Positions 1-64,000 of a DNA stretch of 64,000 bases are shown here, piece after piece. The DNA comes from an uncultured Candidatus Rokubacteria bacterium (GTDB taxonomy: Bacteria; Methylomirabilota; Methylomirabilia; Rokubacteriales; CSP1-6), in the NCBI GenBank assembly GCA_963747235.1, contig CAVVEU010000004.1:64001-128000 (forward strand), in the 5' to 3' direction. How positions within the stretch are numbered: position 1 is the first letter of the stretch; the number at the start of each line of letters is the position of its first letter. The translations under genes were made by a program, and so were the position numbers. The notes beneath the pieces are model-generated. The model ran no database searches and was not told where the DNA came from. It worked only from the letters and a program-made list of their open reading frames with translations.

Positions 1-819
1 GCCGGGCACGGTGCCGCCGGTGGAGTCGGAGCGCAGGACCGACATCTTCCGCTGGTAGCCCATGAACGGGCCCTCGATGGCGCGCAGCGCTTCCTCGCGA
101 GAGGGCGCCACGTGCACCACGCGCATCCCCCACGCCTGACGCTCCAGCGCCGCCACCTCGGCGTCCGACCGGCCGATCGCCAGCGACTCCTCGCGGTAGA
201 GCTGATGCCGGCGCTGCAGCTCCTCGATCGGCACGAAGAACGAGGAGAGCGTGGGCAGGCCCAGGCGCGCGGCCGAGTGCACGCTGTCCTCGCTGTTGGC
301 CGCGATGTAGAGCGGCGGGTGCGGCCGCTGCACCGGGCGCGGGCGCACGTGCAGGCGCTCGGCCGAGTGGAAGCGGCCCGCGAAGTCGAACGGCTCGCCG
401 CTCCACGACTTCTGGATCAGCGTGATGCCTTCCTCGACGCGGGCCCGGCTGTCCTCGCGGTCGGACTGGAAGGTCTGGTAGTCCTGCAGCGTGCCGCCGC
501 GCCCGATGCCCACGTCGAGCCGGCCCCCGCTCACCACGTCCAGCACCGCGAGCTGCTCGGCCAGGTCCACCGGGTGATGGAGCGGCAGCAGGCTCACGCC
601 CATGCCGAGCCGCAGCGCGCGCGTGCGGGCGGCCAGGAACGCGGCGAGCACCGGCGGGACCGGGCAGAGGCCGTAGTCGTTGAAGTGGTGCTCGGCGATC
701 CAGACCGACGAGTAGCCGAGCGATTCGGCGGCCAGCATCTGCTCGAGGCCCGAGTCGTAGACCGCCCGCTCGCTCCACTGGTCATCACGTTGCATGAGGT
801 AGAAGAGTCCGAAGTCCAT
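1..819 (-). CDS. LLM-class flavin-dependent oxidoreductase (3' end runs off window)
   Basis: Manual translation: MDFGLFYLMQ...LGYSSVWIAEHHF...LRLGMGVSLLPLHHPVDLAEQLAVLDVVSGGRLDVGIGRG. Not in the ORF track. Confidence 0.9.
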   Translation of the reverse strand, partial: MDFGLFYLMQRDDQWSERAVYDSGLEQMLAAESLGYSSVWIAEHHFNDYGLCPVPPVLAAFLAARTRALRLGMGVSLLPLHHPVDLAEQLAVLDVVSGGRLDVGIGRGGTLQDYQTFQSDREDSRARVEEGITLIQKSWSGEPFDFAGRFHSAERLHVRPRPVQRPHPPLYIAANSEDSVHSAARLGLPTLSSFFVPIEELQRRHQLYREESLAIGRSDAEVAALERQAWGMRVVHVAPSREEALRAIEGPFMGYQRKMSVLRSDSTGGTVPG

Positions 820-835
820 GGCGCGGTAGCATAGC

Positions 836-865
836 TTGACTTTGGCGCTCGGGGTGCGGCATAGT
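836..865 (+). promoter_or_regulatory. Putative sigma-70 promoter for the peptide ABC operon
   Basis: TTGACT-18nt-CATAGT. Confidence 0.45.
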
Positions 866-955
866 CCCGGCACTCGGAGCCGGTGTAATGACGCATCGGC
901 TCGAGTTCGCTCGAGGGGTCCTTTCCTTCACGAAGACGTGAGAAGGAGAGCCGCG

Positions 956-2644
956 ATGCCCTTCGATCGCCCGTCGCGAACCGGCTCAATCGCCGTACAT
1001 TCCTCACGCGTGCTGGATGGACCGGCCTGGGCGCCAGCGCCCTGGTCGCCGGCCCCGGCCGCCGCCGCGCCCTCGCCCAGGCGGGGGCCAAGTACCCCGA
1101 CTGGATTCCGGCCAGCACCAATCCGCCCAAGCGCGGCGGGGTGCTGACCCGCGCCTCCGCCTGGGATCCGCCGGTGATGGACCCGCGGCTGACCCAGTCG
1201 GTCGGCCTCTACCAGTTCGCGGGCCTCGTCGGCAGCCGGCTGGTCCGCTACGCGTTCCCGGACGAGATCACCGGCCCCTCCGACATGAGCCTCAAGGGCG
1301 ACCTCGCGGAGTCGTGGACGTCGACCCCGGACGCCCGCGTGTGGACCTTCAAGCTGCGCCAGGGCGTGAAGTGGCACAACGTGGCCGCCGCTCAACGGGC
1401 GCGAGTTCGTGGCCGCCGACGTCAAGTACTGCCTCGAGGCCTACGCGAAGGAGGGGGCGCAGTCCTTCACCTTCCAGGAGGTCGAGGGCATCGAGACGCC
1501 GGACAAGCACACCGTCCGCATCCACCTCAAGACGCCCAACGTGCTCTTCCCGCAGAACGTGGCGGAGCCGATCACGGTGATGTTCTCCCGCGAGGTGCTG
1601 GAGGAGGACGGCGATCTCAAGAAGCGCATGATCGGGACCGGCCCCTTCGTCCTGAAGGAGCACAACCGGAAGGTCCGGGTGGTGCTCACGCGCAATCCCG
1701 ACTACTGGGACAAGGGCCGCCCGTACGTGGACGAGTACGTGATCCTCTCGACCCCGGACGCGGCGACCCGCATGGCCGCGTTCCGCACCGGGCAGAGCGA
1801 CTTCATCTGGCTGGCGAGCCCCTCCGAGGTCGAGACGATCCGCAAGACGAACGCCAACGTGCAGGTGCACTCGTACCACAACACGCTGACGCCGTTCGGG
1901 ATCGCGCTGGCCCAGGACAAGCCGCCCTTCAACGACGTGCGCGTGCGCCGCGCGGTCTCGATGGCGATCGACCGGCAGAAGCAGGTGGACACCATCTTCG
2001 AGGGGCACGGCATCCTCGGCTGGGGCGTCCCCTACATCTACTACCAGGACAAGCCGCTCACCGCGGCCAGCTTCGGCCCGTGGTGGCAGTACCGCCCCGC
2101 GGAGGCCAAGAAGCTCCTGGCCGAGGCCGGGCACCCGAACGGCTTCGAGACCACCCTGTTCTACTACGAGTACTTCCCGCAGATGACCTCGCAGGTGCAG
2201 GTCGTGCAGCAGGATCTCAAGCGCAACCTCAACATCAACGTCAAGATCACCAAGCTCGACTACACGACCTACTACGGGCGCTACGTCGAGAGCAAGTGGG
2301 ACGGCATGGCGTGGGGCTTCCAGTCGGGGCACGCGATCGGCCTCGACGAGCGCACCTACCAGTACATGCACTCCAAGTCCACGAAGAACTTCTTCCGCGT
2401 CGCCGATCCGGTCATCGACGAGCTGACCACCAAGCTGCGCCAGACCCCGGGGCAGGCCGATCAGCGGGCGCTCACCAAGAAGATCGTGGACCGGGAGTTC
2501 GACCAGGTGCTCCGGATGTGGATGCCCTACGACAACGGGTTCCTGGTCTTCCAGCCGCACATGCGCAACGGGGCCGCGGCCGCCCTCCGGCGCACCGACG
2601 GCTACGGCTCCTCCACCATCTCGCGGGTCTGGCTGGACAAGTAG
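956..2644 (+). CDS. ABC substrate-binding protein, family 5 (peptide/nickel type), Tat signal; frameshifted
   Basis: NRRTFL Tat motif, KRGGVL, GDLAESW...TFKLRQGVKWH, GTGPF, PPFNDVRVRRA. Frame breaks near 975 and 1390. Confidence 0.9.
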
Positions 2645-2671
2645 GAGGCGCGGGGGCCGGGGCCGCGCGCG

Positions 2672-3623
2672 ATGTACAAGTACACGCTCCGCCGGTTCAT
2701 GCTGGCGGTCCCGGTCCTCCTGCTGTCCTCGCTGATCGTCTTCGGGCTGATGCGCGTCATGCCGGGGGACGCGCTCACCGCCCTCATGGGCGAGTCCGGC
2801 AATATCGGCGAGAAGGAGCTGCAGAAGCTCCGCATCGACCTCGGCCTCGACCGGCCGTACTACGAGCAGTACCTGCTCTGGCTCTGGCAGATGGTGAGCC
2901 TCCACCCCGGCGACTCGCATCTTCACCGGCGAGCCCATCACCACCAGCCTGGCCAAGGCGATCCCGGTCACCGTCGAGCTGGCCGCGCTCGCCATGATCC
3001 TCGGCCTGATCGTCGCGGTTCCGATCGGGGTGCTGTCGGCCACGCGGCAGGACACCGCGTCCGACTACGTGGGGCGGGTGGTGGCGGTGTCGGGCCTGTC
3101 GCTGCCCGACTTCTGGCTGGGCACGCTCGTCATCACCTTCGCGGCGATCTGGTTCCACTGGATCCCCGCGATCGGCTACGTGAGCTTCTGGGAGTCGCCG
3201 CTGCGCAACCTCCAGCAGTTCCTGCTGCCCGCCGCGGTGCTCGGCTTCCGCCTCTCCGCCGCGACCATGAGGATGACCCGTTCGACCGTGCTGGAAGTGC
3301 TGCGCGAGGACTACGTGCGCACCGCCTGGGCCAAGGGGCTCGAGGGCCGCATCGTGGTCTACAAGCACGCGCTCAAGAACGCGCTGATCCCGGTGGTGAC
3401 GATCGTGGGCGGCCAGCTCGGGGTGCTGCTGGCCGGGACGGTGATCGTGGAGACGATCTTCGCGCTGCCCGGCATGGGCCGGCTGACCGTGGAGGCGATC
3501 CTCTTCCGCGACTACCCGGTCGTGCAGACCAACGTGATGCTGGTGGCGGGCACCCTCGTCACCCTGAACCTGCTGGTGGATCTCACCTACGCGTGGCTCG
3601 ACCCGCGCATCCGGTACCAGTGA
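2672..3623 (+). CDS. ABC permease, DppB/OppB-like; frameshift near 2915
   Basis: MPGDA...LGLDRP, EDYVRTAWAKGL, ETIFALPGMG, LDPRIR. Confidence 0.92.
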
Positions 3624-3636
3624 ACGAGGCCCCGCG

Positions 3637-4531
3637 ATGGCGGTGACCGCGCCCGCCGCCCACTTCGAGGCCGAGCCCACCGTCGAGCTCGGCCGCGCGC
3701 GGGCGCTCTGGACGGTGATGCGGCGCAAGCCGCTCGGGGCCGTCTCCGCCGCGCTCATCGCGGTGATCGTGCTGACCGCGATCTTCGCCGACGTGCTCGC
3801 GCCCTACGACCCGCTCGCCGCCCAGCCCGAGATCCGGCTCGCGGCCCCGAGCTGGGAGCACCCCTTCGGCACCGACGACATCGGGCGCGACGTCCTGAGC
3901 CGCGTCATCTACGGCAGCCGCATCTCGCTCTGGGTGGGCCTGCTCGCGGTCGGCATCGGGACGGTCGCGGGCATGATCATCGGGCTCCTGTGCGGCTACT
4001 GCGAGGGCCGCACCGATCTCGTGCTCCAGCGGATCATGGACGGCATCCAGGCGATCCCGGGGCTGGTGCTGGCGCTGGCCATCGTCTCGGTGCTCACGCC
4101 CAACACCACGAACGCGATGCTCGCGATCGCGATGGTGATCATTCCCGGCAACTCCCGCATCGTGCGCGGCGCGGTGCTGGCCGCCAAGCAGAACCGCTAC
4201 GTGGAGGCCGCGCAGGCCATCGGCTGCCGCCATCCGCGGATCATCCTGACCCACATCCTGCCCAACGTGACCGCGCCCATCCTGGTCATCGCGCTCCATC
4301 TGGCTCGGCAACGCGATCCTGATCGAGGCGTCGCTGTCGTTCCTCGGCGTGGGCACCCAGCCCCCGACGCCCTCGTGGGGGCTGATGCTCAGCAGCAGCG
4401 GGCGCGCCTTCATGGAGCAGGCGCCGTGGCTCGCGCTCTTTCCCGGCCTGGCGATCAGCCTGGCCGTCCTGGGGTTCAATCTCTTCGGCGACACGCTGCG
4501 GGACGCGTGGGATCCGAAGCTGCGAGGCTAA
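3637..4531 (+). CDS. ABC permease, DppC/OppC-like; frameshift near 4295
   Basis: [46 protein letters not shown]. Confidence 0.92.
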
Positions 4532-4536
4532 GACCC

Positions 4537-6069
4537 ATGCGCGCTCTCGTGTCCGTGATCCTGGTGATCGTTCTGCTGCTCGGTGCCGGTCTCACCCCCG
4601 CGGCCGCCCAGGCCAAGCCGGAAGGGCGAGATGCGCTGGGCGCTCTACGTGACGCTCGCGCCCGCCTGGTTCGATCCGGCGGAGGTCGTCGGCGTGCTGA
4701 CCCCGTTCTGGGTGCTCAACGCGATGCACGACGCGCTCGTGAAGCCGATGCCCGGCAACCACCAGACCCCGAGCCTCGCCGAGTCGTGGAAGGTGAGCCC
4801 GGACGGGCTCGTGTACGAGTTCAAGCTGCGCGAGGGCCTCAAGTTCCACAACGGCGACCCGTTCACCGCCGAGGACGTGCGCTTCAGCTTCCACCGCGCC
4901 AAGGGCTCGAAGGTCCTGCAGGAGAAGGTACGCGACGTCGAGATCGCCGGGCCCTACCGGGTGCGCTTCCATCTCCACGAGCCGTGGCCCGACTTCATGA
5001 CCTTCTACGGGACCTACGCGACCGGCGCGGGCTGGATCGTCCCCAAGAAGTACATGGAGCAGGTGGGCCCCGACGGCTTCAAGAAGAACCCGGTCGGCCT
5101 CGGACCCTACAAGTTCGTCAGCCACACCCCGGGTATCGAGCTGGTGATGGAGGCCTACGAGGGCTACTGGCGCAAGATGCCGTCGGTCAAGCGGCTGGTC
5201 TACAAGAGCGTGCCGGAGGCCACCACGCGGCTGGCCATGCTCAAGCGCGGCGAGGTGGATCTGGCCTACCTCCTGGATGCTCCCGCAGGCCGAGGAGGTC
5301 AAGCGCGATCCCTCGCTCAAGCTCGCGTTCTCGGGCGGCATCGGGACGTTCTACCTCGACTACCTCGATCAGTGGGATCCCAAGTCGCCGTGGCACGATC
5401 GACGGGTGCGGCTGGCCGCCAGCCACGCGCTCGATCGCCGAGGCCCTCAGCGAGGCGGAGACGCTCGGTGCCTCCCGGCCGAACGGCAGCGTGATCCCGC
5501 GGACGTTCCAGTTCGCGCTCCCGCTCGACCCGCTCCCTACGATCCGGCGAAGGCGAAGCAGCTGCTGGCCGAGGCCGGGTATCCCAACGGCTTCGACGCG
5601 GGCGAGCTCTATCCGTGGCCGCCCGTACACCGCCTTCAGCGAGGCGGTCGGCGGCTACCTGGGCGCGGTCGGGATCAAGGTGCGCCTGCGGACCATGGAG
5701 CGGGCCGCCTTCTACTCGGCGCTGGCGTCGAAGAAGCTCAAGGGGCTCTGCGTCTGCATCAACGCGGTGTACGGCAACGCGGCCTCGCGCATGGCCCAGA
5801 CCGTCCCCAGCGACGGGGCCTTCGCCTACGGCGGCTATCCGGACATCGACGCGCTCTACAAGCAGCAGAGCCGCGAGACCGACCCCCGCAAGCGGGAGGC
5901 GCAGCTCCACCAGATCCAGCGCCTGCTCCACGAGCGGGTGCGCTTCGCGCCGATCATGGACTACATCTGGCCGAGCGGCGTGGGCCCCCGGGTGGCCGAG
6001 CCCGCGCTGATGCTGATCGATCCCTACCCGTGGTCGGCGCCCCTCGAGGACGTCCGGCTCAAGAAGTAG
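4537..6069 (+). CDS. ABC substrate-binding protein, family 5; multiple frameshifts
   Basis: Signal peptide, PSLAESW, FKLREGLKFHNG, PVGLGPYK, AKQLLAEAGYPNGF. Confidence 0.88.
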   Translation: MRALVSVILVIVLLLGAGLTPAAAQAKPEGRDALGALRDARARLVRSGGGRRRADPVLGAQRDARRAREADARQPPDPEPRRVVEGEPGRARVRVQAARGPQVPQRRPVHRRGRALQLPPRQGLEGPAGEGTRRRDRRALPGALPSPRAVARLHDLLRDLRDRRGLDRPQEVHGAGGPRRLQEEPGRPRTLQVRQPHPGYRAGDGGLRGLLAQDAVGQAAGLQERAGGHHAAGHAQARRGGSGLPPGCSRRPRRSSAIPRSSSRSRAASGRSTSTTSISGIPSRRGTIDGCGWPPATRSIAEALSEAETLGASRPNGSVIPRTFQFALPLDPLPTIRRRRSSCWPRPGIPTASTRASSIRGRPYTAFSEAVGGYLGAVGIKVRLRTMERAAFYSALASKKLKGLCVCINAVYGNAASRMAQTVPSDGAFAYGGYPDIDALYKQQSRETDPRKREAQLHQIQRLLHERVRFAPIMDYIWPSGVGPRVAEPALMLIDPYPWSAPLEDVRLKK

Positions 6070-6404
6070 GCGGCCAGGGCCAGCGCCGCGGGCAGGAACT
6101 GGGTGGCCAGGATCGACGTCTTCGCGGTGAGGCCGCCGAAGATGCCCGCGATCGCCACGCAGGCGAGGAAGAACACGGTGATCCGCCGCTCGCCCCGGCC
6201 GAGCCCCCAGAAGAGCCCCGCCGCGAGGAAGCCGTTGTAGAGCCCCTGATTCGCGGCGAGCACCCGCGAAACGGCGGATACTTCAGGGGTCATGTTGAAG
6301 ATCTTCCGGCCCACCGGGTGGTCCCAGAAGAACATCTCGAGCACCATGATCCCGACGTGCTCCAGGGCCACGAGTCCGGCCAGTAGCTTCGCGACGGTGC
6401 GCAT
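6024..6404 (-). CDS. DUF1304 family membrane protein
   Basis: EH..IMVLEMFFW, LAANQGLYNGFLAAGL, ILATQFLPA. Confidence 0.85.
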   Translation of the reverse strand: MRTVAKLLAGLVALEHVGIMVLEMFFWDHPVGRKIFNMTPEVSAVSRVLAANQGLYNGFLAAGLFWGLGRGERRITVFFLACVAIAGIFGGLTAKTSILATQFLPAALALAAYFLSRTSSRGADHG

Positions 6405-6419
6405 GCCGACCGCCGCGGG

Positions 6420-6899
6420 TCAGGCGCCGACGGTCTTGCGGATGCTGCCGAGATGGTCGTTCATGTGGTTGATGAGGATGCCCTCGACGATCTGCTGGGT
6501 GGTCATGGCGGGCATGCCGGTGAGGACGGTCCCGCTCTGGTCGAGCTCGGCATCGGAGAGCGCCCGCACCCCCGCCGCCGCGACCGCGGCGCCCTTCTCG
6601 TGGAGCGCGAGCGTCTCCGCCTTGGTGCAGCCGGCATGCTCGCGCGCGTGGGTCGCGTTCATCTCGTCGAGCATCGTCGTGGTAAAGTTTGGAATCGACT
6701 TGCCGGTCGCGATGGTCTTCACGATACCCAGGATCGCCTCGTGCCCGCGCGCGAGGTGATGCGCGGTGACCCCCACCGGCCACTTCTCGGCCGCGGTGAT
6801 CTTCTTCCAGTCGGCGTCGGAGAGCTTGGCGATGACCCCGGTCATCTCGGTGGCTTTGGCTTCGAACTGCTTGGCCAGTGACTCGGCGCGTGCGCCCAT
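6420..6899 (-). CDS. DinB/YfiT-like four-helix-bundle protein
   Basis: W..GVTAHH and C-terminal HMNDH His motifs; GGAGG ribosome-binding site. Confidence 0.75.
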   Translation of the reverse strand: MGARAESLAKQFEAKATEMTGVIAKLSDADWKKITAAEKWPVGVTAHHLARGHEAILGIVKTIATGKSIPNFTTTMLDEMNATHAREHAGCTKAETLALHEKGAAVAAAGVRALSDAELDQSGTVLTGMPAMTTQQIVEGILINHMNDHLGSIRKTVGA

Positions 6900-6928
6900 G
6901 GCGTGCCTCCTAGAAAGAGAGTGATGTC

Positions 6929-7105
6929 ATGAAGAACGTGGAGATGACAGTAGCCGGAAACATCCTGACGATCAAGGTGGACCTCACCAAGGAGTTCGGG
7001 CCGTCCGCGTCGGGCAAGACCATCATCATCGCCTCCACCGAGGGCAACATCACGATTCCGGAGCGGGAGGAGAAGGTGGGGCTGAACGTGTACCGGAAGA
7101 AGTGA
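6929..7105 (+). CDS. Conserved small hypothetical protein (58 aa)
   Basis: Manual ORF MKNVEMTVAGNILTIKVDLTKEFGPSASGKTIIIASTEGNITIPEREEKVGLNVYRKK with high-GC3 codons. Confidence 0.8.
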   Translation: MKNVEMTVAGNILTIKVDLTKEFGPSASGKTIIIASTEGNITIPEREEKVGLNVYRKK

Positions 7106-8366
7106 GCGCGCGCCGGAGCGGGCCGCGCAGACGGCCGGGCGTCACGCGGCCGAGCGTGACGCGGTCCGCGCCGACGAAGACGGCCAGCGAGGCCAGCGCG
7201 TCGGCCAGCTCCGTCAGCACCTGATCGCGGTCCACCTCCCCCCAGCCGGCGGGGGGCGCCTCGCCCCGGGCGAGCCACCGCTCGAAGTGCACGTGGCGGA
7301 CTTCCAGCCACCGGGCGACGCGATGGGCCTTGGCGTCCAGCCGTCCGATGAGGTGGCCGTGGTGGAGGATGGGGAGCGTGTAGTAGCCGTGCACGCGCTT
7401 CGGGCCCGGAGTGTAGACCTCGATGCGGTAGTCGAAGCCGAAGAGCCGCGAGACCCGGTCGCGGTGCCAGAGCAGCGAGTCGAAGGGCGCGAGCAGGGTG
7501 GTCCCGTCCGAGACCATCCGCCGCCGGCCCGCGCGGCGCAACGCGGGCAGGTCGCGCGTCAGCACGAGCCAGCGGCCGATTCGGCCCTTCACCGCGATCT
7601 CGGTCACGAGGCCCTCGGCCACCATCGCGCGCAGCGCGGCCCGGCGGCCGGCGGGCGCCAGGCGCGGGTAGGTGAGATAGCGGCTCAGGTCGAGCTCGGT
7701 GGCCGCGCCCATGGCGTGGAGCGATCGCTCAACGTGCCAGCGGAGGAACTGCTCGGCCGACACCGGCTCCACCGTGGGGGCCGCGACCGCGCGCTCGAGG
7801 AGATCGTAGCGCTTCTGGAAGTGCCGGCGCGAGTGCACGGTGAGCACGCCGGTCATCCAGAGATAGTGGATCGCGTGCTGGACCGGCCGCCAGTTCCACC
7901 AGCCGCTGCTGCCGCGGCGGGGGCGGCTCTCCTCCAGGTCGCCGTGGCTCATCGGGCCATTGGCGCGGATGGTCTCGGTCACCAGGGCGAGGAGCTTGGT
8001 GTTGCGCCGCAGCCAGGTGGACCAGCCGGTGTGCCGCCGCCGGTAGTCGAGCATCGCGCGCCGCCACCAGGGCAGCATCGAGGCGGGCACGAGACAGGCC
8101 GCGTGGGCCCAGTACTCGAGGAAGAGCCGGCGGCGATAGACCAGCCGATCGAGGCGCGGCCGGTCGTAGGGGCCGAACCGGCTCCAGACCGTGAGGTAGT
8201 GGGCGCGGTCGAGCACGTTGATGGAGTCCATCTGCAGGCCGCCCACGTCCTCGACGAAGCGCGTCAGCCGCGCGGGGGTGAGCCGGTGGGCGCGGGGCCG
8301 GGTCAGGTGCTGCCGCTCCAGGAACAGGGCGGTCACCGCGCGGAGCGGGAAGACGGGGTGCGTCAT
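7050..8366 (-). CDS. YcaQ-family DNA interstrand-crosslink repair glycosylase (HTH_42)
   Basis: LQMDSINV (QxD motif), EYWAH, LLAPFDSLLW.R, YRIEVYTP..KR.HGYYTLPIL. Confidence 0.9.
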   Translation of the reverse strand: MTHPVFPLRAVTALFLERQHLTRPRAHRLTPARLTRFVEDVGGLQMDSINVLDRAHYLTVWSRFGPYDRPRLDRLVYRRRLFLEYWAHAACLVPASMLPWWRRAMLDYRRRHTGWSTWLRRNTKLLALVTETIRANGPMSHGDLEESRPRRGSSGWWNWRPVQHAIHYLWMTGVLTVHSRRHFQKRYDLLERAVAAPTVEPVSAEQFLRWHVERSLHAMGAATELDLSRYLTYPRLAPAGRRAALRAMVAEGLVTEIAVKGRIGRWLVLTRDLPALRRAGRRRMVSDGTTLLAPFDSLLWHRDRVSRLFGFDYRIEVYTPGPKRVHGYYTLPILHHGHLIGRLDAKAHRVARWLEVRHVHFERWLARGEAPPAGWGEVDRDQVLTELADALASLAVFVGADRVTLGRVTPGRLRGPLRRALTSSGTRSAPPSPPAPES

Positions 8367-8448
8367 CGCCCTGGAGGGTATCAGCCTGGAGGGGCCGCTC
8401 AAGGTGTAAGATGAGATCCGGATCACGATGACGTCCAGGAGGGCGGGT

Positions 8449-8871
8449 ATGAAGAAGCTGATGGCGGGGTGTCTGGTACTCGCGGTGCTGCTCACGATCA
8501 CGCTCGCGCCGAGCGATGCCTCGGCCGGCGGTCGCTTCCATCGTGGCGGCGGTCACATCGGATTCTGGGGCCCCGGTCTCTTCCTCGGCGGCCTCGCCCT
8601 GGGCGCGGCAGTCTCCGCTCCGTATCGCTACGGCTACCCGTACTACTACGGCTACGGTTACGGCCCCGACTACTACTATGCCCCGCCTCCCGCGGTGGTC
8701 TACCAGCAGGCGCCGCCCGCCTACGCGGCGGCCCCGGCCCCGGTGCAGCGCGAGGTGGTGTACGCGCACGGCAAGTACGTGCTCTACGGCGACGGCGTGT
8801 CGCAGGCCTGGCAGTGGGTGTGGGTGCCCAACGCCCCGGCCAGCCCGCCTCCGCCCCCGCCGGCGCGCTAG
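8449..8871 (+). CDS. Secreted Gly/Tyr/Pro-rich hypothetical protein
   Basis: AGGAGG RBS, signal peptide, YGYPYYYGYG, PPPAVVY. Confidence 0.7.
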   Translation: MKKLMAGCLVLAVLLTITLAPSDASAGGRFHRGGGHIGFWGPGLFLGGLALGAAVSAPYRYGYPYYYGYGYGPDYYYAPPPAVVYQQAPPAYAAAPAPVQREVVYAHGKYVLYGDGVSQAWQWVWVPNAPASPPPPPPAR

Positions 8872-8901
8872 CACCCGCCCGCCTCACTCGTCGTCCCGGC
8901 C

Positions 8902-9786
8902 ATGCGACTCAGCGGTAGGGTCGCGCTCGTCACGGGCGCCCAGCAGGGTATCGGCCGGGCCATCGCCATCGCGCTGGGACGAGACGGCGCCGACGTCTGC
9001 GTCAACTTCCTGGATGACCGCGGGGCCGCGGAGCGCGTGGCCGCCGAGATCCGGACCCACGGCGGCAAGGCGATGATCGTCGCGGGCGACGTCGCGCGGA
9101 GCCAGGACGTCGCGGCGATCATGGCGGCGGCGACCGCGGAGCTGGGCACGCCCGACATCCTCGTCAACAACGCGGGGGTCTTCCCGCGCGCCCCGTTTCT
9201 CGAGCTGGCCGAGGCGGAGTGGGATCACGTGCTCGGGGTGAACCTCAAGGGCGGCTTCCTCTGCGCCCAGGCGGCGGCCCGCGCGATGGTGGCGGCGGGC
9301 AAGCCGGGCGCGATCATCAACATCTCGTCCTCCGCGATCCGCGGCGACGCGCGCGGCGTGCACTACTCGGCCAGCAAGGCGGGCGTGCTCGGCATGACCC
9401 GCGCGATGGCCCTGGCCCTGGCGCCGCACCGCATCCGCGTCAACGCCATCGCTCCCGGCCTGACCGACACGCAGCAGCCCCGCTACGGCAATACCGAGGA
9501 GCAGATCGCGGCGCGCGCGCAGGAGATCCCACTCGGCCGCATGGCCCAGCCCGAGGAGATCGCGCGGGTCGCCGTGTTCCTGGCCTCCGACGACGCGGCG
9601 TTCATCACCGGCGAGCTCATCCACGCCAACGGCGGCGCGTATCTAGCGTTGAGCTCGGAGGGGGGCTGCGCCCCCCTTCCGGACCTCCCCCCAAGCGGAT
9701 GCGCGGGCGAAGCCCGCGCTCGGAGCGGCCGAGCTGTCGGTGAGGTCGACGCGATCCGTTGGTGTCGGGACGGACTCCTGGCGTAG
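8902..9786 (+). CDS. SDR family oxidoreductase (true stop probably near 9650)
   Basis: TGAQQGIG, NNAG, YSASK, ITGELIHANGG. Confidence 0.9.
   Translation: MRLSGRVALVTGAQQGIGRAIAIALGRDGADVCVNFLDDRGAAERVAAEIRTHGGKAMIVAGDVARSQDVAAIMAAATAELGTPDILVNNAGVFPRAPFLELAEAEWDHVLGVNLKGGFLCAQAAARAMVAAGKPGAIINISSSAIRGDARGVHYSASKAGVLGMTRAMALALAPHRIRVNAIAPGLTDTQQPRYGNTEEQIAARAQEIPLGRMAQPEEIARVAVFLASDDAAFITGELIHANGGAYLALSSEGGCAPLPDLPPSGCAGEARARSGRAVGEVDAIRWCRDGLLA
9654..9728. repeat. Double-hairpin palindromic element
   Basis: GGAGGGGGGC-TGC-GCCCCCCTTCC and GCGCGGGC-GAA-GCCCGCGC. Confidence 0.6.
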
Positions 9787-9797
9787 AATCCTGGCCC

Positions 9798-10908
9798 ATG
9801 ACCCAGTCGCGGGGAGTGCAAGTCCGGGCTGAGCCGCCGGGCGTTTCTGGGTGGGGCGGCCGCGCTTGCGGTGGCGGGGTGCGCGGGGATTCGTGGGCGG
9901 AAGCTGGAGGAGCTGGATCCGCGGGTGCCCGGGGTGCTGGCGGGGGCGATCTCGGTGGACATGCACAGCCACGCCGCGGGCGCGGGCTTCGCGCGGGCGC
10001 CCCGGTTCGATCTGGCGGATCACATGCGGCGTGGCCGGATGACGGCGGTGTGCCTGTGCCATTCCGCGGATGGGCCGGTCATTCGCCGGCCGCCCGGCGG
10101 CCGCATCCGCCAGTACCGCGATCCCGCGGCCGGCGAGCTCTACCAGTTCACGCGGCAGCGGCTGGCCTTCATGGACTCCCTGGTGGGGTCGGACGGCATG
10201 ACCCGCGTGCTGACCCCGGCCGATCTCGACGCCGCGAAGGCGGCCGGGCGGCCCGCGCTGATCGGCACCATCGAGGGCTGCCACTTCATGGACGGCCGGC
10301 TCGAGCGGGTCGAGGAGGTGTATCGCCGCGGCGTCCGTCAGCTCCAGGTCGTGCACTACATGCCGAGCGAGCTCGGCGACCAGCAGACCGAGGACGCGAA
10401 GTGGGGCGGGCTGAGCCCGCTCGGCGCGGATGTGATCCGGGAATGCAATCGGCTCGGCGTCGTGGTGGACGTGGCCCACGGGACCTTCAAGCTGGTCGAG
10501 CAGGCGGCGCGGGTCAGCGCGGTGCCCTTCATCCTCTCGCACACCTCGCTCGCCACCGCGCCGCTTCAGCCCTACACGCGCTTGATCTCCGCGGACCACG
10601 CAAAGCTCATGGCACAGGCGGGCGGGGTGATCGGGGTGTGGCCCGCCGCCTACCAGTTCGTGGATGCGCGCGACTGGGTATCGGGGATCGCGCGGCTGGT
10701 GGACGTGGTGGGCGTGGACCACGTGGGCATCGGGACGGACATGGAAGGCGGCGTGAACGAGGTGTGGGACGATTACGCGGACCTGCCCGCGGTGGTGGAT
10801 CTCTTCCTCCGGCGCGGGTTCAGCCCCGCGGACACGACCAAGCTCATCGGCGGCAACTACGTGCGCGTCTTCCGGCAGGCGGCGGCGGCGCGGAAGGAGG
10901 CGGCATGA
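9798..10908 (+). CDS. Membrane dipeptidase (M19) family, Tat lipoprotein; N-terminal frameshift
   Basis: LSRRAFL...AVAGC, DMHSH, IEG, VDVAH, LSHT, HVGIGTD. Confidence 0.85.
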
Positions 10909-11316
10909 AGGACATCACGGTCATCCGGCTGGACGACACCGAGCGGGTGAGCTTCGGCCCGCTGTCCCACTACCAGCCCATCGTGGGCGACGACGCGGGC
11001 AGCACGCCGGTGCGCACCGGGATCCAGACCGCGCAGCCCGGCTACGCGGCGGCGGTGCACTCGCATCCCTACATCGAGATCCTGCACATCCTGGACGGCG
11101 TCGCCGAGGCGTGGATCGACGGCAAGCCCGAATCTCTCGTACGTGCTGCGGAAGGGCGACACGATCGCGGTGCCGCCGGAGACGCCGCACGCCTTCCGGG
11201 TGGTGGGCGACCAGGAGCTGCGCCTGCTCGGCACCCACGTCTCCCCGAAGCGCATCGTCAACTACCAGGACGGGGTTGTGAGCGACGCGCGCGGTTACCG
11301 TGGCGAGGTGAGCTAG
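10905..11316 (+). CDS. Cupin domain protein; frameshift near 11140
   Basis: HSHPYIE...G.AE and GDTIAVPPETPHAF. Confidence 0.85.
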
Positions 11317-11319
11317 CCC

Positions 11320-12138
11320 ATGCGACTCGGGATCGCGGTGTCCTCGATGAACCCGGACGGCTCGCCGCTCACCGGCGACGTGCTGGTGGGCAGCGCGCGG
11401 ATGGCCGAGCGGATCGGGTTCGACAGCCTCTGGTTCTTCGACGCGATGAACCGCGGCTTCATCCTGCCGGACCCGCTGATCGGCGTCTCGGTGGCCGCCG
11501 CGGTGACCACCCGGGTCGAGGTGGGCACGTGCGTGCTGCAGGTGCCGCTGCGCAATCCGGTCGAGCTGGCCCACCGCATCCTGACCGCGCATCTCATCGC
11601 CGGTGGGCGGCTCCTGCTCGGCGTGGGCGCCGGGTCCACCAAGGCCGACTTCGACGCGCTCGGCCTCGACTACGGCGCGCGCCTGCAGGCCTTCGAGGAC
11701 GCGCTGCCGGTGATGCGCCGGCTCTGGCGCGGCGAGACGGTCGGCGCGGCCAACCTCACCCCGTGGCCCGGCGCGAAGGGCGGCCCCGCGGTGCTGATCG
11801 GGAGCTGGGGCGGCAAGCGCTGGATCCCGCGGGCGGCCCAGGAGTTCGACGGCTGGATCGCCTCCGCGGGCAAGACCAATCTCAACACGCTCACCGACGG
11901 GATCCAGCGCTACCGGGCCGCCGGCGGCAAGCGCGCGATCGTGACGAATATCGCGGTCGATCTCACCGGCCCCGCGGAGCCGTGCCCCGACGACGGCCCG
12001 TTCCATCTGCGCTGCGCCCCCGACGTGGCCGCGCAGCGGCTGCGGCGGCTGCGGGACCTGGGCTTCGACGACGCGGTGCTGGTGCTCAAGAGCGGCTCGG
12101 AGGCGAACCTGGCCGCCGCGCGCGCGCTCCTCCCATAG
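11320..12138 (+). CDS. LLM-class flavin-dependent oxidoreductase
   Basis: AERIGFDSLW, PDPL, GGRLLLGVGAG, DGWI. Confidence 0.88.
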   Translation: MRLGIAVSSMNPDGSPLTGDVLVGSARMAERIGFDSLWFFDAMNRGFILPDPLIGVSVAAAVTTRVEVGTCVLQVPLRNPVELAHRILTAHLIAGGRLLLGVGAGSTKADFDALGLDYGARLQAFEDALPVMRRLWRGETVGAANLTPWPGAKGGPAVLIGSWGGKRWIPRAAQEFDGWIASAGKTNLNTLTDGIQRYRAAGGKRAIVTNIAVDLTGPAEPCPDDGPFHLRCAPDVAAQRLRRLRDLGFDDAVLVLKSGSEANLAAARALLP

Positions 12139-12145
12139 CCCCGCC

Positions 12146-13348
12146 ATGAGCCAGACGGCCGAGGTGGTGGTGGTCGGCGGCGGCGTGAACGGCGCGAGCA
12201 TCGCCTACGCGCTGGCCGCGAAGGGCGTCAAGGTCGTGCTGGTGGAGAAGGGCGCGCTCGCGGGCGGCGCCTCCGGCCGGTCGAGCGCGCTGGTGCGGAT
12301 GCACTACACCAATGAATGGGACGCGCGGCTGGCCTGGGCCAGCTTCCCGGTGTTCCGGCACTGGGCGGAGCTGATGGGCGGGCCGCCGGTGTTCACCCAC
12401 ACCGGCTTCGTCAACGTGGTGGCGCCGCGCTACGCCGAGCATCTCCGCCAGAACGTCGAGATGCTCCGCCGCATCGGCGTCAACACCACCGCGATCACCC
12501 CGGCCGAGCTGCGCGAGCTCCAGCCCTTCGCCCACGTGGACGACGTCGGCGCGGCGGCCTACGAGCCGGAGAGCGGCTACGCCAATCCCGCCGAGACGGT
12601 GGAGGGCTTCCGCCGCCGGGCGGTCGAGCTGGGCGCGCGCGTGCTCCCGTGGACCGCGGTGACGCGCATCGTCCGGCGCGAGAGCCGGGTCACCGGCGTG
12701 GAGACCTCCGCGGGCCGGATCGACGCGGGCCACGTGGTGGTGGCGGCGGGCGCCTGGTCGCGGCGGCTCTGCGAGGAGATCGGCCTCGCGGTGCCCGCGC
12801 GGCCGAAGGCCATCGACACGGTGGCGGTGAGCCGCCCGGCGGCGCTGCGCGACCCGCACATGGTCTTCATCGACAACGTGCAGGGCAACTACTTCCGGCC
12901 CGAGAGCGGCGGCCTCACGCTGGTCGGCGTCCCGTGCCAGGAGTGGGACATCGATCCGGACACGCTCGGCACCGGGCTGCCGCCCGAGGCGGCCGGTGTC
13001 GGGGCGCAGCTCCTCACGCACCGCATCCCGGCCATGGAGCGGGCCACGCTCTCCCGCGGCTACCGCGCCTTCGACGGCTACAGCCCCGACCGCCACGCGA
13101 TCCTCGGCGCGGTGGACGGCATCGACGGGCTCTACCTGGCCACCGCCTTCAGCGGCTCCGGATTCAAGATCGCCCCGGCGGTCGGCCAGTGCATGGCCGA
13201 GCTGATCACGGACGGGCGCGCCAAGACGGTGGACATCGACGTGTTCGGCCTCGGCCGCTTCGCCCAGGGCAAGACGGTGGAAGGGCCGTATCCGTACGCG
13301 GTGCGGCCGGACTACGTGGATCCCGCGGCCGCCGGAGGCGCGCGATGA
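12146..13348 (+). CDS. FAD-dependent oxidoreductase (DAO/sarcosine oxidase beta-like)
   Basis: VVVGGGVNG, GASGRSS, SPDRHAILG, FSGSGFKIAP. Confidence 0.9.
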   Translation: MSQTAEVVVVGGGVNGASIAYALAAKGVKVVLVEKGALAGGASGRSSALVRMHYTNEWDARLAWASFPVFRHWAELMGGPPVFTHTGFVNVVAPRYAEHLRQNVEMLRRIGVNTTAITPAELRELQPFAHVDDVGAAAYEPESGYANPAETVEGFRRRAVELGARVLPWTAVTRIVRRESRVTGVETSAGRIDAGHVVVAAGAWSRRLCEEIGLAVPARPKAIDTVAVSRPAALRDPHMVFIDNVQGNYFRPESGGLTLVGVPCQEWDIDPDTLGTGLPPEAAGVGAQLLTHRIPAMERATLSRGYRAFDGYSPDRHAILGAVDGIDGLYLATAFSGSGFKIAPAVGQCMAELITDGRAKTVDIDVFGLGRFAQGKTVEGPYPYAVRPDYVDPAAAGGAR

Positions 13349-14058
13349 GCGCGGGACGGCCGCCGGGCGTCGAGTTCCACACCTTCACGGTGCTCGGCCG
13401 CTGCCCGCGCACCGGGCGCCTCGGCATCGCCACCGCGACCCGATCGCTCGCGGTCGGCGCGCGCGTGCCGCACGTGCGCGCGGGGCTGGGCGCCGTCGCG
13501 ATCATGGCCATCGCGGATGCGCGCCTGGGCTACATGGCGCTGCGCCTGCTCGAGCTCGGCTACAAGGCGCCCGCGGTGATCGAGGAGCTGGTCCGAGGCG
13601 ATCCCTACGCGGAGTACCGGCAGCTCGGGGTCATCGACGCCGACGGCTTCGCGGCCGCCCGCACCGGCAAGATGAATCGCGACTGGGCCGGCCACCACGT
13701 GCGGGACGACTACATCGTGCTCGGCAACGTGCTCACCGGCGAGCACGTCCTGGACGCGATGGAGAAGGCCTTCGCGGCCGATCCCGCCGAGGATCTCGAG
13801 GAGCGCCTGCTGCGGACGATCGAGGCCGGGCGCGACGCGGGCGGTCAGCACGGCGGCCAGCAGTCCGCCGCGCTCCTGGTCTTCGACGACCGGCCCTTCG
13901 CCCACGTGGATCTCCGGGTGGACGTGCACGCCGAGCCGATCGGCGAGCTGCGGCGGGTCTTCGACGTCTACCGGCCCGCGATCCCGTACTACAACCTGCG
14001 TCAGGTGGACGCGCGGGTGCCCCCGCTGCACGACTGGCTGGCGTCCCGGCCCCGCTGA
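13345..14058 (+). CDS. DUF1028 (Ntn-hydrolase-like) protein
   Basis: HTFTVLGRC...LGIA, GNVL, AGG..GGQQSAALLV, DLRVD.H.EP. Confidence 0.88.
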   Translation: MSAGRPPGVEFHTFTVLGRCPRTGRLGIATATRSLAVGARVPHVRAGLGAVAIMAIADARLGYMALRLLELGYKAPAVIEELVRGDPYAEYRQLGVIDADGFAAARTGKMNRDWAGHHVRDDYIVLGNVLTGEHVLDAMEKAFAADPAEDLEERLLRTIEAGRDAGGQHGGQQSAALLVFDDRPFAHVDLRVDVHAEPIGELRRVFDVYRPAIPYYNLRQVDARVPPLHDWLASRPR

Positions 14059-16430
14059 GCGGCGCGGATCGCGTCCCAGACGCGCTCGGGCGTGACCGGC
14101 ATCTCGAGGTGCTCCACGCCCAGGTCCGCGAGGGCGTCCACGATCGCGTTCACGGTGGCGCCGAGCGCCGGAGTCGTCCCGCCCTCGCCGCCGCCCCGCA
14201 GGCCGAGCGGGTTCGAGGTGGAGGGCACCTCGCTGATCTCGGTGGTGAACGAGGGCACCAGGTCGGCGCGCGGCATCGCGTACTCCATGAAGGTCGCGGA
14301 CTGGAGCTGGCCGGACTCCGCGTCGTAGCGGCAGTGCTCCCAGAGGGCCTGGCCCAGGCCCTGGACGATGCCGCCGTGGGTTTGCCCGTCCACGATCAGC
14401 GGGTTGATGGCGCGGCCGACGTCGTCCACCGAGGTGTAGCGGAGCGACCTCCACCACGCCGGTCTCCGGATCCACCTCGACCTCGCACACCGCGCAGCCG
14501 TAGGGGAAGGACGGCGTGCTCACCGTCTCGTCCGAGGCCCCGTCGAGCGGCCCGCGCAGGTCCTCCGGCGCGTCGGGGCGCCCGGCGGCGGCCGCCACCT
14601 CGAAGAGGCCGATGGCGCGGTCGGTGCCGCGCACCCGGAACCGCCCGCCCGAGAACTCGAGATCGGCCACCGCGGATTCGAGCCGCCACGCCGCGAGGCG
14701 CGCGCCCTTCTCCACGATCTGGTCCGCCGCCTTCGCCATGACGACACCGCCGAGACGCATCGAGCGTCCCGAGTGTGAGCCGCCACCCACCGCGACGCGA
14801 TCGGTGTCGCCGCTGATCAGGCGCACCTGGTCGAGCGTACAGCCGAGCCATTCGACGACGAGCTGGGCGAAGCTCGTCTCGTGGCCCTGGCCCGCCGCGA
14901 GGGTGCCGATCACCACGTCGATCCGTCCTTCGGGCCGCACCGTGATGTGCGCGCGCTCGCGCGGCGCTCCGGTGGCGATCTCGATGTAGTTGGCGAGGCC
15001 GATGCCGCGGTAGCGCCCGCGCGCGCGGGCCTCCCGGCGCCGCGCCTCGAAGCCGGCCCAGTCGGCCAGCGCCACCGCGCGGTCCTGGACGGCCACGTAG
15101 TCGCCGCTGTCGTAGACGATGCCGAACGGATTCGCGTACGGCATCGCGGCGGTCGGCACCAGGTTGCGGCGCCGCAGCTCCAGCCGATCGAAGCCGTGAC
15201 GGCGGGCGGCCAGATCGATGAGCCGCTCCATCACGAACATCACCTGCGGCCGGCCCGCGCTGCGGTAGGCGGAGAGCGGGGAGGTATTGCTGAGCACCGC
15301 GCGGCCGCGCACCGCGGCGGCGGGCACCTGGTACACGGTGGTGGCCAGCTCGCGCCCCTTGTTGAGCGGCACGAAGGTCACGGTGTGCGCGCCGACATTG
15401 CTCGTGTTGGTGCCCCGGAGCGCGAGGAAGCGGCCGTCCGCGTCGAGCGCCAGCTCCATGCGCGGAGACGAGGTCGCGCGCCTGGTAGTCGGTCAGGAAC
15501 GCCTCGCGGCGCTCGCACGTCCACTTCACGGGCCGGCCCAGGCGCCGTGACGCCCACGCGACCAGCGCGAACTCGGGATAGAAGCTGTTCCGCGTGCCGA
15601 AGTTGCCGCCCACGTCCTCGGCCACCACGCGCACCTGGGTCTCCGGCACGCCCAGCACCTCCGCGAGATCGGCCTTCTGCCGCACCACGCCGCCCGAGCC
15701 CGCGTAGAGCGTGTAGCGCCCGGTCGCCGCGTCGTGCACGCCGAGGGCCGCGCGCGGCTCCATGGGCACGCCGGTGATGCGCGGCACCCAGGTGTCGAGC
15801 CGCACGGTGTGGGCGGCCGCCGCGAAGGCGGCGTCGGCGGCGCGCGCGTCGCCCGCGACCGAGTCCACGCACACGTTCGAGCCGAGCTCGCTCCAGAGCA
15901 CGGGCGCGCCGGGCTCCCCCGCGTCGGGGGTGGCGGTGACCGACGGCAGCGGCTCGTAGGTCGACCCGGACCCGCTCGGCCGCGTCCGCCGCCGCGGCCG
16001 CGGTCTCCGCGATCACCATCGCCACCGCCTCGCCCGCGAAGCGCGCGACGTCGGCGGCCAGCGGCGGATGCGGGGTGACGAGCACGCGCCCGCCCTCCCG
16101 GCCGCCGAGCGGGAACTCGTTCGGGTTGGTCGGCACCGGCTTGTGCGGGATCGACGCGAGGCCGTCGGCCGCCGCGTCACGCCCGGTGAGGACCGCGAGC
16201 ACGCCCGGCACCGCGAGCGCGGCGGCGGTGTCGATCGAGAGCACGCGCGCGTGGGCGTGCGGGGAGCGGACGAGATGCGCGTACGCCTGGCCCGGCAGGT
16301 TGACGTCGTCGCTGAAGCGGCCGCGCCCGGTGACGAGGCGCGCGTCCTCCTTGCGCGGCACCGGCCGGCCGAAGCCCTGAGGGGCCGAGCGCGTGCGCGC
16401 GGAGAGGAACGAGGCGCCGGGAGTGGTCAT
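14001..16430 (-). CDS. Xanthine dehydrogenase family molybdopterin-binding subunit (CoxL/CutL-like); frameshifted
   Basis: RKEDARLVTG.G, RSPHAHA, VGGNFG, AYRSAGRP, GQGHET, VDGQTHGG, GGGEGGT. Confidence 0.9.
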
Positions 16431-16486
16431 CGGGGCCGCTCACGCGCGTCGGCGCGCGGCGGCCCCGCAATCTTACCTCAGGGCGG

Positions 16487-16819
16487 CTAGCTCATCAGGC
16501 CGTCGGGCGCGGTGCCCAGGAAGAACACGCCGAGGCCATCCGCGTCCACGCGCCACACCATGGCCTCCACCCGGACCGGGCGGCCGTTCGGCTTGACGAA
16601 CTGCAGCGTCAGCGACTGGCCGGCCTGCATCTCGCCCCGGGGGCGGAGCTTCGCGCCGCGGGCGCTGACGTCCACGGTATGGAAGCGGAGCCGCTGGCCC
16701 CGGAAACGGGCGAAGACGGTCCACGAGACATTGGCTCTGCGACTGTTCCGCCGGGTGCGCTGATGCTGGCCGGCCGCGGCTGGGGGCACCTTCATGGGGG
16801 GAGGCGTCATGAGTTCCAT
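16487..16819 (-). CDS. Stand-alone PilZ domain protein
   Basis: RRNSRR (RxxxR) and DVSARG (DxSxxG) c-di-GMP motifs. Confidence 0.8.
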   Translation of the reverse strand: MELMTPPPMKVPPAAAGQHQRTRRNSRRANVSWTVFARFRGQRLRFHTVDVSARGAKLRPRGEMQAGQSLTLQFVKPNGRPVRVEAMVWRVDADGLGVFFLGTAPDGLMS

Positions 16820-16832
16820 GGCGCCGGATGAG

Positions 16833-16848
16833 AGCAAGGCTCGGGCCA
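16833..16848 (-). promoter_or_regulatory. Sigma-54 -24/-12 promoter
   Basis: TGGCCCG-AGCC-TTGCT on the minus strand, upstream of the PilZ gene. Confidence 0.6.
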
Positions 16849-16985
16849 GTCGGCGGACCGACCGGAAATCGAAGACTTAGCGGCGGATCGGTCCGGTGCG
16901 CAATTCTCGATGGGAACGCGGCTACCCAGATACGGTCGCGGGGCGCTCGCGGCTGGACAACGCGAGAATGCGCAAATCTTTCGGC

Positions 16986-17819
16986 TCAGCCGCCGGCCGC
17001 CCCTCGCGCGCGCAGGAACGCGAGCCCCTGACGCGCGTCCTCCACCGACAGCTCGATCACGCCGGGCAGCGCCGCGAACGCCGGGTGGCTCGCCACCGAC
17101 GCCACGCCCTCGCCGATGGTGCCCGCGCCGGGGATCGCGTGGCGGTCCCGGTGCGCGCCGCACGCGAGCTGGGAGTCGTTCAGATGAAACGCGATGACGC
17201 GCTCGAGCACGCCCTCGGCGGCCAGCGCGTCGGCCAGCCGCTGGCCCGAGTCCGCGCCCGCGAGATCGAAGCCGGCCGCGTGCAGGTGGCAGGTGTCGAT
17301 CAGCAGGCCGAGCTGCTCGGGCGGCGCGCCGACGTCGCGGAGCAGTCGCGCCAGCTCCGCGATGGTCTGGCCCAGCTCGCTGCCCTCGCAGGAGTTCTCG
17401 ATCAGGAGGCGCGGGCCCGCCGGCATGCGCGCGATCAGCTCGCCCAGCTTGCGGGTGGCGAGGATCAGCGCCGCGTCCGCGCTCGGATGCCCCTTCGCGT
17501 AGCCCACGTGAAAGCACACCGCGTCGAGCCCGACCTCGGCCGCCACCTTGAGATCGGCGAGCAGGCTCGAGACGGAGGAGTTGCGGATGCGGCCCTCCGG
17601 GCTCGCCAGGTTGACGAGCAGCGAGCCGTGGGCCACGCCCCAGACGTGGCGGCCGCGGAGCCCCTCGACCAGCGCGGCGCGGTCGGCCGGCTCGGGCACG
17701 CCGTAGTTGCCGAAGCGGCCGGGATCGCGCAGGACGGTCTGGTAGACGTCCACGCCTTCGTGCTCGAGCAGCGCGGGGATGGAGGCGAGCGGGGGGTCGA
17801 TCGAGATGCCGACGCGCAT
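16986..17819 (-). CDS. nfo: Endonuclease IV (AP endonuclease family 2)
   Basis: AHGSLLVNLAS, FHVG, IENS, DTCHLHAAG, FHLNDS...G..RDRH..PG.G.IG. Confidence 0.85.
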   Translation of the reverse strand: MRVGISIDPPLASIPALLEHEGVDVYQTVLRDPGRFGNYGVPEPADRAALVEGLRGRHVWGVAHGSLLVNLASPEGRIRNSSVSSLLADLKVAAEVGLDAVCFHVGYAKGHPSADAALILATRKLGELIARMPAGPRLLIENSCEGSELGQTIAELARLLRDVGAPPEQLGLLIDTCHLHAAGFDLAGADSGQRLADALAAEGVLERVIAFHLNDSQLACGAHRDRHAIPGAGTIGEGVASVASHPAFAALPGVIELSVEDARQGLAFLRARGAAGG

Positions 17820-17837
17820 GCCGCGTATTGTACCGGA

Positions 17838-18837
17838 TCAGCCGCGGGCGAACCGCGGCAGCACCGTCCGGCCGAACAGCTCGACGGTTTGCTCGGGATC
17901 GGCGGCGAGGCTCACCGTGAACATGAGCTGGGTCACCCCGGCCGCCTCGGCGGCGCGCACCTGGGCGATGCAGTCCTCCGGCGTCCCCGCGATGGCGAGG
18001 CGGCCGCGGAGATAGTCGAAGAGGCCGAGGCGCTTCGTGAGCGCCGGATCCATGTCGCGCCGTCGCGTGGTGTAGGTGGCCCGCAGCTCGTGGACGGCGG
18101 GCACGAGATCGGGCGGCACGCCGCGGCCGGCCGGGTCCGGCCCGAGGATGTACGCCGCGACGAAGCCCAGGATGTTCCCGAGCTTCTCGAGGGCGTCCTC
18201 ACGCCGCTCGGCCACGTCGAGGCAGGCGATGGACCAGACGTCGATCGCGCTCGCGGGCCGGCGGCGCCCCGGCCGCGCCCTCCGCGATCAGCTCCCGCAC
18301 CCGGCTCACGTGCTGCGCGCCGAGGCCATAGTTGACGAAGGCGCCGTCGGCCGCGGCGCCGACCGCGCGCAGCGCCGCCGGGCCCGAGGCGGCCGCGTAG
18401 ACGGGCACCGCGCGCTTGATCCACGCCAGATGCGTGGCGGCGCCGCGCCACGACGCGGGCGCCCCGCTCAGCGCCGCCTTCAGGAACGCGAGCCCCTCGC
18501 GGAGATCCGCGGCGCGGCTGGGCGCCCCGCCCACGTTGGCGACGCCGCTGTGCCCCGCGCCCACCCCCAGGATGGTTCGGCCACCCGCGGCGGCGTCCAC
18601 CGACGCGGCGGCCGACGCGGTGATGGACGGATGGCGCGTGACGAGGTTGGTGACGCAGGTGGCCAGCGTCACCCGCGAGGTCGCGGCGGCCGCCAGCGTC
18701 ATGGCCACCCACGGATCGAGCGCGTTGCCGGGCGTGTCGGCGATGCCGACCAGGTCGAAGCCCAGCTCCTCGCCCCGCCGCGCCATGCGCGCCGTGTACT
18801 CCGGCGTGTACGGCCAGAAGAAGAAGCCGAAGCGCAT
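17838..18837 (-). CDS. LLM-class flavin-dependent oxidoreductase; frameshift near 18250
   Basis: MRFGFFFWP, LGFDLVGIAD, VTNLVTRHP, AASGP, IAGTPEDC. Confidence 0.85.
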
Positions 18838-18848
18838 GGCGCCCGCGC

Positions 18849-20085
18849 TCAGGGCTTGGCGGGCGGGTAGTCGCGCGAGTAGGGCGGGGTCTTGAGGAAC
18901 TCCTCCGGCTTGTAGGTCCAGAACTGCGACACCGCCGGATAGGTGTGGATCGACGGTGGTGACGAGCTTGCCGCCCGCCCTGTCCACGCGGAGGATGTAG
19001 ACGTTCTCGGTGGGATTGCCCCACTCGTCCAGCTTGATGGGCCCGCGCGGATCCGGCGTGGTCTCGATGGCCCGGCGGATGGCGGCCACGAGCTTCTCGC
19101 GGTCCTCGACCTGGCCCTTGAGCGCGCCGGCGGCCTCGGTGATCCACCGCCCGGAGCTGTACATGATGGCGTGGAAGTAGGCGGGCGTGCGCCCGAGCTT
19201 GGCCTCGGCCATCTTCATGAAGGTCTGGTTCGCCGGGTTCTGGAGCGTGGGGCTCCAGAGCAGGGAGCCCACGACGCCGACCGCTTCGTCGCCCATGCCC
19301 CGCAGCGCGCTCTCGTCGATCATGACCCCGGTGCCGATGAGCGGGGTCTTGTCCTTGAGCGCGGACTCGCCGTACTGCTTCACGAAGCGCACCGCCTGGC
19401 CCGCCACGAAGACCGCGCAGACCGCGTCCACGTCCTTGGCCACCTGCGAGAGATACGGCGCGAAGTCGAGCGCGTTGAGCGGCACCCAGATCTTCTGGAC
19501 CACCTTGCCGCCGCCGTCCTCGAAGACGCGCTGGAAGCCGCCCGCCTCCTCGTGGCCGAAGCCGTTGTCCATCGCGATGGTGGCCACGCGGCGGTACTTG
19601 AGCGTCCGGGCCGCGTAGTCGCCCAGCGGGTGCATGATCTGGCTGGCCGAGAAGTTGGAGCGGAGGATCCACTTGGCGACCTTGCGCTTGGTGAGGTCGT
19701 CGGGGGTGGTGAGGAACAGGGTGGGGAGCCGGTCGCGCTCGATCAGCGGCACCAGGCTGTTGCCCACGTTGACCAGCAGGATGCCGGTCATCACGTGGAT
19801 CTTGTCGTGGTCCACCAGCTTCCGGTACTTCGCGATGGCGGTGGTCGAGTTGCCCTCGGTGTCCTCCTCGATCAGCTCGATCTTGCGCCCGCCCGCCTGG
19901 TAGTTGACCTGCTCGAGCGCCATCTTGAGGCCGTCGAGCATGTCCTTGCCGGCCTGGGCGAAGATGCCGGTGAGCGGACCCATGAAGCCGATGCGGATGG
20001 TCTCCGCGGCGGCGGCCGGTCCCGCCGCGGAAACGGCCAGGGCGAAGACGAGCGCGGCGGCGAGGGCGACGCGGAGTGATCTCAT
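18849..20085 (-). CDS. Branched-chain amino acid-type ABC substrate-binding protein
   Basis: Signal peptide, IRIGFMGPLTG.FAQ.G, DPRGPIKLD; late frameshift. Confidence 0.9.
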
Positions 20086-20120
20086 GGATGGGGCTCCTGT
20101 GTGGCGGGAGTGGACGACAC

Positions 20121-20159
20121 CCCCTCACCCTGCCCTCTCCCCCTGGGCGGGGGAGAGGG
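20121..20159 (+). repeat. REP-like palindrome, copy 1
   Basis: CCCCTCACCCTG-CCCTCTCCCCC-loop-GGGGGAGAGGG. Confidence 0.85.
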
Positions 20160-20168
20160 TAAGGCGGA

Positions 20169-21197
20169 TTAGCGGCCGAGGGCCTTCAGCGCCATCTCGA
20201 GGCCGCGCTTGCCGTCGGCCCCGGTGCGGGTGAGCCAGGTGTCCCAGGCGGCCTTGGCGGTCTGGCGCGCCTTGGCCAGCTCCTCCGCGGGCGGATCCAC
20301 GATCGTGAGGCCGAGCTCGGGCAGACGCTTGCGCACGCGCTCGTCGAAGGCGATGGCGTCGCCCCACTCCTTCTCCTCGAGGTTGGTCTCCTTGACCGCG
20401 TCGAGCACGATCTGCTGGAGATCCTTGGGGAGCGCGTCCCACGACTTCTGGTTGGCCACGATCCACTCCTGCGCGGCCCCGGCCAGGTACCAGTAGTCCA
20501 CGTACTTCGCGACCTCGAAGAACTTCATCGGCTCCGCGTTGGTGGCGGAGGTCATGGCCCCGTCCACCGTCTTCTTCTCGAGCGCGGAGTAGACCTCGCC
20601 GAAGGCGATGTTGACCGGCGCGCCGCCCAGGAGCCGCGTGATGTTGGCGGAGTCGGCGCCGTAGACGCGGATCTTCTTGCCCTTCCAGTCGGCCACCGTG
20701 CGGATCGGCGCGGTGGAGAAGATCTGCTGCGAGGGCCACGTGCTCATCGCGAGGAGCTTGAGGCCCTTCTTGGCCAGCATCTCGGTGTAGAAGCCCCGCA
20801 TCGCGAAGGCGGCCTTCTTGTGCTCCTCCATGCTGCTGGTCATGAACGGCAGCTCGAGCGGGCCCATCTCGAGCAGCACGTCGGTGAGGTAGGAGGCGAG
20901 CACCGGCGCGATCTCGGCGCGGCCGTCGAGCACCGCGGGGAGCAGCTCGGGCCCCGGGTAGAGCGAGGAGGCCGCGTGGAAGCGGATCTCCATGCGCCCG
21001 CCGGACTTCTCCTTCACCTTGTTGCCGAACGCGGTGTAGTTGATCGTGTGGTAGTAGGTCGGGGCCGAGATGTGCGGCAGGTTCCACACGATCGGCTTCG
21101 CCTGCGCGGCCACCTCGGGCGCGACCGTCGTGGACGCGCCGATGAAGACGGCGAGCAGGACCAGGGCGAGCGTGCTCCAGGTCAGGGATTTGGTCAT
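20169..21197 (-). CDS. TRAP transporter substrate-binding protein (DctP family)
   Basis: SGGRMEI, LELPF, WKGKKIRV, FGEVYSALEKKTVDG. Confidence 0.9.
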   Translation of the reverse strand: MTKSLTWSTLALVLLAVFIGASTTVAPEVAAQAKPIVWNLPHISAPTYYHTINYTAFGNKVKEKSGGRMEIRFHAASSLYPGPELLPAVLDGRAEIAPVLASYLTDVLLEMGPLELPFMTSSMEEHKKAAFAMRGFYTEMLAKKGLKLLAMSTWPSQQIFSTAPIRTVADWKGKKIRVYGADSANITRLLGGAPVNIAFGEVYSALEKKTVDGAMTSATNAEPMKFFEVAKYVDYWYLAGAAQEWIVANQKSWDALPKDLQQIVLDAVKETNLEEKEWGDAIAFDERVRKRLPELGLTIVDPPAEELAKARQTAKAAWDTWLTRTGADGKRGLEMALKALGR

Positions 21198-21217
21198 AGG
21201 CCTCCTCGGGGCGCTAT

Positions 21218-22456
21218 TCACAGAACTTGCACGGGGGGATGTTGCGATCGTAGGCCGGTCCCTTGAGATACTCGTCCTGCTTGTAGGTCCAGAACTGCGA
21301 GACGTTCGGATAGGTGTGGACGACGGTGTTCTGGAGCTTGCCCGCCCACCCGCTCCACCTTGCGGACGTAGACGTTCTGGATCGGGTTGTTCAGCTCGTC
21401 CATCTTCATGGGGCCGCGCGGGTCGTCGGTGATCGCCACCTGTCGGAGGGCGGCGACGAACTTCTCCTTGTTCTCGGCCTCGCCGTTGATCGCCTTGAGC
21501 GCCTCGTAGTAGAAGCGGGCGCCGGTGTAGCCCTGGGCGGAGTAGAGCGAGGTGCTGCGGCCGAAGCGCTTCTCGTAGGCGGCGGCGAACTTCTTGTTGG
21601 CCGGGGTGTCGAGCGCGGCACTGTAGTGCAGCGAGGTGATCACTCCGATCGCCTCGTCGCCCATGGCCTTGAGCACGTTCTCGTCGGTGAGGGTGCCGAC
21701 ACCGACGAGCGGCATCTTCTCCTTGAGGCCGACGTCGTTCCAGGTCTTGACGAAGCGGGGCGAGAGGCCGCCGGTGTGGCAGGCGAAGACCCCGTCGATG
21801 TCCTTCTTGAGCGACGCGAGGAACGGCGCGTAGTCCTGGATGTTGAGCGGCGTCCAGATCCGCTGCACCACCTTGCCGCCCAGGTCCTCGAACACGCGCT
21901 GGAAGCCCGCGTTGGTCTCCCAGCCGAACGCGTAGTCCATGCTGATCGTCGCCATCCGCCGCAGCTTGAGCTGCTTGTAGGCGTAGTCCCCGAGCGGATG
22001 GGTCATCTGGCTGCCCGAGGCCGAGGTGCGCACGATCCAGCGCACCGGCTTGCGCTGCGTGATGTCGTCGGGCGCGGTGATCGGGTAGACCGTCGGGATC
22101 TTGTTCTGCTCGATGTAGGGCACGAGCGCGTAGCCGGTGGCGGCCAGGAGCCCACCCGCGATCGTGTGCACCTTCTCCTGCTCGACCAGGCGCCGCACCT
22201 TGGTGAGGGCGCCGGTGGGCTCGGGGTCGGAGTCCTCGACGATGACCTTCACCTCGCGGCCCGCGACCTTGTTGCCCACCTCTTCCCAGAAGAGGTTGAA
22301 GCCGTCGGTCATGTCCTTGCCGGTCTGGGAGAAGTTGCCGGTGAGCGGACCGAAGTAGCCGATCTTGATCGGCTCCGCGCCACGGGCCCGGGAAGGCCGG
22401 ACCGCGGCGGCCGCCGCGGCGCCGCTCAGCGCCACCAGGAACTGTCGCCTCTGCAT
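21218..22456 (-). CDS. Branched-chain amino acid-type ABC substrate-binding protein, Tat signal
   Basis: MQRRQFL, IKIGYFGPLTG, DPRGPMKMD; paralog of 18849-20085. Confidence 0.9.
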   Translation of the reverse strand: MQRRQFLVALSGAAAAAAVRPSRARGAEPIKIGYFGPLTGNFSQTGKDMTDGFNLFWEEVGNKVAGREVKVIVEDSDPEPTGALTKVRRLVEQEKVHTIAGGLLAATGYALVPYIEQNKIPTVYPITAPDDITQRKPVRWIVRTSASGSQMTHPLGDYAYKQLKLRRMATISMDYAFGWETNAGFQRVFEDLGGKVVQRIWTPLNIQDYAPFLASLKKDIDGVFACHTGGLSPRFVKTWNDVGLKEKMPLVGVGTLTDENVLKAMGDEAIGVITSLHYSAALDTPANKKFAAAYEKRFGRSTSLYSAQGYTGARFYYEALKAINGEAENKEKFVAALRQVAITDDPRGPMKMDELNNPIQNVYVRKVERVGGQAPEHRRPHLSERLAVLDLQAGRVSQGTGLRSQHPPVQVL

Positions 22457-22556
22457 GGGGACGCCTCCTCTTCGGTGAGGGGAAACGGGTGCTCGCGCCG
22501 CTACACTAGGGATGGCCCTCTCATTTGTCAACCTTCGGACGGTGACTGGCGCGGGC

Positions 22557-22586
22557 TTGACAGGGTTCCGGGCGAGCTAGCACAGT
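22557..22586 (+). promoter_or_regulatory. Sigma-70 promoter, probably leaderless
   Basis: TTGACA-18nt-CACAGT, 7 nt before ATG 22594. Confidence 0.55.
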
Positions 22587-22593
22587 CGGGCCC

Positions 22594-23751
22594 ATGCTCA
22601 ACGCCACCCGCGACCTCGTCCTGCCCACCACCATCACCGGCTCCTATCCGCGCCCCCACTGGTTCACCGAGGAGCTGCGCGGGCGGGGCTTCAAGGACGC
22701 GCTGGGCGATTCCCGCTTCCGCGAGCAGTACCTGGACGCGGTGGCCTGCCTGGTGCGCGAGCAGGAGATGGCCGGGCTCGACTTCGTCACCGACGGCGAC
22801 TCCCGGTTCGACCTCACGGTGGGCGGCAAGTCGTGGTTCTACTACGTGATCGAGCGCCTGAACGGCATCACCGGGGCCCAGGACCGCTCCACCGGCGGCG
22901 GCTGGAAATCGCTCCGGCCCGGCCACATCCTCTACGAGGTGATGGAGGCCTACCAGCCCGCGGTGGTGGGGGCCAAGCTCACGGGCGGCGCGCTCCAGTA
23001 CGCGGCCCTCTTCAAGACCGCCCAGCGGCTCGCGAACAAGCCGGTGAAGTTCGGCGCGATCACCGCCCAGTCGCTCGCCAAGATGCTGGTGGATCGCCAC
23101 TACGGCGGAGACCGCGACGTGATCCTGGCCCTGGCCGACATCTTCAACGCGGAGCTCAAGGAAGTCGCCGCCGCGGGCTGCCGGGTCATCCAGGTGGAGG
23201 AGCCGCAGCACCACATCGCGGGCGCCATCGGCGCCTCCGACAAGGACCTCGAGTTCTACACCGAGTCGGTGAATCGCGAGATCGCGGGGGTGAACACCGA
23301 GATCTGGCTGCACACGTGCTGGGGCAATCCGAACCAGCAGCCGCTGCACTGGGAGCGGCCGTCCTACGAGCGGTCGCTGCCGTATCTGCTGGCCACCAAC
23401 GCCGACGTGCTCACGCTCGAGTGCGCCTCCACCAACGGCCGCGACCTGCCGCTGCTCGGGAAGCACCGCACCGACAAGAAGATCGCCATCGGGGTCGTGA
23501 ACCACTCCACCGCGGCGGTGGAGCCGCCCGAAGTGGTGGCGAACCTGATCCGCAAGGCGCTGGAGTACGTGCCGCCGGAGCGGCTGATCCTCAGCACCGA
23601 CTGCGGCTTCGGCCGGGAAGGGCTGGCGCGCCGCATCGCGTTCTACAAGAGCGTGGCCATCAATCTGGGCGCGAACATCGTGCGCCGCGAGCTGAAGCTG
23701 CCGGAGGTGGAGATTCCCGCCGCCGATCCGCGCTTCACCTTCGCGGGCTGA
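22594..23751 (+). CDS. Cobalamin-independent methionine synthase II family protein (MetE C-terminal half only)
   Basis: TTITGSYPRP, VTDGD, HTCWGN, LECA, STDCGF Zn ligands. Confidence 0.9.
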   Translation: MLNATRDLVLPTTITGSYPRPHWFTEELRGRGFKDALGDSRFREQYLDAVACLVREQEMAGLDFVTDGDSRFDLTVGGKSWFYYVIERLNGITGAQDRSTGGGWKSLRPGHILYEVMEAYQPAVVGAKLTGGALQYAALFKTAQRLANKPVKFGAITAQSLAKMLVDRHYGGDRDVILALADIFNAELKEVAAAGCRVIQVEEPQHHIAGAIGASDKDLEFYTESVNREIAGVNTEIWLHTCWGNPNQQPLHWERPSYERSLPYLLATNADVLTLECASTNGRDLPLLGKHRTDKKIAIGVVNHSTAAVEPPEVVANLIRKALEYVPPERLILSTDCGFGREGLARRIAFYKSVAINLGANIVRRELKLPEVEIPAADPRFTFAG

Positions 23752-23760
23752 CCAACTCTT

Positions 23761-23798
23761 CCCCTCTCCCCTCTGGGGAGAGGGCAGGGTGAGGGGGG
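23761..23798 (-). repeat. REP-like palindrome, copy 2
   Basis: CCCTCTCCCC-TCT-GGGGAGAGGG-CAGGGTGAGGGG. Confidence 0.85.
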
Positions 23799-23802
23799 TT
23801 CT

Positions 23803-24753
23803 ATGCCGACCATCAAGGTGCGAGACCTGGCCTGGGTGAGGCTGCGGGCGCCGGACCTGGACGCGATGGAGGAGTTCCTCACCCACTTCGGCCTCACGCG
23901 CGCCGCGCGCACGCCGAAGGCGCTCTACATGCGCGGGACCGACCCGGTCCACCACCTCCACGTCACCGAGAAGGCGGACGACGCCGGCTTCGTGGGCTTC
24001 GCCTACCACGCGGCGGGCGAGGGCGACCTGGCGCGGGTGGCGACGGCGCCCGGCGCCTCCGCGGTCGAGGCGATCGACGAGCCGGGCGGCGGCCGGCGGG
24101 TCCGCCTGCGCGAGCCCAACGGCTACCAGATCGAGGTGGTGTGGGGCCTCGAGGCGCCGGCGCCGATCCCGGTGGACTACACCCCGATGAACACCGGCGC
24201 GGAGCCCCTGCGGCGCGCGGGGACGCTGATGCGGCTGCGCAAGTCGCCCACCCCGATCAAGCGGATCGGCCACGGGGTCTTCGGCACGCCGCGCGTCGTC
24301 GAGACCGCACGGTGGTTCCGCGACACGCTGGGCTTCATCGGCTCGGACGACGTGTACGTGGGGACCAAGGACCACATCATCGGCTCGTTCAACCGCTGCG
24401 ATCGCGGGGACGAGTACGTGGATCACCACACGATGTTCTGCGTGATGAACGAGCGGGCCGGCATGAACCACGTCTCGTTCGAGGTGCCGGACGTGGACGC
24501 GGTGTTCAAGGACCACGAGTACCTGGCCGGGCTCGGCAAGTACGAGCACATGTGGGGCGTGGGGCGGCATCTCCTGGGCAGCCAGGTCTACGACTACTGG
24601 GCCGACCCGTGGGGCCGTGTGCACGAGCGGTGGGCGGACACCGACCGGCTGAACGCCCGGAGCGGCTCCAATCTCCTGTCCGCGGAAGAGGGGCTGGTGA
24701 GCCAGTGGGGCGAAGATCCACCGGAGCGATTCCTCCGGCACGTGACGACGTAG
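23803..24753 (+). CDS. VOC family extradiol dioxygenase-like protein
   Basis: Two VOC modules, RIGH, DHH, NHVSFEV, WGVGRHLLGSQVYDYW.DPWG..HE. Confidence 0.88.
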   Translation: MPTIKVRDLAWVRLRAPDLDAMEEFLTHFGLTRAARTPKALYMRGTDPVHHLHVTEKADDAGFVGFAYHAAGEGDLARVATAPGASAVEAIDEPGGGRRVRLREPNGYQIEVVWGLEAPAPIPVDYTPMNTGAEPLRRAGTLMRLRKSPTPIKRIGHGVFGTPRVVETARWFRDTLGFIGSDDVYVGTKDHIIGSFNRCDRGDEYVDHHTMFCVMNERAGMNHVSFEVPDVDAVFKDHEYLAGLGKYEHMWGVGRHLLGSQVYDYWADPWGRVHERWADTDRLNARSGSNLLSAEEGLVSQWGEDPPERFLRHVTT

Positions 24754-25112
24754 CGCCGCTCGCGCGGCTGCGGCGCATCTGCCTCGCGCTGCCGGGGACC
24801 GGCGAGAAGGTCTCCCACGGCGAGCCCACGTTCTGGGTGGGCGGGCGCATGTTCGCCACCTTCGACAACCACCACCACGGCGCCCCGCACGTGGGCGTCT
24901 GGCTCGCGATGCCGCTCGGCGCGCAGGAAGCCCTCGTCTACCAGGACCCCAAGCGCTTCTTCGTGCCGCCCTACGTGGGCACCGCGCGGCTGGGTCGGCG
25001 TGCGCCTCGACGGGCGCCCGAGCTGGAAGGGGGTGAGAAGGTAGTCCGCGAAGTCCTACGCCTTCATCAAGAACAAAAACCCTCTCCCCCGGAGGGGGAG
25101 AGGGCAGGGTGA
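24742..25112 (+). CDS. MmcQ/YjbR family protein; frameshifted, ends approximate
   Basis: LRRICLALPG..EK.SHGEPTF.V, RFFVPPYVG..GWVG. Confidence 0.8.
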
Positions 25113-25117
25113 GGGGG
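25080..25117 (-). repeat. REP-like palindrome, copy 3
   Basis: CCCTCTCCCCC-GGA-GGGGGAGAGGG-CAGGGTGAGGGG. Confidence 0.85.
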
Positions 25118-25132
25118 CGCGCAGCCAGCCCG

Positions 25133-25881
25133 CTACGACCAGACCTCCGTCGGGAACGGCAGCCCCTCGAGGTCGGCGTCGGTGAGCGGCGCGTCCTTCT
25201 CCACGCCGCAGCTCGTCGAGGAACCAGTAGATCTGCCGCAGGTGCTGGGCCGAGTGCCACGTCGTGCGCTCCATGAACTCGGGCGCCGACTGCGGGCCGT
25301 AGTAGGTGCTCACCTCGCCGTCGCACCAGCCGGGCCGCGCGAAGTAGGCCCGGAGCCGCTGGCGGACCGTCTCCCCGTAGCGCGCCACCGCGTCGCCGTC
25401 CGCCATCTCGGGCGGCGCGTTCTCCTCGAACCACGCCCCGTCGAGGTTGCCCTGCTCGCGCGTGTCCGCGTACGAGGCGGCGACCCGGAACACGTGGAAG
25501 CCGAGCTGGTGCACGGTCCGATCGCGCCCCGGGTACTTCATGCCGAGGTGCTCGCGCGGCACCTGCCGGATCGCCCGCTGGGTCGCGTCCAGGACGACGT
25601 CCATCCGCTCGGCGAGCTGGGCCGGGCTCAGCTTCTTCGGCGCGCGGTAGCGCACGCCCGACCAGCTCGGCCAGCGCCTGCGGGTTCCAGCCGTGCACGA
25701 TGCGCTCGCCCACGATGGTGGCGGGCACGCGCATCACGCCGAACGCTTCGAGGTCGGCCCGGCGCTCCGGCTGAGCCTCGACGTCGAAGCCCTCGAAGGC
25801 CACTCCCCATGACGAAAGCAACTCTTTCGTCTTGGCGCAGGAGCTTCAGCCCTGGCGGTAGTAGACGCGCGCGCGGTCCAT
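25133..25881 (-). CDS. Predicted selenoprotein: glutaredoxin (UxxC)-DinB fusion
   Basis: MDRARVYYRQG-TGA-SSCAKTKELL...RVPATIVG...HGWN, then a DinB domain with HVF and WHSAQH. TGA at 25846-25848. Indels near 25655 and 25208. Confidence 0.82.
25802..25844 (-). promoter_or_regulatory. Bacterial SECIS-like stem-loop
   Basis: GACGAAAG-AGUUG-CUUUCGUC (25811-25831), extended by CCA/UGG and CUCC/GGAG; loop starts 22 nt after the UGA. Confidence 0.75.
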
Positions 25882-25931
25882 GGCCTTCCCACTATACCCC
25901 GGCCCGCGGTGATCCTGGAAGGCGGGCCGGG

Positions 25932-27292
25932 TCACTCCACGGGCCCGATGCCGCGGCGGCGGAAGATCCGCCTGAGGATGGCCGCGTGCCGCCCTCGGTA
26001 GAGGTTGCGGTCGGCGTCGAGCATGGACCGCGCCCCGCGCGCGAAGGTGGTGAAGCCGTCGAGCTGGAAGTGGCTCTCCACGATGATGCGATCCGCCACG
26101 GGCCGCCCGGTTGCCTTCCAGATGTCCCACAGCGTGGCCGACCAGATCTGGCCGTTGTCGTGCTCGTCGGCCCGCGGGCCGTGGTCGAAGCTCTCGTAGG
26201 TGAGGCGCGAGTCGACCCGCCGGACGCAGGGCGGGTTGCCGTCGCCGAGCGCGCCGTCCCAGCTCATCACCGCCTCGACGTACGGGTCCCGCTTCTTCGC
26301 GGCGAAGAAGCTGGCCGCGAAGTAGTCGCCGAACCCTTCGCCCATCGCGGCCGCCTCCGGTGACTGGCCGAAGTCGGGGCAGATGGCGTCCTGGAGCGCG
26401 TGCCCGAACTCGTGGAGCACGGTCTCGCCGTCCTCCGCGTCGTCCACGTCGCCGGTGCCGAAGGTCAGGGTGCGCTCGCCCGGGCTGTACCACGAGTTGT
26501 CGTCGCGGGTGCCGCGCGCGTCCACCTCGAGAGGCCGCCGGAACAGGCGACGCGCACCCCGGTAGCCGAGCGTCTCGAGGTAGGCGATGGCCTCGTTCAC
26601 GTGGTAGTAGGCCGAGGCCTCCTCGAAGCCGGCGCGGAAGCGCGGCACCGAGAAGTCGAGCCGCGCGCTGCGCAGGCGCTTCGTTGTCAGCCGCGTGGTG
26701 ACCCGCCGGCCGTCCAGTCGGCTGTTGCCACGCAGGCCGGTGAGCTTCACGTCGACGTAAGCGGTCGCCGGCGGGCGCCGCACCCGGTCGGCCTCGTTGA
26801 GCGGCTCGAAGTCATGCGCCCGGGCCATCGGATTCGGCAGGAACACCATCGCGCGCCCCGTCGCCTCGGCGAGGTTGTCGTACCGGCTGAGGATGCTGCC
26901 GGTCACCGCGTGCACGTAGGTGATGACCTCCGAGCGGGGCCTGGTGCGGTGGATCCGCACGCGCCAGGCCGGATGCAGCAGCCGCTTGGCCGGGTACCAG
27001 AGCAGCTCCGGCTTGCCGACCACCCACGCGCGCCCCCGGCCGCGTCCCCCGCCCGCGAACGCCGCCCGCACCGCCGTCTCGCCCGCGAGGCGGGGCTCCT
27101 CGGTCTTGCGGAGCACGTCGTCCGGCACAGCCCGGCTCTTCACCAGGTACACCCGCCGGTCGCCGATGTGCACGGTGACGTAGGCGCGGTGAATGCGGCG
27201 GCGGCGCCAGAGCTGCTGGAGGTGACGTGGCGGCCGGGGCCGGGCGCGGCGCACCCGGCGCGACGACCGCCGGAGCGCGTGACGCGCCGCAT
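25932..27292 (-). CDS. M36/M4-type zinc metallopeptidase; N-terminus frameshifted
   Basis: SAYYH, DNSWYSP, ETVLHEFGH, AMGEGFGDYFA, DEHDNGQIW. Confidence 0.85.
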
Positions 27293-27305
27293 GGTCCGGG
27301 TCGCC

Positions 27306-28881
27306 TCAGGACCGGGCGAGCCCGAACGCCTCCGCGTAGCGCCGCCACGCGTCCAGGTGGCTGCCGTACTTGCGGTGCCCCGCGGTGTGCTTGGCGGAGG
27401 CGAAGAGCAGGCGGTCGCGCTCCTCCGCGGTCGAGTGGCCGTAGTCGTCGAGCAGGCAGATGCCCAGCTCCTGGTTGTGCGGGTCGTTGCCCGCCTTGGC
27501 CGCGCCCACCGCGAGGGTCTGCAGCAGCGGCGCGCGGTCCGCGCCGTCGCGGAGGTAGGCGGCGACCCAGTCCATGGCCTCGAAGGCGCGCAGGCCGTCG
27601 AGCGCGCTGTCGAGACGCTTGAGCACTTCCGACGAGGTCAGCGCCGTCGGAGCCCTTGGGCGGCGCGATCTTCACCGGGTTGTTGTCCGGGGTGTGCTTC
27701 TGGTGATGCGCCGCGCGGGTGACGAAGGCGGCGGCCACGAAGAGGAGCTTGAGGCGGTGCGGGTGCTGGAACGTGTCGAAGAACCAGCGCACCGTGTTGC
27801 AGTACTCGTAGCTGTGCTGCGGCATCGAGTAGCCGTTGACGTCGCCCGTCTCGATGATGAGCTGCGCGGAGGCGAGCTGGATCGTGTCGATGATCTGGCG
27901 ATGACCCCGCCCGGCCTTGAGCAGCGCCACGAGCAGGTCGATGAAGGCCGGCTCCTGGCCGCTCAGGATCGCCTGCTGCAGCGCGAGCGACTCGACGGGG
28001 GTGAGCGCCGTGTCGTTGGCGAGCAGCTCGCGATCGCGATTGTCGAGCAGGTTCTGGACCACCAGGCAGCCCATCTCGTAGGTCGAGTACCAGCGGGGCC
28101 CCACCGCGATGTCGGGCACGCCCGCGTACAGGATCGAGTGCGCGTGCTGCCAGCCCACCGCGCGGGCCACCTCCACGGTGGCGCGGGCACGGTAGGACTT
28201 GTGCCCGGTGGTGTAGGAGCGGTTGTGCAGCACGCGGTCCTGCACGTCGATGAGGCCGGCGAACACGAGCTGGGCGAGCAGCGGGGTGCGCTTCGCCTCG
28301 TCGTCCACCGCCTCCTCCCACAGGCCCAGGAAGACGCGATAGGCGTTGATGACCTCGCCGCGCTGCACGAGCGTGAGCCACGTGTTGAGCCGCTCCGGCC
28401 ACGTGCCCTCGATGGCCAGCGGCTCCTGGTCCGGCCAGTGCACCTCGGGCAGGGGCGGCTTGCCCTCGAACTTGATCTCGTAGAGCCGCACGTAGTGCCC
28501 CGGCATCTTGCCGATGAGCTGGTTCCACGGATCGAGGCCCGTCGGCATGTACCAGATGGTCTGGGCGTAGGGCAGGTAGGCCAGCTCGGGCGGCATCAGC
28601 GGCATCAGGTCGAGGCTCGCGCGCGAGCTCAGCAGGCAGTGGTCGTTGTTGACGAACCGCGGCACGCCGTCGTCGAGGCGCTGGTGGTACGGCACGTGCG
28701 TGTAGGGCGCGTGGATGCGCACGATCTGGCCGGCCAGCTCGGCGAGCGGGACCTGCGCCCGCACCAGGTCGTAGAAGATGTCGCTGGCCGCCTTCTGATC
28801 CCGCTCGAGGATCTTGTTCTCGAGCCGCGCATAGGCAGTGCTGATCTCGGGACGCACGGACCGGTCGACGGAGGTGGCCAT
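27306..28881 (-). CDS. Hypothetical helical protein (~520 aa) with repeated His motifs; frameshift near 27640
   Basis: Long high-GC3 ORF, AAAGGAG RBS, NNDHC, TGHKSY, PQHSYE, DPHNQE. Confidence 0.8.
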
Positions 28882-28988
28882 GGCGACGCTCCTTTGCGAG
28901 TTGCCGAGAATGTGTCACGCCCCGGCGGGGCCTGTCAAATGGCGCCGGGCTTGGCGACGGGCCCGCGGTCTGCTAGGCTCCGGCCGAC

Positions 28989-30119
28989 ATGGCGACCGCG
29001 ATCGCGCCGAGCGTGCAGGGCATCAAGCAGGTCGCCTGGCTCGACTGCCCGGGCGGCGGCCAGGTCTCGGTGGACGGGACCACCGCCTACATCGCCCACA
29101 TGAAGGCGCCCCACGGCACCAGCATCGTGGACGTGAGCGACCCGGCCCGGCCCCGCACGCTGGCCACCGTCGAGGTGCCGCCCCAGACCCACTCGCACAA
29201 GGTGCGCGTGGCCAACGGGCTCATGCTGGTGAACCGCGAGGCCCAGCCCGCGCATCAGCCCCCGGCCGGGGTCGGCGGCGGCCTCGTGATCTACGACGTC
29301 TCCGACCCGAGCCGGCCGCGCGAGATCACGTTCTGGAAGTGCGGCGGCGCCGGCGTGCACCGCTTCACCTTCGACGGGCGCTACGCCTACATCTCCCCCG
29401 AGATGGACGGCTACGTCGGCAACATCGTGATGATCCTCGACCTGCACGATCCGGCGAAGCCGAAGGAAGTCGGGCGCTGGTGGATGCCGGGGCAGTGGAC
29501 CGGGGGCGGGGAGACGCCGGCCTGGTCGGGGCGCCACCACCGCTGCCACCACCCGATCCGCTCGGGCAACCGGCTCTACGTGAGCTACTGGCACGGCGGC
29601 TTCGTGATCCTCGACATCGAGGACATGAGCAAGCCGCGCTTCGTCTCCGGGCTCGACTGGAGCCCGCCCTACATCACGCCGACCCACACCGCGCTGCCGC
29701 TGCCGTTCCCGCTCCACGGCCGCCGGATCATGCTGGCCGCCGACGAGGACGTGGCCAAGACCGCGCCGGGGCCGCCGTCGTTCCTCTGGCTGGTGGACAT
29801 CACCGACGAGCGCCACCCGGTGCCGATCTCGACCTTCCAGGTGCCGGGGGTGAACGGCGACCCGCAGCCCGAATTCACCGGCTGCCACCAGCCCTGCGAG
29901 CGGGTGACGGGCACCGAGATCCCGGTGGCCTGGTTCGCCCATGGGCTGCGCATCGTGGACGTCGCCAACCCCCATGCCCCCCGCGAGGTCGCCCACTTCC
30001 TGCCCGAGCCCCCCACGGGCCACGCCCGTGTCTCCAGCAACGACGTCGAGGTGGACGGCCGGGGGCTCTTCTACGTGATCGACCGGGGCCGAGGTTTGCA
30101 CATCCTGGAGCGGACTTAG
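28989..30119 (+). CDS. LVIVD-repeat beta-propeller protein
   Basis: TSIVDVSDP, LVIYDVSDP, ILDIED, LRIVDVANP. Confidence 0.88.
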   Translation: MATAIAPSVQGIKQVAWLDCPGGGQVSVDGTTAYIAHMKAPHGTSIVDVSDPARPRTLATVEVPPQTHSHKVRVANGLMLVNREAQPAHQPPAGVGGGLVIYDVSDPSRPREITFWKCGGAGVHRFTFDGRYAYISPEMDGYVGNIVMILDLHDPAKPKEVGRWWMPGQWTGGGETPAWSGRHHRCHHPIRSGNRLYVSYWHGGFVILDIEDMSKPRFVSGLDWSPPYITPTHTALPLPFPLHGRRIMLAADEDVAKTAPGPPSFLWLVDITDERHPVPISTFQVPGVNGDPQPEFTGCHQPCERVTGTEIPVAWFAHGLRIVDVANPHAPREVAHFLPEPPTGHARVSSNDVEVDGRGLFYVIDRGRGLHILERT

Positions 30120-30168
30120 CCAGCACCCGCCCCGTTTCACATCCGCCCCTGGTCGGTGTCTCAGGGGC

Positions 30169-30516
30169 ATGAACAGCCAAGCGAATCCCCGCCCCACGAT
30201 CGCGCGCATCTGGCGCGGGTGCACGACCGCCGCCCGGGCCGACGAGTACGCGCGGTACCTCTACGAGCACGGCATCCGGCCGCTCGAGGCGAAGGCCCTC
30301 GGTGTCCAGCTGCTCCGCGAGGACCGCGCGACCGAGAGCGAGTTCGTGACGATCTCCTACTGGGAGAGCGTCGACGCGATGTCGCGCTTCGCCGGCCCGG
30401 ACCCGCGGCGCATCCACCACCTGGAGCGGGATCCCGAGTTCCTCATCGAGCTGCCCCGCTCAGTCCAGGTCCTCGACATCGTCGCGGCCAGCGGCCGGAC
30501 CGGAGGTGACACATGA
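30169..30516 (+). CDS. Antibiotic biosynthesis monooxygenase-like (dimeric alpha-beta barrel) protein
   Basis: IARIWRG, EFVTISYWES..AM.RFAG. Confidence 0.75.
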   Translation: MNSQANPRPTIARIWRGCTTAARADEYARYLYEHGIRPLEAKALGVQLLREDRATESEFVTISYWESVDAMSRFAGPDPRRIHHLERDPEFLIELPRSVQVLDIVAASGRTGGDT

Positions 30517-31130
30517 ACAACCGAACGGACCACGGGTTCCTGATCCTGGCGGACGTTTCCGGCTTCACCGCCTTCGTGACCACCACGGAGCTCGAGCACG
30601 GCTCCGACATCATCGCGGCCCTTCTCGACGAGGTGGTCGGCCACCTCTCGCCGCCGCTCGAGATCCAGGAGATCGAGGGTGACGCGGTGTTCGCGCTCGG
30701 CGGGGAGGGATCTCCGCTGCCGAAGGCGCGGTTGCTCGAGGTCCTGGAAGACGCCTTCGCCGCCTTCAAGACGCGGCAGCGGGCGATGGCGGCCGACGAG
30801 ACCTGCGCCTGCGGCGCGTGCCAGCAGACCGGGACCCTCGATCTGAAGATGGTGGTCCACCACGGCCCGTTCCTGCGCCACACGGTGGGCGGGCGGGCCC
30901 GCGTGACCGGCACCGCGGTCATCCTGGTGCACCGGCTCCTGAAGAACGGGGTCGGGCGGAAGGGCGGCTACGCGCTCCTCACCGAGCCGGTGCTGCGGTC
31001 ACTCGGGATCGACGCGGTGGAGGCCGGGCTGCCGGCCCACACCGAGTCCTACGAGCACCTGGGCGACGTGCGCTGCTTCGTGCGCGACCTCACTCCCCCC
31101 CCTCTCCCCGCTGGGGAGAGGGCAGGGTGA
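30513..31130 (+). CDS. DUF2652 domain protein (nucleotide cyclase-like fold)
   Basis: LADVSGFT.F, EIEGDAVF, CACGAC, LKMVVHHG, ILVHRLLKN. Confidence 0.85.
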   Translation: MNNRTDHGFLILADVSGFTAFVTTTELEHGSDIIAALLDEVVGHLSPPLEIQEIEGDAVFALGGEGSPLPKARLLEVLEDAFAAFKTRQRAMAADETCACGACQQTGTLDLKMVVHHGPFLRHTVGGRARVTGTAVILVHRLLKNGVGRKGGYALLTEPVLRSLGIDAVEAGLPAHTESYEHLGDVRCFVRDLTPPPLPAGERAG

Positions 31131-31134
31131 GGGG
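31099..31134 (-). repeat. REP-like palindrome, copy 4
   Basis: CCCTCTCCCC-GCT-GGGGAGAGGG-CAGGGTGAGGGG. Confidence 0.85.
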
Positions 31135-31157
31135 TCGGGCAATGAGGGGCGCGAGCT

Positions 31158-32219
31158 TCACCCGCAGGCGATCGCGTAGACGTCGCCGACGCCGTCGGGC
31201 AGCCGTTCTTCGCGCCAGGTGCGCCCGGCGTCCTCGGTGCCGAAGACCTGGCCGGTGCGGCTCACGCAGTAGACGCGGTCGGCGTCGCGCGGGTGGAGCG
31301 CCACCGCCATCATCGTGCTCTCCGCCTTGACCCCGCGGTCGAAGCGCGTCCACGTCTCGCCCAGATCCGCGCTCCGGTAGAGCGAGCCGTCCTCGCTGCG
31401 CGCGGCCGGGCTCAGGCAGGCGTAGAGCACGCGCGGGTCCTGCGGCGACACGCGGATGTCGCGGCTGTAGGTCAGCGGGGAGAAGCGGCCGACCTCCATG
31501 TCCTTCCAGTGCGCCGCGTTGTCGGTGCTGCGGAAGAGGCCCATGCGCAGGGCCAGGATCACGGTGCCGGAGGCCGCCGGGCTCACGCAGAGGGCGTGGC
31601 CGTCGAGCATGCCCTCCATCTCGCTGTCGCTCACGATGCGGCTCTTGAGATGCGGCAGGTCGGAGAGCTTCACGAGGTCGCCGCTGCAATCATTCCAGGT
31701 CACGCCCCCGTCGAGGCTCCGCATGGCCCCGCCCACCTCGAGCGCGGCGTAGATGTGGTCGGGCTGGGCGGGATCGATCTCGATGCGCATCACGCGGCAC
31801 GCGAACGGCATCTTCACGCGCTCGGCCTGCACCGCGTTCGGCAGCTTCCGCCACGAGGCGCCCTCGTCGTCGCTGCGGTAGATGCCCACCGGCGAGGTGC
31901 CCGCGAAGAGCGTGCGCGGGTTCTTCGGATGCACCGTGATCGACCAGACCTGCCCGCCGTCCTCCGGGAAGGGCAGGCGCTCCCAGCGCTCGCCGCGATC
32001 CACGCTCCGGTAGGGGCCGTTCTGGGTGCCCACGTACACCACGTCCGGATTGGTCGGGTGCACCGTGATCGCCTGCACGTGCACGTCGTCCGGGAGGCCC
32101 TTGTTGCAGAGCTCCCAGCGCGACTCGCCATCCCCGCGGCGGAACACCCCGCTCTTGCTTCCGCCGGTCCACTTCGCCGCTCCAACGTAGACGTGAGAGG
32201 GACCCGTTGCCGTCGTCAT
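31158..32219 (-). CDS. BNR/Asp-box beta-propeller protein
   Basis: Repeated S-x-D-x-G-x-x-W (RSVDRGERW, RSDDEGASW, RSLDGGVTW, RSADLGETW). Confidence 0.88.
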   Translation of the reverse strand: MTTATGPSHVYVGAAKWTGGSKSGVFRRGDGESRWELCNKGLPDDVHVQAITVHPTNPDVVYVGTQNGPYRSVDRGERWERLPFPEDGGQVWSITVHPKNPRTLFAGTSPVGIYRSDDEGASWRKLPNAVQAERVKMPFACRVMRIEIDPAQPDHIYAALEVGGAMRSLDGGVTWNDCSGDLVKLSDLPHLKSRIVSDSEMEGMLDGHALCVSPAASGTVILALRMGLFRSTDNAAHWKDMEVGRFSPLTYSRDIRVSPQDPRVLYACLSPAARSEDGSLYRSADLGETWTRFDRGVKAESTMMAVALHPRDADRVYCVSRTGQVFGTEDAGRTWREERLPDGVGDVYAIACG

Positions 32220-32304
32220 GGACGCTCCCCTTTCGGTGCCGCGCTACCCTTGTGCGGCGTGGTGGGCCAAAGCATAAGCAGCCCCGGCGGTCTACGCAAG
32301 CGCC

Positions 32305-32779
32305 CTAAGCGCACCACTCGCGGGGCCCGTCGTCGGTGAAGCCGCACTGCTCGCACGGGTGGAAGAAGTGCCAGGCGGGCGGCATCGCCACCGCCAGGCG
32401 CAGCGACAGCTCGGTGCCCACGTTCTTGATGTGGTGCACGGCGCCGCGCGGCACCCACACGATGTCGTCCTTGGCCGCGTCCACCACCACCCCGCCGGTC
32501 AGCTCCCACTGAAGGCGCCCCGCCAGCACCACCCACCACTCGTCGAACTCGCGATGCCAGTGCGGCCGGTTGCCGCCGCCGGGCGGGGAGGCGATGAGGG
32601 TCACCAGGTTGCGCTCGTCGCTGATGATGCGGCGCGACCACGGGCCCGGGCCCATCTGCGCGACGACCTCCGCGACCCGCGTGCGCAGCGGAGTCGAGCC
32701 GGCGCCGCCCGCGGGGGCGGTGGGGCCCGCGGCCAGGCGATCGATGATGATGCTGATCGGGGACGAGACGGTGGACATG
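32305..32779 (-). CDS. Cupin domain protein
   Basis: HWHREFDEWW and VPRGAVHHIKN; GGAGG RBS. Confidence 0.85.
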
Positions 32780-32885
32780 GTGGCGCCTCCCGGCAGAGAG
32801 CATACCCGCGGGGCCCGGGGGCGCAAGCGGTTGCGGGCGCCCGACCGGCTCGCTTATGATCGGGACCCCGGAAGGAGGGCACGCC

Positions 32886-33824
32886 ATGTCACTGACGACG
32901 AGGACGCTCCACCCCCTGTTCGGCGCCGAGATCGTGGGCGTCGACGTCAAGAGCGTGGACGAGGCGACGTTCCAGGCCATCGTCGCCGCGTTCAACGAGC
33001 ACTCGGTGCTGCTCTTCCGCGGGCAGTCCCTCACCGACGAGGAGCAGGTCGCGTTCAGCCGGCGCTTCGGGCCCCTCGAGGTGACCATCCGGAGCATCAA
33101 TACCCTGGAGAACACCCCGCCCCACATCTCGAACCTCTCCAACGTGGACGCGGCCGGCCGGCTGATCCCGGCGGGGGACAAGCGCAACCTCTTCAACGCG
33201 GGCAACCAGATGTGGCACACCGACAGCTCGTTCAAGAAGGTGCCCGCGATGGCCTCGCTCCTGTCCGGGCGCGAGATCCCCCCCGAGGGCGGCGAGACGC
33301 AGTTCGCGAGCATGCGGGTGGCGTACGAGCGCCTGCCGGTGGACATGCAGCGCTTCCTCGAGGACAAGGTGGCCGTCCACAGCTTCGTGTACTCGCGCGG
33401 GCTCGTGGATGACGGCTTGATGCCGCCCGAGCACGCGGCCCAGGTGCCCCCGGTGCGCCAGGCCCTGGTGCGCGCGAACCCGGCCAACGGGCGCAAGGCG
33501 TTCTACGTGGGCTCGCACGCGTGCGAGATCGTGGGCATGCCCACCGCGGAGGCGCGCGCGCTCCTGCGCGAGCTGCGGGAGGCCGCCACGCGGCCGGAGC
33601 TGGTCTACACGCACGAGTGGCGCGTCGGCGATCTCGTCATGTGGGACAACCGCTGCATGCTCCACCGCGGCCGGCCGTGGGACGAGTCGCGCTACCGCCG
33701 CGTCATGCACCGCACCACGGTGGCCGGCGAGGGGCCGACCGCGCCCGACGAGGGGCCGGCCCAGGTCAGCCCGGCCCGCGAGGTGGACGTGACGTGGGGC
33801 CGCTCGCAGCTCGAGATGGTCTGA
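32886..33824 (+). CDS. TauD/TfdA family Fe(II)/2-oxoglutarate dioxygenase
   Basis: WHTDSSF, GGETQFA, WDNRCMLHR, RVMHRTT. Confidence 0.92.
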   Translation: MSLTTRTLHPLFGAEIVGVDVKSVDEATFQAIVAAFNEHSVLLFRGQSLTDEEQVAFSRRFGPLEVTIRSINTLENTPPHISNLSNVDAAGRLIPAGDKRNLFNAGNQMWHTDSSFKKVPAMASLLSGREIPPEGGETQFASMRVAYERLPVDMQRFLEDKVAVHSFVYSRGLVDDGLMPPEHAAQVPPVRQALVRANPANGRKAFYVGSHACEIVGMPTAEARALLRELREAATRPELVYTHEWRVGDLVMWDNRCMLHRGRPWDESRYRRVMHRTTVAGEGPTAPDEGPAQVSPAREVDVTWGRSQLEMV

Positions 33825-33827
33825 GCC

Positions 33828-34458
33828 CTGGACGACGTCGTCGTCATCGGCCATCCGCTCGTGCAGCACAAGCTCGGCCTCATGCGGAAGCGCGAGACGA
33901 GCACGTCCGAGTTCCGCAGCCTGCTCGCCGAGATCAGCATGCTGCTGGCCTACGAGGTGACCCGCGAGCTGCCCACCCACGAGGTCGCGGCGGAGACCCC
34001 GGTGGGCCCCACCACGATCCGGCTGCTCGACGGCAAGAAGATCGTGCTCATCTCGATCCTGCGCGCGGGCAACGGGCTCCTCGACGGCATGCTCCGCATC
34101 CTGCCGAGCGCGCGCGTCGGCCACGTGGGCCTCTACCGCGATCCGAAGACGCTCCAGGCGGTGGAGTACTACTTCAAGGTGCCGACCGGGATGGCGGATG
34201 CGGGACGCGGTCGTGCTCGACCCCATGCTCGCCACCGGCAACTCGGCGGTCGCGGCGGTGCACCGGGTGAAGGCGACCGGCCCGCGCTCGATCCGGTTCG
34301 TCTGCCTGCTGACCTGCCCGGAAGGGCTCGAGCACTTCCACCGCGAGCATCCCGACGTGCCGGTCTACACCGCGGCCATCGACAGCCACCTGAACGACCA
34401 TGGCTACATCGTCCCCGGCCTGGGCGACGCGGGCGACCGGCTCTTCGGCACCAAGTGA
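33828..34458 (+). CDS. upp: Uracil phosphoribosyltransferase; frameshift near 34200
   Basis: [42 protein letters not shown]. Confidence 0.95.
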
Positions 34459-35207
34459 GACTCGCGGGCAAGGTCGCCCTGATCAGCGGGGGCGCGCGCG
34501 GCATGGGCGCGTCGGAGGCGATCCTGTTCGCGCGGGAAGGCGCCCGCGTGGTCCTGGGCGACATCCTCGACGCGGAGGGCAAGGCGGTCGAGGCCGAGAT
34601 CGCGGGCAAGGGCGGGGAGGCGGTCTACGTGCGCCTCGACGTGACGAGCGAGCCGGACTGGGAGCGCGCGGTGGCCACCGCGGTCTCGCGCTTCGGGCGG
34701 CTCGACGTGCTCGTGAACAACGCGGGGGTGGGCGGCGGCAGCCTGCTCGAGCACACCACCGCGGAGGCGTGGGACCACGGCATGGACGTCAACGCCAAGG
34801 GCGTGTTCCTCGGCACCAAGGCCGCGATCCCCGCGATGCGCCGGAGCGGCGGCGGCTCGATCGTCAACATCTCCTCGCAGCTCGGGATGGTGGGGCTCGA
34901 GCGCAGCAGCCCGCAGTACCAGGCCAGCAAGGGCGCGGTGCGCACGCTGACCAAGCTGACCGCGGTGCAGTACGCGCGCGAGCGCATCCGCGCCAACTCG
35001 GTGCACCCCGGGCCGATCGTGACCCCGATGACCGAGGCGCGCCGCGGCGACCCCGGCCACTACGAGTACATGGTCTCGCGCATCCCGCTCGGCCGCTACG
35101 GCGAGCCGGACGAGGTCGCCTACGGGGTGCTGTACCTCGCCTCGGACGAGTCGTCGTTCGTCACCGGGAGCGAGCTGGTGATCGACGGAGGCTGGACGGC
35201 CCAGTAG
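34455..35207 (+). CDS. SDR family oxidoreductase
   Basis: [26 protein letters not shown]. Confidence 0.92.
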
Positions 35208-35262
35208 CATCGGATCAACCGCAGCGCCCGAAGCTCCCACGCAGTCGAAAAGGAGTGGAGTC

Positions 35263-35880
35263 ATGATCTACGAGATCCGCACGTACCGCGTGAAGGTGGG
35301 CAGCCTCCCCGAGGTGGAGAAGCGCTTCGGCGAGGGTTACGAGCACCGCAAGAAGATCTCCCCGCTCGCCGCGTTCTGGCACACCGAGATCGGGCCGCTG
35401 AACGAGATCATCCACGTCTGGCCCTACGAGAACATCGGCGAGCGCAACCGCCTGCGGGCGGACGCGGTGAAGGCGGGCAACTGGCCCCCCAAGATCGCCG
35501 AGTTCATCGAGACCATGCAGTCGGAGATCGTGGTGCCGTTCGCGTTCCTGCCCGATCTGAAGCCGGGCAAGATGGGTCCGTTCTTCGAGATGCGCTACTA
35601 CGCGATGAAGGCGGGCACGCTCCCGGACCTGATCAAGCGCTGGGAGTCGAAGATCGAGGAGCGCGTCAAGATGTCCCCGATCGCGCTCGCCGGCCACGTC
35701 GAGCACGGCGAGGCCAACCGCTTCATCCACATCTGGGCCTACAAGAGCCTCGACGAGCGGACCGCGGTGCGGAACAAGGCGCGGGAGATGGGCGTGTGGC
35801 CGCCCCCGGGCGGCAGCGACACGCTGCTCACGATGGCCAACAAGATCATGCTCCCGTCGGCCTTCTCGCCCGTCCAGTAA
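35263..35880 (+). CDS. NIPSNAP family protein (two domains)
   Basis: MIYEIRTY, LNEIIHVWPY, FEMRYY, FIHIWAY. Confidence 0.9.
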   Translation: MIYEIRTYRVKVGSLPEVEKRFGEGYEHRKKISPLAAFWHTEIGPLNEIIHVWPYENIGERNRLRADAVKAGNWPPKIAEFIETMQSEIVVPFAFLPDLKPGKMGPFFEMRYYAMKAGTLPDLIKRWESKIEERVKMSPIALAGHVEHGEANRFIHIWAYKSLDERTAVRNKAREMGVWPPPGGSDTLLTMANKIMLPSAFSPVQ

Positions 35881-35887
35881 CCGGCGT

Positions 35888-36659
35888 CTAGGCGGGCGGC
35901 AAGCCGTCGAGGAAGTCGAGCAGCACGCGGTTGAAGGCCTCCGGCTGGTCGAGGTTCGAGGAGTGTCCGGCGCCCCGGATCACCTCGAGCCTCGCCCCGG
36001 GGATCTTCTTCGCCATGTACTCGCAGGGGGCGAGGAACGGCTGGTCCTGATCGCCCACGATGATGAGGGTGGGCACCCGGATGCCCGCGAGCCCGTCCAT
36101 CACCCGCGAGCCCTCCTGCGCGAGCATGCCCCGCGCGGCGTGGGCGAGGCCCTGGGCCGAGCGGTGGAGGCTCGCCGATTCCCGGACCTCGCGGCTCTGG
36201 CCGAGGGCCTCGAGGCCGCGCGTCTCGAGCGACCACCGCGCGCTCGCGGGCGCGCGCGTTCCACGCCTCGCGCGCGTCCGCGCTGCGGTAGCCGGGGCCG
36301 GAGTCGCAGATCACGAGCGCGCGCGTCATCTGGGGATGCTCGAGCGCGAAGCCGAGCGAGACGTACCCGCCGAGAGACAGCCCGCCGATCACCGCCCGCT
36401 CCACCCCCAGGTGGCCGAGCAGGGCCTTCATGTCCGCGATGGTGAGCGGGGACGAATACCGCGCCGGGTCCGCCGGGCTCTCGGTCGCGCCGTGCCCGCG
36501 CATGCTCCAGCTGATGACGCGATAGCGGTCGCCGAGCGCGCGGTGCTGGTCGTCCCACATGCGGCGGGTGGCGGAATAGCCGTGGCTCAGGAGCACCGCG
36601 GGGCCGGCGCCGGTCGCCTCGTAGTCGATCTCGATGCCGTTCAGATTCGCTCGCGCCAT
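35888..36659 (-). CDS. Alpha/beta hydrolase; frameshifted
   Basis: SHGYS, GLSLGG nucleophile elbow, AGHSSN. Confidence 0.88.
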
Positions 36660-36756
36660 CGGGAGCCGCTCCTTTCGCGCCGGATTGCGCCCGAGTATGC
36701 CAGAATCCCCGCATGCAAACCATCCGGCGCCGGCGCCGCGCCGTGAGGAGCCGGCC

Positions 36757-38255
36757 ATGAGACTGCTGAGCCCCGACGAGCTGCATGCAGCTCCTGCCCG
36801 CCGAGACCCACGCCTTCCGCGGGCCCGTGCCCACCCAGATCGTGTCCAGCGAGGAGTATTTCCCGACGCCGCAGACCGCGGCGCAGCGGGAGGTCGAGGC
36901 GCGGCTCCGGGCGCTGGGCGACGAGCTGGGCGCGCGCCAGGGCGTGAGCCGCCGCGCCTTCTTCCGCACCGCGGCGGGCATGGCGGCGGCCTACGTGGCC
37001 ATGAACGAGGTGTACGGGCCGCTCTTCGCGGCCACGCGCGCCGAGGCCGCCGACAAGGATATGGCCGCGGACCGCGCGAAGGCCCTCGCGGGGCAGTTCA
37101 TCATGGACACCCACACGCATTTCTTGAAGGACGACACGCGTCTCACCGGCTTCGTGCGGATGCGGGAATCGGTGGGCCGGGCGGGCTGGAACCCGGGGCT
37201 GGCGGGCCGGCCGCAGACCATCGAAGATCTGAAATTCGACAACTACTTCAAGGAGATCTTCCTCGACAGCGACACCAAGGTCGCGCTCATCAGCAGCGCG
37301 CCCTCCGACGTGCCGTCCGACTGGTTCCTCACCAATGAGATGATGGCGCAGGCCCGCGCCACCGTGAACGCGCGCCTCGGCGGGCGCCGGCTGCTCACCC
37401 ACGCCATCTTCACGCCGGGGCAGCCCGGCTGGATGGAGGCGCTCGAGCGCGCCCTCGTGGATCTCAAGCCCGATTCGATGAAGGGCTACACGATCGGCGA
37501 CAACACCAACAAGGACCAGAGCCGGCACCCGTGGCGGCTCGACGACGAGAAGCTCCTCTACCCGGCCTACGAGAAGATGGCGAAGGCGGGCGTCGTCAAC
37601 GTCTGCGTCCACAAGGGCCTCTTCGCGCCCGCGCTCGACCAGCGGTTCCCGACCCTGCGCGCCTACTGCGACGTGCGCGACGTGGGCAAGGCGGCCAAGG
37701 ACTGGCCGCAGCTCAACTTCATCATCTACCACGGGGCCTATCGCTTCGCGGGCGGCGGCGATCCCGCCGACGCGCTGGCCCAGTTCGAGCAGACCGGCCG
37801 CGTGGAGTGGGTGACCGACCTGGCCGAGATCCCCGGGAAGTACGGCGTGAGCAACGTCTACGCCGATCTCGGCCAGCTCTTCGCGCTGACGACGGTGGCC
37901 CAGCCGCGGCTCACCGCGGCGCTCATGGGCATGCTGGTGCGCGGCATGGGCGCCGATCACGTCATCTGGGGGACCGACGCGGTGTGGACCGGGCGCGCCG
38001 CAATGGCAGATCGAAGGGCTGCGCCGGCTCGAGATCCCGGAGGACATGCAGAAGAAGCACGGCTTCACGCCACTCGGCGCGGCCGACGGCCCGGTGAAGA
38101 CCGCGATCTTCGGGGAGAACGTCGCGCGCCTCTACCGCTACAACCGCCACGCGGAGCTGGCCGGGCCGAGCCGGCTCGCCGAGCTCCAGGCCGAGTACGA
38201 GCGCCGCGGGATGGGCCGCAGCAACCGCCGCTACGGCTACGTCGTGCGCGGCTGA
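36757..38255 (+). CDS. Amidohydrolase family protein; frameshifted
   Basis: MDTHTH, VCVHKG, IIYHG, IWGTD. Confidence 0.85.
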
Positions 38256-38279
38256 GCCGGCGGAGGGATCACGAGGCCT

Positions 38280-39025
38280 TCACGGGAAGGTCTCGCCCTT
38301 GCGCTGGTAGGTGATCTCGAGCTGCAGGGACTTGAGGATCGTCGAGCAGTGGATGTTTTCCTTCCCCGGCAGGCTCTCGGCGTAGGCGGACGGCGCGAAG
38401 AAGAACCCGAAGGCCGTTCCGGTGTCCACCCACTTCTGGATCACCTTCCGGAGATCCTCGGTCGCGATGCCCTTGGCGAGCGGCGGCTGATCGAGCTCGT
38501 CGGAGAGGAGATTGCCGGGCGTGCCGGACGACGTGCTCCAGGGGGCGGTCGCCTCGAAGAGTCGCCTGAAGCAGTCGGCGGGCTGGTTCGAGGAGTGGCT
38601 CCCGCCGTGCTGATGCGCCGACCACGGATCCCAGGCGAGCCTGGCCGTGACGACCTTCTCGATCGGCGGAACGATCGTGAGGTTGAAGTTGACGTAGGCC
38701 CGCGTCGCCGTGCTCGCCCACTTCCAGCACGGCACGGGCTCGGTCCCGGGGTCGTGGATCCGGTCCGAGCCGACCTCGGGCGGTTTCCCGGCGAGGTCCT
38801 CGAGCGTCCAGGCCGGCGGGCACGTGGTGTACAGATTGATTCCGCAGCTCCCGAGCAAAGCCTCCGCCCGAGCCCGAAGCTCCCTTGCAGGCCTGAGCCG
38901 TCACCATCCCGACCTGCGAGGTCGAGCTGGGCTGGAAGACGTGTTGGTAGGTGGTCTTCCCGCTACAGGCGAGTAGCAGGGCGAACAGGGCGCAGTAGAG
39001 GCCGACGCGGGCGAGAGAGGTTCAT
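38280..39025 (-). CDS. Hypothetical Cys-rich lipoprotein; frameshifted
   Basis: GGAGG RBS, LFALLLAC lipobox in an alternate frame, ORF 38280-38858. Confidence 0.55.
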
Positions 39026-39049
39026 GGCGTTCCTCCCGCGCGGAAGCCG

Positions 39050-39065
39050 AGCATTCGGTATGCCA
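39050..39065 (-). promoter_or_regulatory. Sigma-54 -24/-12 promoter
   Basis: TGGCATA-CCGA-ATGCT on the minus strand. Confidence 0.5.
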
Positions 39066-39174
39066 GCGCGGAGCGCCTGCCAACATCGCGTCCGGTCACG
39101 ACATGCGCCTTGTGCGGTCCGGCGCAACTGTCGTCGCGAGAACGGCCGTCAGGGCACGGACGTCGAGGGGCCGC

Positions 39175-39564
39175 TCAGCGCGTGGCGGCGGGGCCCGCCC
39201 ACACCCAGACGTAGGGGTAGTCCACGCCGTTGCCGTGGCGCGCCCAGCGTCCGGTCGGCAGCGTGATCTCGGGCGCGGGCTCGACTCGCGGCGTCGGCAC
39301 GTAGACCAGGCTCGGCGGCGACGGGACGATCACGTAGACCGGGGGCGGCGGGATCACGACCACCGGCGGCGCCGGCGGGAGATACCCCCCGCCCAGACAG
39401 CAGCCGATGAACGGATGCGGCCGGGCAATCGGCCGGGACGGGCGGTGATGCGGGCGGGACATCGAGCCTGGGCCGCCGCCCGTCCGGTCGTCGGCCCAGG
39501 CGCCCGCGGGACCCAGCGTGAGCAGGCCGAGGGCGACCAGCGCGAGGCTGATGAGACGGCGCAT
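39175..39564 (-). CDS. Secreted Pro-rich hypothetical protein
   Basis: Signal peptide, PPAPPVVVIPPPP; C-terminal HGNGVDYPYVWVW resembles the end of 8449-8871. Confidence 0.7.
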   Translation of the reverse strand: MRRLISLALVALGLLTLGPAGAWADDRTGGGPGSMSRPHHRPSRPIARPHPFIGCCLGGGYLPPAPPVVVIPPPPVYVIVPSPPSLVYVPTPRVEPAPEITLPTGRWARHGNGVDYPYVWVWAGPAATR

Positions 39565-39898
39565 GACCGAAGTCTACTCCTCCTCCCGCTTGACAACGAG
39601 CGCGCGCGGCGGTCTTCTGGAAATCGACGGAGGGTGAGGCGCCGCCGACCGTCGTGCGGTGAACCCCCAAGGAGGTCAGGATATGGAGAACACGCCACCC
39701 GGCTCGTACGGCGCGTCGTCGGGCGTGGGACCTGCCTGATGACGCGCGAGCTCAGCTAGAGCACCCCAGATCCCGGCCCTTGGTCGGGACATGCCGCAGG
39801 CATGAGCCTGCGCGCGAGAAAGCAAGGCCCGGCAGGCGGCTGACCGGTTCCGCCGCCGGGCCGTTTCTCTCACGAGCGTACTTGGAGGAAGACGCGGC

Positions 39899-40644
39899 AT
39901 GGCGCAGTGGGACCAGATGGCCGTCGACGGGTCCCCGATGCGTCTCTACGTCGGCATGCCGAGCCTCGGCCGGGCCTTCCCCGCGGTGATCGTCATCCAC
40001 CACGGCCCCGGCGTGGACAAGTTCGTCGAGGACCGGGTGGAGAACCTGGCCCAGCAGGGCTACCTGGCCATCGCCCCCGACCTCTACCATCGCCAGACGA
40101 GCGCCCGGTATGTCGCGACGACGGCGACATGATGACCCGCATCGGCCGGCTCCGGGATCCGGAGGTGATCGCCGACGTCAACGCCGCGGTCAACTACGCG
40201 CGACGGCTGAAGGACACGCAGCTCGGCGACGTCGGGATCATCGGCTTCTGCATGGGCGGGCGCGTGGCCTACCTGATGGCGGCCTCCAAGCCGGTGTTCA
40301 AGGCGGCGGCGGTCTTCTACGGCGGCAACATCATGAAGGCGTGGGGGAACGGGCCGACCCCGTTCGACCTGACGCCCTACATCCACTGTCCGATCGCGGG
40401 GTTCTTCGGCGCGGAGGATGCCAATCCCTCGCCGGCGGACGTGGACCGGATCTCCGCCCAGCTCGACAAGTACCGCAAGGCTCATGAGTTCCACCGCTAC
40501 CCGGACGCGGGGCACGCGTTTGCCAACTTCACGAATCCGGCCGCCTACCGGGAAGGCCCCGCGCGCGACGCGTGGGACAAGCTCATCCCGTTCCTGCAGC
40601 GCAGCCTGCAGACGAGCCGCCAGCCGCGCCAGCGACTGACCTGA
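39899..40644 (+). CDS. Dienelactone hydrolase family protein; frameshift near 40110
   Basis: AIAPDLYHR, GFCMGG, YPDAGHAF. Confidence 0.9.
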
Positions 40645-40650
40645 GCCCGG

Positions 40651-40845
40651 TCAGGCCGCGGTGGGCGAGAGCCTCGGCGCGGGGGCGTCGCCCCGTCGCG
40701 CGGGGGGCGGCGTGACCGGGTAGCCCTGGAGCACGTCGTAGAAGACCTGGCACCAGGGGCAATCCACGCCGCCGTCCATGGCCGCGCAGGTACAGCGGCC
40801 TTCGAACTGGGTCGCGATCTTCGCTGCGTTCTCGCGAACGTTCAT
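40651..40845 (-). CDS. Small Cys-rich protein (64 aa; CxC...CxxC)
   Basis: GGAGG RBS; MNVRENAAKIATQFEGRCTCAAMDGGVDCPWCQVFYDVLQG. Confidence 0.7.
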   Translation of the reverse strand: MNVRENAAKIATQFEGRCTCAAMDGGVDCPWCQVFYDVLQGYPVTPPPARRGDAPAPRLSPTAA

Positions 40846-40929
40846 GATCGGCCTCCGTGATCTGGACGGTAGCCCCGACCTGCGACGGCTTGATGGCAGC
40901 CGGATGAAGAGCTCATCACTCTCATGAAT

Positions 40930-40945
40930 AGCAATCGAGATGCCA
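40930..40945 (-). promoter_or_regulatory. Sigma-54 -24/-12 promoter
   Basis: TGGCATC-TCGA-TTGCT on the minus strand. Confidence 0.65.
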
Positions 40946-41016
40946 CGCGGGAGGTTCCGCGAAGGTGGCGACAACACAGCCCGGGCGGGCCGGTCCGGTC
41001 GGAAATCCGGGTGTTC

Positions 41017-42146
41017 TTACCGAGTCGAGACGGGGCGAAACGCCGCGTGCTCCGCGGTCCAGCGCTTCGAGCAGCTCCGGGTCGGGCGCCTGGGCGATGC
41101 CCGGCACCCGCGAGGTGGCGACCTCGCCGCGGCCGCTCAGCACGATCTCGGGCTTGCCGAGGTCGTTCGTGTAGAAGTACGAGGACGGGAAGATGTCGCC
41201 CGCGTAGGTGAAGTTGGGCAGGGTGGCCAGCTCGGCGCAGATGGCCCCGCCGATCGCGCTCTCCAGCATGCCGCCCACCCAGCAGGGGATGTCGTGCTGG
41301 GCGCACAGGGCGGCGATCTCGCGCGACTCGGTGAGCCCGCCCACCCGCGCCATCTTGATGTTCACGACCCGGCAGCTCTTCAGCCGGATGGCCGCCTGCA
41401 CGTGGGCCAGGCTCTGGGCGCTCTCGTCCAGGCAGACCGGCGTCCCGATCCGCTGCTGCAGATCCGCGTGGTTGACCAGGCTCATGCCGTCGTCGGCCAG
41501 CGGCTGCTCGATCATGGCGAGCCGGAACCGGTCGAGCTTGCGGAAGAGCTCGGTGTCGGCGGGGGTGTAGGCCGCGTTGCAGTCGATGTGAAAGGTGAAG
41601 TCGGGGAACGTCGACCGGACGGCCTCGACCATGAAGAGATCCCAGCCGGGCCGGAACTTGAGCTTGACCCGCGGGAAGCCCGGCGTCGATGGCCCCCTGG
41701 ATCTTCTTCATCAGGTCGTCGAGCGAGTCCTGGATCCCGAAGTCGGCGCCCACCGCCACGCGGTCCGCGGTCCCCCCGAGCGCGCGATGCAGCGGCAGGC
41801 CGCGCCGCTTGGCGTCCAGCACCCACCAGGCGATGTCCAGCGCGGCCCGCGCGAACTGGTTGCCCTTGATGAAGGCCAGCCGGTCGAGCAGGTCCCGGGC
41901 GGTCTCGATGTCCTGGCCGATGATGCGCGGGACCATGTGCTCGCGCAGGGTGTGGAAGACGGCGAGGGTGTGCTCGGCGGAGTAGCCCGGGATGAACGGC
42001 GGGCAGCTCTCGCCCCAGGCCTCGTGGCCGCCGCCCTCCATGCGCACCAGGATGGTGTCGGTGAAGGACTGGTCGGCGTAGGACGTCTTCCACACGAAGG
42101 CCAGCGGGAGCTTCATCCAGTAGACGTCGATCGCGTCGATCTTCAT
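41017..42146 (-). CDS. menC: o-succinylbenzoate synthase / N-succinylamino acid racemase (enolase superfamily); frameshifted
   Basis: KLK, IDCNAAY, IEQPL, CLDES, NIK.ARVGG, WVGGMLES. Confidence 0.8.
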
Positions 42147-42156
42147 GCCGCCCTCC

Positions 42157-42924
42157 TCAGCGCGCCCGGGCCACGATGAAGAGGCGCCGAAATGGAAACA
42201 GCGTGCGCCCGTCCGCCCGCGGAGGGTAGGCGCGGGCCACCAGCTGAGCGTAATGCGCCTCGAAGCGGCTTCGCTCCGGCTCCTCGAGCGCGTCGAGCAG
42301 CGGCTTGAGCCACGTGCCCTTGGTCCACTCCTTGACCGGATCGGCGCCCTCGAGGATCTGGAGGTACTCCGTCTCCCAGATGTCGAGGTTCGCGGCGCGG
42401 GGCGCGAGGGCGTCATAGTAGAAGTCGGGATCGGCCACCGGCGCCGGCCGGAGCAGGGGCTCGAGCGTCGCGCGCCACGCCCCGCCGCGCGCGGCCTCCG
42501 AGATCAGCGTGTGCGACGGCGCCCCGAAGTTGCGCGGCATCTGGACGGCCAGCACCCCCGCGGGCGCCAGGGCCGCGAGCAGCGCGGGGAACAGCCGCTC
42601 GTGGCCGGTGAGCCAGTGGAGCGCGGCGTTCGAGTAGATGAGATCGGCCGGCCGCGCCGGCGCCCAGGTGGCCAGGTCCGCCTGCTGCCAGGTGATCGCG
42701 GGAGCGGTGGCGGCGGCCTTGGCCAGCATGGCCGGCGAGTCGTCCACGCCGGTGACGCGCGCGTCGGGCCAGCGCTCCTTGATGAGACGCGTGACATTGC
42801 CCGCGCCGGCGCCCAGGTCGTAGACCTCGTCCGGGCGCTCCAGGGCGACGCGGTTCAGCAGGTCGATCGCCGGCCGCAGCCGGTGGTCGGCGAACTTCAG
42901 GTACTGCGCCGGATCCCAGGCCAT
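42157..42924 (-). CDS. tam: Trans-aconitate 2-methyltransferase
   Basis: WDPAQYLKF..R.RPA.DLL, SNAALHW, LAVQMP.N, FPFRRLFIVA. Confidence 0.9.
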   Translation of the reverse strand: MAWDPAQYLKFADHRLRPAIDLLNRVALERPDEVYDLGAGAGNVTRLIKERWPDARVTGVDDSPAMLAKAAATAPAITWQQADLATWAPARPADLIYSNAALHWLTGHERLFPALLAALAPAGVLAVQMPRNFGAPSHTLISEAARGGAWRATLEPLLRPAPVADPDFYYDALAPRAANLDIWETEYLQILEGADPVKEWTKGTWLKPLLDALEEPERSRFEAHYAQLVARAYPPRADGRTLFPFRRLFIVARAR

Positions 42925-42925
42925 G

Positions 42926-43312
42926 TCAGCGGGTCGGGGCGGGCGGCGGGGGCGGAGGCGGCGGCGGCCCGGCCGGGGGCAGCGGGATGCGCGCGGGCGC
43001 GGTGCCCGGCGCGGCGGCGGGCGGGTCGCCGCAGCGGAACACCTCGGCGTAGATCACGGAGAGGTCCTCGGTGCCGCCGAAGGCCATGACCGCGGTGTTG
43101 CCGCCCATCTTCACGATCTTGCGCCGCAGGTCCTTGACGGAATCGTCGCGCACGGGGCCGATGCGCGAGCAGCCCTGGGTCAAGCCGGGCTCGGTGGTGA
43201 GCCGCACCCGCGCCATCGCGATCTTCTCCGCGTCCTGGGCGTCCGCCGGTCCCGCCAGCGCCGTGGTCATCAGCAGCAGCGCTCCCGCCACGCCCGTCGC
43301 CTGCCTGTTCAT
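42926..43312 (-). CDS. Secreted hypothetical protein with Pro-rich tail
   Basis: Signal peptide, GCSRIG...GGNTAV...AEVFRC. Confidence 0.65.
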   Translation of the reverse strand: MNRQATGVAGALLLMTTALAGPADAQDAEKIAMARVRLTTEPGLTQGCSRIGPVRDDSVKDLRRKIVKMGGNTAVMAFGGTEDLSVIYAEVFRCGDPPAAAPGTAPARIPLPPAGPPPPPPPPPAPTR

Positions 43313-43349
43313 GGCCGTCTCCCGGTTCCTGCTATATGCTGTGTTCGCC

Positions 43350-44684
43350 ATGATACTTCGGATGCTCCTGGTCGCGGTGTCAGTCCTCATGGCCGGCCCC
43401 GCGGCCGCTCAGCAGCCGGTGCAGACGCCCCTGCTGCTCATGATCTCGATCGACGGGCTCCGGCCCGACTACGTGACCGCCGCCGACGCGCACGGCGCGA
43501 AGATCCCGAACCTGCGCCGCTTCCTGAAAGAGGGCGCCTTCGCCCAGGGCGTGGTGGGCGTGATCCCCACCGTCACGTATCCGAGCCACACGACGCTCAT
43601 CACCGGCGTGTCGCCGGCCACCCACGGGATCTTCGCCAATCTCACGTTCGACCCGCTGCGCGAGAACCAGCAGGGCTGGTACTGGTACAGCGAGGACATC
43701 CGGGTGGCCACCCTCTGGGACGCGGCGGCCCGCGCCGGGCTCAGCACCGCCAGCGTGCAGTGGCCGGTCAGCGTGGGCGCGCGCGTGACCTGGAACATTC
43801 CCGAGTTCTGGCGGTCGGGCGCGCCCGACGACGCCAAGCTGCTGCGGGCGGTGTCCACGCCGGGCCTGCTCGCCGAGCTCGAGCCGGAGCTGGGTCCCTA
43901 TCCGCGCGCGCTCACCGTGGAGTCGGACGAGCAGCGCGCGCGGTACGCGGCGCGCATCCTCGAGAAGAAGCGGCCGAATCTCATGACGCTCCACCTCATC
44001 GCGCTCGATCACGTGCAGCACGTCACGGGGCCGTTCACCGCCGAGACCATGGCGGTGCTCGAGCGCCTCGACACCCTCGTGGGCACGCTGCGCACCACCG
44101 CGGAGACGGTGGCGCCGGGGGGCGCCCACGTCGCCATCGTGTCGGACCACGGCTTCGGCAAGACCGCGATGGAGCTCAACCTGTACGCCGAGCTCCGCCG
44201 CGCGGGGCTGGTCACGGTGAGCGGCGGCAAGGTCACCGACTGGAAGGCGATGCCGTGGACGGCCGGCGGCGCGATCGCGGTGGTGCTGAAAGACCCGGGT
44301 GACGCGGCCACCCTGGCGACGGTGCGCGCCCTGCTCGACCGCCTGGCCGCCGACCCCGCTCACGGGATCGACCGCGTGCTGGACGCGGCCGCGCTCCGCG
44401 CCCGGGGCGGATTCCCCACCGCCGCGTTCCTCGTCGGGCTCAAGCCGGACTGGCACGCGGGCTCGAGCCTGACCGGCCCGCTGGTGGGCAAGGCGGCGAT
44501 GGCGGGCACGCACGGCCATCTGCCGGACCTGCCCGACCTGCACGCGTCCTTCTTCGTGGTCGGGCCCGGCGTGCCGGCCGGCCGGGCGCTCGGCCTCATC
44601 GACATGCGTGACATCGCGACGACGCTCGCCCGCCGTCTCAACCTCTCGCTGCCCGCCGCCGAGGGCAAGGAGCTCTGGCCGTGA
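43350..44684 (+). CDS. Nucleotide pyrophosphatase/phosphodiesterase (alkaline phosphatase superfamily)
   Basis: ISIDGLR, PTVTYPSH, LDHVQH, VSDHG, GTHG. Confidence 0.92.
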   Translation: MILRMLLVAVSVLMAGPAAAQQPVQTPLLLMISIDGLRPDYVTAADAHGAKIPNLRRFLKEGAFAQGVVGVIPTVTYPSHTTLITGVSPATHGIFANLTFDPLRENQQGWYWYSEDIRVATLWDAAARAGLSTASVQWPVSVGARVTWNIPEFWRSGAPDDAKLLRAVSTPGLLAELEPELGPYPRALTVESDEQRARYAARILEKKRPNLMTLHLIALDHVQHVTGPFTAETMAVLERLDTLVGTLRTTAETVAPGGAHVAIVSDHGFGKTAMELNLYAELRRAGLVTVSGGKVTDWKAMPWTAGGAIAVVLKDPGDAATLATVRALLDRLAADPAHGIDRVLDAAALRARGGFPTAAFLVGLKPDWHAGSSLTGPLVGKAAMAGTHGHLPDLPDLHASFFVVGPGVPAGRALGLIDMRDIATTLARRLNLSLPAAEGKELWP

Positions 44685-44735
44685 TCCCCGAGTCGGCCGG
44701 GTTCGTCCCCTCGATGTGAGGGGAGACGCGCCCCT

Positions 44736-45040
44736 CTACCGGGCGCGCCAGTACCCCTCCACCCACACGAACGCGCCCTCGCGCGGCATCCAGCCGCCCG
44801 GCACCCACACGAGCCCCGGGGAGGGCGGCACGTCCCAGCGCCCCGGCACCCACACGTAGCGCTCGTGATGCCACGACCACTGGCCGGGCACCCAGACGTG
44901 CGCGCGCGTGGGCGCCACCGGCGCGATCTCGGCCCGCCGCGGCGGCTGCGGCGGCGGGCGCTTGACCACGCCGGGCTGGGTGGCCGCGCAGCCCGCCAGG
45001 AGCAGCGCGACGACCGCGGCCGCTAGTGCCCGGATGACGA
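44736..45040 (-). CDS. YXWGXW-repeat lipoprotein; start uncertain
   Basis: LLLAGC lipobox; repeated WVPGxW. Confidence 0.8.
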
Positions 45041-45060
45041 CGGCGCGCTCTCCCGCGCGG

Positions 45061-45477
45061 CTAGCGGCTCGGGGCGGTCGGCCGCCCGACGATCCGCGTG
45101 GTGGAGACTTCCGTCCACGTGTAGTACCACCCCTCGTAGATCATGATCTGCAGCGAGCTGTCCTGCTTCTCGTAGACCTGGGTCGTGCCCTTGGAGGACG
45201 ACGTGGTGGAGGAGACGTGGCGCCAGCCGTTGGCCTCGAGCGAGGCCCGGTAGGCGAGCGCGAGGCTCTCCGGCCTGATCCGGCTCTTGTAGAAGAGGCG
45301 GGCCGCCTTCACGGTCGGCGACTCGATGATGGTGGTCCGGCTCTGGTCCAGGGTGAGGCCGGCGGGAACCGGAACGTCCTCGAACTCGCTGCGCTGCCGC
45401 GCCGGTCCGGACGAGGAGGCGCACGACGCCAGGGTGAGCCCGAGCGTGCACACGATGAGGACACGTGACATTGACAT
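45061..45477 (-). CDS. Hypothetical lipoprotein
   Basis: LTLASC lipobox, FEDVPVP, LEANGW. Confidence 0.75.
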   Translation of the reverse strand: MSMSRVLIVCTLGLTLASCASSSGPARQRSEFEDVPVPAGLTLDQSRTTIIESPTVKAARLFYKSRIRPESLALAYRASLEANGWRHVSSTTSSSKGTTQVYEKQDSSLQIMIYEGWYYTWTEVSTTRIVGRPTAPSR

Positions 45478-45561
45478 GGAGGTGACCTCCCATTGGGGCC
45501 GCGAGTAGTGTGGCATCCCCATTCTATGCACGAGCGGCCGGACTTTTGTAGTATGGGCTCG

Positions 45562-46789
45562 ATGACGCGCCGCGGTCTCCTGGCCCTCGTCCTTCTCGGC
45601 GCGGCCGCGCTCGTCCCGGGCGGCTGCGGCGGCGACAAGCCCCAATCCATCAAGGTGGTCATCGCGGAGTACAGCCGCGACCACACCCGCGCGTTCTGGC
45701 AGGCCCTGGCCGAGCAGTACACCAAGCAGACCGGCGTCAAGGTGGACCTGCAGGTGATCGACTGGAACTCCATCGATCAGCAGGTCAGCACCATGATCCA
45801 GAACAACCAGCCGCCCGACGTGCTCAACCTGAACTCGTTCTCGAGCTACGCCAAGGACGGCCTCCTCTACACGGGCGACGAGGCCCTGTCGCCGAAGACG
45901 CGGGACGATTTCCTCGAGGCCTTCGCGCGGGGCGGCACCTATCGCGACAAGCTCTACGGCTTCCCGATCCTGGCCAGCGCGCGCGCCTTCTTCTACAACC
46001 GCGACCTGCTCGCCCGAGCCGGGAGTGGCCGCGCCGCCGCGCACGTGGGACGAGTTCGTGCAGGCCGCGAAGCGGGTGCAGGCGCTGGGGGGCGGGACCA
46101 TCGGCTACGCGCTGCCGCTCGGGCCCGAGGAGGCGCAGGCCGAGTGGTCCATCTGGATGTGGAACAACGGCGGCGACTGGAAGGCCGGCGAGACGTGGGC
46201 CATCAACAGCGAGAAGAACGTGCAGACGCTCCAGTTCCTCGCCGCGCTCGCCAATACCCACAAGGTCACCCAGATCAACCCGGGCAAGACCAACCGCACC
46301 GACGGCGCGTTCCAGCTCTTCAAGGACGGCAAGGTCGGCATGGTGATGGGCTTCAGCCCGCTCGCCGCGCAGCTGGACGTCGAGAAGAAGGTGAGCTACG
46401 GCGTCACCCAGATGCCGACCAACGTGGGGGCGCCGGTGACGCTCGGGGTCGAGGACTACCTCATGGCCTTCAAGAAGAAGGGCAACCAGGAGGCGGTGCG
46501 CCAGTTCCTCGACCTCTACTACCAGCCCGAGCAGATCACCCGCTGGATCACCGCGGAGGGCTTCCTGCCCGTGACCAAGTCGGGCCGCGAGCGCATGAGC
46601 GGCAACGAGAAGCTCAAGCCGTACCTCGACGCGCTGCCGAGCGCGCGCCTGGCGCCCACCACCGATCCCACCTGGGACAAGGTGAAGCTCGACGTCCAGC
46701 AGAGCATCGGGGCGGCCGTCCAGCCGGGCGGCGACCCGAAGCAGGTCCTCGACCGCCTCCAGAAGAACGCGGCGGAGAGCGCTCGCTGA
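45562..46789 (+). CDS. Carbohydrate ABC substrate-binding lipoprotein; frameshift near 46022
   Basis: PPDVL, LYGFP, FYNRDLL, PRTWDE, FKDGKVGM. Confidence 0.9.
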
Positions 46790-47679
46790 CGGGCTCGCGC
46801 CCACGGGGCCCGGGCGCGGGCCGGGCGCTCCTGTGGCTCGGCCCGAGCCTCCTCCTGATCGCGGGGGTGGTGATCTACCCCGCGGTCGAGCTGGTCCGCG
46901 CCTCCCTCGGCCGCTACTCGATCACCGGCCTCTACCAGGGCGCGGTGGGCCTGCGCAACTACACGCGCCTGCTCGAGCAGGAGGCGCTGCCGGCGGTGGC
47001 CGCGAACACCGTGGTCTGGGTCGCGATGGTGGTGGCGATCACGATCGCGCTCTCGCTCGGGCTGGCCCAGCTCCTGAACGAATCCTTCCCGGGCCGCCGG
47101 CTGGTGCGGTGGGCGCTCATCGTGCCGTGGGCCGCCTCGCTCATCATGACCTCGAAGCTCTTCGTGTGGCTCTACGACTACTACTTCGGCCTGCTCAACC
47201 GCGTGACCGGCGCGGCGGGCCTGGCGCCGCTCGACTGGCTCGGCGACGACCGCACCGTGATGGGCGCGATGATCGCGGTGGGCGTGTTCGTGTCGCTGCC
47301 GTTCACGACCTACGTCCTGCTCGCGGGGCTCCAGACCATTCCGGGCGAGGTCTACGAGGCGGCGCGGGTGGACGGGGCGGCGGGCTGGCGCAGCTACCGG
47401 CTGATCACGCTGCCCCTGCTGCGGCCCGCGCTGCTGGTGGCCGCGGTGCTGAACCTGATCTACGTGTTCAACTCCTTCCCGATCGTGTGGACGCTCAACG
47501 ACCGTAACCCCGGCTTCGCCCACGACACCATGATCACGTTCATGTACAAGATCGCGTTCAAGAGCGCGCTGCGCGACGTGGGCCTGGCCGCCGCGCTCGG
47601 CGTGGTCAACGTGCTGCTGATCCTGGTCGCGGTCGTCGCCTACCTGCGGGTGGCGCGGTGGCGGGAGGAGCCGGTCTGA
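46786..47679 (+). CDS. Carbohydrate ABC permease (MalF-like)
   Basis: VGLRNY, LAGLQTIP.EVYEAARVDGA. Confidence 0.9.
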   Translation: MTGSRPRGPGAGRALLWLGPSLLLIAGVVIYPAVELVRASLGRYSITGLYQGAVGLRNYTRLLEQEALPAVAANTVVWVAMVVAITIALSLGLAQLLNESFPGRRLVRWALIVPWAASLIMTSKLFVWLYDYYFGLLNRVTGAAGLAPLDWLGDDRTVMGAMIAVGVFVSLPFTTYVLLAGLQTIPGEVYEAARVDGAAGWRSYRLITLPLLRPALLVAAVLNLIYVFNSFPIVWTLNDRNPGFAHDTMITFMYKIAFKSALRDVGLAAALGVVNVLLILVAVVAYLRVARWREEPV

Positions 47680-48491
47680 GCCGCCGGCTCGCCCTGAGCG
47701 CGGCGGGGTGGCTGCTCGCCGCGGCGCTGCTGGCGCCCTACGCGGTGATGCTGCTCACCGCGCTCAAGCCGGAGGCCGAGCTGCGCGTCAGCCCGCCGCG
47801 CCTGCTGCCGCTCGAGTGGCGGCCGCAGAACTTCTGGACGGTGCTGCGCGACCCGGAGTTCCAGTCCTGGCTCACCGTCTCGCTGGTGGTGGCCGTCGTG
47901 TCCACGCTGCTGGTGCTGGTGGCCGCGGTGCCCGCCGCGTACCACACCGCGCGCCACCGCTTCCCGGGCCGCGCCGCCTTCCTGTTCCTGGTCCTGGTGA
48001 CCCAGATGTTCGCGCCCACCGCCCTGGTCGTCGGCCTCTACCGCGAGTTCTTCGACCTCGGCCTGATCAACACCTACGCCGCGCTCATCGCGGTCAACGC
48101 GGCCTTCAACCTGGCCTTCGCGATCTGGATCCTCCGCGCCTTCTTCGCCTCCATCCCCCGCGAGATCGAGGAAGCCGCCGCCGTCGACGGCTGCGGAGCC
48201 GCGGGCACCCTCTTCCGCATCATCCTCCCGGTGGCGACGCCCGGCATCGTGACCGCGGCCATCTTCGCCTTCATCGCCGCCTGGAACGAATACATCGTCG
48301 CCCTGACCCTGATGACCGACGCCTCCATGCGCCCCCTCACCGTCGGCATCACCTCCTACGTCACCGCCTACGTCCAGCACTGGGACCTGCTCTTCGCGGC
48401 CTCGACGATCGCCATCGTCCCAGTCGTCATCCTCTTCGCCCTGATCGAGCCCTACCTGGTCGGCGGCCTGACCGCCGGAAGCGTGAAGTAG
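47658..48491 (+). CDS. Carbohydrate ABC permease (MalG-like)
   Basis: IPREIEEAAAVDG, AWNEY, GLTAGSVK. Confidence 0.92.
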   Translation: MAGGAGLSRRLALSAAGWLLAAALLAPYAVMLLTALKPEAELRVSPPRLLPLEWRPQNFWTVLRDPEFQSWLTVSLVVAVVSTLLVLVAAVPAAYHTARHRFPGRAAFLFLVLVTQMFAPTALVVGLYREFFDLGLINTYAALIAVNAAFNLAFAIWILRAFFASIPREIEEAAAVDGCGAAGTLFRIILPVATPGIVTAAIFAFIAAWNEYIVALTLMTDASMRPLTVGITSYVTAYVQHWDLLFAASTIAIVPVVILFALIEPYLVGGLTAGSVK

Positions 48492-48503
48492 CCGGAACAG
48501 CGG

Positions 48504-48538
48504 CCCCTCACCCTGCCCTCTCCCCAGAGGGGAGAGGG
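48504..48538 (+). repeat. REP-like palindrome, copy 5
   Basis: CCCCTCACCCTG-CCCTCTCCCC-AGA-GGGGAGAGGG. Confidence 0.85.
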
Positions 48539-48561
48539 AGGAGTGGAAGAACCACGCGGGA

Positions 48562-48724
48562 GGCCGGACGCGGGCGGGGTGGCGGGGGGTGGGGCGGCTG
48601 ACCCGTTCCCCGCCAACGAACGCCGGAGCCGAGCCATCCCGGATTGGGAACTCCTCCCGCGAGCAGGCGAGAAAGCGGGTCGTGGTCAGAGCCCCACCCC
48701 CCGCCACCCCGCCCGGGTCCGGCC
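48562..48724. repeat. Long inverted repeat element (~41 bp arms, 80 bp spacer)
   Basis: 48562-48603 is nearly the reverse complement of 48684-48724. Confidence 0.8.
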
Positions 48725-48729
48725 GCGGC

Positions 48730-49575
48730 GCAGCCCTTGACGGCCCCCGCGGTGAGCCCGGCGACGTAGTACTTCACGAAGAACGAGTAGATGAGGGCGA
48801 CGGGGATGGAGCCCAGGAGCGCCCCGGCCATGAGCTGGCCCCAGTAGAAGGCGTCGCCTCGGATCAGCTCGCCGACCACGCCGACCGGCACGGTGCGCAC
48901 GCTCGACTTGGTGAGGAAGAGCAGTGCGTAGAGGAACTCGTTCTGCGACAGCGTGAAGGCGAAGATGCCGGCGGAGAGGAAGCCGGGCAGGCAGAGCGGC
49001 AGGATGATCCGCGTCATGGCGCGCCAGCGGCTGGCGCCGTCGATCATGGCCTGCTCTTCGAGCTCCTTCGGTACCGTCTTGAAGTAGCCCATCAGGAGCC
49101 AGGCGATGAAGGGCACGAGCAGCGTCGGATAGGTCAGCATCACGGCGGTGAGTGTGTTGCCGAGCTTCAGCCGGCCGATGAGATCGGCCATCGGCACGAA
49201 GAGCAGCGTCTGGGGGATCAGATAGGTGATGGCCACCGTGATGGCCAGCAGCGCCGAGCCGCGAAACCGCATGCGCGCCAGGGGGTAGGCGAGCATGCTC
49301 CCGAGCAGGAGCGAGATGAACGTCGCGATCATGGCCACCAGCATGGTGTTGCCGACCCACATCAGGAAGTTGGTCTCCTTGAGGAGGTCGATGTAGTGCA
49401 CCAGCGATGGGTGCTGGATCATCAGAGGGCTGGCCTTCGGGTTGTACAGCTCGGCATTGGTCTTGAGCGACGTGGCCGCCATCCAGGTGAACGGAAACAG
49501 CGCGATCACGACGAACCCCACCAGCGGCAGCCAGAGGCCGAAGAGGCGCTTGCGCCAGGTCAGCTCGCCGACCAT
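48730..49575 (-). CDS. Carbohydrate ABC permease (MalG-like); stop apparently lost
   Basis: VPKELEEQAMIDGA, GLTAGAVKG. Confidence 0.9.
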
Positions 49576-49593
49576 TCGCTCATTCTCTGGCGC

Positions 49594-50532
49594 TCAGTCC
49601 TTGCGCACGTAGAAGGTGAGGAGCACCAGCAGGAGACCCAGGACCGGCACCATGCTGAGCGCCACCGCGGAGCCGAGCCCCATCTGGCCCGCGCCCATGC
49701 TCAGGCTGTAGGCGTACGTCGCCATGAGGTGCGTGGAGTTGGCGGGCCCGCCGCCGGTGAGCACGTAGACGAGCTGGAAGTCGAAGAAGGTGATGACGAT
49801 CGAGAACGTGGTCACGATGAAGATCACGGGCAGGAGCGAGGGCAGCGTGACGTACCGGAAGCGACCCCAGGTGCCCGCGCCGTCGATGGTCGCCGACTCG
49901 TGCAGCTCGACGGGGATGGTCTGCAGCCCCGCGAGGATCGAGATGCCGAAGAAGGGCAGACCGCGCCACGTGTTGACCATGATGATGGAGATCATGGCCA
50001 TCGTCGGGTTGCCGAGCCAGGACGGCCCCGTCGTGGCCAGCCCGCTCACCACCAGCAGACGGTTGAACAGGCCCATGCCGGGGTCCAGGATCCACTGCCA
50101 GGCCACGGTGCTGAGCACCGTGGGCACGATGAACGGGAGCAGGAGCATCGCGCGCGTGGCGGCCTTCATCCGGAAGTCCTGGTTCATGACGAGCGCCATG
50201 CCGAGCCCGCCGGAGGCCTTCAGGATGGTCGCGACCCCGGTGAAGATGATCGTGTTCCGCACCGATTGCCAGAAGATCGGGTCGTTGTAGAGCTTGACGA
50301 AGTTGTCGAAGCCGACGTAGGTGGCGGCGCGGGCCACCTCCTTGTGGAAGAAGCTCAGGTACACGCCGTAGACGAACGGGTAGCCCAGGAACAGCAACAG
50401 GAACAGCACGGGTGGCGTGAGCATGAGCCAGGAAAATACGGACTCGCGCTCGAGAAACGCGGCCAGCCGGAAGGGCAGGCGGGCGGGCGCCGGTAGCGCG
50501 CCCGCCCGCGAGACCTCGAGAATCTTGCTCAT
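49594..50532 (-). CDS. Carbohydrate ABC permease (MalF-like)
   Basis: VGFDNF, LAGLQTIP.ELHESATIDGA, GGPANST. Confidence 0.92.
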   Translation of the reverse strand: MSKILEVSRAGALPAPARLPFRLAAFLERESVFSWLMLTPPVLFLLLFLGYPFVYGVYLSFFHKEVARAATYVGFDNFVKLYNDPIFWQSVRNTIIFTGVATILKASGGLGMALVMNQDFRMKAATRAMLLLPFIVPTVLSTVAWQWILDPGMGLFNRLLVVSGLATTGPSWLGNPTMAMISIIMVNTWRGLPFFGISILAGLQTIPVELHESATIDGAGTWGRFRYVTLPSLLPVIFIVTTFSIVITFFDFQLVYVLTGGGPANSTHLMATYAYSLSMGAGQMGLGSAVALSMVPVLGLLLVLLTFYVRKD

Positions 50533-50534
50533 CC

Positions 50535-51833
50535 CTACCCGTAGATGGTCTTGAGCTGCTTCACGGCCTCCGCGATGGCCGCCTTGACCGGCGTGCCCGT
50601 GCAGGCCTTGGTGAACATGTCGATCACGATCCAGCGATTGACCACTTCGCCGTGCTGGCGGTTGGCGGGCGCCGGCCAGGACGTGAGCTTGCCTGTCTCG
50701 AGCACCTTCTGGAACGGCTTGACACGCGGCTCGATGTCCCACTCGGGCACCTTGTCGAAGGCGTGCAGATACGGAGCGAAGTACATGTCGCCCGAGGCGA
50801 TCCAGGGCCGGTACTGCTTCGGGTCCATCATCCAGCGGAGGAAATCCTTGGCCGCCTGGGGGTCCTTGCTGTGGGCGAACACGCCGTGCGTCACGGGCAC
50901 GAGGGCGTGGTAGCGCTGGCCGGTGGGGCCCTTGGGATTGAGGCCGTGCTCGATCACCTTGCCCATCTCGGGCAGGTCGCGCTTGGCCGAGACCATGATG
51001 CTGTAGGCGTTGTTGGTGCACGAGATCTGGCTGGTCAGGAAGGCCTTGTTGTTGGCCGGATCCAGCCACCCGAGGCAGTCTTCGATGCACGCTTCCTTGT
51101 AGAGCCGCTTGACGTACTCCACGGCCTTCGCGGTCTCGTTGGTGTCGAGCGCCACCTTCTTGCCGTCCTTGTCCATGACCGTCACCCCGTAGGACCACAG
51201 CAGGGGGTAGAGCCAGGAGTAGTTGTCCGCGAATCCATGCCCCATGGACATGCCGAACGGATGGCCCTTGGCCTTGAGCTTGATGCCGGCTTCCAGGAAC
51301 TCGTCCCAGGTCTCGGGGAAGCTCTTGACCCCGACCTCGTCGAACCAGTCCTTCCGGTAGTTCATCAGCTGGCCGATGTTCCCGTTGGGCACGGACTTCC
51401 ACTTCCCCTTGTCCACGGACAGGCGCTTGATCTCGTCGTACCAGCCGCCCTGCTGCTTGCCCACTTCCTCGGCGATGTCGGACACGTCCACCAGGGCATC
51501 GCGATAGAGCCACTCCTGCTGCACCCAGGCCAGGTCGGCGCCGGCCTTGTTCTCGACCATGGAGACGAGCTGGGGCACCGCGCTGCCGCCCGCGGCCTGG
51601 ACCTGGTAGTCGATCTTGATGCCGGTGGCCTTTTCGTAGGCCGGCGCCATCACGTTCTGGAAGTGCACGTCGAAGTTCTTCACGTAGGAGCTCTCACGCG
51701 CGAACGTGATGGATACCGGCTTGGCCTGGGCATTGCGGGAGACCCAGGGCCCTGCGGCGACCCCGGCGGCCCCGGCGGCGGCCAGCTTCAGGAAGCTACG
51801 ACGGGTGGCCTTCGACTGTGTGGGCTGTGCCAT
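50535..51833 (-). CDS. Extracellular solute-binding protein (family 1), Tat signal
   Basis: TRRSFLK, NYRKDWF, FPETWDE. Confidence 0.9.
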   Translation of the reverse strand: MAQPTQSKATRRSFLKLAAAGAAGVAAGPWVSRNAQAKPVSITFARESSYVKNFDVHFQNVMAPAYEKATGIKIDYQVQAAGGSAVPQLVSMVENKAGADLAWVQQEWLYRDALVDVSDIAEEVGKQQGGWYDEIKRLSVDKGKWKSVPNGNIGQLMNYRKDWFDEVGVKSFPETWDEFLEAGIKLKAKGHPFGMSMGHGFADNYSWLYPLLWSYGVTVMDKDGKKVALDTNETAKAVEYVKRLYKEACIEDCLGWLDPANNKAFLTSQISCTNNAYSIMVSAKRDLPEMGKVIEHGLNPKGPTGQRYHALVPVTHGVFAHSKDPQAAKDFLRWMMDPKQYRPWIASGDMYFAPYLHAFDKVPEWDIEPRVKPFQKVLETGKLTSWPAPANRQHGEVVNRWIVIDMFTKACTGTPVKAAIAEAVKQLKTIYG

Positions 51834-51994
51834 GCATTTCCCCTTGTAGGTGGCGTGTATTGCCATTGGCTCCTGCGCGATGCCAGATCAGTGCCCCAAG
51901 GATATCAGCCGGTTGAGGCGTGTGCGGAACTTTAGGCTGGGCGCCCCGGCCGTGTCAAGGCGGCCGCCGCTACGCCGGCCGGAGGGGCGGGACG

Positions 51995-52841
51995 CTAGCT
52001 CTTGACGGACCCCGCGGTGAGCCCGGCCACGTAGTAGTCGACGAAGAAGGAGTAGATGACCGCGACCGGGATGGAGCCGAGCAGCGCCGCCGCCATGAGC
52101 TGCCCCCAGTAGAAGACGTCCCCGCGGATCAGCTCGGTGATCGCGCCCACCGGCACGGTGCGCACCTCGCTCTTGGCGAGGAAGATCAGCGCGTAGAGGA
52201 ACTCGTTCTGGGCCAGGGTGAAGGCGAAGATCCCGGCGGAGAGCAGGCCCGGGGTGGTCAGCGGCAGCACCACGCGCCACATGGCCTGGAAGCGGCTCGC
52301 TCCGTCGATGCGCGCGGCTTCCTCGAGCTCGCGCGGCACGCTCTTGAAGTAGCCCATGAGCAGCCACGCGCAGAACGGGATCAGCAGGGTGGGGTAGGTC
52401 AGCATCACCGCGCTCAGCGTGTTCCCCAGGTCGAGCCGGTTGATGATGTCGGCCATCGGGATGAAGAGGAGCGGCTGGGGCACCAGGTAGGTCGCGGCGA
52501 CCCCGATGGCGACGATCGCGGCGCCGGGGAAGTTCAGGCGGGCGAGCGGGTAGGCGATCATCGCGCCCGAGGACCAGCGAGATCGCGGTGGTGATCACCG
52601 CCACCAGCATGGTGTTGTAGGTCCACAGCAGGAAGTTCGTGTCGGCGAGCAGGTCGTGGTAGTGCTTGAGCGTCGGCTGGTAGACGACCAGCGGCATGAT
52701 CTTGGCGTTGTAGAGCTCCCGGTTCGGCTTGATGGACGCGATGAGCATCCAGTAGAACGGGAACAGCATCACCACCAGGCAGACCAGCACCGGCAGGTAG
52801 ATCCGGAGGATCCGCGAGCCCCAGCCGCGCCCGTCGATCAC
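51995..52841 (-). CDS. Carbohydrate ABC permease (MalG-like); frameshift near 52565
   Basis: VPRELEEAARIDGA, GLTAGSVKS. Confidence 0.9.
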
Positions 52842-53774
52842 GTCTGGCGCCTCAGGTAGAGCGTGAGCGCCACGATCATGACCGCGAGGGCCGGAAGCAT
52901 GGCGAGGGCCGCCGCCGCGCCCATGCCGAGCTGTCCACCCGACATCCCGAGGTCGAAGGCGTAGGTGACGAAGACCTGGGTGGCATTGGCGGGCCCGCCG
53001 TGGGTGAGGGCGTAGACGATCTGGAAGTCGGAGAAGGTGAAGATCACCGAGAACATGGTCACGATGATCAGGATCGGCATGATGATCGGCAGCGTCACGT
53101 GAAGAAACCGCTGTCGAACCGAGGCGCCGTCGATGGCGGCGGCCTCGTAGAGCTCGGGCGAGATCGTCTGTAGCCCGGCCAGGAGGGTGATGCCGTAGAA
53201 GGGGATGCCGCGCCAGGTGTTGACGATGATGATCGCCACCATGGCGAGCGTCTTGTTGCCGAGCCAGGAGAAGCCGCTGCTGACCACGCCGGTATGCACG
53301 AGCACCCAGTTGATGACGCTGAAGGTGGGATCGAAGATCCACATCCAGGCGACCGTGCTGAGGATGGTCGGCACGATGAAGGGCAGGAGCAGGAAGGCGC
53401 GGACGAGACTCCGGCCGCGGAAGTGCTGGTTGATGATGAGGGCCATCGCGAGGCCGCCCAGCAGCTTCAGGATCGTGGTGACGATGGTGTAGACGAAGGT
53501 GTTGCGGGTCACCTGCCAGAACACCGCGTCGTGGGCGAGGGTGATGAAGTTGCCGAGCCCGATGAACACGCCGGGCTTGGCGACCGGCCGATCGTGCAGG
53601 CTCAGCCAGACGCCGTAGAAGAGCGGATAGGCCACGAACGCGAGCAGGAAGAGGACGCCCGGCGCCAGCATGATCCAGCTGAACGCCCCTTCCCGCTCGA
53701 GCACGCCGTGGAAGCAGGCGCGGCCGGACCACGACCGAGGCCGATCGGGCCACCAGGTCGGGCCGGACCGCCAT
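52838..53774 (-). CDS. Carbohydrate ABC permease (MalF-like)
   Basis: IGLGNF, ELYEAAAIDGA, GGPANAT. Confidence 0.9.
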
Positions 53775-53777
53775 CGC

Positions 53778-55052
53778 CTACTTCGCCTTGTAGATCTGCT
53801 TGAGCTGCGCGGCCGCGGTGGCGATGACGTCCTTCGTCGAATCGCCCCGGCAGGCCTTGGCGAACATGTCGCAGAGCACGTACTTCGCCACGCTCTCCGA
53901 CATCGCGTGGCCGGGAGGGCCGGGCCACCCGTGGAGCCGCGAGGTCTTCAGCGATTCCTTGAAGGGCATGTAGCGCGGATCCGCGTTCCACATCGGATGG
54001 TTGTCGTAGCCGTTCAGGAACGGCGCGTAGTAGGCGTCGCCCGCGACGAGCCAGCGCGAGAGCTGCTTGTCGTCGTAGAGCCAGCGCAGGAAGGCCTTGG
54101 CCGCGGCCGGGTCGGGCGCGTGCGAGGCGATCGCGTGGGACTGCGGGTTGTAGAGGTGGTAGCGGCCCTTCGGCCCCTGGGGATTGAGGCCGTGGTCGGT
54201 GACCTTGGCGATGTCCGGGAAGTCACGCTTGGCCACGATCAGGATGGACATGGCGTTGTTGGTGCAGGAGATCTGCTCGCCGAAGAACGCCTTGTTGTTG
54301 TTGACGTCGGTCCAGCCGAGCACGTCCTCGAGCATCGTCTCCTGGTAGAACCTCCGGCAGAAGTCCACCGCCTGGGCGGTCTCGGCCGAGTCGATCAGCA
54401 CGGTCTTGCCGTCCTTGTCGACCTCGCGGCCGCCGTACGACCAGAGGAGCGGGTACATCCAGCCGTGGTTGTCGCCGAAGCCGTGGCCCAGCTCGAAGCC
54501 GAAGGGGTGGCCCTTCTTCTTGAGCATGCGGCCGACCGTGAGGAGGTCCTCCCAGGTGTCGGGGAACTTGGTCACGCCCACTTCCTTGAACCAGTCGGTG
54601 CGGTAGCACTCGAGCTGGCCGATGTTGCCCCAGGGCAGGGCCTTCCACTTCTTGTTCACCACCACCGAGTCGAGGATGTTGTCGTGCCAGGGGCCGAGCT
54701 TCTTGCCGATCTCGTTGGCCACGTCGGTGACGTCGAGCAGGCCCTGGTCGAAGAGGTGGGGCCAGTTGACGCCGGTGGCGACGATCTCGGGGCCGGACTT
54801 GGTCTCGACGATCGTGGTGAGCCGGGTGAGCATGCTGCCCACGCTCACCGGCTCGTAGCCGACCTTGATGCCGGTGAGCTTCTCGTACTCGGGGGAGAGC
54901 GTCTTCACGAAGAAGTCGTCGAAGCCCTTGATGAACGAGCTCTCGTGGACGACCGTCATCGACTTGACCGCGGCGCTCGCGCGCCGGGGAGCTACCGCGG
55001 CGGCCGCGCCGCCGACGAGGGTCGAGGTCAGGAATTCGCGTCGAGTGCTCAT
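53778..55052 (-). CDS. Extracellular solute-binding protein (family 1), Tat signal
   Basis: STRREFL, CYRTDWF, FPDTWED; paralog of 50535-51833. Confidence 0.9.
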   Translation of the reverse strand: MSTRREFLTSTLVGGAAAAVAPRRASAAVKSMTVVHESSFIKGFDDFFVKTLSPEYEKLTGIKVGYEPVSVGSMLTRLTTIVETKSGPEIVATGVNWPHLFDQGLLDVTDVANEIGKKLGPWHDNILDSVVVNKKWKALPWGNIGQLECYRTDWFKEVGVTKFPDTWEDLLTVGRMLKKKGHPFGFELGHGFGDNHGWMYPLLWSYGGREVDKDGKTVLIDSAETAQAVDFCRRFYQETMLEDVLGWTDVNNNKAFFGEQISCTNNAMSILIVAKRDFPDIAKVTDHGLNPQGPKGRYHLYNPQSHAIASHAPDPAAAKAFLRWLYDDKQLSRWLVAGDAYYAPFLNGYDNHPMWNADPRYMPFKESLKTSRLHGWPGPPGHAMSESVAKYVLCDMFAKACRGDSTKDVIATAAAQLKQIYKAK

Positions 55053-55249
55053 GAGACCTCCTCCGCGACGAGGCGGACAGGTGGGGGACGGTTCACTGCT
55101 CGAGGAGCATAGCGAGAGGGTTTGCGCGCGCGGCGCACCGAGTGGAGCGTTCGTGATCGGGCGCCGATTCCATCCGGGCCTCCGAGAAGCGGCCAACTGG
55201 CAAGCGTGTCCGGGACTCTAGGCCCGCCGGCGGGGGCCTGTCAAGGCGA

Positions 55250-55633
55250 TCAGCGGGGGGCGGGGCCCACGACCTCCATGAGGGCGCCGAGCCCCCGGTG
55301 GAACGTGGGCGCGCCGCCCGGCACCACGCAGGCCTCGAGCACCTCGAACAGCTCGGCGGGGGTCGCGCCGAACTGGATCGCCCGCCGCATGTGCGCCACC
55401 AGCCCGGCCCGCTCCCCGCCGCGGAAGCAGAGCAGCGCGATGGCCACGAACTCGCGCACCTTGGCCGAGACGTGCTGGCCCTCGCCCAGGGAGAGCTCGT
55501 AGAGGCGGTTGTAGGCCTCGACGAACTCGGGGTCCTGCCGCGCCGCGAACTCCCACTCGGGGTACATGTAGCCCCGCGCCGCCTTCATCTTGGCGATGAG
55601 CGCTTCCGCCTGCTGCTCCCGATTGTCTGGCAT
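55250..55633 (-). CDS. Carboxymuconolactone decarboxylase family protein
   Basis: SAKVREFVAIAL, HMRRAIQFGAT..E..EVL. Confidence 0.85.
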   Translation of the reverse strand: MPDNREQQAEALIAKMKAARGYMYPEWEFAARQDPEFVEAYNRLYELSLGEGQHVSAKVREFVAIALLCFRGGERAGLVAHMRRAIQFGATPAELFEVLEACVVPGGAPTFHRGLGALMEVVGPAPR

Positions 55634-55638
55634 GGTCT

Positions 55639-56829
55639 CTAGTCCTTTGGCAGCCCGAGGACCCGCTCGCCGATGATGTTGCGCTGGATCTCGCTGGTGC
55701 CCCCCGCGATCGTGTACTGCCGTGCGCTCAGCACGCGGTTGTACCAGCGCGGGCCGTCGGGCACCTGCGGGCTGGCGCGGTTCACGAGCGCGTGCGGGCC
55801 GAGCAGCTCGCCCGCGAAGTCGGCGATGCGCACGCCCAGCTCGGAGCCGAAGAGCTTCAGGATGGAGCCCTCGGGCCCGGGCGGCTCGCCGCGGAGCTGC
55901 CGGGTCAGGTTGCGCATGCGCGTGTAGCGCTGGCACTGCGCGTCGATCAGGAGCTGGGCGAAGCGCTGGCGGATCACCGGGTGCTCCCACGCGGGCCGGC
56001 CGTCGAGCGGCACCGTCATGGCCAGCGCGCGCAGCCGCGCGAGCTGCTCCTCGTGGCCGCGTCCGCCGCCGCCCTTGCGCTCGTACATGAGCGTGGTCAT
56101 CGCGGGCTTCCAGCCCTCGTTCTGCCGGCCGATCAGGTTGGCCTTCGGCACCGCCACGTCCACGAAGAACACTTCGTTGAAGTGCCGGTGGCCGTTGAGC
56201 AGCACGAGCGGGCGCACCGTGATGCCGGGCGTCTTCATGTCCACCAGAAGATAGCTGATGCCGCGATGCTTGGGCGCGCTCGGATCGGTGCGCACGAGGA
56301 GATAGATCCAGTCCGCGTACTGCGCGCCCGACGTCCACACCTTCTGCCCGTTGACGACGAAGTGGTCGCCGCGGTCGTCGGCGCGGGTGCTGAGGCCGGC
56401 CAGGTCCGAGCCCGCGCCGGGCTCCGAGTAGCCCTGGCACCAGATGTCGTCGCCGCCCAGGATGCGCGGCAGGTAGCGCTGCTTCTGCGCCTCGGTGCCC
56501 CACTCGATGATGGTCGGACCCGCCATGCCGATGCCGGAGTAGCCGGGGAGCACGGGCGCCCGCGCCCGGAAGCATTCCTCGTCGTAGATGACCTGCTCCA
56601 TCAGGGTGGCGCCGCGCCCGCCGTAGTCCTTGGGCCACGAGATCCCGACCCAGCCCGCCGCGTACATGCGGCGCTGCCAGTCGCGCCGGCGCTCGAAGGT
56701 CGCGCGATCCGGGGCCACCCGCTCGTCGGTCGGGTCCTCGATGCGGAGATCGTCGGTGAGGTTGGCGGCGAGCCAGCGGCGGATCTCGGCGCGGAAGTGC
56801 TCCTGCTCGGGCGTGTAGGTGAAATCCAT
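55639..56829 (-). CDS. Acyl-CoA dehydrogenase family protein
   Basis: WCQGYSEPGAGSDLA, NGQKVWTS, TIAGGTSEIQRNII. Confidence 0.93.
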   Translation of the reverse strand: MDFTYTPEQEHFRAEIRRWLAANLTDDLRIEDPTDERVAPDRATFERRRDWQRRMYAAGWVGISWPKDYGGRGATLMEQVIYDEECFRARAPVLPGYSGIGMAGPTIIEWGTEAQKQRYLPRILGGDDIWCQGYSEPGAGSDLAGLSTRADDRGDHFVVNGQKVWTSGAQYADWIYLLVRTDPSAPKHRGISYLLVDMKTPGITVRPLVLLNGHRHFNEVFFVDVAVPKANLIGRQNEGWKPAMTTLMYERKGGGGRGHEEQLARLRALAMTVPLDGRPAWEHPVIRQRFAQLLIDAQCQRYTRMRNLTRQLRGEPPGPEGSILKLFGSELGVRIADFAGELLGPHALVNRASPQVPDGPRWYNRVLSARQYTIAGGTSEIQRNIIGERVLGLPKD

Positions 56830-56936
56830 GGGCCCTCTTCTAGCACCGCTGCGCCCGCGACTCAAGGCGTGCTACATTCAGCGGTATCTCGACGCGGTAT
56901 TCCCTGGCCACGGAGGCGGCATTGGCTCACAAAGGC

Positions 56937-58136
56937 ATGAAGTTCGGCATCTTCCTCGCGCCCTTCCACAAGGTCGGCGAGAACCCCACGCTCGCGATGA
57001 GCCGCGACATGGAGCTGATCGAGTGGATGGACCACCTCGGCTACGACGAGGTGTGGATCGGCGAGCACCACTCGGCGGGCTGGGAGCTGATCGCCTCGCC
57101 CGAGGTCTTCATCGCCGCCGCGGCCGAGCGCACGCGCCACATCATGCTGGGCTCCGGGGTCACGAGCCTCCCCTACCACCACCCGCTGATGGTCGCCCAG
57201 CGCTTCGTGCAGCTCGACCACATGACGCGCGGCCGCGCCATGCTCGGCATCGGGCCCGGCGCCCTCGTCTCCGACGCCTACATGATGGGGATCGAGCCGG
57301 TGACCCAGCGCGCGCGGATGGACGAGTCCCTCGACGCGATCATGCAGCTCTTGAAGTGCGAGGAGCCGGTGACGCTCAAGACCGACTGGTTCGAGCTGCG
57401 CGAGGCCCGGCTGCACCTCGCGCCCTACACCGATCCGCACTTCCCGATCGCGGTGGCCAGCACGATCACCCCGGCGGGAGTGATGACCGCGGGCAAGCAC
57501 GGCATCGGCGTGCTCTCGCTCGGGGCGGGCTTGCCCGGCGGGCCGGAGGCGCTCTCCAACCAGTGGAAGATCGCCGAGGAGACCGCGGCCAAGCACGGCA
57601 AGACCATGGACCGGAAGAACTGGCGGCTCGTGGTCAACGTGCACGTCTCCGACGACGACGAGCTGGCGCTCCGGGAGGTGTCCCGGGGCGAGCGCCACGA
57701 GACCATCACCTACTTCGAGGACACGCTCGGCCGGCCGCCCGGCCGCGCCGACGATCCGCTCCGCGAAGGGGTCAAGATGGGCACCACGCTGGTCGGCACG
57801 CCCGACACCGTGATCCGCGGCATCGAGCGGCTGGAGACGCTGAGTGCGGGCGGCTTCGGCGGCGTCCTCTTCCGCGCCCACGAGTGGGCCAACCGCGAGC
57901 AGACCCTCAAGAGCTACGAGCTGTTCGCGCGCTACGTGATGCCGCGCTTCCAGGGCTCGCTCGGCCCCATCCGCGAGTCCAACGAGTGGGCGCGGAGCAA
58001 CCGCAAGACCATCTTCAGCCCCAACGTCGAGGCGGTGCGCCGCGCGTTCACGGACGCGGGCCGGGATGTGCCGGCCGAGTTCCGCAACCGCACCGTGGGC
58101 GCGCGGGACGTGGACGACTCGAACCCGCCCCGGTAG
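56937..58136 (+). CDS. LLM-class flavin-dependent monooxygenase
   Basis: MKFGIFLAPFH, WIGEHHSAGWE, SLPYHHP, YVMPRFQ. Confidence 0.92.
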   Translation: MKFGIFLAPFHKVGENPTLAMSRDMELIEWMDHLGYDEVWIGEHHSAGWELIASPEVFIAAAAERTRHIMLGSGVTSLPYHHPLMVAQRFVQLDHMTRGRAMLGIGPGALVSDAYMMGIEPVTQRARMDESLDAIMQLLKCEEPVTLKTDWFELREARLHLAPYTDPHFPIAVASTITPAGVMTAGKHGIGVLSLGAGLPGGPEALSNQWKIAEETAAKHGKTMDRKNWRLVVNVHVSDDDELALREVSRGERHETITYFEDTLGRPPGRADDPLREGVKMGTTLVGTPDTVIRGIERLETLSAGGFGGVLFRAHEWANREQTLKSYELFARYVMPRFQGSLGPIRESNEWARSNRKTIFSPNVEAVRRAFTDAGRDVPAEFRNRTVGARDVDDSNPPR

Positions 58137-58155
58137 GGGCGGTCCCCGCGGGGCG

Positions 58156-58656
58156 ATGAGCATCGAGCTGCGCGATGCGCGTCGCTCGCTGGTCGATCGG
58201 GAGTGGCTGATCAACGTCTACCCGGTCTATCTCCACGACCTCTCCGCCTTCGACAGCACCTACTACACCCTGGACGAGCGCGGTCTCTGGAGTCCGGATC
58301 ATCTGCCGGGCTGGCTCAAGGAGGACCCGGATCACCCGCTGATCATCGTGGAGGCCGGCCGTCGTGTCGGCTTCGCGCTGGTCAACCAGGCCCCGTCTCC
58401 CCACATGCAGCCGGGGATGGACTTCCGGATGTCGGAGTTCTTCGTGCTGCGGGCGGCGCGCGGCCGCGGGATCGGACGGCGGGCGGTGTTCGCGCTCTTC
58501 GACCGGTTCCGCGGGAAATGGGAGATCTTCGAGCTCCCGCGCAACGCGCCCGCGATCAGGTTCTGGCGCGGAGCGCTCGGCGCGTACCGCGACGGTCGCT
58601 TTGCCGAGACGAGCGACGCGTCCCACGTGCGCCAGGTCATCGATACTACCGGGTAG
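58156..58656 (+). CDS. GNAT family N-acetyltransferase
   Basis: YLHDLS, SEFFVL..ARGRGIG, N.PA..FW. Confidence 0.88.
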   Translation: MSIELRDARRSLVDREWLINVYPVYLHDLSAFDSTYYTLDERGLWSPDHLPGWLKEDPDHPLIIVEAGRRVGFALVNQAPSPHMQPGMDFRMSEFFVLRAARGRGIGRRAVFALFDRFRGKWEIFELPRNAPAIRFWRGALGAYRDGRFAETSDASHVRQVIDTTG

Positions 58657-58726
58657 TTCGTTCCAACCGCGCGGTTCTGGCGGGGCCCCACCGAGCGGAA
58701 ACGCCATATCGATCGCGCATAGCTCG

Positions 58727-58742
58727 CGGCATGCTTGTTGCT
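58727..58742 (+). promoter_or_regulatory. Sigma-54 -24/-12 promoter
   Basis: CGGCATG-CTTG-TTGCT upstream of the PRC-barrel gene. Confidence 0.55.
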
Positions 58743-58783
58743 CACTTCGACCACGAATCAAATCGCCTCGAAAGGAGCGTCCC

Positions 58784-59111
58784 ATGCTGCGACCGATCAA
58801 GAACGTGCTCAACTACCGGATCCTCGCCACCGACGGGGAGATCGGCAGCGTCAGCGATCTCATCGTGGATGACCAGGAGATGAAGCTGCGCTACCTCGTC
58901 ATCGACACCGGTAACTGGCTGCCCGGGCAAGAAGGTGGTGCTCTCGACCGCCTGGATCAGCAGCGTCGCCCCCGAGCGCGAGACGGTGGTGATGAACATC
59001 GAGAAGAAGCGGATCCAGGAAGCGCCCGAGTACAAGCCGGACGCCGATTGGAGCCGCGAGTACGAGACGCGGCTGCACGATTACTACCGGTTTCCGTACT
59101 ACTGGCTGTAG
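58784..59111 (+). CDS. PRC-barrel domain protein; frameshift near 58928
   Basis: ATDGEIG.V.D..VDD...LRYLVIDTG.WL, E.RLHDYY..P.YW. Confidence 0.85.
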
Positions 59112-59113
59112 AT

Positions 59114-60204
59114 CTACCAGGTCCGGGTTTCGCCGGGCTTGAGGATCCAGGCGGTGGCGGGGTCGATCCCGCGCCGCTCGATCTCGGCGCGCATCCGGGT
59201 CGGCGGCTCGTCGTAGGGCTCGCGAGCGAGGGCGAACGTGCCCCAGTGCACGCCGAGCAGGTGGGAGGCGCGCAGGTCCAGCGTGGCCTGCAGCGCCTCC
59301 TCCGGCGACATGTGCACGGGCTTGGCGATGTCGCGCGGGGTGTAGGATCCGATCGGCAGCGCGGCCAGGTCGAACGGGCCGAGCCGGTTCCCCGTTTCCG
59401 TGAAGTGGCGAAAGTATCCCGTGTCGCCGCCGAAGTAGAAGCGCTTCGAGCCCAGCACCGCCCACGAGGACCAGAGGCGACGGCCCTGGTCGATGACGGT
59501 GCGGCCGCCGCCGTGCTGGGCGGGTGTGCACACCACCGTCAGTCCCTTGACCGTGACCGATTCGCCCCAGTCGAGCTCCACCGCGTTGGTGATGCCGCGA
59601 TCGGCGAGCCACGCCTTGATGCCGAGGGGCACGACGAAGAGCGGGTCGAACTTCCGGGCGAGGCGGCGCACGGTGGGCTCGTCGAGATGATCGTAGTGAT
59701 CGTGCGAGATCAGGACGAAGTCGATGGGCGGCAGGTCGTCGAACGCGATGCCGGGCGGCGTGTAGCGGCGCACGCCGATGAAGCCGCTGAAGGGGCCGCT
59801 GCGCTCGGCCCAGTTCGGATCGGTCAGGAAGGTGACCCCGTCGAGCTGGACCAGCACGGTGGAGTGGCCGATCCAGGTCACGGTCGGGGCGTGCGCGCGG
59901 TCGCGCAGGGCGGCCCAGTCGGGCGTGCCGAGCGGGAGCGCCGCGACGCGACTCTCCGAGACGAGCCAGGTGGCGCCCATCACCAGCGAGTGCAGGCGCG
60001 CCCAGTAGGACGCGCGCCGGTACTCCGGGTCGACGTTCTTGTAGGCGCTGCCCGCCCGCTTCGCGGGATCGAAGAAGCCGGGCGCGACGTGGGGAACCGG
60101 CGTCTCGGCGCTCGACGCCGCGGGCCCGAAGGCGGCGGAAATCCATCGCCGGCGATCAGGGTCAGGACGACGACGAGTAGGAGCGATGGCACGCGGCGAT
60201 GCAT
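59114..60204 (-). CDS. MBL-fold metallo-hydrolase (NAPE-PLD/RomA-like); frameshifted
   Basis: TWIGHST, ISHDHYDHLD, FGGDTGY, LPIGSY, HWGTF. Confidence 0.9.
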
Positions 60205-60245
60205 ACCTTCAGCGCTAGCGTCCGGCCGTCAATCGGCGTCCGCGA

Positions 60246-61513
60246 TCAGAGCTGACCCGGACCGGGAGCGAGAGGATCTCGAGGATGCGGTCGATGAGTC
60301 CCGCGGTTCCTCCATTCCTCGTAGGTGACCTGGCGGGACTCGTCCGAGATCCTTCTCGAAGACGCGCTCGAGCCGGCGCGCGATGCCCCCGTCGTAGACG
60401 ACCAGGTTCAGCTCCTCGTTCAGCTCGAACGAGCGACGGTCGAGGTTGGTGCTGCCCACGGTGGCCCAGATCGAGTCGATCACCATGGTCTTGGAATGCA
60501 GCAGCGCCGCCCGGTACTCGTGGATCTCGACGCCTGCCAGGAGCAGCCGGCCGAGCTGGCCCGGCTCGCCTGCCGGACGAGATTGTGGTCGATCGCTCCG
60601 GGCAGGAGCAGGACGACGCGCACGCCGCGCCGGCGGGCCTGCACCAGCGTCTCGATCATCTTGTCGTCGGGCACGAAGTACGGATTGGTGATGTAGATCG
60701 ACCGGCGTGCCGAGGCCATCGCGAGCAGGAACATGGTGTACATCGCCACGCTGCCGCCCGCGGGCGAGCTGCGCACGATCTGCGACTCGACCGCGCCCTG
60801 GCGTCGCAGCGGCCGGGGAAGTAGTCGGCCCCCCCAGAGCACGCTCCCGGTCGCCTCGAGCCAGTTCTCCGCGAACGCACCCTGGAGCTGCTCACCACCG
60901 GGCCCTCGACCCGCATGTCGGTGTCGCGCCACTGGCCTTCCTGCTTGCCGTCGCCGCTCCACTTGCCGCTCGTGCCCGAGCCTCCGGTGATACCCACTCG
61001 CCCGTCCGCGACGAGGATGCGTCGATGGTTCCGGTAGTTGACCCGATCGATCGTCCACGGGGTCAGCGGCCGGTAGACAGCCACCTCGCAGCCGGCCTCG
61101 GTCATCCAGTGGCGGTACTGCGACGGCATCAGCAGCGAGCCGACCGCGTCGAGCAGCACGTGCACCTTGACGCCCGCCCGGCAGCGCTCCGCGAGCGCCT
61201 GGGCGGTGTCCGCGGCGGGCTCACCCTCCTCGAACACGTACTGCGCGTAGGTGATGGTCTTGCGCGCGGCCCCGGATCACCGTGAGCTTGGCCGGGAAGA
61301 TCTCCTCCCCGTTCAGGAGGACGTCGACCCGGTTGCCCGGCTACGACCGCCGCGCCGGTGTAACCGACGAGGGTGGCCGGAGCGCGGGCTCCGCGATCCG
61401 CAGCTCGGGGATCTTGAGGTGGGGCTGGACGTGGTTGCAGCCGGCCAGCCCCAGCAGAAGAAGACAGGCGGCGAAGAGTCCGGCGAGGGCTGCCCGCCGG
61501 CGGCCGGGCTCAC
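60246..61513 (-). CDS. Cardiolipin synthase / phospholipase D family; heavily frameshifted
   Basis: RNHRRILVADG, WRDT, ITNPYFVPD, LHSKTMVID, VGSTNLD.RS. Confidence 0.85.
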
Positions 61514-62204
61514 AGCTTGCGGAGAACTTCGATCCGATCTCCGTCGCGGGGTGGGTGCTGAGGAAGCCGCCGCCCCCTCCGTCCCGTTCCGCGCTCATCA
61601 GCCACGTGAGGGTGTTGATCATGACGTCCTTCGGCTGCGACCGATCCGCTTGAGCAGCTCGACGCCGTGGCGGTCGGCCTCGTACTCCTCGTTGCGGCTG
61701 TAGCTTGCGCGTGGATCGAGCGCGCCCGCGATCGGCACGACGCTGGCCTGCGCCCGGAATGATCTGGTCGAGGATGACCGCGCCGATCCCGATCCCGGTG
61801 CCGAGCGCCTGGGCTTTCGCCACGTGTCCCAGGTCGTCGTGCGCGACCTCGTGCGCCATCACCGCCAGGAGCTGGTCGTCGTTGGCCTTCTGCAGGAGAC
61901 CGGTCGTGACGTAGAACTCACCGTTGCCCGCGTTGGCCGCGTTGATCGCCGGGTCGTCGATGATGCCGACCTTGACCTGACCCGGTCGCCTTCGGCTTGT
62001 TCATGACGGCCAGCAGCGGGACCATCACCTTCTTCAGCCGTTCGACCTGGGCCGGGTCGACCGTCTTCTTGGCGGTGGTCGGGGCGGGCCGGCGAGGGCC
62101 GCGTCGGTCCGTCCGCTCGAGGGCGGCGCCGAGGTGGTCTCGACGGCGCAGCCGCCGAGCAGGGCCGCCAGGAGCGCCCCTCCGACCGACCGCCGCGCGC
62201 TCAT
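61510..62204 (-). CDS. M48 family metallopeptidase lipoprotein; frameshifted
   Basis: LLGGC lipobox, INAANAG, AHEVAH, FLSTHP. Confidence 0.85.
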
Positions 62205-62449
62205 CGCCGCTCCCGGGGGTTCGCGTGGGCCGGACCGCGTCCTGACCCGACCTGGAGCGTCGAGGTGACCTGATCCTTCGCGGAGTCGAAGATGCTCCTC
62301 GGCGGTGGACTGGACCGACTGGAGCGTATCGGCCGCCACCAGCGCGCGCGGTCCGGCCCTTGGTGTTGGCGAGGCGCCGCAGATCCGTCGCCCCACACGT
62401 AGACCGCGATGCCGCCCACGATGGCTCCCAGCAGGAATCGACTCAGCAT
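62201..62449 (-). CDS. Small membrane-anchored hypothetical protein (YtxH-like); frameshifted
   Basis: AGGAG RBS, FLLGAIVGGIAVYVW. Confidence 0.6.
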   Translation of the reverse strand: MLSRFLLGAIVGGIAVYVWGDGSAAPRQHQGPDRARWWRPIRSSRSSPPPRSIFDSAKDQVTSTLQVGSGRGPAHANPRERR

Positions 62450-62462
62450 GATGCTCTCCTTC

Positions 62463-62627
62463 TCACGCCGCTACGTTGTGGATGGGCCACTCGACTCCGG
62501 CGCTCCGCCGGATCTCGTGCCCGCAGGGACCGAGCGCGATCACGAGGGCCTCGCCCCGCTCGCGCCAGTCTTCGACCTCCCGAAAGGTGTTGCACGTCCG
62601 ACAGTACAGCGCCGGCATCCCGTTCAT
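62463..62627 (-). CDS. Small zinc-ribbon-like protein (54 aa)
   Basis: GGAGG RBS, CRTC...PCGH. Confidence 0.6.
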   Translation of the reverse strand: MNGMPALYCRTCNTFREVEDWRERGEALVIALGPCGHEIRRSAGVEWPIHNVAA

Positions 62628-62839
62628 CGCGTGCCTCCCTTTCTTCCCGCCGCGTCCGTCTTGGCGCAGTCGGGACACACCTCGAGTTCGGCATCGTAGG
62701 CGATGCCGTGTATCGGACAGCGCGCCACCGGGAGCGGATCGGAGCGACGGCCGCCCAGCAGGAGGAGCCCCAGTCCGAGGCCGCCCATGGCGAGGACCAC
62801 CGCCGCCGCGATCCGTCCCGATGCCGCGTACGCGTTCAT
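62624..62839 (-). CDS. Small membrane-anchored zinc-ribbon protein
   Basis: TM helix, then CPIH...CPDC. Confidence 0.65.
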   Translation of the reverse strand: MNAYAASGRIAAAVVLAMGGLGLGLLLLGGRRSDPLPVARCPIHGIAYDAELEVCPDCAKTDAAGRKGGTR

Positions 62840-62840
62840 G

Positions 62841-62993
62841 TCAGAGCCGACCCGTCAGCATGAGGATGATGAGGATCAAGAGCACGAGCCCGACGCCCCC
62901 GCTCGGGTAAGGGCCCCAGCCCGAGCTGTAGCCCCACGTCGGCAAGCTCCCGACCAGGATGAGTACCAGGATGATGATCAGGATCAGTGACAC
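62841..62993 (-). CDS. DUF3309 family membrane protein
   Basis: LPTWGYSSGWGPYPSGG. Confidence 0.9.
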   Translation of the reverse strand: MSLILIIILVLILVGSLPTWGYSSGWGPYPSGGVGLVLLILIILMLTGRL

Positions 62994-63091
62994 CGCGCGT
63001 CCTCCTCTTCTCGTCGATTCCGTGGCGTGTTCTCTTGTTGCCCGGCGGGCGACGGGGATCATTCCCCGCCGCCCGCCCTCGAGGCGACGAC

Positions 63092-63237
63092 CTAGCGGCT
63101 GCGCTCGCCCTGACCGCCACCCGGCTGCGGGTTGCGGCCCGGTTCCTGCTGCTGCTGGCCCTGACGGTCCTTGTCCCGATCGTGACCGGGCTGGCCGGCG
63201 GCTGGCCCTGCTGTCCCTGCTTCTCCGTCGTGCCCAT
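63092..63237 (-). CDS. Small Gln/Gly-rich hydrophilic protein; frameshifted
   Basis: AAAGGAG RBS, MGTTEKQGQQGQ...GQQQQEPG. Confidence 0.5.
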
Positions 63238-63293
63238 GTCGTCGTGCTCCTTTCTGTTTTCCGACGCGCTCGCGCCGGATCTTCCCGGCCGCG

Positions 63294-63485
63294 TCAGCGG
63301 GCCCGGGATGTCCGCCGTCGTCGCGGAATGCGGGCTCCCGCTTCGCGAGCCTCGCTCAGCGCGATGGCGACGGCCTGCTTGCGCTTGCGAACTTTCCCTC
63401 CCGAGGACGAGCGGAGCGTGCCCCGCTTGTACTCGCCCATCACCTTCTTGACCTTGCGGCTGCCCTTGCCTCTCGGCTTGGCCAT
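63294..63485 (-). CDS. DUF6496 family small basic protein
   Basis: KVMGEYKRGTLRSSSG.KV..RKQAVAIALSEAR. Confidence 0.85.
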   Translation of the reverse strand: MAKPRGKGSRKVKKVMGEYKRGTLRSSSGGKVRKRKQAVAIALSEAREAGARIPRRRRTSRAR

Positions 63486-63523
63486 GTCGGTTGCTCCGTG
63501 CCGCGGTCTCTGAGGAGCTTTGC

Positions 63524-64000
63524 TTACTTGCCGGCCTGGCGAACCGTCAGCTCGTTCTTGACCCACTTCACGCCGGCCGTGTTGCGGGCCACTTCGGAGG
63601 CCTTGGCCGCCACCATGATGCTCGGCACCTCTCCGGTCAGCGTCGCCACGCCCGCGTCGATGCGCACGTCCACCTTCTTGAGCTGGGCGTCGCGGGAGAA
63701 GCGGTTCTCCACCGCCTTGGTGATGTCCTCGTCCTTGGCGTCCACCATCTTGCGGCTGCCCGGGGCCACGACCTGGAGGTCGTTCTTCACCGACTGCGCG
63801 CCCTCGATGCCCTTGGCGATCTCGCCGGCCGCCGACTTGGCCTCGGCGGAGTCGACCTTGCCGCGCAGATGCACGACGCCGCCCTTCATGGTATCGACGC
63901 TGATCTGCGTGCCCTTCACGCGCTCGTCCGCGTAGAGGGCGATCTTGGTCTTGGAGGTGATCCAGGTGTCGCTGACCGCGGTCTTCGCGTCCTGGGTCAT
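63524..64000 (-). CDS. BON-domain protein (OsmY-like; 5' end off window)
   Basis: DTWITSKTK, V.L.G.V, GV..VKN.L.V, present twice. Confidence 0.9.
   Translation of the reverse strand: MTQDAKTAVSDTWITSKTKIALYADERVKGTQISVDTMKGGVVHLRGKVDSAEAKSAAGEIAKGIEGAQSVKNDLQVVAPGSRKMVDAKDEDITKAVENRFSRDAQLKKVDVRIDAGVATLTGEVPSIMVAAKASEVARNTAGVKWVKNELTVRQAGK

What the first reader, a model, noticed from the sequence alone, without database searches (positions are those of the whole stretch)
25802..25896. Hidden selenocysteine recoding: in-frame UGA in a UxxC motif with a SECIS hairpin
Seen: on the minus strand, ATG 25881 reads MDRARVYYRQG-TGA-SSCAKTKELLSSWGV, so the TGA sits exactly where the first Cys of a glutaredoxin CxxC would be. 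A perfect 8-bp stem, GACGAAAG-AGUUG-CUUUCGUC, follows with lower-stem extensions, and its loop starts 22 nt after the UGA with GU at loop positions 2-3. Codons across the stem (AAA, TTG, CTT, TCA) break the high-GC3 usage of the region, suggesting RNA-level constraint. A TATAGT -10 box lies just upstream. Known: this geometry fits the bacterial SECIS consensus read by SelB. The ORF track misses the N-terminus entirely.
Basis: partly seen in the sequence, partly recalled or inferred. Interest (0 to 1): 0.9.

Follow-up and report, generated by a model that had tools for sequence, protein, structure and literature searches.

The report
Selenocysteine glutaredoxin-DinB fusion gene
The in-frame TGA is a genuine selenocysteine codon, with its RNA hairpin signal, in a glutaredoxin-like domain fused to a DinB-type domain; related soil bacteria share this gene, and gene callers cut it short at the TGA.

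Summary
On the minus strand, ATG 25881 opens a frame with TGA at 25848-25846, in the first position of a UxxC motif of a glutaredoxin/NrdH-like domain (Pfam PF00462). An 8-bp stem with loop AGUUG begins 22 nt after the UGA.

The TGA is not an error or a pseudogene lesion. It sits at the same column in 78 of 79 match rows in 41 related genomes and in 80 of 80 loci from a species-wide scan. Cys (TGC) homologs occupy that column. The hairpin is kept with compensatory changes and meets all four published bSECIS criteria. The genome holds tRNA-Sec, selA, selB and selD.

The gene is a 248-aa fusion of a Sec-glutaredoxin-like domain and a DinB/YfiT four-helix-bundle domain, ending at TAG 25135-25133. 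The window copy also carries two private 1-nt insertions (about 25657 and 25206). These are most likely assembly indel errors: 5 of 5 isolated non-triplet indels in 4.7 kb are private to this assembly.

Verdict: a real, canonical Sec-recoding site in a fusion I found in no paper or curated model. It is a new member of a known kind.

The parts
25133..25881 (-). Whole selenoprotein gene: Sec-glutaredoxin-like domain fused to a DinB-like domain. It is 248 aa in intact orthologs. Start ATG 25881-25879, stop TAG 25135-25133. This copy is read in three frames because of two extra bases.
   Evidence: Three-frame translation compared with 222-aa database homologs and full-length orthologs. DNA alignment to three orthologs.
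25846..25848 (-). Sec codon UGA, first residue of the UxxC motif (U12-S-S-C15).
   Evidence: TGA at this column in 78 of 79 rows and 80 of 80 loci. TGC at this column in L057 and L076.
25807..25835 (-). bSECIS hairpin. 3-bp lower extension (25835-25833 with 25809-25807). 8-bp upper stem (25831-25824 with 25818-25811). 5-nt apical loop AGUUG (25823-25819).
   Evidence: energies. RNAalifold finds the same helix. 99.3% of 297 cells are paired, with compensatory changes at 2 of 11 pairs, against 35-58% paired when the 3' partner is slid.
25654..25881 (-). Glutaredoxin/NrdH-like thioredoxin-fold domain (about residues 1-76).
   Evidence: Pfam PF00462 at 40.6 bits, cut-off 22.9. PDB profile hits to glutaredoxin and NrdH. 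Foldseek NrdH 1h75 TMt 0.83, cGrx1 7c10 TMt 0.90.
25657..25659 (-). First frame break: GGG run where three orthologs have GG (one extra base). It lies between ...ALAELVG and VRYRAPKK...
25205..25209 (-). Second frame break: one extra base after ...IYWFLDEL. The true C-terminus GVEKDAPLTDADLEGLPFPTEVWS lies in the third frame.
25133..25655 (-). Linker plus DinB/YfiT-like four-helix-bundle domain, with invariant His127, His207 and His211 (ortholog numbering of alignment A2).
   Evidence: Pfam DinB_2 at 22.4 and 19.3 bits, below the 24.8 cut-off. AF2 model pLDDT 89.7. Foldseek 6iz2 DinB/YfiT TMt 0.82, plus 3dka and 1rxq. Invariant columns.
25079..25105 (-). Intrinsic-terminator-like hairpin with a T-run, 28 nt after the TAG stop.
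   Evidence: 3 overlapping sites found against 0.3 expected.
25891..25896 (-). Not supported as a promoter.
   Evidence: One search shows the hexamer. One search finds no sigma-70-like site. One search shows it is not conserved in orthologs.

Best explanation
The minus-strand gene 25881-25133 encodes a selenoprotein of about 248 aa.

How the UGA is read. UGA 25848-25846 is recoded as selenocysteine by the standard bacterial route. A coding-region SECIS hairpin (25835-25807; 8-bp upper stem, loop AGUUG, 22 nt after the UGA) would be bound by SelB carrying Sec-tRNA(Sec), which delivers Sec to the ribosome. All four machinery genes are in the genome.

What the protein is. Sec is the N-terminal, attacking residue of a UxxC redox motif in a glutaredoxin/NrdH-like thioredoxin-fold domain. 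A linker of about 10 residues (between helices H65-72 and H84-103 of the model) joins it to a DinB/YfiT-type four-helix bundle with a conserved three-His site.

Inferred function (not shown). The protein is a redox enzyme in which the tethered selenoredoxin forms and resolves a selenenyl-sulfide with Cys15. It would service thiol-dependent chemistry at the metal site of the DinB domain.

The frame breaks. The two frame breaks in this copy are most likely indel errors of this assembly, so the organism's gene is probably intact.

Shown: the codon, its conservation, the Cys homologs, the hairpin and its covariation, the machinery genes and the two-domain fold.
Inferred: actual Sec insertion, SelB binding, the catalytic role, and the error origin of the frameshifts.
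For: 1. Conservation of the TGA.
- With the 77-aa Grx part as query, 39 of 41 related genomes match. 78 of 79 listed rows contain exactly one TGA. The single exception has TGC.
- With a full-length ortholog as query, 162 of 251 genomes of the phylum match: family f1 137/158, f4 21/21, other families 3/71. Every listed row that spans residue 12 has one TGA except G207:C139, which is a Cys form.
- All 80 of the best 80 loci from the species-wide scan have TGA at the column.

2. Coding constraint on both sides of the TGA in one frame.
- Arg at codon -3 is invariant through 5 different codons, and Gly at -1 is invariant.
- Orthologs run as a single ORF from the start to ...EVWS-stop.
- The Pfam Glutaredoxin match (residues 6-61) spans the TGA.

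3. The hairpin.
- RNAalifold recovers the same helix independently.
- 99.3% of cells are paired. Pair 34:46 changes AU to CG in 6 rows, and pair 35:45 alternates between AU (12) and GC (14).
- 0 of 500 shuffles reach the observed pairing or covariation score. Slid controls give 35-58% paired.
- Rare codons are kept in the stem.
- All four bSECIS criteria quoted in the Fig. 2 legend of PMC13188914 (passage read) are met: loop 5 nt, stem 8 bp, G at loop position 2 followed by U, spacing 22 nt, MFE -8.9 / -13.1.

4. Machinery. tRNA-Sec, selB and selA lie together on contig C14, and selD on C27.

5. A second gene with the same signal. A stand-alone Grx-like gene in the same genome has TGA in the same motif position and a near-identical hairpin.

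6. Fold. AF2 pLDDT 89.7, pTM 0.81. NrdH/Grx and DinB/YfiT are the top structural matches.

7. Frameshifts as errors.
- In a 4-way alignment of window 21210-25870, 5 of 5 isolated non-triplet indels are private to the window, and none is private to the three relatives.
- selD matches are split between frames.
- A lone private insertion at 27645 breaks another gene.
Against:
- The covariation rests on few independent events. The paired changes coincide with amino-acid changes (Lys to Arg, Ser to Ala), the sequences are related, and 5 of 11 pairs never vary.
- In the 75 loci whose hairpin was folded, 3 fall short of -7.5 kcal/mol. Some variants (GACGAAGG...CUCUCGUC) have an internal mismatch.
- selD, which is needed for the pathway, shows frame breaks in this assembly. 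If those are real, the pathway would be impaired.
- This copy itself has two frame breaks, so a pseudogene in this one organism is not excluded.
- The DinB assignment is below Pfam's cut-off by sequence and rests on a predicted fold.
- The proposed catalytic cooperation of the two domains is inference. Gene neighbours are not conserved: the best clusters occur in 17 and 14 of 80 loci.
Confidence: 0.9

Rival explanations
1. The family is a selenoprotein, but this particular copy is a decaying pseudogene. On this reading the two 1-nt insertions are real and the protein is not made in this organism.
For: There are two frame breaks relative to all orthologs. Reads could not be examined.
Against: - Apart from the two extra bases the copy is 88-99% identical in protein to intact orthologs, with no further stop or decay.
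- All 5 isolated non-triplet indels in 4.7 kb are private to this assembly, hit several genes and spacers, and include a G-run expansion. None is private to the three relatives.
- selD is also split between frames.
Confidence: 0.08
2. The TGA is an ordinary stop. On this reading a tiny upstream ORF ends there, and the real protein starts downstream (TTG 25821 or a later GTG/ATG), as the 222-aa database entries are called.
For: Gene callers produce exactly this: most of the best 120 database homologs are 222 aa and start after the TGA.
Against: - The 7 codons upstream are under amino-acid constraint in the same frame.
- The glutaredoxin domain would lose strand beta-1 and the first redox residue. 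The Pfam match and the AF2 fold both span the TGA.
- Cys forms read straight through the column.
- A conserved, covarying hairpin built from rare codons sits at SECIS distance.
Confidence: 0.02
3. The UGA is read through but not as Sec. Candidates are Trp or Cys by near-cognate suppression, or a reassigned code.
For: No direct chemistry is available. Bacterial UGA is the leakiest stop (recalled).
Against: - TGA is used as a stop by the neighbouring peptidase gene (25934-25932).
- A complete Sec machinery is present.
- The column is Cys in homologs and is the redox-active position.
- The hairpin matches bSECIS criteria.
Confidence: 0.02
4. The TGA is a base-call or assembly error for TGC/TGT.
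For: This assembly is error-prone for indels.
Against: TGA is at the same column in 80 of 80 independently assembled loci and in 78 of 79 rows among relatives. The errors seen in this assembly are indels, not substitutions.
Confidence: 0.005

Closest known systems
Glutaredoxin (Grx) selenoproteins, Pfam PF00462, UxxC motif. They are listed as experimentally supported in PMC13188914 and PMC9312934 (table passages read). The Clostridium Grx work of Kim et al. 2011 is cited there; I did not read that paper.
   Same: Thioredoxin-fold glutaredoxin domain. Sec is the first residue of UxxC at the start of helix 1. A coding-region bSECIS follows directly downstream. Cys homologs exist.
   Different: Here the redoxin is the N-terminal domain of a 248-aa fusion with a DinB-like bundle. 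By NCBIfam it is nearer to the NrdH and YruB-type redoxins than to classical Grx, and it reaches no model's cut-off. The lineage is Rokubacteria/Methylomirabilota-type soil bacteria, not Clostridia.
NrdH-redoxin and YruB-family glutaredoxin-like proteins (TIGR02194, TIGR02196; PDB 1h75, 4hs1, 4fiw)
   Same: Best sequence and fold matches for residues 1-76. About 75 aa in size, with a CxxC-type motif after strand beta-1.
   Different: Scores are far below the equivalog cut-offs: 35.7-39.2 against 85.75, and 50.8-54.8 against 88.55. Sec replaces the first Cys. The domain is fused to a second domain.
UXX-star and other Grx-like selenoprotein families of NCBIfam (NF041212, NF041211, NF047338)
   Same: Small Grx-like domain with Sec in the redox motif. 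Weak matches, E 3e-8 to 2e-3.
   Different: Below the cut-offs (30-34 bits against 66). In those families the Sec lies near the C-terminal end (this meaning of the name is recalled). Here Sec is at residue 12 and 236 residues follow.
DinB/YfiT (S-transferase-like) superfamily: DR0053 (6iz2), YjoA (3dka), YfiT (1rxq). Members include bacillithiol transferases (abstract of PMC5815605 seen in the listing).
   Same: Four-helix-bundle fold, TMt 0.61-0.82. His residues are conserved on the first and last long helices.
   Different: No member with a fused selenoredoxin turned up in the searched literature. Sequence similarity is marginal (DinB_2 19-22 bits, cut-off 24.8). Substrate and metal are unknown.
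E. coli fdhF/fdnG SECIS (the model bacterial SECIS)
   Same: Hairpin directly downstream of the UGA inside the ORF. G-U in a small apical loop. Spacing is within the 16-37 nt of the consensus model.
   Different: The sequence is unrelated. No bulged U in the upper stem is evident (that E. coli feature is recalled). Rfam has no matching family: 0 hits.

Membership tests
Bacterial selenoprotein gene (Sec-UGA plus bSECIS) | In-frame TGA aligned with Cys in homologs (Sec/Cys pair) | tested here: met
   L076 (fusion form, TGC) and L057 (stand-alone Grx-like, TGC) have Cys at the same column.
Bacterial selenoprotein gene (Sec-UGA plus bSECIS) | TGA-containing orthologs in other Sec-utilising organisms | tested here: met
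   78 of 79 rows. 80 of 80 loci. Every listed row spanning residue 12 bar one.
Bacterial selenoprotein gene (Sec-UGA plus bSECIS) | bSECIS model: apical loop 3-9 nt and upper stem 4-16 bp | tested here: met
   Loop 5 nt and stem 8 bp. Criteria as quoted from PMC13188914.
Bacterial selenoprotein gene (Sec-UGA plus bSECIS) | At least one G in the first two loop positions, mostly followed by G or U | tested here: met
   The loop is AGUUG, with G at position 2 followed by U. In more distant orthologs the loop is AGCUC, so the G is kept.
Bacterial selenoprotein gene (Sec-UGA plus bSECIS) | 16-37 nt between the UGA and the apical loop; MFE <= -7.5 kcal/mol | tested here: met
   22 nt. MFE -8.9 for the core and -13.1 with the extension. 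72 of 75 folded loci pass the energy criterion.
Bacterial selenoprotein gene (Sec-UGA plus bSECIS) | Genome encodes selA, selB, selC (tRNA-Sec) and selD | tested here: met
   all over the curated cut-offs. The selD matches are split between frames in this assembly.
Bacterial selenoprotein gene (Sec-UGA plus bSECIS) | Selenium actually incorporated at the UGA | not testable with these tools
   Needs 75Se labelling, mass spectrometry or a reporter assay.
Glutaredoxin (Pfam PF00462) | Score over the Pfam gathering threshold | tested here: met
   40.6 bits (window copy) and 41.3 bits (ortholog) against 22.9.
NrdH (TIGR02194) / YruB-type (TIGR02196) / Uxx-star (NF041212) | Score over the NCBIfam curated cut-off | tested here: not met
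   35.7-39.2 against 85.75. 50.8-54.8 against 88.55. 30.2-33.8 against 66.
DinB superfamily (Pfam DinB_2, PF12867) | Score over the Pfam gathering threshold | tested here: not met
   22.4 and 19.3 bits against 24.8.
DinB superfamily (Pfam DinB_2, PF12867) | Four-helix-bundle DinB/YfiT fold | tested here: met
   AF2 model pLDDT 89.7. Foldseek 6iz2 TMt 0.82, 3dka 0.74-0.77, 1rxq 0.61, all with probability 1.00. This is a predicted structure, not a solved one.
DinB superfamily (Pfam DinB_2, PF12867) | Conserved metal-binding His triad | tested here: inconclusive
   H127, H207 and H211 are invariant in 29 sequences. That they correspond to the DinB metal ligands is recalled and inferred. I could not read model coordinates.

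The most novel reading that the evidence does not exclude
The Sec-redoxin/DinB fusion would be an undescribed selenoenzyme family. It is near-universal in two families of one bacterial order. A selenoredoxin is tethered to a DinB-type metal and thiol site, so that Sec takes a direct part in the chemistry of a DinB-fold enzyme. One example would be resolving a mixed disulfide or a conjugate with an unknown low-molecular-weight thiol. That would give the poorly understood DinB superfamily a built-in redox partner, and give this lineage a marker selenoprotein that current annotation truncates.
Probability: 0.35. Interest if true: 0.6.

Novelty: new member of a known kind. Interest (0 to 1): 0.42.

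Why it matters
- Annotation. The gene is systematically mis-annotated. Most of the best 120 database homologs are 222-aa proteins that begin after the TGA, and one is named only "DinB family protein". The redox centre of a lineage-wide protein is therefore invisible in current databases.
- Function. The covalent pairing of a selenoredoxin with a DinB-fold domain is a concrete, testable clue to what at least one branch of the large and mostly uncharacterised DinB/S-transferase-like superfamily does.
- Method. The hairpin adds a well-conserved, covarying bSECIS example from an uncultured soil lineage. That lineage's phylum is reported as selenoprotein-rich (PMC13188914, passage read).
- Limits. 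It does not change the understanding of Sec decoding. Mechanism and motif are canonical.

Tried and rejected
- Rfam. No family matches 25000-26000 at E <= 1.
- Promoter. No sigma-70-like two-hexamer site in 24900-26100.
- NCBIfam. No model reaches its cut-off for the full-length ortholog or for the 77-aa window part.
- Gene neighbourhood as a clue to function. Flank ORFs of 80 loci were clustered. The largest real clusters are a PAS-HisKA-receiver protein (17 of 80 loci) and an FGE-sulfatase-domain protein (14 of 80). Two bigger clusters are GC-rich spurious ORFs that overlap the gene itself. I rejected this as a basis for function.
- rpoB and rpoC as sensors of assembly frameshifts. The rpoB match stops at position 868 of 1238 and rpoC was not found. 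This is uninterpretable because 16,000 bases of the genome are withheld. The 4-way alignment replaced it.
- First taxon guess. I took the lineage for Dormibacterota from one database name (P0028) and dropped that: 51 of 80 record titles name Rokubacteria, Rokuibacteriota, Methylomirabilota or Methylomirabilia. Several other titles clash with the same-genus placement.
- Literature.
  - DinB is absent from the main text of two selenoproteome reviews, the deep-Sep paper and the BSepDB paper (find mode).
  - None of the 8 listed of 9 papers holding both "DinB" and "selenocysteine" concerns such a protein, judged by titles and abstracts.
  - "Dormibacter" plus "selenocysteine" gives 0 papers.
  - "Rokubacteria" plus "selenocysteine" gives 3 papers, and "Methylomirabilota" plus "selenoprotein" gives 3. 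None describes this protein by title or abstract. Of these six I opened only PMC13188914.
  - The groundwater-MAG study cited as ref. 66 in PMC13188914 was not in the library, and supplements are closed. It or supplementary tables may already list this gene under "Grx". "Not in print" therefore holds only for these searches.
- Domain geometry. The distance between Sec12 and the His site in the AF2 model could not be measured because coordinates are not exposed. No claim is made that the domains touch.
Full report
**1. The observation**

- ATG 25881-25879 and TGA 25848-25846.
- The second redox Cys, TGC 25839-25837.
- An 8-bp perfect stem, GACGAAAG (25831-25824) with CUUUCGUC (25818-25811).
- Loop AGUUG (25823-25819). 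Its first base lies 22 nt after the UGA, and G and U are loop positions 2 and 3.

With TGA read as U the frame gives MDRARVYYRQG-U-SSCAKTKELLSSWGV.... Pfam Glutaredoxin matches residues 6-61 across the TGA at 40.6 bits, cut-off 22.9.

The 71-nt stretch folds into this hairpin at -30.9 kcal/mol (z = -2.76; 1 of 200 shuffles folds as well). The 21-nt core alone gives -8.9 kcal/mol. With a 3-bp extension (CCA/UGG) it gives -13.1.

The TATAGT hexamer exists (25896-25891). No two-hexamer promoter-like site was found, and the hexamer is not conserved in close orthologs.

**2. Is the TGA real and meaningful?**

The genome that holds the window is a 42-contig, 5.57-Mb genome, 88% complete. It encodes:
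- tRNA-Sec (Rfam 69.3 bits; ARAGORN tRNA-SeC, anticodon tca);
- selB (365 bits) and selA (578 bits), next to the tRNA on one contig;
- selD (228 bits).

All are over the curated cut-offs.

*Conservation among relatives.* Searching 41 related genomes with the 77-aa N-terminal part gave matches in 39. Of the 79 listed rows, 78 contain exactly one TGA. The exception, G036:C10, has TGC at the same column and no hairpin.

*Conservation across the phylum.* A phylum-wide search with an intact full-length ortholog matched 162 of 251 genomes: family f1 137/158, f4 21/21, all other families 3/71. Every listed row spanning residue 12 has one TGA, bar one. Three of the 162 genomes are unpublished (G116, G232, G233). 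The exception, G207:C139, is a Cys form of the same fusion (LFCRRG-C-SSC...). It sits in a genome that also carries the Sec form.

*Conservation species-wide.* A scan of one genome per species found 403 stretches encoding a relative. All 80 of the best 80 loci have TGA at the column.

*Coding constraint upstream.* The seven codons before the TGA are under protein-level constraint in the same frame. Arg at -3 is invariant through five different codons, and Gly at -1 is invariant.

A sequencing error, a private nonsense mutation and a true stop between two genes are therefore all excluded or very unlikely.

**3. The hairpin**

In 30 orthologs the 42 nt after the TGA are almost frozen within the genus, while flanking synonymous sites vary.

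In more distant orthologs the stem changes by paired substitutions. Pair 34:46 goes from AU to CG (6 rows). Pair 35:45 alternates AU (12) and GC (14). Pair 36:44 goes from AU to GU.

RNAalifold recovers the same 8-bp helix plus the 3-bp extension independently.

Counting on distinct rows, 99.3% of 297 cells pair. None of 500 shuffles reaches the observed pairing or covariation score, and sliding the 3' partner drops pairing to 35-58%.

Caveats:
- 5 of 11 pairs never vary.
- The events are few, and the rows are related.
- The paired changes coincide with Lys-to-Arg and Ser-to-Ala replacements.

GC3 is 0.62 in the eight stem codons against about 0.94 elsewhere. AAA, TTG, CTT and TCA are each rare in the rest of these genes, at 3-12% of their amino acid's codons.

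The element meets all four constraints of the consensus bSECIS model as quoted in the Fig. 2 legend of PMC13188914 (passage read):
- loop 3-9 nt and stem 4-16 bp;
- G in the first two loop positions;
- 16-37 nt spacing;
- MFE <= -7.5 kcal/mol.

Of the 75 loci folded, 72 pass the energy criterion.

A motif search of the whole genome finds the same hairpin type in exactly two places. One is this gene. The other is a stand-alone Grx-like gene (G000:C8:315014-315229) that also has TGA in the redox motif.

**4. What the gene really is**

The frame that contains the TGA never terminates properly in the window; it runs on for more than 1,000 codons of GC-rich noise. A DinB_2-like ORF (25655-25056) overlaps it in another frame.

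Database homologs of that ORF are mostly 222 aa. They begin inside the glutaredoxin domain, just after the TGA. In other words, they are truncated gene calls of a fusion.

In every ortholog examined the gene is one ORF of about 248 aa: N-terminal UxxC redoxin, a short linker (…ALAELVGVRYRAPKKL…), a DinB-like domain, and the C-terminus …LPFPREVWS.

The window copy differs by two private single-base insertions:
- one in a G run at 25659-25657;
- one at about 25209-25205.

The true stop is TAG 25135-25133. A terminator-like hairpin follows at 25105-25079.

**5. Are the frame breaks real?**

In a four-way alignment of window 21210-25870 with three same-genus genomes, there are five isolated indels whose length is not a multiple of three. 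All five are private to the window (21341, 23799, 24981, 25206, 25657). None is private to any of the other three genomes.

A further private insertion at 27645 splits another gene. The selD matches of this genome also fall into two and three frames.

Roughly one lone indel per kilobase, spread over genes and spacers, is the signature of assembly indel error rather than of gene decay. I put about 0.9 on error, but reads could not be checked.

**6. Structure and likely function**

An AlphaFold2 model of an intact ortholog, built with a 29-sequence alignment, has mean pLDDT 89.7 and pTM 0.81.

Foldseek matches:
- the first about 76 residues to NrdH and glutaredoxins (1h75 TMt 0.83; 7c10 0.90; 3zit 0.87);
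- the rest to DinB/YfiT bundles (6iz2 TMt 0.82; 3dka; 1rxq).

Whole-length hits to GSTs have rmsd above 10 Å and mean nothing.

Invariant residues include G9, U/C10, S11, S12 and C13 of the redox motif, and H127, D137, H207 and H211 in the bundle (A2 numbering).

DinB/YfiT-type proteins include bacillithiol transferases of the S-transferase-like superfamily (abstract of PMC5815605 seen in the listing).

My best reading is inferred, not shown. Sec12 attacks a disulfide or thiol conjugate, Cys15 resolves the selenenyl-sulfide, and the redoxin works in cis with a metal- and thiol-dependent reaction on the DinB domain.

Gene context gives no help, since no neighbour is conserved in more than 17 of 80 loci.

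**7. Comparison with what is known**

Glutaredoxin with UxxC (PF00462) is already on the list of bacterial selenoprotein families. The Methylomirabilota phylum has been reported as very selenoprotein-rich: one MAG has 63 predicted genes (PMC13188914, passages read).

The record titles of the relatives mostly name Rokubacteria or Methylomirabilota (51 of 80).

The decoding mechanism is canonical. What I could not find in print is the fusion with DinB:
- the word is absent from the main texts of two reviews, deep-Sep and BSepDB;
- it is absent from selenoprotein papers generally;
- no NCBIfam model reaches its cut-off.

Supplements are closed, and the large groundwater-MAG survey (ref. 66 of that review) is not held. 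Prior listing under "Grx" cannot be excluded.

**8. Verdict**

This is a real selenocysteine codon with a functional-looking, conserved SECIS.

It is a new member (a fused architecture) of a known kind, not a new mechanism. The window's copy is broken only by what are very probably assembly errors.

Interest is moderate. The value lies in annotation repair and in a functional lead for DinB-fold proteins, not in surprise about recoding.

Noticed in passing
G000:C8:315014-315229 (locus L056), outside the window: A second selenoprotein gene in the same genome. It is a stand-alone Grx-like protein of about 80 aa (…VFSSPT-U-GPCKAAKEYLSS…) with a near-identical hairpin, GGCGAAAGAGUAUCUUUCGUC. Orthologs in most relatives also carry TGA. 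One relative (G036:C10, L057) has TGC and no hairpin.
   Followed up: partly
window 21341, 23799, 24981, 25206, 25657, 27645: Lone single-base indels private to this assembly relative to same-genus genomes, about one per kb. The one at 27645 splits the gene at 26812-28881 from its continuation in ORF 27306-27626. The selD matches elsewhere in the genome are also split between frames. Gene calls from this assembly should be treated as frameshift-prone.
   Followed up: partly
window 25898-25931 (minus strand): A perfect 10-bp GC-rich inverted repeat, CCCGGCCCGC (25931-25922) with GCGGGCCGGG (25907-25898), and a 14-nt loop. It starts right after the TGA stop of the upstream peptidase gene and ends just before TATAGT. 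It may be a T-run-less terminator or a regulatory hairpin. This was read only.
   Followed up: no
window 25932-27254 (minus strand): The upstream gene encodes a fungalysin-type M36 metallopeptidase domain (Pfam PF02128, E 2.5e-10), which is mostly known from fungi.
   Followed up: no
loci L121 and 13 others of L081-L160: In 14 of 80 loci an FGE-sulfatase-domain protein (PF03781, E 2e-49) lies convergently downstream of the Sec-Grx/DinB gene. DinB plus FGE-sulfatase domains together make up EgtB/OvoA-type sulfoxide synthases (recalled), so a link to thiol-histidine or seleno-histidine chemistry is conceivable. The association is weak.
   Followed up: partly
window 25079-25105 and relatives: The terminator-like palindrome GCCCTCTCCCCCTCCGGGGGAGAGGG is conserved downstream of the gene in relatives. 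A similar peptide signature (…TLPSPPPGERVF… / …TLPSPQRGEGKS…) appears twice in the long spurious ORF. This hints at a repeated palindromic element in this genome.
   Followed up: no
loci L081, L083-L085, L088: Record titles of genomes that the genome search places in the window's own genus carry conflicting submitter labels: Limnocylindria, Deferrimicrobiaceae, Nitrosotalea, Acidoferrum, Verrucomicrobiia. Taxon names on these MAG records are unreliable.
   Followed up: no
G000:C24:133232-136003: The rpoB match covers only positions 3-868 of 1238, and rpoC was not found in the genome. The cause is either the withheld 16,000 bases or further frame breaks.
   Followed up: no

Follow-up and report, generated by a model that had tools for sequence, protein, structure and literature searches.

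A family of fusions between a glutaredoxin-like domain with a predicted selenocysteine and a DinB-like His-triad bundle

To our knowledge, the DinB/S-transferase-like superfamily is huge, and most of its members are without known substrates. The YfiT/BstA bacillithiol transferases, mycothiol S-transferase, mycothiol-dependent maleylpyruvate isomerase, and the DinB domains of EgtB, OvsA and SenA have in common a four-helix bundle with a His...HxxxH triad. In PMC10950700, DinB-superfamily enzymes are described as four-helix-bundle metalloenzymes, mostly with three conserved histidines, and mycothiol S-transferase as binding its thiol via the metal.

Glutaredoxins (Grx) and NrdH redoxins, for instance 7c10 ('Dithiol cGrx1'), 1h75 (NrdH) and 3zij (BC3987), are small stand-alone proteins sharing a thioredoxin fold of ~75 residues, in which a U/CxxC motif starts helix 1, and a cis-Pro loop. 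We take 7c10 to be a Cys variant of a selenoprotein that occurs naturally in clostridia. The UXX-star and HUGP-GUXX-star families (NF041212, NF041211, NF047338, NF045501) are also Grx-like selenoproteins, some of them fused to other domains, whose name presumably refers to a selenocysteine (Sec) close to the C-terminus. 'Glutaredoxin, UxxC' is itself a listed selenoprotein family (PMC13188914). Furthermore, two kinds of two-domain design deserve comparison. The Cys-type glutathione transferases (GSTs; Omega, Xi, DHAR) carry an N-terminal thiol-binding domain of thioredoxin fold packed on an all-helical C-terminal domain, and in the Prx5-Grx hybrid 1nm3, the Grx/ferredoxin-disulfide-reductase fusion 7pwe and Grx-NrdB, a Grx is tethered to a catalytic domain whose Cys or radical site it reduces.

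The locus analysed here encodes, in one chain, a glutaredoxin-like domain with a predicted Sec, a short linker and a DinB-like bundle with a histidine triad. Its best explanation, to which we assign a probability of about 0.65 as a whole, is a genuine selenoprotein from an uncharacterised, widespread family, and this includes the mechanism that we propose as well as the reading of two frame breaks as assembly errors.

Domain architecture of the locus

Table 1. Features of the fusion locus; positions are those of the window, i.e. the whole analysed stretch of 64,000 nucleotides.
Feature	Position	Strand	Basis or remark
Grx(Sec)-DinB fusion coding sequence	25133..25881	-	three-frame translation; collinear with intact genes of relatives
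Glutaredoxin/NrdH-like thioredoxin-fold domain, residues 1-75	25657..25881	-	UxxC, RVP loop (P53), HGWNP
In-frame TGA, predicted selenocysteine codon U12	25846..25848	-	first residue of U-S-S-C
bSECIS-like hairpin, GACGAAAG-AGUUG-CUUUCGUC	25811..25831	-	fold; 8-bp stem, 5-nt apical loop with GU
First frame break, one extra base	25657..25659	-	CCC run (coding-strand GGG) at the Grx/linker junction
Linker, DinB/YfiT-like four-helix bundle and conserved C-terminal tail	25136..25655	-	tail ...PLTDADLEGLPFPxEVWS
His129 codon, first of the putative metal-binding triad	25494..25496	-	GFHVF
His209 and His213 codons	25242..25256	-	WHSAQH, HxxxH pair on last helix
Second frame break, one extra base	25206	-	outside homopolymer, 24 codons before stop

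With the two inserted bases discounted, the coding sequence comprises ~248 codons from the ATG (25881-25879) to the TAG (25135-25133). On the minus strand it opens in frame 1 (ATG 25881, MDRARVYYRQG-TGA(25848-25846)-SSCAKTKELL...RVP...HGWNPQALAELVG), continues in frame 2 ((V)RYRAPKKL...GFHVF...ERTTWHSAQHLRQIYWFLDEL) and ends in frame 3 (GVEKDAPLTDADLEGLPFPTEVWS-TAG, stop 25135-25133), the DinB part being read in frame 2 to ~25207 and in frame 3 from there on. Twenty related loci were fetched, and all 18 that contain the 5' end of the gene possess the same architecture in a single uninterrupted frame, with a conserved VY[YF]RQG preceding the TGA. Natural Cys forms, with the motif PGC[ST]SC, measure 247-276 aa. 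Among the Cys-form loci fetched, L106 (labelled Burkholderia sp. L27(2015)) is the single one that does not come from a metagenome-assembled genome according to its label. The claim of a single-chain fusion, made earlier in a sequence-only reading of this DNA, was thus borne out by homologues showing one gene rather than two, and a gene family of Sec-containing Grx-DinB fusions almost certainly exists.

The same reading had recognised a glutaredoxin in the N-terminal part, and window residues 1-75 indeed match Pfam Glutaredoxin (PF00462) with 44.5 bits against a cut-off of 22.9. In an 81-row alignment of the family, many of whose rows do not reach the N-terminus, 45 match this profile at E <= 0.001. 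C-[ST]-[SA]-C is found in all 32 rows covering the N-terminus (31 full-length Cys representatives among the family), where the window has U12-S-S-C15, and the predicted cis-Pro-loop proline is kept in 81 of 81. The best sequence match in the PDB is 7c10 (E 1.3e-13), with 1h75 at E 7e-9. An AlphaFold2 model was made of the intact relative L018, judged by eye to be ~95% identical to the window, with TGA read as Cys (pLDDT 96.6, pTM 0.91). Its thioredoxin fold matched 3zij (Z 13.4, rmsd 1.4, 74 residues aligned) and 1h75 (Z 12.8), Grx/NrdH structures being found overall at Z 12-13.4 and 1.4-1.9 A. Unlike these stand-alone proteins, the redoxin of the fusion makes up the N-terminal third of 248 residues, with the motif U/C-[ST]-S-C, and scores far under the cut-offs of the NCBIfam NrdH, YruB and Grx models: the YruB-type Grx model gave 54.9 bits, and the two NrdH-redoxin equivalogs were not reached (TIGR02194, 39.3 bits against 85.75; NF007657, 32.8 against 131). 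The UXX-star-type models match the N-terminal domain weakly, all below cut-off (33.9 bits against 66), and their families are devoid of a DinB domain. We also considered identity with GOS_C (NF045500, UxxC) and rejected it, as none of five family members queried, a full-length Sec form plus four Cys forms, gave such an NCBIfam match at E <= 0.01. No curated NCBIfam model reaches its cut-off for the fusion.

The sequence likeness of the second domain to DinB proteins is marginal. The frame-2 piece obtained 23.6 bits with Pfam DinB_2 (PF12867), 1.2 below the cut-off of 24.8, PDB profile matches ranged from E 1.7e-5 to 0.08, and TIGR03086 gave 21-27 bits against a cut-off of 83. Among the family rows, 63 of 81 match DinB_2 at E <= 0.001 (best 2.6e-14), and seven match DinB (PF05163). 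In the model, this part folds as a DinB-type four-helix bundle resembling 6iz2 (Z 15.4, rmsd 2.2, 141 residues aligned), 2hkv and 3di5 (both Z 14.2), followed by YfiT 1rxq (13.6), 2nsg (12.7), 8f5v (11.7), 5wk0 (10.5) and EgtB-type structures (~10). The histidine triad (HVF and WHSAQH) that the sequence-only reading had pointed out is conserved as well: positions 129, 209 and 213 (H128, H208 and H212 in L018) are His in 79 (Gln in the other two), 81 and 81 of the 81 rows. These three histidines occupy the HxF and HxxxH positions, and their equivalence to known ligands rests on whole-structure superposition. Beyond what it shares with these DinB/YfiT proteins, the family conserves a GRDR motif, a helix with the pattern ER..WH..QH.RQ and a proline-rich tail with GLPxP, and the family alignment contains no conserved Cys in the DinB domain.

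Two differences set the fusion apart from its relatives. The matched DinB/YfiT structures possess no fused redoxin and use a free thiol instead. Second, in the proteins with a built-in Grx, whose structures match the N-terminal domain of the fusion (1nm3 at Z 9.8, 7pwe at Z 12.5), the Grx serves a Cys or radical site of its partner, whereas the DinB partner has no conserved Cys. As for the GSTs, Foldseek returned many over the full length, but with TM scores of 0.25-0.35 and rmsd of 10-16 A, no family row matches a Pfam GST_C profile, and GST_N_3 is touched by one of 81 rows (E 7.7e-4). The helical domain of GSTs is not homologous to that of the fusion, which is a DinB bundle with a putative metal site that GSTs do not have; the resemblance would be convergent.

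Frame breaks and the predicted selenocysteine codon

The sequence-only reading had placed indels near 25655 and 25208, and single inserted bases are in fact found at 25657-25659 and 25206. Both occur solely in the window and are absent from all five relatives aligned with it at the DNA level (six sequences). We regard them as likely assembly errors, in which case the organism would make the full protein of ~248 residues. In a sample of 201 genomes of the phylum, matches span query residues 1-227/228 unbroken, except where a contig end cuts them or where shorter paralogues are matched; the copy in genome G000 consists of two pieces, 1-60 and 54-204. Furthermore, selD and a second selD-like locus are likewise frame-split elsewhere in the genome of the window, as an error-prone assembly would produce.

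It is rather unlikely, by comparison, that this copy is a true pseudogene, the fusion gene and a neighbouring YjbR-like gene having been frameshifted in this strain while the family as such is real. Alignment to relatives revealed five window-unique 1-nt indels within 24981-25657, affecting these two adjacent genes (the three besides the breaks of the fusion gene are at 24981, 25035 and 25054), and none in the preceding 2.4 kb (22550-24980); the insertion at 25206 lies outside any homopolymer; and the broken ORF, 199 aa long, is listed among the predicted proteins of the contig (P0002), from which it follows that the breaks are present in the deposited sequence. Such local damage would fit gene decay. 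However, the copy shows no stop codons or large deletions, in 300-nt bins along the gene its DNA is 92.6-97% identical to the closest relative, the SECIS stretch is undamaged, and the split selD and selD-like genes lie elsewhere. Programmed frameshifting was also considered and rejected, as neither shift is present in the 18 translated loci or in the five relatives aligned at the DNA level.

With the extra bases taken as errors, the remaining interruption is the TGA at codon 12, which bears every computational hallmark of a Sec codon, in agreement with the UxxC motif of the sequence-only reading. TGA stands at this very codon in 18 of 18 Methylomirabilota loci and in 92 further ones (110 TGA loci), and Cys (TGY) replaces it in 67 loci. 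In nearly all of the full-length matches listed for the 201-genome sample, the open frame ends ~8 codons before the query start. The downstream hairpin (Table 1), which three extra base pairs lengthen to 25807-25835, has its loop beginning 22 nt after the UGA and a predicted energy of -8.9 kcal/mol. It satisfies 4 of 4 published bSECIS constraints, which comprise an apical loop of 3-9 nt with G within the first two positions, a stem of 4-16 bp, a distance of 16-37 nt from the UGA, and an energy <= -7.5 kcal/mol (PMC13188914). Its stretch of DNA is nearly invariant across the 18 loci, rare codons notwithstanding.

The hairpin is specific to the Sec forms. In the 48 nt that follow the TGA, every one of the 94 unique Sec forms has an unbroken stem of 6 bp or more (median 8), with loops that are mostly GUU, GUG or AGUUG, whereas the median stem in 62 unique Cys forms is 4 bp (Mann-Whitney p = 6e-27). 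When the constraints were applied strictly, with ungapped stems only, 63 of 94 Sec forms passed against 1 of 62 Cys forms, and the window passed too. Decoding machinery is encoded in the genome of the window, with the sel genes on a contig different from that of the fusion gene: selB (365 bits), tRNA-Sec (69), selA (578) and selD (228, split across two frames in the assembly) all score above their cut-offs. Conserved TGA, Cys counterparts, Sec-specific hairpin and machinery together identify the TGA as a predicted Sec codon. A reassignment of UGA to another residue was rejected, since the Sec-specific hairpin, the Sec machinery and the Cys at this codon in homologues speak against it.

Proposed function and gene neighbourhoods

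The fusion is probably a metal-dependent (seleno)thiol oxidoreductase, which we infer from its two domains. The sequence-only reading had suggested that the selenol might supply or resolve a thiol adduct at an S-transferase site. The presence of a strictly kept second Cys in the UxxC/CxxC motif favours a redox cycle, as in a reductase, over a plain transferase. Since the DinB domain offers no conserved Cys, the redoxin motif cannot serve to recycle one there, and more likely acts on a substrate. As a tentative mechanism, which we put at somewhat less than even odds, the metal bound by the three histidines of the DinB domain would hold and polarise a small, probably anionic substrate or its glutathione adduct, which the selenolate of the tethered redoxin (the thiolate in Cys forms) would attack. 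The second Cys would then resolve the intermediate, leaving an internal Se-S bond, and the glutathione or the thioredoxin system would re-reduce the motif. Such a protein would act as a self-contained, metal-assisted (seleno)thiol oxidoreductase and not as a simple conjugating transferase.

Alternatively, the redoxin domain might be a redox switch or a metal-handling module instead of the catalytic nucleophile: the Sec/Cys pair could bind the DinB metal or supply it, or could gate the metal site in response to redox state, while the DinB domain uses a free low-molecular-weight thiol as other S-transferase-like enzymes do. DinB enzymes normally employ a free, metal-bound thiol (PMC10950700), other selenoenzymes use Sec to ligate a metal (PMC13188914), and the pTM of 0.91 suggests a fixed packing of both domains in the model. 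Yet the closest sequences are catalytic dithiol glutaredoxins and NrdH (7c10 and 1h75, at the E values given above), and Sec in UxxC proteins of thioredoxin fold is generally read as the catalytic redox residue (PMC13188914). We therefore consider a switch or metal-handling role improbable and retain the oxidoreductase as working model.

Gene neighbourhoods were counted in the best 80 of >500 loci per scan, and no universal partner was found across the loci examined. In 19 of 80 loci, mostly at ~50-53% identity to the query, the gene immediately upstream encodes a short-chain dehydrogenase, and in 13 loci of a single Burkholderiales clade a GST gene lies next to the fusion in divergent orientation. 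Among Methylomirabilota, nothing is conserved beyond local synteny. In the window itself, the neighbours are an M36-like peptidase gene (shared by only some relatives), genes for two proteins without Pfam matches, and VOC/dioxygenase-like, MetE-like and YjbR-like genes.

A further question is whether the fusion serves selenium metabolism, for example by reducing selenite-glutathione adducts or passing selenide to SelD, instead of general detoxification. In a clade of Burkholderiales, the Sec form is located directly upstream of selA. Among the 80 loci, selA follows within 1.5 kb downstream on the same strand in 13 (adjacent in 8), selB comes next after selA by coordinate match in four genomes, and mnmA is found upstream in 18; a Sec-containing formate dehydrogenase was not found in four of five such genomes checked. 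However, this linkage is confined to one clade, the sel genes of the window genome are on another contig, and selenoprotein genes often adjoin sel genes without acting on selenium. A dedicated role in selenium metabolism is highly improbable in our view, and the more general oxidoreductase remains our preferred reading. In the clade with the order GST / Grx(Sec)-DinB / selA / selB, the fusion may be what the Sec machinery is retained for.

Spread of the family and its annotation

The sequence-only reading had treated the architecture as a rarity; on this point it was mistaken, as two scans of species-representative genomes each yielded >500 confirmed loci. The family occurs in Methylomirabilota and Alpha-, Beta- and Gammaproteobacteria. 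Sec and Cys forms, whose taxonomic spread the sequence-only reading had suggested surveying, were classified in the best 80 loci of each scan, and both exist. In the phylum of the window, 126 of the 201 sampled genomes carry the family, three unpublished ones (G034, G063 and G106) included. The sequence-only reading had also known of no biochemical characterisation, and our search agrees, as no paper describing a Grx-DinB fusion was found, nor any relevant one combining DinB with selenoprotein, selenoproteome, glutaredoxin or fusion, nor a related one on selenocysteine in Rokubacteria. A 2026 inventory that covers 119 families of prokaryotic selenoproteins does not name the fusion, and DinB occurs neither in the BSepDB text and one, possibly partial, supplementary file nor in the deep-Sep text. 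The 'Grx-like' group of a 2008 ocean survey, with 42 Sec sequences, may include members of the fusion family.

In public records, members are labelled 'hypothetical' or 'DinB family' and measure 156-228 residues, a shortening that arises because gene callers stop at the TGA. If these predictions (156-228 aa, all starting after the TGA, one named 'DinB family protein') were right, the TGA would be a plain stop and the real product a shorter DinB-family protein starting downstream, with the Grx-like piece not co-translated, but this is hardly credible, as the 11 codons that precede the TGA show protein-level conservation with synonymous substitutions, translation from a start beyond it would cost the Grx fold both its first strand and its active site, homologues carry Cys at exactly this codon, the hairpin is found only where the codon is TGA, and the genome holds the Sec machinery. 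Thus, the selenoprotein reading stands, and current annotation shows neither the fusion nor its predicted selenium, though the family is common.

For the DinB superfamily, a member with a built-in thiol or selenol partner is a tractable handle on the role of the metal site, and the natural Sec/Cys pairs within the family allow comparison. The most far-reaching picture is one in which a selenocysteine is for the first time paired with a DinB-type His3 centre, in a major family so far unlisted, with the selenolate acting directly on a metal-bound substrate and with the fusion as reason for the Sec machinery in a clade of Burkholderiales; taken together, we consider these claims doubtful. If true, the fusion would have converged on the Cys-type glutathione transferases as their metal-assisted counterpart. 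Finally, the linkage with selA and selB in some freshwater and soil Burkholderiales suggests that the family helps to explain why the Sec trait is retained there.

Predicted selenocysteine at the in-frame TGA

Several independent lines of sequence evidence, namely conservation of the codon, constraint and a hairpin at the RNA level, the machinery and matched cysteine homologues, identify the in-frame TGA of the glutaredoxin-DinB (Grx-DinB) gene as a predicted selenocysteine (Sec) codon. We fetched 20 related loci from species-representative genomes, and in all 18 that included the 5' end TGA occupied the same codon. Ahead of it, VY[YF]RQG is conserved with synonymous variation in the DNA; over the TGA and the roughly 48 nt after it the DNA hardly varies, with five substitutions in three of the 18 loci (counted by eye), and this stretch uses AAA, TTG, CTT and TCA, codons rare for a GC-rich genome. 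The hairpin of the window has an 8 bp stem, the loop AGUUG, a spacing of 22 nt and a folding energy of -8.9 kcal/mol, all within the published bSECIS constraints (PMC13188914). Furthermore, the window's genome encodes selB (365 bits), selA (578), selD (228) and tRNA-Sec (69 bits), all above cut-off, and one of its contigs carries selB, selA and tRNA-Sec together.

Features of the Grx-DinB gene and its surroundings (window positions unless a locus is named)
Feature	Position	Strand	Details
Grx-DinB start	ATG at 25881	-	frame opens MDRARVYYRQG, then TGA (three-frame translation)
In-frame TGA	25848-25846	-	after MDRARVYYRQG, before SSCAKTKELLSSWGVAFEGFDVEAQPERRADLEAFGVMRVPATIVGERIVHGWNPQALAELVG
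bSECIS-like hairpin	25831-25811	-	GACGAAAG-AGUUG-CUUUCGUC; three further pairs extend it (folding)
First frame break	25657-25659	-	one extra base in C run, window alone among aligned relatives
Second-frame section of Grx-DinB	one base on	-	reads RYRAPKKLSPAQLAERMDVVLDATQ...GFHVFRV...TYYGPQSAPEFMERTTWHSAQHLRQIYWFLDEL
Second frame break	25206	-	one extra base, window alone among aligned relatives
Third-frame end of Grx-DinB	TAG stop 25135-25133	-	shifted one more base; reads GVEKDAPLTDADLEGLPFPTEVWS before stop
YjbR-like gene	about 24742-25100	+	convergent with Grx-DinB; Pfam YjbR 26.8 bits, under cut-off 30.1
YjbR-like gene indels	24981, 25035, 25054	+	three window-unique single-base indels
22-mer GGGGAGAGGGCAGGGTGAGGGG	20121-20142 (-), 23775-23796 (+), 25095-25116 (+), 31113-31134 (+), 48504-48525 (-)		exact repeats
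M36 (fungalysin)-like metallopeptidase gene	25932-27254	-	HEFGH; directly upstream of Grx-DinB
MetE-like (Meth_synt_2) and two-domain VOC/extradiol-dioxygenase-like genes	22594-24753	+	syntenic in close Methylomirabilota relatives
Canonical GST gene	L184, 715-1323	-	GST_N_3 59 bits, GST_C_2 52 bits; divergent from Grx(Sec)-DinB

Two scans of the genome collection gave at least 580 and at least 520 confirmed Grx-DinB loci, of which the best 80 each were examined, some contigs being in both sets. The first, with Cys-biased patterns, returned 56 Cys, 23 TGA and one unresolved locus among these; the second, with the motif-blind pattern WH[SAM]AQHxRQ, returned 69 TGA and 11 Cys. Combined with the 18 Methylomirabilota loci, they make 110 TGA loci (94 unique 75-mers) and 67 Cys loci (62 unique). 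Across this family the hairpin goes with the TGA. In every one of the 94 unique Sec forms an uninterrupted stem reaches 6 bp or more (median 8; frequent apical loops GUU, 48, GUG, 14, and AGUUG, 8), against a median of 4 bp in Cys forms (Mann-Whitney p = 6e-27). Sec and Cys forms have shuffle z-scores of -1.48 and -0.26 (p = 8e-13), and a strict SECIS test is passed by 63/94 Sec but 1/62 Cys forms. A FastTree phylogeny of 156 unique full-length translations implies at least five switches between Sec and Cys.

Frame breaks in the window's copy

The two frame breaks, whose approximate positions the sequence-only reading had given accurately, were examined by aligning the gene with four close relatives and a syntenic stretch of 3.8 kb with its counterparts in five. 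Together with three in the YjbR-like gene they make five indels clustered in 700 bases and two genes; the syntenic alignment with five relatives contained no window-unique indel in 22550-24980. Public record P0002 is a broken 199-residue ORF of the same contig, so the breaks belong to the deposited assembly. Elsewhere in this genome (G000:C27:46033-46945 and G000:C8:303114-303868), selD is split over two frames, and another locus resembling selD over three pieces, which suggests further frameshift errors in the assembly. Among 201 sampled genomes from the phylum the gene matched in one piece through query residues 1-227 or 1-228, save for matches clipped at contig ends and shorter ones to paralogues; in the window's genome it matched as two pieces, 1-60 and 54-204. 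Assembly errors are the likely source of the breaks, with real decay of the window's copy as the alternative. Programmed frameshifting is ruled out, because the shifts are absent from all relatives examined. We conclude that the Grx(Sec)-DinB finding is real and that the window's copy is broken in the assembly, probably by error.

The 22-mer GGGGAGAGGGCAGGGTGAGGGG is found exactly at five intergenic places in the window, against 0.01 expected occurrences; one copy sits between the convergent Grx-DinB and YjbR-like genes, just beyond the Grx-DinB stop. The sequence resembles a repeated palindromic element of the REP type and may add to the assembly problems of this region.

Domains, hosts and neighbourhood

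The description of a glutaredoxin joined to a DinB-like bundle proved accurate: residues 1-75 score 44.5 bits against Pfam Glutaredoxin, well above the threshold of 22.9, and the middle piece falls just under that of DinB_2 (23.6 versus 24.8 bits). NCBIfam matches were all sub-threshold (YruB-type glutaredoxin 54.9 bits, NrdH 39.3 and Uxx-star 33.9 for the first part; TIGR03086 21.3 for the DinB part), and no NCBIfam model reached cut-off for either Sec or Cys forms. A structure model of the intact relative L018 (~95% identical to the window's copy, by eye), built with the TGA as Cys and an 81-row alignment, bears out the structural reading. High confidence along the whole chain (pLDDT 96.6, pTM 0.91) suggests that the two domains are packed in a fixed way. 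Redoxins of the NrdH/Grx type superpose on residues 1-76 (3zij, Z 13.4, rmsd 1.4; 1h75, Z 12.8), and DinB/YfiT bundles on residues ~80-235 (6iz2, Z 15.4; YfiT, 13.6; the mycothiol-dependent maleylpyruvate isomerase, 12.7; the mycothiol S-transferase, 11.7; BstA, 10.5; EgtB-type domains, about 10). Whole-chain likeness to canonical GSTs is topological only (TM 0.25-0.35, rmsd 10-16 A). Profile searching of PDB sequences points the same way as these superpositions (7c10 glutaredoxin, E 1.3e-13; NrdH, 7e-9; DinB-family entries, 1.7e-5 to 0.08). Invariant or nearly so (L018 numbering; +1 for the window) are P52, R120, H128, G194, E203, R204, W207, H208, Q211, H212, R214, Q215, L239, P240 and P242.

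Searching 1.84 billion cluster representatives with the intact relative P0009 gave 687 proteins at E <= 1e-3, of which 367 reached E <= 1e-10. Of the 150 matches listed, we took the 80 that had 205-280 residues and covered most of the query: 31 are complete and carry P-G-C-[ST]-S-C, and 49 start just past the expected motif position, as expected if gene callers restart after the TGA. Record labels place most hosts in the Alpha-, Beta- and Gammaproteobacteria and in Methylomirabilota/Rokubacteria. Loci L017, L019, L022, L023 and L026 come from MAGs labelled Nitrosotalea, Acidoferrum, Verrucomicrobiia, Limnocylindria and Deferrimicrobiaceae, with genes 84-86% identical to the Rokubacteria query and identical synteny; such contigs are probably mis-binned, so taxon counts by label are unreliable. 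In the window's phylum, the gene occurs in 126 of 201 sampled genomes (70/104 of the high-quality ones), concentrated in two families (107/125 and 16/16) and nearly absent from others; these tallies take in three unpublished genomes (G034, G063, G106). The window's genome also has a paralogue of the DinB-like domain (L200 1975-2496, minus strand, = G000:C40:65974-66495), which shares 38% identity with query residues 47-227 and lies either at the 3' end of an enoyl-CoA hydratase-like gene or shortly behind it. The paralogue lacks the His triad, LAFGLF and LERVTGAAADSL replacing HxF and WHxAQH, and similar partial matches occur in genus-level relatives.

No universal partner gene was found in the neighbourhoods of the examined loci. 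Among the best 80 of the first scan, 19 have a short-chain dehydrogenase gene on the same strand that ends 12-41 bases ahead of Grx-DinB; these are mostly loci whose identity to the query is similar (about 50-53%). In a Burkholderiales Sec-form clade mnmA is followed by a divergent GST, Grx(Sec)-DinB, in some cases a TctC gene, and selA. selA lies within 1.5 kb in 13/80 loci, directly adjacent in eight, and mnmA upstream in 18/80; selB follows, by fitting coordinates, in four genomes of the clade. The divergent GST is present in 13 loci (L184, L160, L174, L178, L180-L182, L188, L190, L195-L197, L199), with mnmA past it and selA-selB downstream of Grx(Sec)-DinB. This context supports Grx-DinB as a true selenoprotein gene. 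A formate dehydrogenase with in-frame TGA was not found in four of five Burkholderiales-cluster genomes checked, and there are hints that Grx(Sec)-DinB is a principal selenoprotein gene of the clade. In the window, the M36-like gene is a variable insert, as among related loci it aligns in L020, L021 and L036 only, and the conserved segment from window 27300 onwards directly adjoins Grx-DinB in L018, L019, L023-L026, L031 and L033. The tie of the MetE-like and VOC/dioxygenase-like genes to Grx-DinB is local synteny among close Methylomirabilota relatives; further neighbours are two proteins without Pfam matches and the YjbR-like gene.

Candidate chemistry and place among known families

DinB-superfamily enzymes are described as four-helix-bundle metalloenzymes, most with three conserved His, and mycothiol transferase as binding its thiol via the metal (PMC10950700). 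Here, the tethered domain is a dithiol-type redoxin with Sec or Cys as its first, nucleophilic residue and a second Cys that is always kept; the DinB domain, with no conserved Cys in the family alignment, offers none for recycling, and several conserved Arg and Gln line its HxxxH helix. From these features we infer, at a probability of roughly 0.35, a self-contained oxidoreductase. Its metal site would hold a small, probably anionic, substrate or the glutathione adduct of one, which the selenolate of the redoxin domain would attack; the resolving Cys would then close a Se-S bond, and glutathione or thioredoxin reductase systems would reset the motif. Of the main functional rivals, a regulatory or metal-handling role of the redoxin domain seems unlikely, and a role in selenium metabolism itself slightly more so.

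Public records name the cut-short products hypothetical or 'DinB family protein'; ESM Atlas clusters are auto-named 'DinB superfamily/Glutaredoxin domain-containing protein', so the architecture of the Cys form is visible to automatic annotation. Table 1 and section 7 of a 2026 review covering 119 prokaryotic selenoprotein families have no DinB entry, and the review's text nowhere mentions 'DinB' (PMC13188914), nor does the term appear in the texts of deep-Sep, BSepDB, one BSepDB supplement and the 2008 ocean-survey paper; full-text searches linking DinB with selenoproteins, selenoproteomes, glutaredoxin or fusions gave nothing relevant. The 'Grx' or 'Grx-like' counts of earlier surveys may include family members, their C-terminal domain unremarked. 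The protein combines kinds already known, Trx-fold UxxC selenoproteins and DinB S-transferase-like enzymes; what is new is the recognition of a widespread, mis-annotated selenoprotein family coupling Sec with a DinB metal site.
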